Positions 1 through 41,031 of a stretch of DNA of 41,031 bases are shown here, in pieces. Origin of the DNA: Candidatus Yanofskybacteria bacterium RIFCSPHIGHO2_12_FULL_45_19b. Its GTDB lineage: Bacteria > Patescibacteriota > Minisyncoccia > 2-02-FULL-40-12 > IGHO2-12-FULL-4. The DNA lies in contig MGKD01000023.1 of assembly GCA_001794605.1 (NCBI GenBank), forward strand, positions 1 through 41,031. The letters run 5' to 3'. A model generated the notes under the pieces. That model was given only the letters and a program-made list of their open reading frames with translations. It made no database searches and had not been told where the DNA came from. How positions within the stretch are numbered: position 1 is the first letter of the stretch; every line of letters begins with the position of its first letter. The translations under genes were made by a program, and so were the position numbers.

Positions 1-87
1 ATAATGCAAGAGAAGAATTTATTAAAAGATATTAATACCGAAGAATATGCACTTGAGGGCTGAATTTAGGTAACTTATTGTGTTTTA

Positions 88-117
88 ATTATAACACTAA
101 AAAGCACCATCTGTCAA
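88..117 (-). promoter_or_regulatory. sigma70-type promoter firing leftwards out of the window
   Basis: Minus strand reads TTGACA-18 nt-TATAAT, with TG immediately upstream of the -10 (extended -10). Confidence 0.75.
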
Positions 118-120
118 GTA

Positions 121-159
121 TAACCTGAAAACCCTTGTTTTGTAAGGGTTTTCAGGTTA
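121..159. repeat. 16-bp perfect inverted repeat (hairpin or possible terminator)
   Basis: taacctgaaaaccctt ... aagggttttcaggtta. Confidence 0.8.
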
Positions 160-242
160 GTCGATTTTAAGCAGAGCCCTAGCCCCTCCCAAGGAGGCTC
201 GAGTTGGCTATCGTCAAAAACTAAGCGAAGCCCCGTCATTAT

Positions 243-275
243 CCCATCCCTTGAGGTTAAACCTCAAGGGATGGG
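243..275. repeat. near-perfect palindrome
   Basis: cccatcccttgaggtt-a-aacctcaagggatggg. Confidence 0.8.
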
Positions 276-447
276 CATGGCTAAAAAGCCCAAGGGTTTT
301 TAGGGGAAGTGTAGCCCTCGGCCTTTTGGTAGCTCCATTCAAAACCTGAGCGAGCCCCATTCCTCTGTCATTCGTCAAAGAGCTCTCTGTCTGTATAAAA
401 CCACGAGCCGATTGCAGTGGATCGGTGCTAAATAAATCAGAGATATA

Positions 448-472
448 GAAAAGCCCCTTAACGGGGCTTTTC
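448..472 (-). terminator. probable intrinsic terminator downstream of rpoC
   Basis: gaaaagcccc-ttaac-ggggcttttc hairpin with A/T tracts on both sides, about 100 nt after the rpoC stop. Confidence 0.6.
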
Positions 473-569
473 GGAAGAGGCTCGATTTTTTAGCTAGAGC
501 CACTAAATCGCGCAGTGAGTTTTATTAGACAGTGCGAGAGAATGGCAGAGGGATGGGGCGAGGCGAGGC

Positions 570-3500
570 CTATTCTACTTCCGGTTCTATCACACTCGGC
601 AACGATGCCCCATAGCCCGTACCAGCGGGGATGAGCCGACCGATGATCACATTCTCCTTGAGACCACGCAGGCGATCCTCTTTGCCTAAGACCGCGGCAT
701 CAATTAAGACCTTGGCAGTTTCTTGGAAGGAGGCGGCGGAGAGGAAGCTTTCGGTGGAAAGCGCCACCTTACTAATACCTAACAGAATTAACTCATAAGA
801 GGCCTCAGTGCCACCGGCCTGACGGGTAATTTCGTTTTGCTCTAAGACTTGACGGCGCTCCACAATATCCCCTGGCAACAAAACGGTATCGCCTGGATCT
901 AAGATGCGGGCACGCGAGGTCATCTGACGAACGATTAACTCCACGTGTTTGTTGTTAATACCTTCACCAGTGGAGAAGTAGACACTCTGTACCTCACGAA
1001 TAATGTAACGCGCGACGATACCAATATCTTTCACGGTATGGTAGAGTTCTTTGAGATCAAGGTGACCTTCACTTAACTGCTGACCAACCGTTACTAAGTC
1101 CCCTTCTTTTACCCACAAGGCCTGACCAAAGGGTACTACAAAGGTGCGCTCTTCGCCGGCACTAGTGAGCATGGTAATAGTATATTGTCGCCCGCTCTCT
1201 TTAATTTCTTTGACACTACCATCCACATCAGACAGACTAGCCTGCATGGCCGGCACACGGGCTTCAAAAATTTCTTCGACCCGCGGCAAGCCCATGGTAA
1301 TATCACCGCCACCGGCGACACCACCACTGTGGAAGGTACGCATCGTTAGCTGAGTACCTGGTTCACCGATCGCCTGCGCCGTAACAATACCGACGGCCTG
1401 ACCAATTTCGACTAAACGATTCTTAGACAGGTCGAAACCATAACAACGCTGACAAACGCCTTCGCGTGACTTGCAAGTAATCAATGAGCGAATTTTAACT
1501 TGCGGAATACCAGCGGCATCAATCTGCGCCGCCATTGCTTTATCAATTAATCCGCCCTTTTTAACAATCAAATTACCAGCTTTATCTTTAATGTCTTCCA
1601 GAGTGGTGCGGCCTTTGACGCGTTTGCCCAAAGTTTCACCCAAATGCTTACCCTCTTCCAGAAACATCATATAACCAACAGTGTCTTTACAATCGGCCTC
1701 ACGCACCACCACATCCTGAGCCACATCTACTAAACGACGGGTTAGGTAACCGGCTTGTGCGGTGTTCAAGGCAGTATCTACCAAACCTTTGCGTGCGCCG
1801 TGCGTAGATAAGAAGTATTCCAAAACGCTCAACCCTTCCTTGAACGAACCCTTGACTGGCAACTCAATAATTTCACCGCTCGGGTTAGTCATTAAACCGC
1901 GCATACCGACTAGCTGGTTAACCGTAGACCAAGTACCGCGCGCGCCGGACTCTACCAAGATATAGACGGCATCTTCCGGTTTAAAGTTCTCTTTAATTTT
2001 CTTTTCTAAGTTAGCCTTGGTGTCAGTCCAAATTTCAATCGCCTTAGTTTTGCGTTCGTGTTCGGTTAAAAGACCTTGTTCATACAAAGCGTGACTTTCC
2101 TCTACTGCTTTCTCGGCTGCGGCAATCATCTCTGGTTTCTCTACTACACTATGCATGTCGTCCATGGAGAAAGAGACACCGGATAAAGTAGCATGATGGA
2201 AACCAAAATCTTTAATCCGGTTGAGCAAGCGCACGGCTTCCACTTCACCGCGTTCGTCTAAAATTTCCGCCTCCAGTCCCTTGAGCGATCCCTTGGCCAT
2301 GGTCTTGTTTAAGAAACGGAAATCTTCTGGTAGACCACTATTGAAAATCAGGCGACCAACTGTGGTTTCCAGCAAGCCAGACTTGTCTAGTTCTTTTTCA
2401 TCAATCTTTTTAGCCGGTGGCACCTTAATTTTGGCACGTAGATCAACAAAACCATTTTCGTGAGCCATTAAGGCCTCGGGCATTGAGGAGAAGATTTTAC
2501 CCTCGCCCTTTAACCCATCAATCATCTGGGTTAGGTAGAAGCAACCAAACACCATGTCTTTCGATGGGGCCGCGACTGGTTCACCCGTGGAAGGCTTCAA
2601 AATGGCATGACTAGCTAACATCAACTCACGCGCCTCAGTTTGCGCCTCTTCGGTTAAGGGTAAGTGGACGGCCATCTGGTCACCATCGAAGTCAGCGTTA
2701 AAAGCGGCAGTCGGCAAGGCTGGAATCTTAATGGCCTTACCTTCAATTAAAATGGGTTTAAAAGCCTGCACACCCAGGCGGTGCAAAGTCGGAGCACGGT
2801 TTAGCAGGACTAGTTTATTTTCGATTGACTCTTCCAGGGCCTTCCACACTTCTGGAGTTTGCTGATCAATTAAACGATTGGCGGAACGAATGTTGTGCGC
2901 CAGGTCAGCTTTAATTAAACGGTGTACCACGAATGGTTTAAACAACTCCAAAGCCAAGTGTTTTGGTAAACCACACTCATCAATATCTAAATCCGAACCG
3001 ATCACAATCACGCTACGGCCGGAGTAATCCACCCGTTTACCGAGCAGGTTCTGACGGAAGCGGCCCGTCTTACCCTTCAACATGTCAGACAAAGACTTAA
3101 GCGCCCGTTTTTGGCCAGTCGAGGCCGAGATCATAGTCTGACCACGACGCATGGAGTTATCAATCAAGGCATCTACTGCTTCTTGCAACATGCGCTTCTC
3201 GTTCTTCATGATAACCTCTGGCGCGCGCAACTCGAGCAAGTGTTTCAAACGATTGTTACGATTAATCACGCGGCGGTATAAGTCATTTAAATCAGCCGTG
3301 GCAAAACGACCACCATCCAGCGGTACCATGGGGCGAAGCGCTGGCGGGATCACTGGCAAGATCTCCATGATCATCCACTCCGGACGAATGTTATTCTTGT
3401 GCATCCCACGCAACAATTTTAAGCGACGCAGCAATTTTTTACGCAGATTGGGGTTATCGGTAATTTTTAGATCGGACTCGCTACGGTCAGCTTCCGCTAC

Positions 3501-4160
3501 TAAATCCATTTCCGCCAACAATTTGCGAATAGCCTCAGCACCAATTCCCGCCTCAAATACCTCACCATATTTCAACGACAAATCCCTGAACTCTAGTTCA
3601 GACAAGACTTGGTACTTGGTGATATTGCGCAGATTGCCGCGTTCACGATCTTTTTGCTCTTTGATCTTAATCGCTTCAGCTTCATCAGTGGCGTTTTTGA
3701 TCTTAGAACGAAACTCGCCTTCAATTTTTTTCATCGCCTCGGCTTTCAACTCATCATTGACCCGCATCACGATATAGCTGGCAAAGTAAACGACTTTTTC
3801 GACATCAGCCAAAGAAGCCTCCAGGGCCATGGCTACCTTGGAAGGCACGCCACGTAAAAACCAAATATGCGCCACTGGACTAGCTAGTTTAATATGGCCC
3901 ATGCGCTCACGTCGCACAATCGAGCGAGTGACCTCAACCCCACAACGATCACAAATAATTCCCTTATAGCGAATGCGCTTATATTTACCACAGTAACACT
4001 CCCAGTCTTTCATCGGACCAAAAATCGGCTCAGAAAAGAGGCCATCTTTTTCCGGCTTAGCGGTACGGTAGTTAATCGTCTCCGGCTTGGTTACCTCACC
4101 GTAAGACCACTCCAAGATTTCATCCGATGAAGCAATTTTAAGTTTGAGTGACGGATTCAT
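570..4160 (-). CDS. rpoC: RNA polymerase beta' subunit
   Basis: NADFDGDQMAVH catalytic motif, N-terminal Zn finger CYCGKYK...CDRC, and GEPGTQLTMRTFH. Confidence 0.99.
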   Translation of the reverse strand: MNPSLKLKIASSDEILEWSYGEVTKPETINYRTAKPEKDGLFSEPIFGPMKDWECYCGKYKRIRYKGIICDRCGVEVTRSIVRRERMGHIKLASPVAHIWFLRGVPSKVAMALEASLADVEKVVYFASYIVMRVNDELKAEAMKKIEGEFRSKIKNATDEAEAIKIKEQKDRERGNLRNITKYQVLSELEFRDLSLKYGEVFEAGIGAEAIRKLLAEMDLVAEADRSESDLKITDNPNLRKKLLRRLKLLRGMHKNNIRPEWMIMEILPVIPPALRPMVPLDGGRFATADLNDLYRRVINRNNRLKHLLELRAPEVIMKNEKRMLQEAVDALIDNSMRRGQTMISASTGQKRALKSLSDMLKGKTGRFRQNLLGKRVDYSGRSVIVIGSDLDIDECGLPKHLALELFKPFVVHRLIKADLAHNIRSANRLIDQQTPEVWKALEESIENKLVLLNRAPTLHRLGVQAFKPILIEGKAIKIPALPTAAFNADFDGDQMAVHLPLTEEAQTEARELMLASHAILKPSTGEPVAAPSKDMVFGCFYLTQMIDGLKGEGKIFSSMPEALMAHENGFVDLRAKIKVPPAKKIDEKELDKSGLLETTVGRLIFNSGLPEDFRFLNKTMAKGSLKGLEAEILDERGEVEAVRLLNRIKDFGFHHATLSGVSFSMDDMHSVVEKPEMIAAAEKAVEESHALYEQGLLTEHERKTKAIEIWTDTKANLEKKIKENFKPEDAVYILVESGARGTWSTVNQLVGMRGLMTNPSGEIIELPVKGSFKEGLSVLEYFLSTHGARKGLVDTALNTAQAGYLTRRLVDVAQDVVVREADCKDTVGYMMFLEEGKHLGETLGKRVKGRTTLEDIKDKAGNLIVKKGGLIDKAMAAQIDAAGIPQVKIRSLITCKSREGVCQRCYGFDLSKNRLVEIGQAVGIVTAQAIGEPGTQLTMRTFHSGGVAGGGDITMGLPRVEEIFEARVPAMQASLSDVDGSVKEIKESGRQYTITMLTSAGEERTFVVPFGQALWVKEGDLVTVGQQLSEGHLDLKELYHTVKDIGIVARYIIREVQSVYFSTGEGINNKHVELIVRQMTSRARILDPGDTVLLPGDIVERRQVLEQNEITRQAGGTEASYELILLGISKVALSTESFLSAASFQETAKVLIDAAVLGKEDRLRGLKENVIIGRLIPAGTGYGASLPSVIEPEVE

Positions 4161-4162
4161 AA

Positions 4163-4246
4163 TTACAAATTTACGAATGGACTCTAATCTACGAATAAAG
4201 TCTCTTTCGGTATTAGTACATTTGGATTAATTAGTAAATTAGTGTG
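4163..4246. repeat. AT-rich hairpin repeat (tacgaat/attagt family), copy 1
   Basis: Closely matches 39010-39088 (caaatttacgaat...ggattaattagtaaattag). Confidence 0.8.
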
Positions 4247-7200
4247 TTAGTGTTCAATTAATTCAACACTCAAGCCCAAGCCTTTAATTTCAGAAAGTAA
4301 AACTTTGAAAGATTCTGGTAAGTGTGGCGCCTTAATCTCTTCACCGTTAACAATCGATTCGTAGGTTTTAGCACGACCCAAAACATCGTCGGATTTAATA
4401 GTTAGCATTTCCTGTAAAGTATGCGCGGCGCCATAACCTTCTAGGGCCCACACTTCCATTTCTCCAAAACGCTGACCACCAAACTGGGCTTTACCGCCTA
4501 ACGGCTGTTGAGTAATCAACGAGTACGGACCGACCGAGCGCATATGTAGCTTGTCTTCCACCATGTGACTTAGTTTCAGGAAGTAAATCATGCCAACAGT
4601 AGAAGGATGGCTAAATGGCAAGCCCGTTTTTCCATCATACAATTGCGCCTTACCATTCTCGGGTAGACCGGCCTTTTTCAGCTCATCGCGAATCGCCTGC
4701 TCAGTTGGACCAGCCATGGCTGGTACGGCCGCCTTGTAGCCCAAGATTTGTGCCGCCCAACCTAAGTGCGTCTCCAGCACCTGACCGATGTTCATACGCG
4801 AGATAATACCGAGCGGACTGAGCACGATATCGACTTGGCGACCATCGGCCAAGAAAGGCATTTCTTCGTCTGGCAAGATGGTGGAGATGACACCCTTGTT
4901 ACCATGACGACCAGCTAGTTTGTCTCCCACCTGAATCTTGCGCAGTTGAGCAACAGAAACCTGGATAGTCTTAATGACGCCGGCCTGTAGCTTATCGCCC
5001 TGATCACGCGAGAATACCTTAATACCAACCACGCGACCCTGTTTACCATAATCCAAGCGCAGTGAGCTATCTTTTACATCGCGAGATTTTTCGCCAAAGA
5101 TGGCGCGCAGTAAACGCTCTTCGGAAGTTAGATCGCTCTCGCCTTTGGGAGAAATCTTACCAACCAAAATATCCTGCGAACGCACCTCCGCACCGATACG
5201 CACCACCCCATCGGGATCAAGATCTTTTAGACGCTCCTCACCAACATTTGGAATATCGTAGGTAGTTAATTCTGGACCCAGCTTGGTCTCACGTACATCA
5301 ACTGAGTATTCTTCGATATAAACCGAGGAGAGTACGTCCTGTTTGACCATTCGATCAGACAAAACAATCGCGTCTTCAAAATTTAAACCTTCAAAGGACA
5401 GGAAGGCCACCAATAGGTTGGTGCCTAACGCCAACTCACCACCATCGGTGGCCGGACCATCAGCAATAATCTGGTGCTTCTTTACTTTATCGCCTTTATT
5501 CACCAACGGTCGCTGACTAATACTGGTGAAAGCATTGGATTTAAGAAACTTAATTAATTGATAATCATGTTTCTTACCATCATCACCTTTGATACTAATA
5601 TGCGCGGCATCAACGCTTTCTACCACCCCATCCGCTTCAGCCACTACTACCAAACCAGAGTCACGCGCGACGGTTTCTTCTAAACCAGTACCAACATAAG
5701 GCGCCTGCGGATTAACTAGCGGTTGGGCCTGGCGTTGCATATTCGAACCCATCAAAGCACGGTTGGCATCATCATGTTCCAAGAAAGGAATCAATGAGGT
5801 GGCTGCCGAAAAAGGCTGTTTCGGTGAAACATCAATAAAGTCTAACTCTTCCGGAGAAACCAAACCGGGCTCACCCTGAATACGCGCCGCTACTCGTTCA
5901 TCTAAAATTTTACCGTCCGCTGAAATTTTCACACCAGCTGGCGCAACAATAAAACGTTCTTCTTCACTAGCGTCGAGATAAACAATTTCACTAGTGGTTT
6001 TTCCCTTAACCACTTTGCGATAAGGCGTGAGAATAAAACCTAATGGAGAAATCTTGGCATAAAGTGCCAAGTGGCCGACTAGACCAATATTTTGCCCCTC
6101 CGGAGTTTCAATCGGGCAGATCCGGCCATAGTGCGAAGGATGTACGTCACGCACGTCAAAACTGGCGCGCTCCTTGGTTAAACCGCCGGGACCAAGCGCA
6201 GACAAGAGTCGCTTGTGTTCTAACTCGGACAGGGGATTAAACTGGTCCATGAATTGAGAGAGTTGGCCAGAGGAAAAGAATTCTTTCAAGCGCGCCACAA
6301 ATGGACGCGGGTTAATTAACTGCGAAGGTAGGACTGTATCGGTATCCAGCGTACTCATGCGGTCTTTGATAATACGCTCAGTCTGCGCAAAGGCGACACG
6401 CATCTTATCTTGTAGCAGCTCACCCAAAACCTTAACGCGACGATTACCAAGATGGTCAATATTATCAGGACGAGCAGAGGGGTTGTTATTTAAACGGATA
6501 ATTTCGCGAACGGTATTAATTACATCCTCCGGTTTGAGGGTACGCTCAGTTTCGGTTAGCTCATAGTTAGTAGCAAAACGCTGGTTGAGACGATGACGGC
6601 CAACGCGCGACAAGTCATAGCGAGCGAAGTTGAAGAACATGTTATGAATCATTTGGCGAGAGTTTTCCGCGGTGGCCAAATCACCCGGACGAATACGACG
6701 ATAGACCTCGGCCAAGCCCTCACTCTCGGAAGCGGCTGGATCCTGAGCCATGGTGGCCATGACAAATTTCATCTGATCGTCGGTATCAACATCTGACAAA
6801 ACTTTTTTCAGTTGCTCGTCAGTACCAATGCCGAAGGCGCGCAATAGCGTGGTGACCGGCAGTTTGCGCTTACGATCAATGCGCGCACTAATGGTGCCAT
6901 TTGACTCGGTTTCAAACTCTAACCAAGCACCGCGGGAAGGAATCAACTTGGCACCAAAAAGATTTTTCGCACCGGCCAGGCGCGAATAACTGAAGAAAAT
7001 ACCTGGACTGCGAATCAGCTGTGAGATAACTACCCGCTCCACGCCATTGATAATAAAAGTCCCGCGTGGGGTCATAAGCGGGAAATCTCCCAAATACAAT
7101 TCTTGGTTAGTGACCTGACCAGTGCGCTTATTGCGCAGTTCTATTTTGATGCGTAAAGGCGCCTCGTAGGTAACATTTTTTTCACGCGCAGTGCGCTCGT

Positions 7201-7426
7201 CAAATTTCGACTTTTCTAGGGTATAGTCCTGAAAGTAGAGTTCATATTCCTTCTCGGTCCAATCTCGAACCGGAGAAATCTCTTTTAGCAACTCCTTCAG
7301 ACCGTGTTCTAAAAACCACTGATAGGAGTCGAGCTGGACCTGAGCTAAGCTGGGACCAGTAAAACTATCCGGTGCGTATTTGGAGAAAAGTTTACGATTA
7401 GCCATAGGCGAAGGGTGGGCTACCAT
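4247..7426 (-). CDS. rpoB: RNA polymerase beta subunit
   Basis: GDKLAGRHGNKG, GGQRFGEMEVWALE, RICPIETPEG. The start could be 7405. Confidence 0.99.
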   Translation of the reverse strand: MVAHPSPMANRKLFSKYAPDSFTGPSLAQVQLDSYQWFLEHGLKELLKEISPVRDWTEKEYELYFQDYTLEKSKFDERTAREKNVTYEAPLRIKIELRNKRTGQVTNQELYLGDFPLMTPRGTFIINGVERVVISQLIRSPGIFFSYSRLAGAKNLFGAKLIPSRGAWLEFETESNGTISARIDRKRKLPVTTLLRAFGIGTDEQLKKVLSDVDTDDQMKFVMATMAQDPAASESEGLAEVYRRIRPGDLATAENSRQMIHNMFFNFARYDLSRVGRHRLNQRFATNYELTETERTLKPEDVINTVREIIRLNNNPSARPDNIDHLGNRRVKVLGELLQDKMRVAFAQTERIIKDRMSTLDTDTVLPSQLINPRPFVARLKEFFSSGQLSQFMDQFNPLSELEHKRLLSALGPGGLTKERASFDVRDVHPSHYGRICPIETPEGQNIGLVGHLALYAKISPLGFILTPYRKVVKGKTTSEIVYLDASEEERFIVAPAGVKISADGKILDERVAARIQGEPGLVSPEELDFIDVSPKQPFSAATSLIPFLEHDDANRALMGSNMQRQAQPLVNPQAPYVGTGLEETVARDSGLVVVAEADGVVESVDAAHISIKGDDGKKHDYQLIKFLKSNAFTSISQRPLVNKGDKVKKHQIIADGPATDGGELALGTNLLVAFLSFEGLNFEDAIVLSDRMVKQDVLSSVYIEEYSVDVRETKLGPELTTYDIPNVGEERLKDLDPDGVVRIGAEVRSQDILVGKISPKGESDLTSEERLLRAIFGEKSRDVKDSSLRLDYGKQGRVVGIKVFSRDQGDKLQAGVIKTIQVSVAQLRKIQVGDKLAGRHGNKGVISTILPDEEMPFLADGRQVDIVLSPLGIISRMNIGQVLETHLGWAAQILGYKAAVPAMAGPTEQAIRDELKKAGLPENGKAQLYDGKTGLPFSHPSTVGMIYFLKLSHMVEDKLHMRSVGPYSLITQQPLGGKAQFGGQRFGEMEVWALEGYGAAHTLQEMLTIKSDDVLGRAKTYESIVNGEEIKAPHLPESFKVLLSEIKGLGLSVELIEH

Positions 7427-7595
7427 TTAACTAAATTTTTGGCGGCAAAAAGACAAAACGGGCAACAACGGTCCGGTAAAATTTGTCCCTGATTAATTTT
7501 GTTCAGCCATCAGCAAGTTAATCAAAAAAAACTTGGCTTTAGTTGATCACCTAAATACTTAAGTCTTAGCCTTACTTTAGGGCTTAAATCATCAA

Positions 7596-7868
7596 CTATT
7601 TCAATCCGCTCAACACCGCCTGGGCAATTTGGTAGCTTAAACTACACCGCGAAACCCTACCCATGATTTGGTAGGTTTTAAAAGAGATTAAACTCATTGT
7701 ATTCTTTAATAAAAGCTTGTCAAGGGTTAATAACAGTAGCTGGTCCAGATCCCGGTTAAAGCTGAAGGCTTCACTGGCGATTAATTTTCGTTCGCTCAAG
7801 ATAGACAGTTCACCTCTAGACTGATCAATAAATTTTAATTTTAGCTTAAAATTCTTATTTTCTGACAT
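7596..7868 (-). CDS. small hypothetical protein, loosely resembling a truncated TsaB N-terminal domain
   Basis: 90-aa ORF 6 nt downstream of rodA. The resemblance was judged by eye only. Confidence 0.55.
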   Translation of the reverse strand: MSENKNFKLKLKFIDQSRGELSILSERKLIASEAFSFNRDLDQLLLLTLDKLLLKNTMSLISFKTYQIMGRVSRCSLSYQIAQAVLSGLK

Positions 7869-7874
7869 ATGGTA

Positions 7875-9014
7875 TCATTGCGTACGCCGATAGATACTCT
7901 GCACCAGCCCTAACCCGATAGCGGTAGACAAAAGGAAACTACCGCCATAACTGATAAAAGGAAAGGGTATGCCGGTAATCGGCAAAACCCCGAGATTCAT
8001 GCCGGCGTTAATTAATACGTGGCTAAAAACAAAAATCATCAAACCGATGGTAAACAGTTTAGCAAAATTATTACCGGCGGAAAAACCAATCTTCCCTACT
8101 CGCCAGAGTAGATAGAATACTAACCCAAGTAATGTGCTACTGCCAATCCAGCCAAATTGCTCCGCTAGGGCGGCAAAAGCAAAATCTGTGTGTGCTTCCG
8201 GCAAAAATCCAAAACGGGCCTGACCACCCTGCCCCCAGCCAGTCCCTCGCCAGCCGCCAGAACCAATTGCTATACGAGACTGGATAATACTATAACCCTC
8301 CCCTTTTGGATCAAGATAAGGATTAATAAAAGAGACTATTCTGCCTTTTTGGTAAGGTGCCAAAAAATAAAACCAGGCCACTACCACTAACAGCATACCA
8401 ATGGCAATAACCACTAATAGGTGGCGCCGTTTAATGCCAGCCGCTAAGAGCATCCCCAACCAAATTATAATCGCCACCGCCGCTGAGCCAAGATCTGGTT
8501 GTAATAAAATTAGTCCGGCTGGTAGAGCGACATAAATTCCTGAAACAATGATATGGTAGATGCGATAAATTTCAACATGTTTTTGTGAAAAATATTTGGC
8601 CAACAAAATCACTATCGCCAGCTTAGCTAGTTCCGATGGCTCGAGACGTAAAGCCCCCAAACTAATCCAGGCACGGATTCCTCTGATTGAACCAGAAATT
8701 AACGAGGTAGAAATTAATAACAACGTGATGCCATAGAAAATTACTACCGGCGTAGAATAATTTTTAAAGATTCGGTAATCAAATAAGGCAAACAAAATCA
8801 TCACCACCAAACCGATGCCGATAAAAATTAACTGCTTATGCCAGAAAGTGGTCTGCACCTCTCCTCCGGCCATTGCCAAAATGCCAAACAAATTTAATCC
8901 TAACCAAGTTAGGGCTAACGGCCAGTCGAATGAGTGCCGTAAACGGCTCCAGCCACTACGGGTAAAATTGCTGAAATTTTTCTGGTTGACCGTAACGCCG
9001 GATGAAATTTGCAT
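7875..9014 (-). CDS. rodA: SEDS-family rod shape-determining protein RodA
   Basis: EPSELAKL, LQPDLGSA, IAIGSGG, LPEAHTDF, PITGIPFPFISYGGS. Start uncertain; it overlaps the upstream gene. Confidence 0.93.
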   Translation of the reverse strand: MQISSGVTVNQKNFSNFTRSGWSRLRHSFDWPLALTWLGLNLFGILAMAGGEVQTTFWHKQLIFIGIGLVVMILFALFDYRIFKNYSTPVVIFYGITLLLISTSLISGSIRGIRAWISLGALRLEPSELAKLAIVILLAKYFSQKHVEIYRIYHIIVSGIYVALPAGLILLQPDLGSAAVAIIIWLGMLLAAGIKRRHLLVVIAIGMLLVVVAWFYFLAPYQKGRIVSFINPYLDPKGEGYSIIQSRIAIGSGGWRGTGWGQGGQARFGFLPEAHTDFAFAALAEQFGWIGSSTLLGLVFYLLWRVGKIGFSAGNNFAKLFTIGLMIFVFSHVLINAGMNLGVLPITGIPFPFISYGGSFLLSTAIGLGLVQSIYRRTQ

Positions 9015-9792
9015 CTTGGAAAATATTAGTACCGACCTCAATATCTACTCGCTCAGGGGTGCCGCTAACTGGCGGGGTCTGCCAAAAAACTAGAAAACCA
9101 TTGTCTTGCTTGGGTGAAGAAGTACGCACCCCAGTCTGATTAGCCGCCACCGGTACCCCATTCTCGAACAACACCACTACCAAGTCAACCTGCTCCAATG
9201 CCAAATCGCTATCGTTGCGCATAGTACCGGACAGTTCAGCTGCCCGGCCCGGTTGAGTACTTAGGTGATAATCGTAATTTTTTACCACCAAACGTAAGTT
9301 CTGGCTAAAGTCATTACTAGCCAACTGCCAATCAGCGGAAAGAATTTTCACCTCGGCTCGGGTAGCAATTGTTTTGATTGTCGGCAGAGCGAAATAGACG
9401 TATTTAGTCTGCCCAGGCAGAATGTAAAAATCCCCAGATTGAGCGGAAACAACCACGCCGGTTTGGTCGTAAAGATTTAACTGATAAACTGTACTGCCGG
9501 AACCAAAATTAGGATTGCTATTGGTTACCCGAAACAACACATCATAGCTCACCCCCGCCGCGGTACTGCCAGCATTGATTAGCCAGGTATCTTTAATTTT
9601 CAGCGGGGCTAGACTGGGAGTGCAAAGTTTGGCACAGATTCCACCACAATCTACACCGGCTTCATTTTGATTTTGAATGTTGTCGAAACAAGTGACTATC
9701 GGAGTAGATAGTAGACGCAAACCTAAGAATAACAAAACAATAATTGCTAGAAAGACTAGACCAATGAGTGACTGTTTAACCGGCCGTTGCAT
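8956..9792 (-). CDS. membrane-anchored hypothetical protein with Cys-rich CFDNIQNQNE-GVDCGG-C motif and FxLYD-like beta domains
   Basis: N-terminal TM helix, Cys motif, LNLYD motif. ATG at 9792 lies 7 nt after TATAAT. Confidence 0.8.
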   Translation of the reverse strand: MQRPVKQSLIGLVFLAIIVLLFLGLRLLSTPIVTCFDNIQNQNEAGVDCGGICAKLCTPSLAPLKIKDTWLINAGSTAAGVSYDVLFRVTNSNPNFGSGSTVYQLNLYDQTGVVVSAQSGDFYILPGQTKYVYFALPTIKTIATRAEVKILSADWQLASNDFSQNLRLVVKNYDYHLSTQPGRAAELSGTMRNDSDLALEQVDLVVVLFENGVPVAANQTGVRTSSPKQDNGFLVFWQTPPVSGTPERVDIEVGTNIFQDANFIRRYGQPEKFQQFYP

Positions 9793-9828
9793 TGGTCTAA
9801 TTATAAAACAAAGCGTAGCCACATTAAA

Positions 9829-9859
9829 GCATCAACCCCGCTGAGGGCGGGGTTGATGC
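9829..9859 (-). terminator. rRNA (23S-5S) terminator
   Basis: gcatcaaccccgc-tgagg-gcggggttgatgc 13-bp stem just 3' of 5S, followed by a short T run on the minus strand. Confidence 0.85.
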
Positions 9860-9877
9860 GGAAAGTAAAATTAAAGC

Positions 9878-9998
9878 CTGAGTTCTGGCGACTACCTACT
9901 TTTGCGGATGTACCGCTATCATCGGCCTTGGCGCCTTTCACTACTGAGTTCGGAATGGGATCAGGTGGGACAACGCCGGTATTATCACCAGAACTCAG
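9878..9998 (-). rRNA. rrf: 5S rRNA
   Basis: Paired ends ctgagttctgg/ccagaactcag and conserved CCCATTCCGAAC on the minus strand. Confidence 0.95.
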
Positions 9999-10300
9999 AC
10001 TTTAATTTATTAATGTTATCCAAATATATCACAACGATAGCAAAGTTTTAATTGCCTTGCTGCGCGATTTAATCTTGTAAGGAATAGGATCGATTAGTAA
10101 CTCTCGGCTGAACACCTTACGGTGCTTACACCTGAGTCCTATCAACGTGATAATCTCTCACGGATCTACGATACCTAATCTTGGGGCCCGTTTCGCGCTT
10201 ATATGCTTTCAGCGCTTATCGGCACTAAACATAGCTACCCAGCAGTGCTCTTGGCAGAACAACTGGTACACCAGAGGTTTATTCATCTCGGTCCTCTCGT

Positions 10301-11080
10301 CACATATTCTTATATCACTATAAGTGTAGACTATATCTTTCTCCTCCCGCCTTGGCGGGATAGGAGATCGGCATATTATAACTAGTCTTTGACATTATCG
10401 CCTCACTAGCCATCTCTCCCTTGGATAAATCCTTAGGATCAGTCGTTACGGGGTCAAACCTAAAATTGTTTCAAGTTCTGATTTAGACTTCTTGTTCTTG
10501 GTCGCATAGTTTTCTGATTGAATGGTCAAGATGTAATTAATGATTCTTTCAAGCCTAGCTCTGTTTAATTCTGAAATTTTATTTTCCACCAGCAGTGCCG
10601 TAGCCTTGCTAAGCGCTAGCGCCTGATGTTTTTTGAATTTTACATAAGGCATAATATTTTTCAGAATTTCGTTCACCGGCTTAAACCCATTAATTCGCAA
10701 TTCGGTCATACCGTCATTGCGTCTTGCTATATAACCAATGCCAAGCTTTTTTCTAATCCAAAATAGTGGTGTTTCATGGCGACTATCTTGATAAAAACAG
10801 ATAGTGCTCATAAACCGCCAGCCTAGCCTACTATCACCACGCTTCTTGATTTGCAACATTAAACTACCGTCTCCATCAAGAAAGCCTGCAATATAAGCTA
10901 GATCAATTTTAGATTGACTTCCCACGGTATTGTCTTAATAATTTCTGGTCCTCAAGTAATTGTACCACAGCTATCGGACCGATAGTAATTGTGGTTATCA
11001 ACGGATACAGATTTATTAAGATTCCACCGTTATTAGCCGAATTGTCATCACAGATTACTCCGTGAAGTAGCAATTATTTT
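10301..11080 (-). mobile_element. group I intron in the sarcin-ricin loop (after U2656)
   Basis: Splits CUAGU|ACGAGAGGAC. P1 UAGU/GCUA with U-G pair, terminal G, and AAGAUAUAGUC core motif. Confidence 0.92.
10446..10925 (-). CDS. single-motif LAGLIDADG homing endonuclease
   Basis: YIAGFLDGDGS; located inside the intron. Confidence 0.95.
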   Translation of the reverse strand: MGSQSKIDLAYIAGFLDGDGSLMLQIKKRGDSRLGWRFMSTICFYQDSRHETPLFWIRKKLGIGYIARRNDGMTELRINGFKPVNEILKNIMPYVKFKKHQALALSKATALLVENKISELNRARLERIINYILTIQSENYATKNKKSKSELETILGLTP

Positions 11081-11142
11081 ACTAGAGACAACCCCCCTCA
11101 AGTATCAACGCCCGCACCAGATAAGGACCAACCTGTCTTGCG

Positions 11143-11882
11143 CAAAATATATTTCTTGGAAATTATTTCGGACTATACCTTATTCCATTTTTAGATGGAA
11201 TCCAACGTCTTATCCCGCTTAGCGGGATCCGTCAGTTTAAAACTGACAAGTCTCTACGGGGTTAGTGTACGAAACTTTCTTTTCTTTGAGTAATTAAGTT
11301 CTCGAAATGAATCAACCAACTTAAGCATCGCCGCAAAATCTTCTTCTTTTTCGATTTTGTTTTTTTGCTCAAGAATTTGTTTCATGAGAGCAATCTGTTT
11401 TCTTTTCAAAATAACAAATGGCTCAACCATTGATATAAATTCCAGGATGCTATCAATTTTATTAATAGTATATTCTAGAATTCCATCTTTTCGAGTTCTG
11501 ATGTAGCCCAAATTAATAAGTGAACAAATTTCTTCAAATTTAGAACGATCTTTAGCTGACTGAAATAGAATAATAGATGGTGCAACCTGAAACCCGTAGC
11601 GATAACCATCATTTGGCTTCGCACGTACATACACGCTACCATCTCCATCTAAAAATCCAGCTAAATAGGCTCTTTTAATTGCAGAAAGTTTATTCTTCAT
11701 ACACAACTTCCCTCGGTATTATCCTAACATATGACAGGTTAAGTTCAATGTTAGATATCCACCGATATGAGTTGGTTTTTCAATCTCGATTACTCGGGAA
11801 AGCCGCCGCTATTGTGTTATTTATCGGGTTCAGACGGTTCTATCCATGATTCATGATACCTACTTCATGATTCACATTCAGA
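11143..11882 (-). mobile_element. group I intron L2593
   Basis: Splits CAGACCGU|CGCAAGACAG. Terminal G and AGGUAUAGUCC core motif. Same site as the I-CreI intron. Confidence 0.92.
11254..11706 (-). CDS. I-CreI-like LAGLIDADG homing endonuclease
   Basis: YLAGFLDGDGSVYVRAKPNDGYRYGFQV parallels I-CreI YLAGFVDGDGSIIAQIKPNQSYKFKHQL. Confidence 0.93.
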   Translation of the reverse strand: MCMKNKLSAIKRAYLAGFLDGDGSVYVRAKPNDGYRYGFQVAPSIILFQSAKDRSKFEEICSLINLGYIRTRKDGILEYTINKIDSILEFISMVEPFVILKRKQIALMKQILEQKNKIEKEEDFAAMLKLVDSFRELNYSKKRKFRTLTP

Positions 11883-12258
11883 ACGGTCTGAACCCAGCTC
11901 GCGTACCCTTTTAATTGGCGAACAGCCAAACCCTTGGGGCCTTCTTCAGTCCCAGGATAGGGCGAGCCGACATCGAGGTGCCGAACTGTGCCGTCGCTAT
12001 GGACGCTCGGGCACAACCAGCCTGTTATCCCCGGGGTAGCTTTTATTCGTTGAGCTTCCGCGTTCCTACGAACCACGGTCGGATCACTAAGTCCTGCTTT
12101 CGCATCTGCGCGACATGTCCGTCTTGCAGTTAAGCCAGCTTGTGCCTTTGCGCTATCGCTCTGATGTCCATCCAGAGCTAGCTGACCTTAATGAACGCCT
12201 CCGTTACTTTTTGGGAGGCTGCAGCCCCAGCAAAACTGCCCACCAGCCACTGTCCCAA

Positions 12259-12370
12259 CCCAGCCCTCTAGGTGTGCGACGTTTTGCGGGAAAAAATTTC
12301 GAATAAAACAAACTATCCACCGAACGAAACTTTATCTTCCCGCGTTTAGTCATGCAACTAAAGGGCGGGG
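12259..12370 (-). other. about 105-nt stem-loop expansion of 23S helix 79
   Basis: Long imperfect hairpin (gccctctag...ctaaagggc) replacing the short canonical helix. Confidence 0.75.
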
Positions 12371-12641
12371 CCGGTTAGAATTACAAATTTTACAGATGAG
12401 TGTTTCATTGGCGTCTCCACCACAACCGAAATCATGGCTTCAAAGACTACTCACTACGCTACGCAGTAAAACTCGTAACCCAATAACAAGCTACAGTGAA
12501 GCTCCCGGGGTCTTTCCGTCTTGGTGCGGGTAGTCGGCATCTTTACCGACATTGCATTTTCACCAGGCTATTGGCTGAGACAGTCCCCCAGTCGTTACGC
12601 TATTCATGCGCGTGGGAACTTACCCCACAAGGTATTTCGCT

Positions 12642-13327
12642 TGACATGTTACAACAACGTGTTGTGGTATTCTTACCCTCTATGTCGCCATAGAGACCGG
12701 ACTATATCTTCTCGCTTCGGTTTATCATTCCGAATGAGTTCGACGTATAGTCTCTGAGGATTCTAAGACTTTATACTTTCTTCGATTCATCGTCTGAAGC
12801 AAAGATCGTACCTCATTCAATCCCTTCTCTGAACGATGTTTTCCCAAAATCATCATTTTGATAATTCTTCGAAAAACCAGAAAATCTTTTTGCTTATAGG
12901 TTTTCAGTTTATTTTTCTCAAAGAACGGAATAATTTTCAGATTAAGATCATCGATAGCTCTGACGCAATATTTTAACATTTGTTCATGATGATTATCTCG
13001 ACGAGTATTGAGATTTATGTAGCCACATTTGAAGAATTTCTCAATTCTTTTTAATGCGCCACGACTCCTTTCGCCTTGACTCACCACGAACTCTGGAAAT
13101 ACCTGCCAGCTTTCTCTTGTGGTTACTGTGCGATTACGAATTATACTTACAGTAAAGCACCCTTCACCATCGACAAAACCACTGATCCAACCTTCTAGTC
13201 TTAGTCTTTCCTGCTGATTGTCTGCACGAGAAGTATTTTCACTCATGGTATCATTATACCATGAGTAACCCTCGATTCTCAGAGTTTCCAGCATATAGTC
13301 GAATTTTATAAAAGCAGTTAATTACCT
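12642..13327 (-). mobile_element. group I intron L1931 (apparent terminal A)
   Basis: Splits AAAAGU|AGCGAAA. P1 AAAAGU/GCUUUU with U-G pair; UGCUGGAAA and AAGAUAUAGUCC core motifs. Confidence 0.88.
12725..13246 (-). CDS. single-motif LAGLIDADG homing endonuclease
   Basis: WISGFVDGEGCF; N-terminal ADNQQER overlaps the intron core. ATG at 13246. Confidence 0.93.
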   Translation of the reverse strand: MSENTSRADNQQERLRLEGWISGFVDGEGCFTVSIIRNRTVTTRESWQVFPEFVVSQGERSRGALKRIEKFFKCGYINLNTRRDNHHEQMLKYCVRAIDDLNLKIIPFFEKNKLKTYKQKDFLVFRRIIKMMILGKHRSEKGLNEVRSLLQTMNRRKYKVLESSETIRRTHSE

Positions 13328-13341
13328 ACTTTTAGACAGTT

Positions 13342-13639
13342 CATCCTTTTTATTAGTCTCGATGGATTCGATTAACTCACCATCGGACAGCCTCATGGTC
13401 GCCCATGAGATCGGACCATATCTTTCCGCCAACATCTTACGAAGTTTTGGCGGATCTGACGTATGGCCTCTGAGGACTCTCTGGTTTCCCAGGTTGCCTG
13501 CTGATTGTCCGTTGGTCGTCCGAAGCTCATCAGAGCGAAGGGGACCGCACCGAGCACATTTTCACCACTTCTGGTAGTGTCGGATTCAATCGGAGTTTCC
13601 AGCAAATAGTCAGATTTTATAACTACAACTGTCATGTTT
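13342..13639 (-). mobile_element. ORF-less group I intron L1917
   Basis: Splits GUAACUAU|AACUGUC. P1 AACUAU/GUAGUU, P10 GACAGUU/AACUGUC, terminal G. Confidence 0.93.
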
Positions 13640-13814
13640 ATAGTTACTGCCGTCGTTCACTGGCGCTTCAGGCCTCCGCAGTTCATCCGAAGACAAACCA
13701 CTTCAACCATTAACGTTCCAGCACTGGACAAGCGTCACCCTGTATACATCAGCTTTCGCTTTAGCACAGAGTTGTGTTTTTGATAAACAGTCGCCAGGGG
13801 TCGTTAGCTGCGGC

Positions 13815-13929
13815 CGTCCCAATGCCGACGTTGCCTTCGTGTTGAACTCCGCGCGTTGAGCATGTCCCATTCGGGACTTTGCCAAAGGCGCGGCATGTCA
13901 AAGACAAATGCAATGTCGGCACAGGGACG
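13815..13929. repeat. TIR hairpin element type A, in 23S helix 63
   Basis: 115 nt with about 10 differences from the copies at 15378 and 15765. Confidence 0.95.
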
Positions 13930-14476
13930 GCAGGCCTTATCCCGAAGTTACGGCCACTTTTTTGCCGAGTTCCTTAGCCAATAATCACCTGTTCGCCTTA
14001 GTACTATCATACTAGTCTACCTGTGTCGGTTTTAGTACGTTTTCGCTTAGACGCTGTAGAAGCTTTTCTAGGAAGACTCTTCAGTTGAATACCCCCATCC
14101 GAAGACAGAAGTTTAGTCGCCAATGAGTAGTGCCATTGAAGGCAGCGACCGGATTTGCCTGATCGCTATTCTAGCTGGTAGCTACATAAATCCAATAATA
14201 TGCTCAACTTTATTTTCTCCGTCACTCCATGATAAATCTAAACGAAGGGCCGGAATATTAACCGGCTGTCCATCGGCTTCCCCAGCTCGTAAGCTGGGTT
14301 ATCCTTAGGCGCGCCTAACCCTCCACTGATTGCCATCGCGGAGGAAACCTTAGACTTTCGGCGGCAGCGGTTTTCACGCTGCTTGCGGTTACTCATGCCT
14401 GCATTCTCCCTTCCTAACGCTCCATCCCAAGCCTCACGGCGGAACTTCGCTGCGTTAGAAATGCTCCCCTACCACG

Positions 14477-14600
14477 CGCCCCAGTGCCGAAATTGTCTTC
14501 TTGCCGGCCTTTGACCTGACTCCTCCCGCTGCCGAAATTGTAAAATCGGCAAGGGGGACGGGCTCAACGCTCGGCAAAACACAACTTCGGTACTGGGACG
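14477..14600. repeat. TIR hairpin element type B, in 23S helix 45
   Basis: 124 nt with about 10 differences from 16092-16215. Confidence 0.95.
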
Positions 14601-15134
14601 CATTCACGATTTCGGTGGTTAACTTAGCCCCGGTAAATTTTCGGCGCATTCGGCCTTCCTCATCCGAAGACGAGGATTGAACAGTGAGCTGTTACGCACT
14701 CTTTAAAGGATGGCTGCTTCTAAGCCAACCTCCTGTCTGTCTAAGGCAGAATACTTCCTTTAACACTTAGCTAACACTTAGGGACCTTAATCTGTGATCT
14801 GGGCTCTTTCCCTCACGACGATGAAGCTTTGCCCCCACCGTCTCACTACCATCCTTATCATCGAGGTATTCGGAGTTTATTTGGTAGGTCTACCGTAAAA
14901 CGGCAAGACGAACCAATTAGTGCTCTACCCCCTCGACTAACAGATGGCGCTGCCCCTAAAGGCATTTCGGGGAGAACCAGCTATTACCAAGCTCGATAAG
15001 CTTTTCACTTCGAACCACAGTTCATCCGATGATATTGCGCTATCAAACAGTTCGGACCTCCAGTCGCCTTTCGGCGACCTTCATCCTGACCATGGTTAGC
15101 TCGCTTGGCTTCGGGTCTTATACCAGATACTCAC

Positions 15135-15271
15135 CGTCCCAGTGCCGAACGCCCCGCTCCCGAAATTGCCCTTATCTTTTGATAGCAAGTCCCCACTAGT
15201 CTTTGGGACCTTGGGACTTAATGTCAAAAGACCGGTTCAATCTCGGCATTGGGACGCTCGGTACTGGGACG
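15135..15271. repeat. TIR hairpin element type C (doubled arms), near 23S helix 28
   Basis: cgtcccagtgccga-a-cgccccgctcccgaaattg ... tcggcattgggacg-c-tcggtactgggacg. Confidence 0.92.
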
Positions 15272-15377
15272 ATATGCGCGCTATTAACACTCGGTTTCCC
15301 TACGCCTGCGTCCTGACGGACTTAGGCTTGCAACTGGTATAAACTCGCAGGCTCATTCTTCAATAGGCACACCGTCA

Positions 15378-15492
15378 CGTCCCAACTCCGACATTGCCTT
15401 CGTGTTGAACTCCGCGCGTTGAGCATGTCCCGTTTGGGACTTTGCCAAAGGCGCGGTATGTCAAAGACAAGTGCAATGTCGGTATTGGGACG
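15378..15492. repeat. TIR hairpin element type A, in 23S helix 25
   Basis: Identical by eye to 15765-15879. Confidence 0.95.
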
Positions 15493-15764
15493 CTCCGGCT
15501 CTTTGTAGGCATATGGTTTCAGTTACTATTTCACTCCCCTAACCGGGGTGCTTTTCACCTTTCCCTCGCGGTACTAGTTCACTATCGATCACTAAAAGTA
15601 TTTAGCCTTGGACCGTAGTAGGCCCGGATTCGCCACGGATAATCTCCTCCATGGGTACTTAGGTAACAATACAAGAGTTCACTGACTTTCGCCTACGGGA
15701 CTATTACCCGCTGTGGTCTGCCTTTCCAGGCGTGTTCGGCTAGCTAGTGAATTTGTAACTCTTC

Positions 15765-15879
15765 CGTCCCAACTCCGACATTGCCTTCGTGTTGAACTCC
15801 GCGCGTTGAGCATGTCCCGTTTGGGACTTTGCCAAAGGCGCGGTATGTCAAAGACAAGTGCAATGTCGGTATTGGGACG
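15765..15879. repeat. TIR hairpin element type A, in the 23S H16-H18 region
   Basis: Identical by eye to 15378-15492. Confidence 0.95.
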
Positions 15880-15896
15880 ATGTACTATCCCTGCAA

Positions 15897-15994
15897 CCCC
15901 CCTCGACTCGGCGCTAAGCGCCTCGCTCGGGGCAAGCCAACTTTTTTAGATATTGGCTCGCCCTGAGTGAGACACGCAGTGTCGAATCGAAGGG
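15897..15994. repeat. palindromic element (ccctcgac/gccctgag family) expanding the 23S H16 region
   Basis: ccctcgact..gctcggggcaag ... ctcgccctgag..tcgaaggg; related to 23163-23186. Confidence 0.7.
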
Positions 15995-16003
15995 TTTAGG
16001 CTA

Positions 16004-16035
<32 letters not shown>

Positions 16036-16091
16036 TATGCTATTTATTTTCCTCTGGGTACTGAGATGTTTCACTTCCCCAGGTACGCCAC

Positions 16092-16215
16092 CGTCCCAGT
16101 GCCGAAATTGTCTTCTTGCCGGCCTTTGGCCTGGCTCCTCCCACTGCCGAAATTGTAAAATCGGCAAAGGGGACAGGCTCAACGCTCGGCAAAACACAAA
16201 CTCGGCACTGGAACG
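16092..16215. repeat. TIR hairpin element type B, replacing 23S helix 10
   Basis: 124 nt, adjacent to the H9 hairpin caatttgg/ccaaattg. Confidence 0.95.
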
Positions 16216-16671
16216 GTCAATTTGGTTTTCACCAAATTGGGTTTCCCCATTCGGACACCTCCGGATCAAAGCCCGCTAGACGGCTCCCCGAAGTTTATCG
16301 CAGTCACGCCACGTCCTTCATCGCCTTTTAGTGTCAAGGCATCCTCCATACGCCCTTCATTCCTTACAAGATTAAATGGCTCAGCCGCATGCTAAGCATC
16401 TAATCACTAACAAGATCTTACTTAATGCAATTTTTTACCCGCTATCCTTGTTGATACTTGGATAACATTTAACCAGTTTTCAAATTGCAGTCGGCTTAGC
16501 TACCAGTGGCTGGCTCCGGAAGAACCAATCACCGCTAGCCAAATTTCTGAAAAAAGCACTGAAAAAACCGCTTCCTCAGCGGCTCCAAAATTACAGAGAA
16601 AACAAGGAGGGTTTAGCCGCTTTGGATGTTATTGGATTGATGGGTTGTTTGCATAGATAACTGTGTTTATG

Positions 16672-16699
16672 ATTCTAGCAGATTGCCTAGGGCTGTCAA
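16672..16699 (-). promoter_or_regulatory. dedicated promoter for 23S-5S
   Basis: TTGACA-16 nt-TAGAAT with TG extension; boxA-like GCAATTTGAAAACTGG at about 16473-16488. Confidence 0.8.
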
Positions 16700-16732
16700 C
16701 GGTTTGGCCAGGTGCCCTGTGGGTAGACTGGG

Positions 16733-16778
16733 GATAACAAAACTGGGTCCCGCCGCGGCGGGACCCAGTTTTGTTATC
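16733..16778. terminator. perfect 46-bp palindrome, probable terminator insulating the 23S promoter
   Basis: gataacaaaactgggtcccgccg|cggcgggacccagttttgttatc. Confidence 0.8.
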
Positions 16779-16803
16779 TGACTTACTTTGCAAAGCAAAT
16801 CCA

Positions 16804-17493
16804 CTAGTCACGGGCACGCTTTTTGATGCTCGAGATGAGGTCATCCGCATGCTTCTGACCACCCAGACCAAAGGATAAACCTAAGGCGATGGAAAGAGCC
16901 GCTACGATGCCAATGATTACCACACGGAAGATGTCCTCGGCAATTCCTAACTGCGAAAGGGCCACCATCAACGAGAAAACCACTACTACCCAACGAGTCA
17001 ATGTCCCCAAGAAACCTCCGGAGGCCAACTTGGCCGCACGCATTGAAGCCACCACTAAACCTTCCAGGAAACGTGCTACCAAAATACCAATCAATAGTAT
17101 AAAGGCCGCCACGATTACATTCGGGATGTAGAGCACCACAGTACGCAAAAACTCACTGATCTCGGTTAAGCCTAGGATACTAACCGCCGACATTAAGAAG
17201 ACCACAACAAAGAACCACTTCACTAGCTCACCGAAAAAGTGCGCGCTATCTAAATCAAAGCCAGTTCTTTCCCAGACCGTCTTAAAGCCGACTCGTTCCA
17301 AAGCTTCGTCTAAACGTAAAACGCGAATAATGTAGTAGGCCAACTTCGCCGCTAACACCGCAATTAACCAGCCCACTAAAAAGACCACAAGGGCGGCAAT
17401 TAACTTCGGCAGAAAGGCGATCACGGCATACCACAATCCGGTTAAAGAATTGTATACTACGTCAGACGCCAACACCTGATTGTAACTATTCAT
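16804..17493 (-). CDS. conserved TM-helix repeat protein (CmpX/MscS-like TM region)
   Basis: Two repeats of P-(I/L)I-A..(V/I)..G..(I/V)A and a GL-FGLGG tail; strong SD. Confidence 0.85.
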   Translation of the reverse strand: MNSYNQVLASDVVYNSLTGLWYAVIAFLPKLIAALVVFLVGWLIAVLAAKLAYYIIRVLRLDEALERVGFKTVWERTGFDLDSAHFFGELVKWFFVVVFLMSAVSILGLTEISEFLRTVVLYIPNVIVAAFILLIGILVARFLEGLVVASMRAAKLASGGFLGTLTRWVVVVFSLMVALSQLGIAEDIFRVVIIGIVAALSIALGLSFGLGGQKHADDLISSIKKRARD

Positions 17494-17613
17494 AAATCAC
17501 CTTCCTTTCCCTCCGTCCAACACTTTCTTGCAAAAGTGCGAGACATATTTAATTAAACCAATAACTAATTTTAACACTTAACCGCACGCGCAAGTATTTT
17601 TTTGTGGATAAAC

Positions 17614-17776
17614 CGTCCTGGTGCCGAAGTTGCACTTGCCTTTGGCACGCCGGGACAAGTTCCAGAAGGGATGGATTTCAACAAAAGGAAAAATATCAGG
17701 CACTGGGACGCTCAACGTCGGCAGGAGTAGATTCAACATGCGGTTCAACTTCGGCACTGGGGCGCTCGGCAACGGG
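17614..17776. repeat. TIR hairpin element type D overlapping the 3' end of rmuC
   Basis: cgtcctggtgccgaagttg ... caacttcggcactggggcg, with an internal ggcactgggacg arm. Confidence 0.88.
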
Positions 17777-18802
17777 AAGATGAATGACCTTATCTACTCG
17801 ATCGAGCATCAGATCCAAGCGCTTCTCCGAATCATCAAATGAACCCTTGGCATCTGACAAGTGTTTACCCAAACGCGCAAAGCCTTCGCCCAGTTTTTGT
17901 CCATCAATACTAACCCGCTCCAACTTCTTCAAAATTTCCTGCGTGCGTTGTGAAACCTCCATATCTTTAAACCAGTGCATAATCGCCGATAATGTTAAGA
18001 ATAGAGTATTAGGCGAAACGATGAAAACTTTCTTGCCACGAGCATAACTCGCCAAATCTAAATCTTTGTAATCCTTAGCCGTCGAGATTATTTCGTAATA
18101 AATCGCTTCCGCCGGGATAAACATCAAGGCTAAATTAACCGTACCTTCGGCCGGCAAAATATATTTACTAGCGATATCGTCAATCTCCCGTTTTACGTCG
18201 GTGGCAAAAGCTTTACGATAAGCATCCCGCTTAATTTCATCCTGCTCCCCCATTAAACGCTCAAAATTTTCGAGGGGAAACTTGGAGTCAATTGGCAGTA
18301 GAAAATTATTTGGCAAGCGCAATACCGCATCCACAGCCTCACCGCTTTTAAAATAATGTTGTAAGGTGTAACGCTCTTTCGGAAAATACTGACTGAGCGA
18401 AGCATCTAAAGAGGTCTCGCCCCAACGCCCGCGTAATTTTGGCGCTTTAAAAATCTCTTGGAAGCTGGCGACACTGCTGACCTTCTGTTGCACCTGGGAA
18501 ATATTTTCCCGTAAGCTGGTTAGCCCAGCGGTAAAACTTTCCACCTGCTTGTGCACATTTTCGCTTGCCTGACGCGTACTTTCACGGCTCTCTTTTAGCT
18601 GTTCTGAAACCAGGCCAATAGTTTCACGTAAGGCGCGGTTAGTTTCGCCAGAAATCGTATCCAGCCGTTGGTTTAGTGACGCTAAACTGGCAACTACCGG
18701 ATCAGCGGTTTGGTCTTTTTTTTTACTCTTGGCGCGGTATTGAATAGTGATAATTACCAGTGCAATTACCACTACCGCCCCCAATAGAATCTGGTAAAAC
18801 AT
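17696..18802 (-). CDS. rmuC: DNA recombination protein RmuC
   Basis: RGRWGE, IDSKFP, DIASKYI, MFIPAEAIY, SPNTL motifs. Confidence 0.95.
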   Translation of the reverse strand: MFYQILLGAVVVIALVIITIQYRAKSKKKDQTADPVVASLASLNQRLDTISGETNRALRETIGLVSEQLKESRESTRQASENVHKQVESFTAGLTSLRENISQVQQKVSSVASFQEIFKAPKLRGRWGETSLDASLSQYFPKERYTLQHYFKSGEAVDAVLRLPNNFLLPIDSKFPLENFERLMGEQDEIKRDAYRKAFATDVKREIDDIASKYILPAEGTVNLALMFIPAEAIYYEIISTAKDYKDLDLASYARGKKVFIVSPNTLFLTLSAIMHWFKDMEVSQRTQEILKKLERVSIDGQKLGEGFARLGKHLSDAKGSFDDSEKRLDLMLDRVDKVIHLPVAERPSAEVEPHVESTPADVERPSA

Positions 18803-18843
18803 GTCTGGATTATAACACCTTGAAAAAGTTTGGCTAGACAAGA

Positions 18844-18873
18844 ATTAGCGGCGCCGAGAGTGGCGCCGCTAAT
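18844..18873. terminator. hairpin terminator downstream of tRNA-Arg
   Basis: attagcggcgcc-gagagt-ggcgccgctaat. Confidence 0.7.
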
Positions 18874-18990
18874 AACGAGACCCGAAGAACCCGTCGTCCA
18901 AAAAAAACATTTTTCGAAATCATCGTGGTCTCCTTCCGATCTATAAAACTCTAGTATTCTTTCTATCTAATGAACAGATATTCACGTTTG

Positions 18991-19063
18991 TGGCCCCAGC
19001 TGGATTTGAACCAGCGGCCTCTTCCTTCGGAGGGAAGCGCTCTATCCGTTGAGCTACGAGACC
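18991..19063 (-). tRNA. tRNA-Arg(CCG)
   Basis: Anticodon arm cttcc-ctCCGaa-ggaag and T arm GGTTCAAATCC. No encoded CCA; acceptor stem has 3 G-U pairs. Confidence 0.88.
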
Positions 19064-19104
19064 GTCAGGCGAGTCGGGCGGGTATCCACTGAGCTATGGG
19101 GTCG

Positions 19105-19677
19105 CTACAATTGTTTTTTAGACAGCCTGAAAACAAAGTGCCATATGGTCAAAAAAATCACAATACCAGCCAGTAGGGCCAGCTCGGCATAATGCAAGTA
19201 CCCCTTAACCAAAACAAAACCGGCACCCGAGGCATAGCCTAGTCCACCAACTACTATTATCCAAATCAAATCAGCCAAAAGATTGACCTCAAAGAATCGC
19301 CTCAAATTAATTTTTAATACCCCGGCCCGCGCTAAAATCGCGTGATGGATTCCATAGGTAAACTTGGAAACAATAAAGGTGTGGATCGGACGATTGGTAA
19401 TATGCTCGTCAAAAGACTTGGTTAGACGCAATAACCACCTGGTAAAAAAATTATTGTGCTGTTTAATAGTGTAGCCCAGCCAGTACCAAGCACCATCACC
19501 AACCAGTCTGCCCACAAGCACAACCAGAAAAACCTGCCCCGGATCAAAAAAACCTAGACTGACGAGGAAACCAACTGAAAATAGGGTGATATCACCCTCC
19601 ACTCCTGAAAGCAAAAAAATCAATAGACAGCCCAGCCAAGGCCAGATTAACAGTGAATCTAAAATAAACGATTGCAT
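19105..19677 (-). CDS. DedA/VTT-family membrane protein
   Basis: EGD, GD..WYWLG, SKFTYG and AG motifs; the longer ORF runs through tRNA-Ala. Confidence 0.85.
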   Translation of the reverse strand: MQSFILDSLLIWPWLGCLLIFLLSGVEGDITLFSVGFLVSLGFFDPGQVFLVVLVGRLVGDGAWYWLGYTIKQHNNFFTRWLLRLTKSFDEHITNRPIHTFIVSKFTYGIHHAILARAGVLKINLRRFFEVNLLADLIWIIVVGGLGYASGAGFVLVKGYLHYAELALLAGIVIFLTIWHFVFRLSKKQL

Positions 19678-19679
19678 AT

Positions 19680-19755
19680 TGGTGGACCGGCGGGGATTTG
19701 AACCCCGGACCCCTCGGATGCAAACCGAGTGCTCTGGCCGCTGAGCTACCGGCCC
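19680..19755 (-). tRNA. tRNA-Ala(TGC)
   Basis: ctcgg-ttTGCat-ccgag, G3-U70 pair, encoded CCA. Confidence 0.96.
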
Positions 19756-19877
19756 GCCTACATTAAAATTACGGCGTGGCAAAGCTCGACAAAAATAAAG
19801 CGTCTTAACGCTTTATTTTTTTACCATATTTTTAGACAATTGGGAAAGCTAAAGCTGAGAATAAAGATAACCTCTTT

Positions 19878-20081
19878 ACTGCCGACATTGCTACTGCCGA
19901 GCTTGCGCACTAAGTAAGGCGTATCACCGGAAGACTGGGATAGAAGGTGCGGGGAATAAAGTAATCAATCATAATGCCGATATTGCAAGCCGTAGTTGAT
20001 CCAACCTCGGTAGTCTGATAACCAAAAGACTGTGACGAGGGGATAGATTTCAACCAAAGGGACAATGTCGGCACTGGGACG
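19878..20081. repeat. TIR hairpin element type D directly after the LOG stop codon
   Basis: tgccgacattg ... caatgtcggcactgggacg; 20040-20081 matches 17668-17710. Confidence 0.85.
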
Positions 20082-20822
20082 CTAAAACTCCCTGCGTTCA
20101 GGTGAGTGCTTGATAATTTGATAGGCATCCTCAGCGCTATTTACCACGCGATAGATCTGCATATCCTCCGAATCAATTGCCCGCTTGTTTTCATAAACCT
20201 CCTGCTTAATCCAATTTAATAATGGACGCCAGTATGTCTCGCCCACTAAAATAATCGGCGTAGCTGGAATTTTTTTACACTGTACCAGAGTGATCAACTC
20301 AAACACCTCGTCGAGCGTGCCAAAGCCACCCGGGAAATAAACATAGGCCTGCGCATAATAAGACAGCATCACCTTGCGCACAAAAAAATAGTGGAAAGAA
20401 ATAGCCTTGTCAACAAAACGATTGATACGTTGCTCGAATGGCAATTTAATATTCAGTCCGATTGAATCACCCACCTTGTCTTTATTAGGGTCAGCGGTTT
20501 CAATTCGTGCCTCCACCGCACCACGATTGCCTGCCTCCATAATACCAGGACCACCACCCGTGATAACCGAGTAACCATCTTTGGCCAATAGGTAGCCCAG
20601 GCGACGAGATTCTTCGTACCACTCATCACCACTAACACAACGCGCCGAACCAAAAAAAGTTACGGTACGTTTAAGATCAGCCATAAACTGCCAACCATCA
20701 ATGAACTCCGCCATGATACGAAAAATCCGCCAATGAAAAGATTGGCGCCAATCCTCAACTGGAGTTTTTTTCTCTGCTACCGGGAGCTTTGAGGCCGGTA
20801 GATTATACGACTCCTTGTGCAT
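20082..20822 (-). CDS. LOG family (TIGR00730-type) Rossmann-fold protein
   Basis: TGGGPGIMEA and PGGFGTLDE motifs. Confidence 0.95.
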   Translation of the reverse strand: MHKESYNLPASKLPVAEKKTPVEDWRQSFHWRIFRIMAEFIDGWQFMADLKRTVTFFGSARCVSGDEWYEESRRLGYLLAKDGYSVITGGGPGIMEAGNRGAVEARIETADPNKDKVGDSIGLNIKLPFEQRINRFVDKAISFHYFFVRKVMLSYYAQAYVYFPGGFGTLDEVFELITLVQCKKIPATPIILVGETYWRPLLNWIKQEVYENKRAIDSEDMQIYRVVNSAEDAYQIIKHSPERREF

Positions 20823-20871
20823 TAAATAATTTTACCACTTTTTTAAAAAGTAGCGAAGAGAAAAAACTATC

Positions 20872-20946
20872 TGGTGGGTGTGGGAGGGATCGAACCTCCG
20901 ACCTCGTCATTATCAGTGACGCGTTCTACCACTGAACTACACACCC
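20872..20946 (-). tRNA. tRNA-Ile(GAT)
   Basis: cgtca-ctGATaa-tgacg, encoded CCA. Confidence 0.96.
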
Positions 20947-21162
20947 GCTTATAACTACTGTCTACTTTTAAAAACTAAGAAGGAAAATTACTTTCCTACA
21001 AAGAAGCTCGCCCGCCGAAGCTTTAGCGTAGGCGCGAACTACACACCCGGGCACTATACCAAAAAGTCGTCTCACTCTTTACAAATTAAGGCAATTTTGA
21101 TACAATATCGGAAATCAGCGGATCGTCCTAACGCTCCGCAACCAATCAATACTAAAGGAGAA

Positions 21163-21711
21163 ATGGATAAAAATCAACTATTAAAAGACCTGAATAAACG
21201 CGCTAGTGCCAAGTTCAAGGGCGAAAGGCTGCTTTTTGGCCAGGGCAATTTAAATGCCAGTGTGGTAGTAGTGGCTGAATTCCCGGTCAGCGAAGAGGTC
21301 CATGCCGAGACTCCCCTCGCTGGTCCAGCTGGTAAAATTTTTAATCAAGCCCTACGTGGTTTGGGTTTGTCACGCCGTCAGCTCTACATTACTTATGCCG
21401 TAAAAAGTGCCCCGGCACCTGGAGTCATTCCTAGCCCAAAGGAGGTTAAGCAATTCTCACAATTTCTTAAAGAGGAGATAAAAATTATTGATCCTAAATT
21501 AACCATCGCCTTAGGTAGTGTAGCTCTGCGTGGTTTAAGCGTAAAACTTCCGCTCTTCAACATCCGTGGTCGCTTAATCCGTTTTGGCATCAACTCACTT
21601 TTTGCCACCCACAACCCCGCTACCATCTTAAAAAGCGATGCCCAAAAATTAGAATTTGAGAAAGATTTCGGAAAATTAAATGAGGCACTCGCCTCCATCT
21701 CACTAGCTTAA
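21163..21711 (+). CDS. family-4 uracil-DNA glycosylase-like protein with degenerate motifs
   Basis: FGQGNLNA, GPAGKIF, LYITYAVK, EEIKIIDPK, ALG and THNPA pattern; GGAG SD before the ATG. Confidence 0.8.
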   Translation: MDKNQLLKDLNKRASAKFKGERLLFGQGNLNASVVVVAEFPVSEEVHAETPLAGPAGKIFNQALRGLGLSRRQLYITYAVKSAPAPGVIPSPKEVKQFSQFLKEEIKIIDPKLTIALGSVALRGLSVKLPLFNIRGRLIRFGINSLFATHNPATILKSDAQKLEFEKDFGKLNEALASISLA

Positions 21712-21723
21712 AGTTTGGGACGA

Positions 21724-22764
21724 CTAGCCGCCTCCACTCTTACCGAGCGCATCGATCAAGCTCATAATTAGGCTGACAAAACCCTTACCAATAATTAACA
21801 CCCCCAGCCCAAGCACGGAATAAAATATCCCCATGCGGGCTTTTTTGGTTTTGCTAACATCCCCACCTGAGGTCATATATAAGAAACCGTTGTAGACAAT
21901 AAGGATCACTGCCAACATGGTGCCCAGTTGAAAAACAAAGTTAGCCAAAGAGGCTAACATGTCAGAAATATTAGTCCAGCTATTAGGCGGATTGATTTTA
22001 AAACCAAAGTCTAATCCTTTAACATTAATATCACCATCTGGAGCGGTCGGGGCATTAGCCCCACTAGCAGACAAGCCGCACTGAGTTGTTGAAACTGTGT
22101 AGCAACTATATTTCACACAACCGTTATCTAGTGGCATGGCCGTATCTGGAGCCGCCATTGGAGCATGCGCGCAATCGCCCTTATCAGCATACGCCTTGGT
22201 ATTTGGAATACAGAAATTCTTCCCCTTTGCATCGGCATAGGCACATGATTTTTCGCTCGCGTCATCACCGACAATGATCAATTGCACCTCGGGGACAGTT
22301 GAAGTAGGTGCAGAATATAGATTATTGCCGATAGTACCCTCTATCAACAATTTAACCTTAACCATCTGTCCAGGAGCCGCTTCGGAGAAGTTACTATAAA
22401 GCGACTGTACGGGAATTTTTTCCTCTAGGTTCTCCCACTGGTTGACCACCAACTTCTGGTGCGAGAAAGGGAACTCTTTAATATCCCGGGCGCGCCAGGG
22501 TGGTTTAATCCATTCAGCACTGAGATCAAATACTAGCGGAGTATCTAGACAAGTTTGGCTGCTATCCTTCCAACGAAAACGAGCAGACACGGTAAAGCTA
22601 CTGTTGATGCCAACCGATTTTGGATTTATATCAAATACAACATCGTATTTACTAGGATCCTGACATTCGCTGGCAATTGCCCGTACAGACTGGGTTGGCA
22701 ACAAAAAAATACTTGCAGAGAGAACAATTAAAAATACCCCTAATTTGAAAAACACTTGTTTCAT
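21724..22764 (-). CDS. CPR-type pilin (TrbC/VirB2-like C-terminus) with a large Cys-containing extracellular domain
   Basis: Signal peptide and C-terminal IVYNGFLYMTSGGD..K..KAR..I.Y..LGL pattern. Confidence 0.8.
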   Translation of the reverse strand: MKQVFFKLGVFLIVLSASIFLLPTQSVRAIASECQDPSKYDVVFDINPKSVGINSSFTVSARFRWKDSSQTCLDTPLVFDLSAEWIKPPWRARDIKEFPFSHQKLVVNQWENLEEKIPVQSLYSNFSEAAPGQMVKVKLLIEGTIGNNLYSAPTSTVPEVQLIIVGDDASEKSCAYADAKGKNFCIPNTKAYADKGDCAHAPMAAPDTAMPLDNGCVKYSCYTVSTTQCGLSASGANAPTAPDGDINVKGLDFGFKINPPNSWTNISDMLASLANFVFQLGTMLAVILIVYNGFLYMTSGGDVSKTKKARMGIFYSVLGLGVLIIGKGFVSLIMSLIDALGKSGGG

Positions 22765-22784
22765 ATTTTAATACTCCCATTATA

Positions 22785-23759
22785 TCAGCTTTTTCGCTTC
22801 AACACCTTTTTAACTGCTGTAATGATACCTTTTACCCCCATGCCAAAATACTCAATCAACTCTTCGGGTTTGCCGGATTCGCCGAAGTGATCATGCATAC
22901 CAATAAATTCTTGTGGCGTTGGCAGGTTGGCTACCAGTAATTCGGCAATGGTTGAGCCAAGCCCGCCCGCGATTTGATGTTCCTCCACACTCACCACTGC
23001 GCCAGTTTTTTTAACCGAAGTCAGAATGGTTTTTGCATCTAGTGGTTTAACGGTGTGTGAGTTGATCACCTCGCACTCGATTCCTTCTTTGGCCAGCTCC
23101 TCGGCCGCCAACAATGCATTATATAAAAGTAGCCCGCAACCAATAATTGAACAGTCTGCCCCTTGCCCTGAGCTCGCCGAAGGGTTGCGCAAAATCTCGG
23201 CTCTACCAATTTCAAAAGGTGAAGCTTCGTTGGTAATTATCGCCGATTTTTCTCGGGTGAAACGCAAATAGGTTGGCTGATTATTTTTTGCGGCCGCTAC
23301 TGTGGCCTTGCGCGCCTCAATCGCATCACACGGTACCACTACTACTATATTCGGCAAAACCCGCATCATGGCAATATCTTCTAATGCCTGGTGGGTCGCC
23401 CCATCCGGGCCAACTGAAACTCCGGCATGATGTCCAGCAATTTTTACTGGCAAATTATTTAAAGCAATGGTGGTGCGAATCTGTTCCCAATTACGCCCGG
23501 GCGAAAAGGTGGCATAACTGGATATGAACGGAATCTTTCCATAATTAGCTAAGCCGGCCGCGACAGTCGCCATATTTTGCTCGGCTACCCCCATTTCAAT
23601 AAATCTTTCGGGGAATCTTTCCTTGAAAGCCGTGGCCCGCGTGGAATCCACTAAATCAGCCGATAGCACCACCACGCGTTCATCTTGTTCACCTGCCAAT
23701 ACTAAACCCTCGCCATAACCATCGCGAATTGAAACTAGTTTTTTGCTCTGATCAATCAT
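22785..23759 (-). CDS. tktB: transketolase, C-terminal (pyrimidine-binding) subunit
   Basis: GVAEQNM, DGATHQALED, VEEHQ..GGLG motifs. Confidence 0.93.
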   Translation of the reverse strand: MIDQSKKLVSIRDGYGEGLVLAGEQDERVVVLSADLVDSTRATAFKERFPERFIEMGVAEQNMATVAAGLANYGKIPFISSYATFSPGRNWEQIRTTIALNNLPVKIAGHHAGVSVGPDGATHQALEDIAMMRVLPNIVVVVPCDAIEARKATVAAAKNNQPTYLRFTREKSAIITNEASPFEIGRAEILRNPSASSGQGADCSIIGCGLLLYNALLAAEELAKEGIECEVINSHTVKPLDAKTILTSVKKTGAVVSVEEHQIAGGLGSTIAELLVANLPTPQEFIGMHDHFGESGKPEELIEYFGMGVKGIITAVKKVLKRKS

Positions 23760-23773
23760 ACCGATGAACCAAA

Positions 23774-24022
23774 CTACATGCGACGTGGGCTTGCCTGGTT
23801 ACCTCCCCCAAACATATTTCTAAAAAAATCGACGAAAAAACTATTTCGACCGGTATTATTAGACCAGTTGACGGGGCCGGAGCCTAACCCACGATTAGAC
23901 GCCTGGGAAGTACTTGGATTAACTGCTACTCGAGTAGATAGATAGCCCCACAAGAAAACGAGTGCTAAAATAACACAGAAGGTGACTACTACTGTGACAA
24001 TAACTGTTTTTGATTTATTCAT
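23774..24022 (-). CDS. small single-TM hypothetical protein
   Basis: ORF with a hydrophobic helix; AGGAAGG SD before MNMNK. Confidence 0.6.
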   Translation of the reverse strand: MNKSKTVIVTVVVTFCVILALVFLWGYLSTRVAVNPSTSQASNRGLGSGPVNWSNNTGRNSFFVDFFRNMFGGGNQASPRRM

Positions 24023-24095
24023 GTTTAACCTTCCTATCGCTGGCAGAACCATCTTCACCTAGAGCCAAAGGAAGACGGCCCTGCCAATTGAGACA

Positions 24096-24341
24096 TTAAT
24101 TTTTTTTCTGATCAACTGGGCAGGTGCCACAGCAGGCATTACCACAACAGCAACGACAAGCTGAAGTACCCAAGCCAATTAAAGCTAAAATAACCGTGAT
24201 TTGGAACATATTCTCATAATCCATCCCCCATAGAGTATTGCCAGTATAAACCACGTACACAAAACCAATGGCAGTCAAAATTACTAACCAACTAACCACC
24301 ATGCGAAAACCATGGTGAAAACATTTACAACCGTTATGCAT
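24096..24341 (-). CDS. small two-TM Cys-rich hypothetical protein
   Basis: CKCFHH N-terminus, CRCCCGNACCGTC C-terminus, SD-like GGGGGGTG. Confidence 0.7.
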   Translation of the reverse strand: MHNGCKCFHHGFRMVVSWLVILTAIGFVYVVYTGNTLWGMDYENMFQITVILALIGLGTSACRCCCGNACCGTCPVDQKKN

Positions 24342-24391
24342 AAAGACACCCCCCTTCTTCGCCTCGCCGAAAGGCGGACTTTTTTATTTTT

Positions 24392-25294
24392 TTATTCATC
24401 GTTATTTATTTTACCACGTAATGTTCTCAATTCACTCAGGAATTTTTTGGCTTCTTCTGGCTTGGGCACCATGCCATGCCAAGTATAGTTAAACTCAATC
24501 TCTGAAACTCCTTTACCCGGGATAGTATGAGCAATGATCACCGTTGGTCGACTAACCTCCTCCCGCGTTCGTTCTACTGCCCCAACGATCTCACTAAAAT
24601 CATGCCCATTGATTTCTAGCACCTGCCAATTAAAGGCCTCATATTTTTTGGCTAGGGATTCCAATGGCATAACTTCCTCGGTTGAGCCATCAATTTGAAT
24701 ATAATTACGATCTACTAGTGCGGTCAGATTGGCTAGCTTGTTTTTGCCGGCAAACATTACTGACTCCCAGTGATTACCTTCCTGGTGTTCAGCATCGGAC
24801 AAAAAGCAATAGGTTCGCCATTTTACTTGTGCTGCCTTCGTCCCGAGCTCAGGCCGAGGGGAGCGTGCCGAAGCATCCATCCTGGCGCCATAAGCAATAC
24901 CACAAGCCTGGCCCAGACCGGAACCGAGTGGGCCCGAGGTAGTTTCCAGTCCGGGCAAGCGCAAACGCTCTGGATGCCCTTGCAAACGTGAACCGAATTT
25001 ACGCAGAGTCAACAACTCTTCCACTGGAAAATACCCAGCATGCGCCATGGCCGCATAACGTACTGGCACAATATGACCATTAGACAAAATCAAACGGTCC
25101 CGTCCGGCCCAGTTTGGATTGCTGGGATCATGATCAAGGATATAAAAATAAAAGGCAGTGAAAACGTCCGCCATGCCCAGTGGCCCAGCCGTATGCCCGG
25201 AACCAGCCGCCACCAACATCTCAATAATTGACTGCCGAATAGCGTTAGCTTTTAATTCCAGCTCCTTAATTTTGTCCGGATGTAGTGGATGCAT
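24392..25294 (-). CDS. tktA: transketolase, N-terminal (TPP-binding) subunit
   Basis: GSGH, RDRLILSNGH, LQGHP, SGPLGSG, HTIPGKG motifs. Confidence 0.93.
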   Translation of the reverse strand: MHPLHPDKIKELELKANAIRQSIIEMLVAAGSGHTAGPLGMADVFTAFYFYILDHDPSNPNWAGRDRLILSNGHIVPVRYAAMAHAGYFPVEELLTLRKFGSRLQGHPERLRLPGLETTSGPLGSGLGQACGIAYGARMDASARSPRPELGTKAAQVKWRTYCFLSDAEHQEGNHWESVMFAGKNKLANLTALVDRNYIQIDGSTEEVMPLESLAKKYEAFNWQVLEINGHDFSEIVGAVERTREEVSRPTVIIAHTIPGKGVSEIEFNYTWHGMVPKPEEAKKFLSELRTLRGKINNDE

Positions 25295-25309
25295 GAAACA
25301 TAAACCAAA

Positions 25310-25407
25310 ATGGCTAATGACAAATGACTAATCAATGGCAAAGCCCAAATGCTAAATTAGGATTTTGACATTTGGATTTCATTAGTCATTTGCAAATTTG
25401 TCATTGA
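25310..25407. repeat. 7-nt-periodic hairpin (aatgaca/tagtcat family)
   Basis: Similar to 26085-26151 and 38428-38541. Confidence 0.75.
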
Positions 25408-25409
25408 TC

Positions 25410-26072
25410 TCATTTGATCTGTATCTGCAAAATGGTGGCATAAGCAATCGCCACCCCAGCAATCACTGCCAGAGCACCGATTAACCACCAATACTTGGTA
25501 CGGGCCTTGGAAACCAAAACAAATTTATTATCAAAGTTGTCGATAAAGCCGGCCACTTTTTTGTCGAGTAGGTCGGGCTGACTAGCACTGACTTGGCGCG
25601 GGACACTTTTATCTGCCATGAAACGTACCAAATCAAAACGACTGACAATTCCCACCAACTCTTTGTTGAAACCAACTACCGGAATTGGGTTAACTTTATG
25701 GTGCTCGGCAAATAGCTCTGCCAGAGTAGCAATAGGGGCTTCTTCTGGTACCGTCATTGGCTCCTTGTTCATAATCTGCCCCACTGTTAATAATAACAAC
25801 TGCTTCAAATCGTCCTTAACCAGTGCATTATCTTTTTTATAGAAATCAATATTACCCAAAATGTTAATCAGAGTGGGCAGGTGTAAATTACGATTACTAG
25901 AAATTAAATCGTACTCCGTGACAATACCAATCAATTCACCATTATCGTCCACTACTGGCAAACCATTAAATCCATGTTCGGCTAAAATTTTAGCCGCATA
26001 GACTACCGAATCGCCCACTTTCACGGTGAGCGGATGCTCAGTCATAATGTCTTTAACATAAAGTTTTTGCAT
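25410..26072 (-). CDS. CBS-domain pair protein with C-terminal TM helix
   Basis: VKDIMT, LPVVD..G.LIGIVTEYDL, IPVV...LVGIVSRFDL motifs. Confidence 0.9.
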   Translation of the reverse strand: MQKLYVKDIMTEHPLTVKVGDSVVYAAKILAEHGFNGLPVVDDNGELIGIVTEYDLISSNRNLHLPTLINILGNIDFYKKDNALVKDDLKQLLLLTVGQIMNKEPMTVPEEAPIATLAELFAEHHKVNPIPVVGFNKELVGIVSRFDLVRFMADKSVPRQVSASQPDLLDKKVAGFIDNFDNKFVLVSKARTKYWWLIGALAVIAGVAIAYATILQIQIK

Positions 26073-26084
26073 AAAAAAGTTTAA

Positions 26085-26151
26085 TGGCTAATGACAACTC
26101 ATAATTTAGATTTGGGTTTAGTCATTGATTAGTCATTAGGCATTTGTCATT
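26085..26151. repeat. 7-nt-periodic hairpin (aatgaca/tagtcat family)
   Basis: tggctaatgacaa ... ttagtcattgattagtcattaggcatttgtcatt. Confidence 0.75.
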
Positions 26152-27184
26152 CAAGTAGCTCCGCTACTCTTTCCACATGCTTCAGCAACATCGCACAATA
26201 GCCCCACTCATTATCGTACCAGCTAAATACCTTGATCAAATCCCCGCCCACCACCTTGGTTAGGGCCAGATCAACAATCGAGCCATGTGGATTACCCAGA
26301 ATATCACTCGAGACCAATGGTTCATCGGTGGTCATTAAAATTCCCTGCCACTCCGGTTGCGCCGCCGCCATGCGAAAAAGCTGATTAACCTCTTCAACAC
26401 TAGTGGATCGTTCGGAGACAAAAGTAAAATCAATTAGTGAACCGGAAATTACTGGCACCCGAATGGCCAAGCCATCAAATTTATTTAAAAGTTCCGGAAT
26501 CGAGCGGGTAGTCGCCTGCGCCGCTCCGGTAGTCGAGGGCACAATGTTTACTGCTGCCGCGCGGGCCCGGCGAAAATCATCTTTACGATCGGGGCCATCA
26601 ACCAACCCCTGAGTTGCGGTATAACCATGCACAGTAGTGAGTACGGCCTTTTTTATACCAAGATTTTTTAACATTATTACTACCACTGGGTTGGTAGCAT
26701 TGGTAGTACAAGAGGCATTGGAAGTAATCGCCCCAGTGCCGATATTATCTTTTGTTGAATCCATCCCTCCCGACATTGCACCAATCCCTGGTGTTATCAC
26801 TGGTGTTATATCATCCTTCGGTGGCGCCGTAATCACCACCCGCTTTGCTCCGGCCTTAATATGTCCTCTTGCCTTATCACTCGAATCAAACACCCCAGTT
26901 GCCTCCACCACAATATCGACTGACAATTGCTTCCAAGGTAAATCAGCCAGTTCCTTAAATCCAAAAACTGGAATAGTTTGACCATCTACTACTAGCGCGT
27001 CCTTTTTGGCCACTACCGTTCGGCCGTACTCTCGGTAAACCGAATCGTGTTTCAATAAATAAGCGAGATTTTCGGCGCTACCAAGATCGTTAACCGCCAC
27101 GATTTCTAAATCCGGCCGACCAAAAGCCTGACGAAAAAATATTCGCCCAATTCGGCCGAAGCCATTGATAGCAATTCTGGTCAT
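26147..27184 (-). CDS. gap: type I glyceraldehyde-3-phosphate dehydrogenase
   Basis: INGFGRIGR, SNASCTTN, WYDNEWGY motifs. Confidence 0.98.
   Translation of the reverse strand: MTRIAINGFGRIGRIFFRQAFGRPDLEIVAVNDLGSAENLAYLLKHDSVYREYGRTVVAKKDALVVDGQTIPVFGFKELADLPWKQLSVDIVVEATGVFDSSDKARGHIKAGAKRVVITAPPKDDITPVITPGIGAMSGGMDSTKDNIGTGAITSNASCTTNATNPVVVIMLKNLGIKKAVLTTVHGYTATQGLVDGPDRKDDFRRARAAAVNIVPSTTGAAQATTRSIPELLNKFDGLAIRVPVISGSLIDFTFVSERSTSVEEVNQLFRMAAAQPEWQGILMTTDEPLVSSDILGNPHGSIVDLALTKVVGGDLIKVFSWYDNEWGYCAMLLKHVERVAELLE
26729..26779. repeat. fragment of TIR element type D in-frame within gap
   Basis: cgccccagtgccgatattatcttttgttgaatccatccctcccga matches the reverse complement of 17661-17710. 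Confidence 0.85.
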
Positions 27185-27195
27185 CTACCCTAATT

Positions 27196-27858
27196 TTACA
27201 ACAATTTACTAGTCAGAGTAAATGAACGACGGTGGATTAGCGATGGGCCAATGGTTGTCAACCACGCAAAATGCTCTTTAGTGCCATAACCTTTGTGTTT
27301 GGCAAAACCATATTGTGGATAAGTCTTGGCATATCTAATCATTATTTGATCACGACAAACTTTAGCAATGATTGAGGCACAGGCAATAGTAAAAACTTTT
27401 TGATCACCCCCGATGATTGTCCGCTGAGGAAGTTTAAGTTTTGGAATTAACCTATTACCATCAACCAAAACAATAGAATTACTTTTTTTGTCTAGCTTTA
27501 TTCTTAATTCATGATTCATCATTCTACTTACTGCCCGGCGCATGGCGCCCTGGGCGGCCAGCAAAATATTAATCCGGTCAATTGTCGCTGGCGAAGCCGA
27601 GGCAATTTGAAAAGTAACCCGCGGATCATTCCGGAGCGCGAGCGCAATGCGCTCGCGCTCCGCGGCTGTCAGCTGCTTTGAATCCCTCACCCCTAATTTT
27701 AGTAATGCATCATTTTTCTTTACCCGCTTCCAGTCGATCATCAGCGCGCACACCACCACTGGCCCAGCCAGCGCGCCATAACCTACCTCATCCACGCCAA
27801 TGATGTTTTTGTAGCCCACTTGTAGCATTTTATGCTCTAAGTTTTTTGTAGGAAACAT
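27196..27858 (-). CDS. rnhB: ribonuclease HII
   Basis: GVDEVG.GALAGPV, DSK, VDGN, ASIIAKV.RD, HKGYGT motifs. Confidence 0.96.
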   Translation of the reverse strand: MFPTKNLEHKMLQVGYKNIIGVDEVGYGALAGPVVVCALMIDWKRVKKNDALLKLGVRDSKQLTAAERERIALALRNDPRVTFQIASASPATIDRINILLAAQGAMRRAVSRMMNHELRIKLDKKSNSIVLVDGNRLIPKLKLPQRTIIGGDQKVFTIACASIIAKVCRDQIMIRYAKTYPQYGFAKHKGYGTKEHFAWLTTIGPSLIHRRSFTLTSKLL

Positions 27859-27928
27859 GAGAGTAAATTTTCCATTTACCAATTTCCATTGACTGTACCA
27901 TTTGCACATTGATACATTTCAGAAAATG

Positions 27929-28420
27929 TTAATTGTTAAATGATTTCTCAATAATTTGATAAAGTACCACACCGGTTGCCACCGCCACGTTTAGTGACTC
28001 TTTTTTACCGAACATCGGAATTTCTATAATCTCGTCCGCATATTTTAAAATATTTTTGGTTAGGCCCCTACGTTCATGCCCCACGACTATTGCCAAACTC
28101 TCACCGGACAGAGCACCGAAATTATAAGCAAATAAATTTTTACTCTTACTATCCAGCTCCAGGGCGACAATATCTGTTCCCTGTTTTTTCAATTGATTTA
28201 ATAGCCGTCCGGTCTGTCGATGTTTCTCCCAAGACACAAACCCCTCTGCTCCGAGAGCGGTTTTAATTACCTTCGGCTCATCCGGTGTCGGGGTATAACC
28301 ACAGAGATAAATTTTGGCCACGCCCGCTCCATCGGCAGTACGAAAAATCGAACCGACATTATAGGCGCTACGAATATTGTGCAGGACTAAGTAGATGGTT
28401 TTATTGGACTTGCTCAACAT
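27929..28420 (-). CDS. TrmH/SpoU-family RNA methyltransferase
   Basis: NVGSIFRTAD, GHERRG, IPMFGKKESLNVA motifs. Confidence 0.93.
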   Translation of the reverse strand: MLSKSNKTIYLVLHNIRSAYNVGSIFRTADGAGVAKIYLCGYTPTPDEPKVIKTALGAEGFVSWEKHRQTGRLLNQLKKQGTDIVALELDSKSKNLFAYNFGALSGESLAIVVGHERRGLTKNILKYADEIIEIPMFGKKESLNVAVATGVVLYQIIEKSFNN

Positions 28421-28445
28421 AATGGGTAAGTTATAATATCACTAT

Positions 28446-29201
28446 ATGATTAACGAATTGTTTAGCAAGACCCAACGGGTCATTCTCTCTTGGTCGATTA
28501 TCTTAATAATTCTAATTTTCGCTATTGGTCGACTAGATAGTATTAAGGTCAGCAACGAAACCAGTAACTACGACTCTATTACTGTTTCTGGCGAGGGCAA
28601 GACCACTATTAAGCCAGATGTGGCAGTAGTGCGCGCCTCGGTCATGACCACCAATCGTGATGTCAAAAAAGCCCAGGACGAAAACACTACGCGCGCTAAT
28701 GCCGTGATCAAGTTTTTAGCCGACCAGAAAGTTGCTGACAAAGATATTAAGACCGTTGAATACTCCATCAGTCCAAACTACAGTTACGACTCCGGTCGAC
28801 AAACCTTACTTGGCTATAATGTTACTCAGTCACTGGAAATCAAGATTCGTGACTTTAAAAACCTGTCGGGCATTGTTGATGGCATGGTCAGCAAGGGCGT
28901 CAATCAAACTGGCGGTATTCAGTTTAAAGTAGATGACCAAAAGCAGGCCGAAGCCGAAGCCCGCGCTCTGGCGATAGCCGATGCCAAATCACAGGCCCGG
29001 GAACTGGCTAATAAATTAGGCGTGCGATTAGGCAAATTAACCAGCTTTACCGAAAACGGCGGCAATGTTATATACTATAACGACACCGCCATGGGTATGG
29101 GTGCTGGTGAATCGATAGCTAAAGCGCTCCCGCCCAGTCTACCGACTGGCGAAAACGAGATTAAGTCGAATGTCAGCTTAACTTACAGAATAAATAATTA
29201 A
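28446..29201 (+). CDS. SIMPL (DUF541) domain protein
   Basis: ITVSGEG...KPD, ISPNY, AR..AIADAK..A motifs. Confidence 0.92.
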   Translation: MINELFSKTQRVILSWSIILIILIFAIGRLDSIKVSNETSNYDSITVSGEGKTTIKPDVAVVRASVMTTNRDVKKAQDENTTRANAVIKFLADQKVADKDIKTVEYSISPNYSYDSGRQTLLGYNVTQSLEIKIRDFKNLSGIVDGMVSKGVNQTGGIQFKVDDQKQAEAEARALAIADAKSQARELANKLGVRLGKLTSFTENGGNVIYYNDTAMGMGAGESIAKALPPSLPTGENEIKSNVSLTYRINN

Positions 29202-29209
29202 GAAACCGT

Positions 29210-29249
29210 CCCAATCAAAAATCCCGCCACGGCGGGATTTTTGATTGGG
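29210..29249. terminator. bidirectional terminator between SIMPL and the 16S trailer
   Basis: cccaatcaaaaatcccgcc-ac-ggcgggatttttgattggg. Confidence 0.85.
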
Positions 29250-29645
29250 TGAAACTCCTAGTGAAAGATTATTATCTCTTACAGTCAACTAGACCGGTAC
29301 ACATTTTTTGTTCTGGGTACCATTGAACCAAGAATCGAAAACGATTCCTGCCCCGTTAGAGGTAGGTTATCCTGAGATAACCGTAAGCTCTAATGGGGTC
29401 CGATTTAACCTTCGGACCAGGCACCTGTCTGGATTTTGTAAAACAAACTTTTACTTTACAAAACCCAGACAGGTATCGACACCTCTATAATTTTCGTTCC
29501 TCGAGGAGTTATCCGCCTTTGTCCCGAAGGGCTTCGGCGAGATTATTCTCTTTTGAATGTTGCTGATAAATCAGCAACTCAATAGAGGAGAATAAAAATA
29601 GAAAGGAGGTGATCCAAGAGCAGGTTCCCCTACCCTTGCCTTGTT

Positions 29646-30577
29646 CATGTATCTCCGAGTATTACTACCGGCATGGACTATATCTTCATCCCTTTTATAA
29701 GGGAGCCAACATATAATACAAAATTTAGATTTTATATTATGGCCACTGGCCAAAGTCTCTACGGGGCTAAGGAGAATCACTTAATTAACCAATTTATATT
29801 GTAACGAGGGAATGACTAGATCGCCAATAAGCTTACGGAAAGCATCCCTACTTTCAGCGCCCACATACAACCGTATTTTGCCATGATTGCCTTGAAGAAA
29901 ACATTTAATTCCAAAATTTTTGTAGATTGCGGATTTCAGCCTTTCATTTTCTTTTACAGAAAAGGACTGCGTGTTCAGATGAAACCCCTGTAATTTACCG
30001 TATTCGATTCGTTTGTTTCCGTCATCCATAAACCAAACCGATAAAACAAAAGGATTTAACATTTCCTCAATATTTATCGGGGCTATCTTTTTACCCTTTG
30101 GATAGAACATCTCTTGAAACTCTTTCAGTTCATGATGACTAACTGTCCGAAACCTAAGTGATTGATTTACGGCTTGCTGTTTTGGTGGTGCCAAAACAAA
30201 ATTTTGTAATTGTCTGTACTTCCAAAATACTAGTTCGCTTTGTTTTATCGAATGTTGTATTTTTAGACAATAATTTTTCCCTGCCCTAGTCTTTTCAAGA
30301 GTCCCATCACCAAGTAGTGTTCCGATAATTAAATCGCGCTGTCTTGGCGAAAAACTTTCGCTTTTCTTGATTAAGTAAGTGATTCTCCCAGCTTCCCTCG
30401 GTATTATCCTCATACCCTAATTATATTTGGCAGCGAGGATTAAGCGAAAATTATTTTCATTTAATCCGAGCGAACCATATATACATAGTATAACAAATTA
30501 GGAGTTGGACTTCACCGATATTAGTTGGATTTTTTTGTCACATTGCTGTGACAAGTCGCAATTTGCAGTATGCACTA
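29646..30577 (-). mobile_element. group I intron S1498
   Basis: Splits AAGUCGU|AACAAGG. P1 AAGUCGU/GCGACUU, terminal G, AAGAUAUAGUCC motif. Confidence 0.93.
29781..30413 (-). CDS. double-motif (LAGLIDADG_2, I-SceI-like) homing endonuclease
   Basis: IIGTLLGDG and SVWFMDDG motifs. Confidence 0.92.
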   Translation of the reverse strand: MRIIPREAGRITYLIKKSESFSPRQRDLIIGTLLGDGTLEKTRAGKNYCLKIQHSIKQSELVFWKYRQLQNFVLAPPKQQAVNQSLRFRTVSHHELKEFQEMFYPKGKKIAPINIEEMLNPFVLSVWFMDDGNKRIEYGKLQGFHLNTQSFSVKENERLKSAIYKNFGIKCFLQGNHGKIRLYVGAESRDAFRKLIGDLVIPSLQYKLVN

Positions 30578-30663
30578 ACGACTTAGCCTTGGTCATCGAA
30601 TCTACCGTAGTGCCATGAAACATGGACCTTCGGGTATCCCCGACTCCCCTGACTTGACGGGCA

Positions 30664-31116
30664 ATTGTCCTCTAGAAACTTAGAGTTGACGTTCCCATCG
30701 TACCTGCGGATTTCCCGCATACGACGAGCTCCTGGTGTATAAACACCGAGAGTGAATCCTTCTCTCAAGACTGCTTGAGATACTATGATTCAGCTGACTT
30801 CTGACGCGGCGTCAATTCCATTATACCATTTCTATCACCTAAGCTATAGGTAATATTACGCCAGATATCCCCGAGGTCAGTTAAAATTCTTTTCCAAACA
30901 TCTCTTAAAATCCTGCGCTCGCACCCTGAGTTTTCTCTACGCTCACTGCCAATCATAGATCAACTGGATTTTTACTTTTAAGAGCTGCCTTTTGTTTCCA
31001 ACTCCTTCGACTTAAATCTCACGACCTAAGCCTAGTCTTCAACTACGTCCCATCACGGTCTGATGGGAGGATGGATTTTAACCATCTAGAATATTAACCT
31101 GCCGGGCGCTTTCATT
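30664..31116 (-). mobile_element. ORF-less atypical group II intron after 16S C1399
   Basis: Domain V-like CGUCGUAUGCGGGAAAUCCGCAGGUACGAUG, AU 3' end, GCGCCCGGCA near the 5' end, and an internal complement of the ligated exons. Confidence 0.8.
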
Positions 31117-31351
31117 GTGAGTACAAGATCCGGGAACGTATTCACCGCAGCGTTCTGATCTGCGATTACTAGCGATTCCAACTTCAAAGAGGCAAGTTGC
31201 AGCCTCTTATCCGAACTGGGGACAGCTTTGGTGGGATTGGCTCCGGCTCGCGCCTTAGCGACCCATTGTACTGTCCATTGTACCACGTGTGTAGCCCAGG
31301 GCATCAAAGGGCCACGCTGACCTGACGTCGTCCCCGCCTTCCTCCCAGTTC

Positions 31352-31472
31352 ACAACCGACAAAATCGGTAAATCCCAAGCACTAAACAACAAATCACAAA
31401 CAATATTCAATTTTGGAATTTATTTGCTATTTGAGATTTGGATTTTTGAGATTTACCTGCCTTGCAGGTTAG
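31352..31472 (-). other. about 120-nt hairpin insertion in 16S helix 40
   Basis: Lies between the cccagttc and gaactggg arms; 7-nt-periodic A-rich and T-rich arms. Confidence 0.85.
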
Positions 31473-32110
31473 GAACTGGGCAGTCTCGCGTGACATAAGT
31501 AACACGCGACAGGGGTTGCGCTCGTTTCCCAACTTAATGGAACCATTCACATGACGAGCTGACGACGGCCGTGCAGCACCTGTCCAGCCGTCTTGCGAGG
31601 GTCTCGGTTTCCCGAAACTTTCGTCTGGATTTCAAGCCCTGGTGAGGTTCTTCGCTTAGAGTCGAATTAAACCACATGGTCCACCGCTTGTGCGGATCCC
31701 CGTCTATTTCTTTGAGTTTTAAGCTTGCGCTCGTACTTCCCAGGCGGCAGGCTTAACGCGTTAGCTTCGCCACCAGGAGGGTCGATGCTCCTAATAGCTA
31801 GCCTGCATCGTTTAGGGCGTGGACTACAAGGGTATCTAATCCTTTTTGATCCCCACGCTTTCGCGATTGACTGTCAGCGCGGCGCTAGCAAGCTGCTTTC
31901 GCTTTTGGTATTCCGTGCGATATCAACGGATTTCACCCCTACACCGCACGTTCTGCTTGCCTCTCACCCGCTCTAGTAATGCCGTTTCCAATGCGGCCTC
32001 GAGGTTGAGCCTCGAGATTTAACACCGGACTAACATCACCAGCTACTCGCTCTTTACGCCCAGTAATTCCGGATAACGCTTGGGGCCTTCGTATTACCGC
32101 TCCTGCTGGC

Positions 32111-33058
32111 CGGTATTACACAATACTAATGAAGTATGTTTAATTTTGGACTATATCACCATCCTCTTTTAATAAAAAGGATGCCTAGCGTTTTATGGAG
32201 ACTCAAGAGTCTCCATCCGACCAATCAATTGGTCGAGTCTCTGAGGGGTTAATTATAATTTTAGATGTTCGAACGGAGGAATCTTATACTTGAAGCACGG
32301 CAAGAGATATGGTTTTATCGTCTCGATAAATTTATCCCTACCTGCCACTCCAATATACAGCTCCGGATAGCGCACACCGCGACAAAGCGGAGCTTGCACC
32401 GAAGTAATAATCCCAAAATTTTCCTTCAAAACACCTATTAGCAGTCGATTTTCTTCTAAGGTAAAGCTGTTGGTAGATAGCGAATAATTATAGTGGCTTT
32501 TGGGCCGATAATCTAAACTACCATCATCCATATACCAAACCGCCAGACTTAGAGGATGAGTCAATATTTCTTTGATGTCTCTTGGAACAATTTTTTTACC
32601 ATCAGGATAAAAAGATTGTCTAAAGAAACACAGATCTTTGTTGGACGAAGTCATAAATTTCCATTGCTTATTGTCTTTGCGTTGTTTAGGTTCGCTTGGA
32701 CAAAAATTTGATAGATTTTCATACATCCAGAAAACATAATCCCTTTGCTTTTCTGAATGCTTTATCTCAAGATAACAATCATTATATCGATCACGATAGA
32801 GATAGCCATCTCCGAGTAATGTTCCAACTAATATCCGTTTTTGTTCAAAAGAAAGTTTGCTCATTTACTACATAATTATAGCAACTTCCCTGCTGATTTT
32901 CCAGTAATTTTGTTAATAAAATCAACAAAATTTTAATTCAGATTGTCACCCACTGGGGTACTGAATTATTGACTGGGTTTTCCAGCATATAAGCTAAGTT
33001 TTTCCTTATTGCCTTACGGCAATAGGTCGCGCCCCCGCCCGAAGTGGTGGGAGATTTC
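32111..33058 (-). mobile_element. group I intron S516
   Basis: Splits CUUCGU|GCCAGCAG. Terminal G; UGCUGGAAA and GAUAUAGUCC core motifs. Confidence 0.92.
32253..32864 (-). CDS. double-motif (LAGLIDADG_2) homing endonuclease
   Basis: LVGTLLGDG and AVWYMDDG motifs. Confidence 0.93.
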   Translation of the reverse strand: MSKLSFEQKRILVGTLLGDGYLYRDRYNDCYLEIKHSEKQRDYVFWMYENLSNFCPSEPKQRKDNKQWKFMTSSNKDLCFFRQSFYPDGKKIVPRDIKEILTHPLSLAVWYMDDGSLDYRPKSHYNYSLSTNSFTLEENRLLIGVLKENFGIITSVQAPLCRGVRYPELYIGVAGRDKFIETIKPYLLPCFKYKIPPFEHLKL

Positions 33059-33273
33059 ACGAAGTTAGGAGCCCCTTATTCACTGGGTACCATCAAAATT
33101 TTTCCCCAATAAAAGCAGTTTACGACCCGAAGGCCTTCTTCCTGCACGCGGCGTCGCTCGATCAGGCTTTCGCCCATTGTCGAATATTCTCGACTGCTGC
33201 CTCCCGTAGGAGTACGAACCGTTTCTCAGTTTCGTCGTTGAGGGTAGTGCTCTCACACCCCCTACCCGTCATA

Positions 33274-33308
<35 letters not shown>

Positions 33309-33731
33309 AGGACCTAGGCTGCTCCAGAAGTGCCTTGCGGCTTTACTCTTGCGAGACCATCGGGAATTAGTCTGCCTTTCGGCAGATTATGCCCGGCTTC
33401 AGGGTACATACCAAGGTGTTACTAACTCGTTCGCCACTAACTTATCTCTTCCGTCGCCTTGATGTAATCGCAACTTCTTCCAAAATAAGTCCGTTCGACT
33501 TGCATGCCTTATCCACGCCGCCAGCGTTCATCCTGAGCTAGAATCAAACTCTCAATAATAGTAAATGAATAAATTCACTTACCTCCGATCTAGTTAACTG
33601 TAACAGATAACAATAACTTTCTTTTCACTTTTAATTTCACCAGTCTGACAAATTTTCAAGTTGCTATTGTCGCTTCGTTTTAGACAAGAACCTAAAAGGC
33701 CCGCCCTCCGGAAAAGACAACCACGATTATC

Positions 33732-33836
33732 CGCCCCAATTCCGAAGTTGCACCGTGCGTTGGGCTCGTCCCTCCCGAAGTTACAATATCGGCAAAGAGA
33801 CAAATTCAACAACAAGACAATTTCGGCACCGGGACG
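33732..33836. repeat. TIR hairpin element (type B-related) in the 16S leader
   Basis: cgccccaattccgaagttg ... caatttcggcaccgggacg. Confidence 0.85.
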
Positions 33837-33904
33837 ACCAATCGTGGCAGTCCTTAAATCCGCCTCAATTTAGCTGGAGATTTTACCTATGCTTAGCGGA
33901 AGTT

Positions 33905-33932
33905 ATTGTAGCAGAAAGCCAGAGGGCGTCAA
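33905..33932 (-). promoter_or_regulatory. 16S rRNA promoter
   Basis: TTGACG-16 nt-TACAAT with TG extension; spacer resembles that of the 23S promoter. Confidence 0.8.
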
Positions 33933-33981
33933 GCTTCGCTTGCCGCCCCAAGTGGACTAACTGTGGATAGCTAAAAATATA

Positions 33982-34815
33982 CTATAAGCCGATCTTTTTA
34001 CCCCTAAGATCGCCCCCGCCATAACGCCCTCCCCCTGAACCACCAATGCCAATATTACCCAGACCACCAAAACTACCCAACCCCCTACCTATACTGTTTA
34101 TGGGGTCATTGTTTAGTCTAAGTGAATCCTCTCGAAATACCGCGTTAATTATTTGTGTCGCCTGGCGATTGGCATCTTGTGATGGTTGGTTAGTTAATGG
34201 TTTACCGGTTTTAGAATTAACCAGCATTGGTCCATGTTGAAGCTGCTGTTTTCTATTCAAATATTGATTCCTTAGGTTCCTCTGCTCTTTTTGGTTTTCT
34301 TTTAACAAATCCAACTGTTTTTCCTCGCGCATGCGTTGCGCCTGCTCTTCAAACATTGCTCTCTTATCTAAATACAAATTGTCTAATGATTGTATCTCCT
34401 GCACTAACTGATTGGAGTTTAACTGTAACTGACTAATGTCCCGCTCGTGTTCAAAATATAGTCGCTGACGCTTAGCCTCATCAAACCCACCCTTAAGTTG
34501 CATGCCGATCTCAAGACCCTTTTGGATGCGCTGCCATTTACTCTGCTTATCCTGGGCCTGAGCGCTTTCCATGCCCGCAAAAACTGCTACCAAAGCAAGC
34601 GCTGTACAGGCCGCCCGGCTTATCATTCTAAGTCTCCGTTCATTTGTATGACTACGAAGTTTGGCAGGACTCAGCTTTTCTTCTTCCGGCCTAAACAGAT
34701 CTACGGCGAGTCTACTGGCTGTCGCCTCTTGTTTAGAAAGTTCAATCACCGGAGCAGTCTCTACAACTGCTTTTTTTGGCTTTTCTACTGTAAATTTTGG
34801 TGCGCTTTCTGGCAT
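33982..34815 (-). CDS. hypothetical protein: internal signal/TM segment, Gln-rich coiled coil, Gly-rich tail
   Basis: 277-aa ORF; no family recognised. Confidence 0.75.
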   Translation of the reverse strand: MPESAPKFTVEKPKKAVVETAPVIELSKQEATASRLAVDLFRPEEEKLSPAKLRSHTNERRLRMISRAACTALALVAVFAGMESAQAQDKQSKWQRIQKGLEIGMQLKGGFDEAKRQRLYFEHERDISQLQLNSNQLVQEIQSLDNLYLDKRAMFEEQAQRMREEKQLDLLKENQKEQRNLRNQYLNRKQQLQHGPMLVNSKTGKPLTNQPSQDANRQATQIINAVFREDSLRLNNDPINSIGRGLGSFGGLGNIGIGGSGGGRYGGGDLRGKKIGL

Positions 34816-34818
34816 AGT

Positions 34819-35061
34819 TTAGTCGTTTTCTTCTTCTTCAATGATCGCCTGCGCTAGTTTTTCATCACCACTCTCTAGCGCCTTAATCTTGATCTTAATA
34901 TTACCGGTCGCCTCGGTCAATTCGGCTAAATCGAAATTTACCGCCTCGATAATTTGCTGCATAACCTCAACTGGTGCCGCCTCCCATAATTTAGACCACA
35001 AAGCCTTGTCCTCATCGGACAAGCCAGAGCTAAGTACAAACTCTTTAAATTTCTCTACCAC
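34819..35061 (-). CDS. small acidic helical hypothetical protein
   Basis: 80-aa ORF with an extended -10 6 nt upstream of the GTG. Confidence 0.7.
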   Translation of the reverse strand: MVEKFKEFVLSSGLSDEDKALWSKLWEAAPVEVMQQIIEAVNFDLAELTEATGNIKIKIKALESGDEKLAQAIIEEEEND

Positions 35062-35124
35062 GCTTTAATTATCGCAAACCAAACAATTAGAGGCAAATAT
35101 TTTATCAACGCACTGGGCAATATT

Positions 35125-35766
35125 TTAGGAGTGCTTCTCGCGCCAAAGTGCGATTTTTTTATGATCACCGCCCAGTAACACCTTAGGCACCGCCCGCTTT
35201 TTACCAGCAATTAAAATCTCCTCGGGACGAGTATATTGCGCGTGGTCAGCTTTTACAGCTGACTCAGTTTTGGCAATAAAACCTGGCAACATGCGAACCA
35301 CCGTTTCAATTATCACCATGGCCGCCACTTCGCCACCATTTAAAACATAGTCACCGATTGATAAGGTTTCATCGGCCAAGTAATCAGCCACCCGCTCATC
35401 CACCCCCTCATAACGTCCACAGATTAAAATTAGCTGATCATATTTCGCTAAACGTTTGGCTTCAGTTTGAGTAAATTTTTTACCGCGCGGCGAAAAAAGA
35501 ATGACTCGGGCTTTCTCACTTTTTTTACTCTTGACTTTAGACTTTAGACTTTCGACGGCTTTCATAATCGGCTCGACCTTCATCAGCATGCCTGGCCCAC
35601 CGCCAAACGGCCGATCGTCTACCGTTTTGTGCTTATCGTCTGTCCAGTCACGCAAGTTGTGCGCAGTTAGTTTTAAGATTTTTTTCTTCTGTCCGCGCGC
35701 TAAAAGCGACTGACTAAGCCAGCCATCAAAAATTTCTGGGAAAATTGAGATGATATCAAAACGCAC
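35125..35766 (-). CDS. trmD: tRNA (guanine37-N1)-methyltransferase
   Basis: VDDRPFGGGPGM, CGRYEGVDERV, SIGDYVL.GGE motifs. Confidence 0.98.
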   Translation of the reverse strand: MRFDIISIFPEIFDGWLSQSLLARGQKKKILKLTAHNLRDWTDDKHKTVDDRPFGGGPGMLMKVEPIMKAVESLKSKVKSKKSEKARVILFSPRGKKFTQTEAKRLAKYDQLILICGRYEGVDERVADYLADETLSIGDYVLNGGEVAAMVIIETVVRMLPGFIAKTESAVKADHAQYTRPEEILIAGKKRAVPKVLLGGDHKKIALWREKHS

Positions 35767-36098
35767 TAGATGTTCCCTAACTCATTGACCACATCCTCAA
35801 TATTTTTGGTCTTACCACCAGTACCACCAGGTACTTCGGCCATCGGTCGGCCACCCTCTGGCTCTTCAATGCGTAAGTTGACGCGGGCATTGTTACGCGT
35901 ACCGATAATGCGTACCAGGGTACGGATCGCCTTGGCGGTCGAGCCTTGTCGACCAATCAGCAAACCCATATCATCTTTATGCACACTGACCGAGAGCAAA
36001 ACTCCCATCTCATCTACCTGCCGCGTTACCACTACATCATTCGGATTGTTGACGATCTGCTTAACGATATATTCTACAAATTGCTTGTCGTTTTCCAT
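35766..36098 (-). CDS. khpA: KH-domain RNA-binding protein
   Basis: DMGLLIGRQGSTAKAIRTL; position between rpsP and trmD. Confidence 0.92.
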   Translation of the reverse strand: MENDKQFVEYIVKQIVNNPNDVVVTRQVDEMGVLLSVSVHKDDMGLLIGRQGSTAKAIRTLVRIIGTRNNARVNLRIEEPEGGRPMAEVPGGTGGKTKNIEDVVNELGNI

Positions 36099-36158
36099 CG
36101 CTTTATGATTAATGTTTTACTGCTTACAGGATACTAAATCGGAAACTCTTCTGCAATG

Positions 36159-36485
36159 CTAGGCCGCCACCGCTGGGACTTCGGCAGGCTTAGTCGCCTC
36201 TGCGACACCAGCCTCTTTGACCTTCGGTCGCCAAGACTGCATCTTCTCGCCAGTAATAATATTCTGGTTAATTAAAAGATTGTTGGCAGTCGGTGAAAGT
36301 TGTGCGCCCTTACTACGCCAATAACTAATCCGCTCCGGTTTTACATTGAGCTTTTTGGTGTGCGGATTATAGTTGCCCAATAGTTCCAGGTACTTACCCT
36401 GGGGTTTCATGGTGTGTTCATTTACCACCAACCGAAAATGGGCTTGTTTTTTCTTACCAATGCGTTGTAGACGAATCTTTAACAT
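36159..36485 (-). CDS. rpsP: 30S ribosomal protein S16
   Basis: MLKIRLQRIGKK, ELLGNYNP, GAQLSPT motifs. Confidence 0.97.
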   Translation of the reverse strand: MLKIRLQRIGKKKQAHFRLVVNEHTMKPQGKYLELLGNYNPHTKKLNVKPERISYWRSKGAQLSPTANNLLINQNIITGEKMQSWRPKVKEAGVAEATKPAEVPAVAA

Positions 36486-36524
36486 CGTTGGGGATAATAA
36501 CAAATAGTCCACAACAAATCAATA

Positions 36525-36719
36525 TTAACGCCTCCCTGGTTCAGCCACCCCCAGATCTCGACAAATCTTTCTGGCTAGCCAATCATTAATTTCTTGATGT
36601 CTTGGTATAGTAGATGTTAATTTTAATAGTGGATTAAAAAAGACGCTATGTTTGGCGCCTTCTCTCAATAAAACACATTTTAGTTTTTGCAGGTGCCCAA
36701 TTAGATCCAACCGCTTCAT
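36525..36719 (-). CDS. hicA: HicA-family toxin
   Basis: REGAKHS..., TIPRHQEI, KICRDLG motifs. Confidence 0.92.
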   Translation of the reverse strand: MKRLDLIGHLQKLKCVLLREGAKHSVFFNPLLKLTSTIPRHQEINDWLARKICRDLGVAEPGRR

Positions 36720-36725
36720 TTACGG

Positions 36726-36950
36726 CTAAAAACTGATTGATTCTCTGATGATATTTTTATCACCAAATCCATCTCGATTGATAGTTTTGTTCACATCCAA
36801 AACCAATCGCAAGGCATCTTTTAGATTCTCCCGGGCTTCTTTAAGAGTTTCCCCCTGTGTATTTACGCCAGGAATTTCTTCAACCCAGCCTAAATACCAT
36901 CTACCATCTTTTTTATAATTTGCACTAAACCTTTGTTTTGTTTTAGCCAT
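36726..36950 (-). CDS. hicB: short HicB-family antitoxin
   Basis: WYLGWVEEIPGVNTQGETLKEARENLKDAL. Confidence 0.92.
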   Translation of the reverse strand: MAKTKQRFSANYKKDGRWYLGWVEEIPGVNTQGETLKEARENLKDALRLVLDVNKTINRDGFGDKNIIRESISF

Positions 36951-37266
36951 TGAGTTTATGTTAGCACACCTGCTTGTCAGCATCCTCAAAATACAACTCC
37001 AGTGCCTCCTGTTTACTTTTACCAAAGCTTGATACTTCAACATTAAGACATTGGGCCACAAAATGCTTGCCCTCTTTCCAGACTACACTTTTGAGACTCT
37101 TTTTCATGAGTAAATATTAGCAAAGTTGGGCATGGATAGTCAATAATCATAACCTTGTTGATAATAAAGCTTGCTTCTGTTGAGGGGGGGTAGAATATAA
37201 GCAACTAAACATTACTTTCCCGAAATTGGTCAATAGGACCATTGCAACGGAAGGTTATAAAAAATT

Positions 37267-37719
37267 ATGGGAAAGGAATCAACTCCTACACCAGAAAAAC
37301 TTGCAGAAATAGAAGAGAGCAGAAATAATTCTGATATTAGATTAGGGTTTAGGGGTGCAGTTCGGGTTGATAACGGTGACCCAATGTTGTCAGAAGGAAA
37401 GGAGCGCTTAGAAGTCACGAAAAAACAGGTTGAGAATGCACACCAGGAGATGAAAATTGAAGACAATGTTGAGGAGGAAATGTATGGTATCAAAGGAAAG
37501 TCAGATCAGGAAATTGCTGAAAGGTTAGAATATTACCAAAAAGGAATGACGGATTTAGCCAAAAGTTACATAGAAGCAGAAGAAGACGAGGCTAACTCAA
37601 GAAATACGTACAAGAGACATTATCTTCTTTACACACGTTTTCTAGAAGAAACAAACAAGGAAAAATCGAGAAGAGAAGCGGAGGAAAAAAGAATAGGAAA
37701 GATGAGCTATAGAGGATAA
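37267..37719 (+). CDS. hypothetical charged helical protein
   Basis: 150-aa purine-rich ORF convergent with rnc. Confidence 0.7.
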   Translation: MGKESTPTPEKLAEIEESRNNSDIRLGFRGAVRVDNGDPMLSEGKERLEVTKKQVENAHQEMKIEDNVEEEMYGIKGKSDQEIAERLEYYQKGMTDLAKSYIEAEEDEANSRNTYKRHYLLYTRFLEETNKEKSRREAEEKRIGKMSYRG

Positions 37720-37727
37720 AATAACGA

Positions 37728-38420
37728 CTACCAGCCTTTTTTCTCCAGCGCTTTTTCCGCCGCAATCTGCTGGGCTTCCTGTTTACTCAAGCCCTCCCCT
37801 TCGGCGGCTAACTCCTTGCCCAAATAGACGCCCACCACAAAACTACGGGCGTGATCGGGACCAGATTCTTTTAATACTTCGTAAGTGGGGGTGACTCCTA
37901 CTCGCTCCTGCGCCTCCTCTTGCAAACGACTCTTAGCATCACGGTAAAGTTCTTGAGCGATAATCTCTGGTAACTCGACAATAATAAAACGCTTAATAAA
38001 ATCCTCCGCCGCAGTGTAGCCCTGATCTAAATAGATGGCGCCAATCACTGCCTCCATCGCATTGGCCAAAATATATTGTCGCGCTCGGCCGGTGTCTTTG
38101 GCCTCACCCCGCGAGAGTAAAATATACGAGTTGAGATCAAACTTAGCCGAAATAGTCGCCAAAATATTAGCATTGACAATCGCCGCCCGCCAGTTGGTTA
38201 GTTCCCCTTCTGGATTAGGATAATTTTTGTAAAGATGGTCGGTTACCGCCAACTCCAAAACCGCGTCACCCAAAAACTCCAGGCGCTCGTTATGCTCTAG
38301 CTTCCAAGCAGTATTCTCGTTCAAATAAGAACGATGAGTAAGCGCTTGCAGTAAGATATTCTTATCCTTAAACTCGAGACCAATCTTGCCTTCTAGTTCC
38401 AATATCTTTTCGTCAGACAT
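37728..38420 (-). CDS. rnc: ribonuclease III
   Basis: NERLEFLGDAVL signature plus a dsRBD (GPDH..F, SKQEAQQ.AA). Confidence 0.98.
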   Translation of the reverse strand: MSDEKILELEGKIGLEFKDKNILLQALTHRSYLNENTAWKLEHNERLEFLGDAVLELAVTDHLYKNYPNPEGELTNWRAAIVNANILATISAKFDLNSYILLSRGEAKDTGRARQYILANAMEAVIGAIYLDQGYTAAEDFIKRFIIVELPEIIAQELYRDAKSRLQEEAQERVGVTPTYEVLKESGPDHARSFVVGVYLGKELAAEGEGLSKQEAQQIAAEKALEKKGW

Positions 38421-38427
38421 TTGTTTT

Positions 38428-38541
38428 AATGACAAATGACAAAGTGAGAATGACTAGTCAATGACAAAGTTCAAAATCCAAAATTTTTGTCATTTGAGCT
38501 TTAGATTTGATTAGTCATTAGTCATTTTAATTTAGTCATTG
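38428..38541. repeat. 7-nt-periodic hairpin (aatgaca/tagtcat family)
   Basis: aatgacaaatgacaaa ... ttagtcattagtcatt. Confidence 0.78.
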
Positions 38542-39002
38542 TTAACTTCTTCCTTCTTTCTCGGTGCTTCGTCCTTTCCCGGTTCCCCAATCTCACGATA
38601 GATTGTCCCCAAAACACCATTCACAAATTTTCCTGAGGCCTCACCGCCAAAAGTTTTAGCTAATTCAATTGCCTCGTTAATCGCCACCTTGGGTGGCACC
38701 TCGTCGCGTTTGCCAAATAACAACTCAAAAATACCTAAACGCAAAACATTACGATCCACAATCGCGATCTGATCGAGTGGCCATTGTGGTGCCGCCTTCT
38801 CTATAATCTTATCCAGTTGAGACAGATGTTCCAGCACTCCGCCCACCAAATCTTTTATAAACTTAGTCTCTTCCAAACCGGGGGCAAACTCGGCGGTATT
38901 GTGGGTCATAATCTCTGGCAGTAACGCATTGTCGCGACCACGAAAATCCCATTCATAGAGGGATTGCATGGCCACCGATCGAGATAAGTGCCGAGATGCC
39001 AT
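38532..39002 (-). CDS. nusB: transcription antitermination factor NusB
   Basis: [26 protein letters not shown] motifs. Confidence 0.97.
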
Positions 39003-39009
39003 AGAGTAA

Positions 39010-39088
39010 CATCCAAATTTACGAATAGATCCTAATATACGTATAAAATCCTTTCTGTATTAGTATATTCGGATTAATTAGTAAATTA
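39010..39088. repeat. AT-rich hairpin repeat (tacgaat/attagt family), copy 2
   Basis: Matches 4163-4246. Confidence 0.8.
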
Positions 39089-39307
39089 GCTACGTTTCTT
39101 GCGCTGCTTTTCTTTTTTCCTTAACTCCTTGGCCAAAACATTAACCACCGCTCGGCCGTTATAATAACCACAGTGCGGACAAGCCCGATGCGAAAGCTTC
39201 TGTTTATGACAGTTCGAACAAGTGGAAAAATTAGCTGGCTTTAAAGCTAAGTGACTGCGCCGACGGCCCTTCTGACCCCGAGTTGAATGCGCGCGTGGGA
39301 CACCCAT
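39086..39307 (-). CDS. rpmF: 50S ribosomal protein L32
   Basis: MGVP...RRSH, CxxC...HRACPHCGYYNGR motifs. Confidence 0.96.
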   Translation of the reverse strand: MGVPRAHSTRGQKGRRRSHLALKPANFSTCSNCHKQKLSHRACPHCGYYNGRAVVNVLAKELRKKEKQRKKRS

Positions 39308-39529
39308 AAGTTCGAATTAGGAATAATGAATTATGAATCAGGCTACCTGAAAGCAAAATTAGATTAGCATAAAACTATTAAAAAGCAAGGTCTCCAGATT
39401 TACCTGAAACTTATCCACAAAAAGGTCAAGTTGCGGTGACTGAAGCGAATGTTAAAATCTAGCTGTACCTGCCCCGTGATTCCGAACCAGGTGAGGAATT
39501 TTCGGGGTGTCATCCTTCAACTAATACAT

Positions 39530-41031
39530 ATGTCTAAGTTTATACATCTTCACGTTCATAGTCACTACTCTTTATTAGACGGCCTTTCCAAAATTGATGA
39601 CCTAGTAAACCGTGCTAAAGAATTGGAGATGCCGGCGCTCGCCCTCACCGACCACGGCGTGATGTATGGCGCCATTGAGTTTTATCAAAAGGCAAAAAAG
39701 GCCGGTATCAAGCCAATTATTGGTTGCGAAGTCTATGTCGCTAATCGTTCCCATCTACAAAAAGAAGCGCACATTGATAACAAACGTTATCACCTCACGC
39801 TACTCGCTAAAAACAACACCGGTTATGAAAATTTAATTAAACTCACTACTGTCGCCCACCTGGAGGGTTACTACTACAAACCGCGCGTAGACCGAGAATT
39901 ACTCAAGCAACACGCTGAGGGATTGATTTGTTTATCGGGTTGCCCCGCCGGTGAGGTGGGTCGCGCTATTCAATCCGGTGATCTCGAAAAAGCTGAGACC
40001 GTTGTCAAAGAATATCAGGCGATTTTTGGGGCGGAAAACTACTACCTGGAGATCATGCACCACCCGGACATGGAGTGGTATGAACAGTGGAAGTCGGGAG
40101 TGCTGAGTTTATCTAAAAAATTAAATATCTCGATTGTTGGTACGCAAGATTCACACTATCTAAACAAAGAGGATGCCTTTGCCCACAAAACCTTAGTGGC
40201 AATCTCTACTGCTACTGATGTCAGCGAAACGGGAATTTTTTCTGGAAGTGGCGAGTATCACTTTTTATCTACCGAGGAGGCGATGGAAAAATTTAAAGAT
40301 ATCCCCGAAGCCGTTACTAATACCAGCCTACTGGCCGAGCGTTGCCAGATAGACCTAACCTTGGGTCAATTTATTTTCCCCAACTTTGAACTGGAGCCAG
40401 GCAAAACCGCCGACCAGATGCTGAATGAATTAACCTTGGTGGGAATGAAAGAAAAGGGTCTAGCCGAAAACCCTGAAGCCGAAAAACGTCGCCAGTACGA
40501 ACTAGACATTATTAAAACCAAAGCCTACGCCCCCTATTTTTTGGTAGTCTCCGATATTTTGCGTTTCGCTCACCAGTCTAACATTTACACTACCGTGCGC
40601 GGTTCGGCCGCCGGATCGCTAGTGGCTTACCTATCAGGCATTACCAATGTTGATCCGCTCGAATTTCAACTGCCCTTTGAGCGCTTCCTAAATCCGTTCC
40701 GCCCCTCTGCGCCCGATATTGATATGGATTTTGCCGATAACCGCCGGCACGAGATTTTGGAATACGCCAAGCAGAAATATGGTGAAGATAAAGTTGCCCA
40801 GATCGGCACCTTCGGCACGATGATGGCACGCGGTGCAGTGCGTGACGTGGCCCGCGCCTTAGGCAAACCCTACGAAGTTGGCGACCGTATCGCCAAATTA
40901 ATTCCGATGGGCTCACAAGGGTTTCCGATGACCATCAAGCAGGCCAAAAAGATCGAGCCCGAGCTAGAAAAAATCTACAACCAAGATCCAGAAGCTAAGC
41001 AGATTCTTGATATTGCGGAAAAACTAGAAGG
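39530..41031 (+). CDS. dnaE: DNA polymerase III alpha subunit, 5' part (runs off the window)
   Basis: [43 protein letters not shown] translated by hand. Confidence 0.97.

Follow-up and report, generated by a model that had tools for sequence, protein, structure and literature searches.

The 23S rRNA gene of the window and its three 115-nt repeats

The window analysed here is a stretch of 41,031 nt that constitutes contig 23 of a 603,702-base draft genome (32 contigs) from a CPR (Patescibacteria) lineage, referred to below as G000. It carries a 23S rRNA gene, single copy in G000, and a 16S rRNA gene located about 15 kb from it. The 23S gene measures 4,551 nt, compared to the 2,925 positions of the Rfam model, and matches this model collinearly from end to end. 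It includes a group I intron and three copies of a 115-nt repeat:

11819-16369, minus strand: 23S rRNA gene (Rfam LSU_rRNA_bacteria, 1824 bits, model positions 1-2925, not cut off)
13392-13704: group I intron within the 23S gene (Rfam Intron_gpI, 60.7 bits)
13815-13929, minus strand: element A1, 115 nt, 10 differences from A2 and A3; replaces a hairpin at E. coli ~1710-1748
15378-15492, minus strand: element A2, 115 nt, used as the reference for the repeat; replaces the helix 25 tip (E. coli 541-552)
15765-15879, minus strand: element A3, 115 nt, identical to A2; located near E. coli 289 (312/313 in the Rfam model), where it replaces a hairpin of domain I

Both rRNA genes also carry long insertions of another kind. 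An intron-type insertion of about 1 kb (12642-13637) is located around the group I intron of the 23S gene, and the 16S gene includes an insertion of about 800 nt (32220-33017) with a 203-aa ORF (32253-32864) that probably encodes a homing endonuclease.

The 115-nt repeats had been noticed in a preliminary description of this DNA, which reported two identical copies and a third one about 91% identical. A repeat search and a script indeed found A2 and A3 to be identical letter by letter over 115 nt, and A1 to differ from the A2 reference at 10 positions, with start-to-start spacings of 387 and 1563 nt. In rRNA sense, the mismatches of A1 fall at positions 7, 8, 10, 22, 36, 58, 61, 100, 106 and 107; seven of them affect the outermost 22 nt of one or other arm, two the apical loop and the remaining one another part of the element, in agreement with the statement that differences occur mostly in the arms. 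As also described, the three copies have the same orientation within the minus-strand 23S gene, and we add that they are located on the antisense strand of the window. Their flanks are unrelated, as judged by script-based comparison of 15 nt on each side. The lack of a consistent target-site duplication was confirmed on a larger set: none of 12 elements tested (see below) showed a duplication of at least 3 nt, and a 2-nt GC was common to both flanks in two of the 12. Each A copy is predicted to form a near-perfect hairpin of -63 kcal/mol (z -8 to -10) and none of 200 shuffled sequences was as stable. The warning given in the preliminary description, that such direct repeats carry a risk of deleting essential rRNA, is a fair inference.

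A palindromic family with conserved inverted ends

The three 115-nt copies make up one subfamily, A, of a larger set of palindromic repeats whose ends are conserved. Elements of this family are 80-190 nt long, non-coding and palindromic. Their inverted ends read CGTCCC..T.CCGA..TTG and conservation extends to about 35 nt, the middles being variable. The end motif occurs 19 times in the window compared to 0.21 expected (the largest count in a shuffle being 2), which excludes chance, and 43 times in the whole genome. Searching the 603,702-base genome with an nhmmer profile of the ends (E <= 0.1) retrieved 12 paired elements and 21 single ends. Among the latter, two are inner arm copies of elements B1 and B2 described below, and one, on contig C21, resembles a coding motif. 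Half of the paired elements (6 of 12) sit in the 4,551-nt 23S gene. The same ends are found in unrelated contexts, including outside rRNA. That the family is genome-wide is the main point missed by the preliminary description.

Among 25 distinct elements, hardly any variation was seen in the blocks CGTCCC, T, CCGA and TTG. The left arm starts with CGTC in 20 of the 25; of the other five, four have a C at position 3 and one has a T at position 2. Pairing at the ends involves positions 1, 2 and 4 in 24 of the 25 elements and position 3 in 21. Positions 7, 8, 10, 15 and 16 of the arms vary and are paired in only 11-17 of 25. Thus, the ends are kept for their sequence and not for pairing alone, which would also fit a binding site for a host protein. 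Nested copies leave stubs of 15-21 nt of the older arms.

The elements occupy six helix tips of the 23S rRNA

Besides the three A copies, the 23S gene includes three other elements of the family:

14477-14600, minus strand: element B1, 124 nt, in helix 45 (E. coli ~1177); the apex is in turn a miniature version of the arms
15135-15271, minus strand: element C, nested, near E. coli 654
16092-16215, minus strand: element B2, 124 nt, in the E. coli 133-171 region; Rfam aligns the B2 arms as the helix itself

B1 and B2 differ at 10 of 124 positions. Element C is composed of a full inner element (15150-15256) located between two 15-nt stubs of outer arms (15135-15149 and 15257-15271). Within G000, cargos A and B are confined to the 23S gene. 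All rRNA copies fold in rRNA sense at -63 to -81 kcal/mol (z -8 to -10), a stability equalled by none of 200 shuffles.

In E. coli numbering, the six sites are ~133-171 (B2), ~289 (A3), 541-552 (A2), ~654 (C), ~1177 (B1) and ~1710-1748 (A1). These positions were obtained from blastn anchors against rrlH together with a 14-sequence MAFFT alignment, which replaced pairwise MAFFT alignments against E. coli that had misplaced several inserts. The hairpin of the A1 site is presumably helix 63, and we take the region of the B2 site to be helix 9/10. At all six sites the native distal hairpin is absent and the element begins at the helix base. In relatives, the A1 site reads CCTGCC-GCGCGCAAGCGCG-GCC, where G000 has the element instead, and the A2 site carries a native hairpin of 20-25 nt. 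Except for the rRNA itself, Rfam gave no match on the elements.

Copies in spacers and in protein genes

Copies or derivatives are also located in the window outside the 23S gene:

17614-17783: composite or nested copy lying upstream of the 23S gene; an arm-like stub comes after it (17765-17783)
19940-20081: copy with one full end, abutting the stop codon of a minus-strand ORF (20082-20822); its left end lacks the outer CGTCCCAG
26690-26768, minus strand: family-derived in-frame stretch within the GAPDH gene 26147-27184 (nhmmer E 0.00029)
33732-33836: element D, 105 nt; it lies some 180 nt upstream of the 5' end of the 16S gene, whose match stops at 33551

The stretch in the GAPDH gene encodes GIGAMSGGMDSTKDNIGTGA just before the catalytic-Cys motif SNASCTTN. 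Here, 20 aa of family origin stand in place of 11 aa, i.e. 9 aa more than in five relatives. More generally, 10 of 16 non-rRNA places tested lie in stop-free frames of at least 190 aa, and 12 of the 16 reach a cut-off of 120 aa. Stop triplets, counted on both strands of 24 elements, are halved (92, whereas mononucleotide shuffles give 195), and open frames number 78 of 144 where 38.7 are expected, a count made across 24 mutually related elements that do not constitute an independent sample. Downstream of the EF-G gene, two tandem family elements (G000 C7:11243-11485) are included in a 163-aa stop-free frame.

Ribosomal-protein operons carry copies as well. At the L14-L24 junction of G000, a family copy of about 118 nt extends right up to the L24 start codon. 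In three relatives (G002, G008 and G004) this junction measures only 4-15 nt, and in two others (G007 and G003; L063 and L065) other palindromes of about 240-260 nt, unrelated to the family, are found just after the L14 stop codon. On this comparison, the junction is a hot spot for several hairpin families. A second G000 copy ends at the S11 start codon. At both genes the end abuts the start codon with no spacer, ..GGGACG being directly followed by ATG (L24, C24:6160-6281, L046; S11, C9:14880-15040, L033). The same zero-spacer arrangement was read by eye at four places in other genomes (L073, L084, L097 and L111), at genes starting with MSRIGKK and MKVRASVK. Such a hairpin may bring an upstream ribosome-binding site beside the start codon.

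Support from public sequencing runs

Contigs from two public DNA runs of two studies (X1 and X2) bridge, with 0 mismatches, both ends of B1 and the right ends of A3 and B2, and contigs of both runs span the whole of element C, also with 0 mismatches. The interior of A (91-99 nt of it) is joined to the right flank of A3 without mismatch in X1 (15789-16023) and in X2 (15781-15993). Among the public contigs listed, none bridges either junction of A2. The preliminary description had named a collapsed-repeat misassembly as what would undo its reading. This is made unlikely by the collinearity of the 23S gene with model positions 1-2925 and by the contigs that bridge five other junctions and the whole of C.

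A bin over the interior of A3 showed about twice the depth of single-copy contigs, contig depth being an unreliable measure of copy number. Some apparent joints skipping A2, C and B2 were considered as empty alleles and rejected, as their sides are shorter than 30 letters and helix sequences of other organisms lie between them. In two metatranscriptome runs (X15 and X17), available as contigs that can show neither ends nor absence, B1, C, A3 and the neighbouring insert, all covered by the DNA runs, had no cover. Short RNA contigs of these runs stopping at 13929 were not retained as transcript ends: with 3 mismatches in 60, their ends probably mark the point at which organisms diverge.

Distribution among relatives

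23S loci were obtained from 17 of 31 sampled genomes, G000 and 16 relatives. Twelve loci from same-order relatives showed native short hairpins or unrelated inserts at the six sites. No family match was obtained with the end profile on 29 of the relatives' 23S loci (best E 0.34), and none at E <= 0.05 on 14 metagenome contigs that share a 23S expansion with the window. In parts of the rRNA, the identity of the latter reaches 95%, and native hairpins are present at their A1 and A2 sites. All these presence/absence comparisons were made with other genera, and no site was seen both filled and empty within one population. Since relatives have native hairpins or other inserts where G000 has the family, the copies are lineage-specific gains and not vertically inherited cargo. 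Strict vertical, site-specific inheritance of each cargo, the other outcome that the preliminary description had set against its own reading, was likewise not seen: relatives, all of other genera, do not carry these cargos at these helices.

The shared expansion (window 15880-15990) is a non-family insert of about 110 nt near E. coli 276, common to G004 and the 14 metagenome contigs. On this distribution, it is an older, vertically kept expansion lying beside the young inserts.

The hot spots of relatives are filled by short native hairpins, heptamer-array palindromes, AT-rich palindromes, ORFs or tRNA genes. In G003 and G018 (L013 and L005), helices 25 and 45 carry inserts made up of inverted heptamer arrays of the GACTAAG type or of AT-rich palindromes. 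Complete tRNA genes were found within helix-45 inserts of relatives at L122:3764-3839, L010:1194-1269, L003:2873-2945 and L011:3461-3536. They correspond to Glu-CTC, Ala-CGC, Arg-CCG and one tRNA with an odd 4-nt anticodon. The tRNA of L122 lies in rRNA sense, and its processing would by itself split the 23S precursor. As the rRNA hot spots of relatives are filled by different palindromic families, the process looks general, the occupant being the family active in the lineage.

Allowing at most 2 mismatches, the ends were matched in six of nine genomes of the same taxonomic family, G000 included (G000 32 matches, G008 27, G003 9), and in 27 of 105 genomes of the order, compared to 2 of 105 with a reversed control. 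One 0.6-Mb genome of the order (G029) has 103 end matches and none with the reversed control; it also encodes six Y1_Tnp genes. In an even sample of the phylum, with at most 1 mismatch, six of 301 genomes matched, and none of 15 genomes of the same class belonging to other orders, and the idea of a CPR-wide family was rejected on these counts. A search for the exact 19-mer in species-representative genomes retrieved 51 stretches (42 titled as CPR groups, 2 unlabelled and 7 non-CPR), about 9 of which may be chance matches by rough estimate. Paired ends were present in 14 of the 51, and one stretch lies immediately after E. coli position 275 of another 23S gene. The breadth of the family cannot safely be judged from record titles, as G033, titled Saccharibacteria, is the same as G029 and falls within the order of G000. 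A 23-nt core of cargo A had no match among metagenome contigs, a search from which records near the window's genome were possibly left out. The distribution of the family is patchy and bursty.

Probable mobility of the family and candidate machinery

Taken together, these results suggest that the palindromic family is, or recently was, mobile in this CPR lineage, where it occupies six 23S helix tips, spacers and protein genes, its copies persisting where the hairpin spares the shape of the host molecule and A2 and A3 being the youngest. We give this reading a probability of about three in four. The family would have moved at the DNA level and would have colonised the rRNA after the lineage split from the sampled relatives. 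Copies would persist where a self-folding hairpin leaves the shape of the host molecule intact, tolerated places being surface helix tips of the rRNA (including helices 25 and 45), gaps between cistrons and loops of proteins. The recent copying proposed in the preliminary description is supported by the absence of any difference between A2 and A3, compared to 10 of 115 between A1 and A2 and 10 of 124 between B1 and B2. A2 and A3 are the youngest copy pair. This pair could have arisen by copying of A into a second helix, or by overwriting of a resident element via recombination between shared arms.

Neither a longer element nor a transposase with these ends was found in G000 (a 92% complete genome), and a search for a TnpB-type domain in it gave no match. 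G000 has four RAYT-like Y1 (Y1_Tnp) genes, each flanked by its own, unrelated palindromes. The end profile found no match within 1.2 kb of the four genes, and on this result (best E 0.32) a RAYT-flanking palindrome which resembled the arms by eye was rejected. Across the order, a Y1 gene is present in 20 of the 27 genomes with an end match and in 33 of the 78 without, counts that are inflated by kinship; G107 has 13 end matches and zero Y1 genes. Co-occurrence of the family with Y1 genes is loose and constitutes a lead only.

Alternative origins of the copies

For the identical pair, the preliminary description had also considered arm-guided gene conversion: both helices would already have been occupied and recombination between shared arms would have copied one whole element over the other. 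We regard this as a serious possibility, somewhat short of an even chance. Identity stops exactly at the element ends, the ends are common to all subfamilies over 19-35 nt, and the two copies lie only 387 nt apart. Moreover, the six sites show a clean hairpin-for-hairpin state with no native remnant, which is easier to explain for a copy with zero substitutions if its site was occupied beforehand. However, no mosaic or partial tract was found and A1 and A2 differ at sites all along the element; the blocks common to the arms are short, with variable positions between them, and therefore offer poor homology; and none of the relatives compared carries another cargo at either site. Conversion rivals only the account of how the identical pair arose and is compatible with mobility of the family.

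Some observations weigh against the mobile reading. None of the 12 elements has a target duplication of at least 3 nt, no donor copy of cargos A and B is known outside the 23S gene, and a native hairpin that is gone, instead of split, at six sites is not what simple insertion predicts. Clean replacement, seen even at the copy with zero divergence, slightly favours the overwriting of an occupied site or a hairpin-replacing mechanism. The clean replacement at six sites, the 15-21-nt basal stubs in the nests and the constant lack of target duplication led us to a bolder proposal, in which entry of the family into structured DNA would take place by exchange of the distal portion of a hairpin already present, through a hairpin-targeting mechanism perhaps run by RAYT-like Y1 enzymes. 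Such families would then be the general source of the short non-intron inserts found in most CPR 23S genes, and in the transcript six RNase III substrates would cut the 23S rRNA of G000 into seven or more pieces. We hold this proposal tentatively and consider it rather unlikely. If true, hairpin-targeting insertion would be a mechanism not described for bacterial repeats.

To return to mobility as the preferred reading, a different objection is that the elements would not be selfish, the ends being sites kept by the host for protein binding or processing, which organise maturation of rRNA and mRNA or translation starts. The invariant sequence blocks with their unpaired variable positions, the direct abutment of ends on the start codons of L24 and S11 (and, by eye, at the four places in other genomes) and the enrichment in rRNA and ribosomal-protein operons would be expected under this hypothesis. 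It is nevertheless difficult to reconcile with orthologous sites that are empty or filled by unrelated palindromes in related genera, with copy numbers ranging from 0 to 103 among genomes of one order, and with copies inside coding sequences and in either orientation relative to transcription. We consider it an improbable explanation.

Still less probable, and very unlikely in our view, is an origin as old rRNA expansion segments, inherited vertically after an ancient duplication within the gene. The insert 15880-15990, common to G004 and the 14 metagenome contigs, shows that stable lineage-specific expansions exist. However, the relatives sharing it carry no family elements, the same ends occur outside rRNA and A2 and A3 show zero differences; this origin is contradicted at the genus level. 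Finally, an assembly artefact, with identical copies produced by mis-threading of a repeat in a short-read metagenome assembly, could be imagined in a 32-contig draft with elements that share their ends and with A2 junctions crossed by none of the listed public contigs, and is hardly credible given the collinear 23S match with the expected helices between the copies, the mismatch-free joining of the A interior to the A3 right flank in two runs of two studies, and a 115-nt repeat shorter than typical reads.

Presumed fate of the hairpins in the rRNA

RNase III is the enzyme that removes classical 23S intervening sequences (IVSs), and the window encodes one:

37728-38435, minus strand: RNase III gene (PF14622 match 37977-38366, E 4.8e-44)

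By the precedent of IVSs, and since CPR rRNA insertions are stated to be removed from transcripts (Brown et al., as cited in a passage of PMC11270868), RNase III would excise the long rRNA hairpins and leave the 23S rRNA in pieces. By this analogy, the hairpins probably fragment the mature rRNA.

Short inserts in CPR rRNA genes

Our literature searches found no paper describing this palindromic family. According to the relevant passage of PMC11270868, most CPR 23S genes carry insertions, of which the long ones are introns with homing endonucleases, and short ones (<200 bp) are only guessed to be IVSs. Short unclassified insertions are listed in Tsurumaki 2024 and not treated as repeats in its main text, which lacks the word stems 'palindrom' and 'hairpin'. 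The present data suggest a concrete origin for some of the short unexplained rRNA inserts of such bacteria, namely a genome-wide palindromic family that lands in, or is kept at, harmless places: rRNA helix tips, cistron junctions and protein loops. Inserts of this kind lengthen and diversify rRNA genes and confuse rRNA-based surveys and assemblies.

Comparison with known systems

Classical 23S IVSs are known in Salmonella, Yersinia, Campylobacter, Leptospira and Coxiella. In Campylobacter, they form stem-loops and fragment the 23S rRNA, as reported in part of PMC2801512, and helices 25 and 45 are named as classical IVS sites in passages of PMC2801512 and PMC11270868. The family resembles them in several respects. 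A2 (helix 25) and B1 (helix 45) sit at such IVS-accepting helix tips, as extended stem-loops in place of the native tips; computed folds predict an extended stem-loop in the precursor; presence is sporadic, the family missing from 29 of the relatives' 23S loci and from the 14 metagenome contigs, all of other genera; and an RNase III is encoded. In contrast to classical IVSs, one family here fills six helices of a single gene, with identical copies in two of them, and is also present in the spacers of operons and, with the reading frame kept, inside protein genes; its hairpins are presumed to be excised.

Rickettsia palindromic elements (RPEs) are likewise palindromic, about 100-150 bp long, found both outside protein genes and in frame within them, and have no known transposase. 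In-frame insertion in protein genes was also found here, as judged by the GAPDH gene, the 10 of 16 places in long stop-free frames and the 92 stop triplets compared to 195. According to Di Nocera 2013 (PMC3733652), a CGTC tag is found at the ends of two of these elements, RPE-4 and RPE-6. Rickettsia nevertheless belongs to an unrelated phylum, and the likeness is one of description. We know of no heavy colonisation of one rRNA gene in Rickettsia.

The CGTC tag is also shared with CGTC-tagged REPs and the REPIN/RAYT system, and two inverted ends make up one hairpin of about 100 nt, like an HH dimer or a REPIN. Di Nocera 2013 (PMC3733652) defines the CGTC-REP unit as a stem of 8-9 bp and a loop of 4-5 nt that directly follow the tag. 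No such stem and loop appeared when 24 arms of the family were folded alone, and the arms folded less well than their shuffles (mean -3.17 compared to -5.03 kcal/mol). Membership among CGTC-tagged REPs was therefore rejected: the tag is shared, but the REP stem is missing. The family was not assigned to REPIN/RAYT either, as the four Y1 genes are flanked by other palindromes.

Bacterial MITEs such as the Correia elements of Neisseria offer a further likeness, with terminal inverted repeats, a variable core, a length of about 100-150 bp and a location in transcribed spacers. For Correia elements, cleavage of the hairpins by RNase III is reported to be possible (PMC2649163). Terminal inverted repeats of 19-35 nt are present on both sides of the elements described here. 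Unlike MITEs, they show no target-site duplication (0 of 12 at 3 nt or more). In G000, a 92% complete genome, no parent insertion sequence bearing these ends was seen. On these sequence features, the family may best be described as an RPE- or MITE-like palindromic family.
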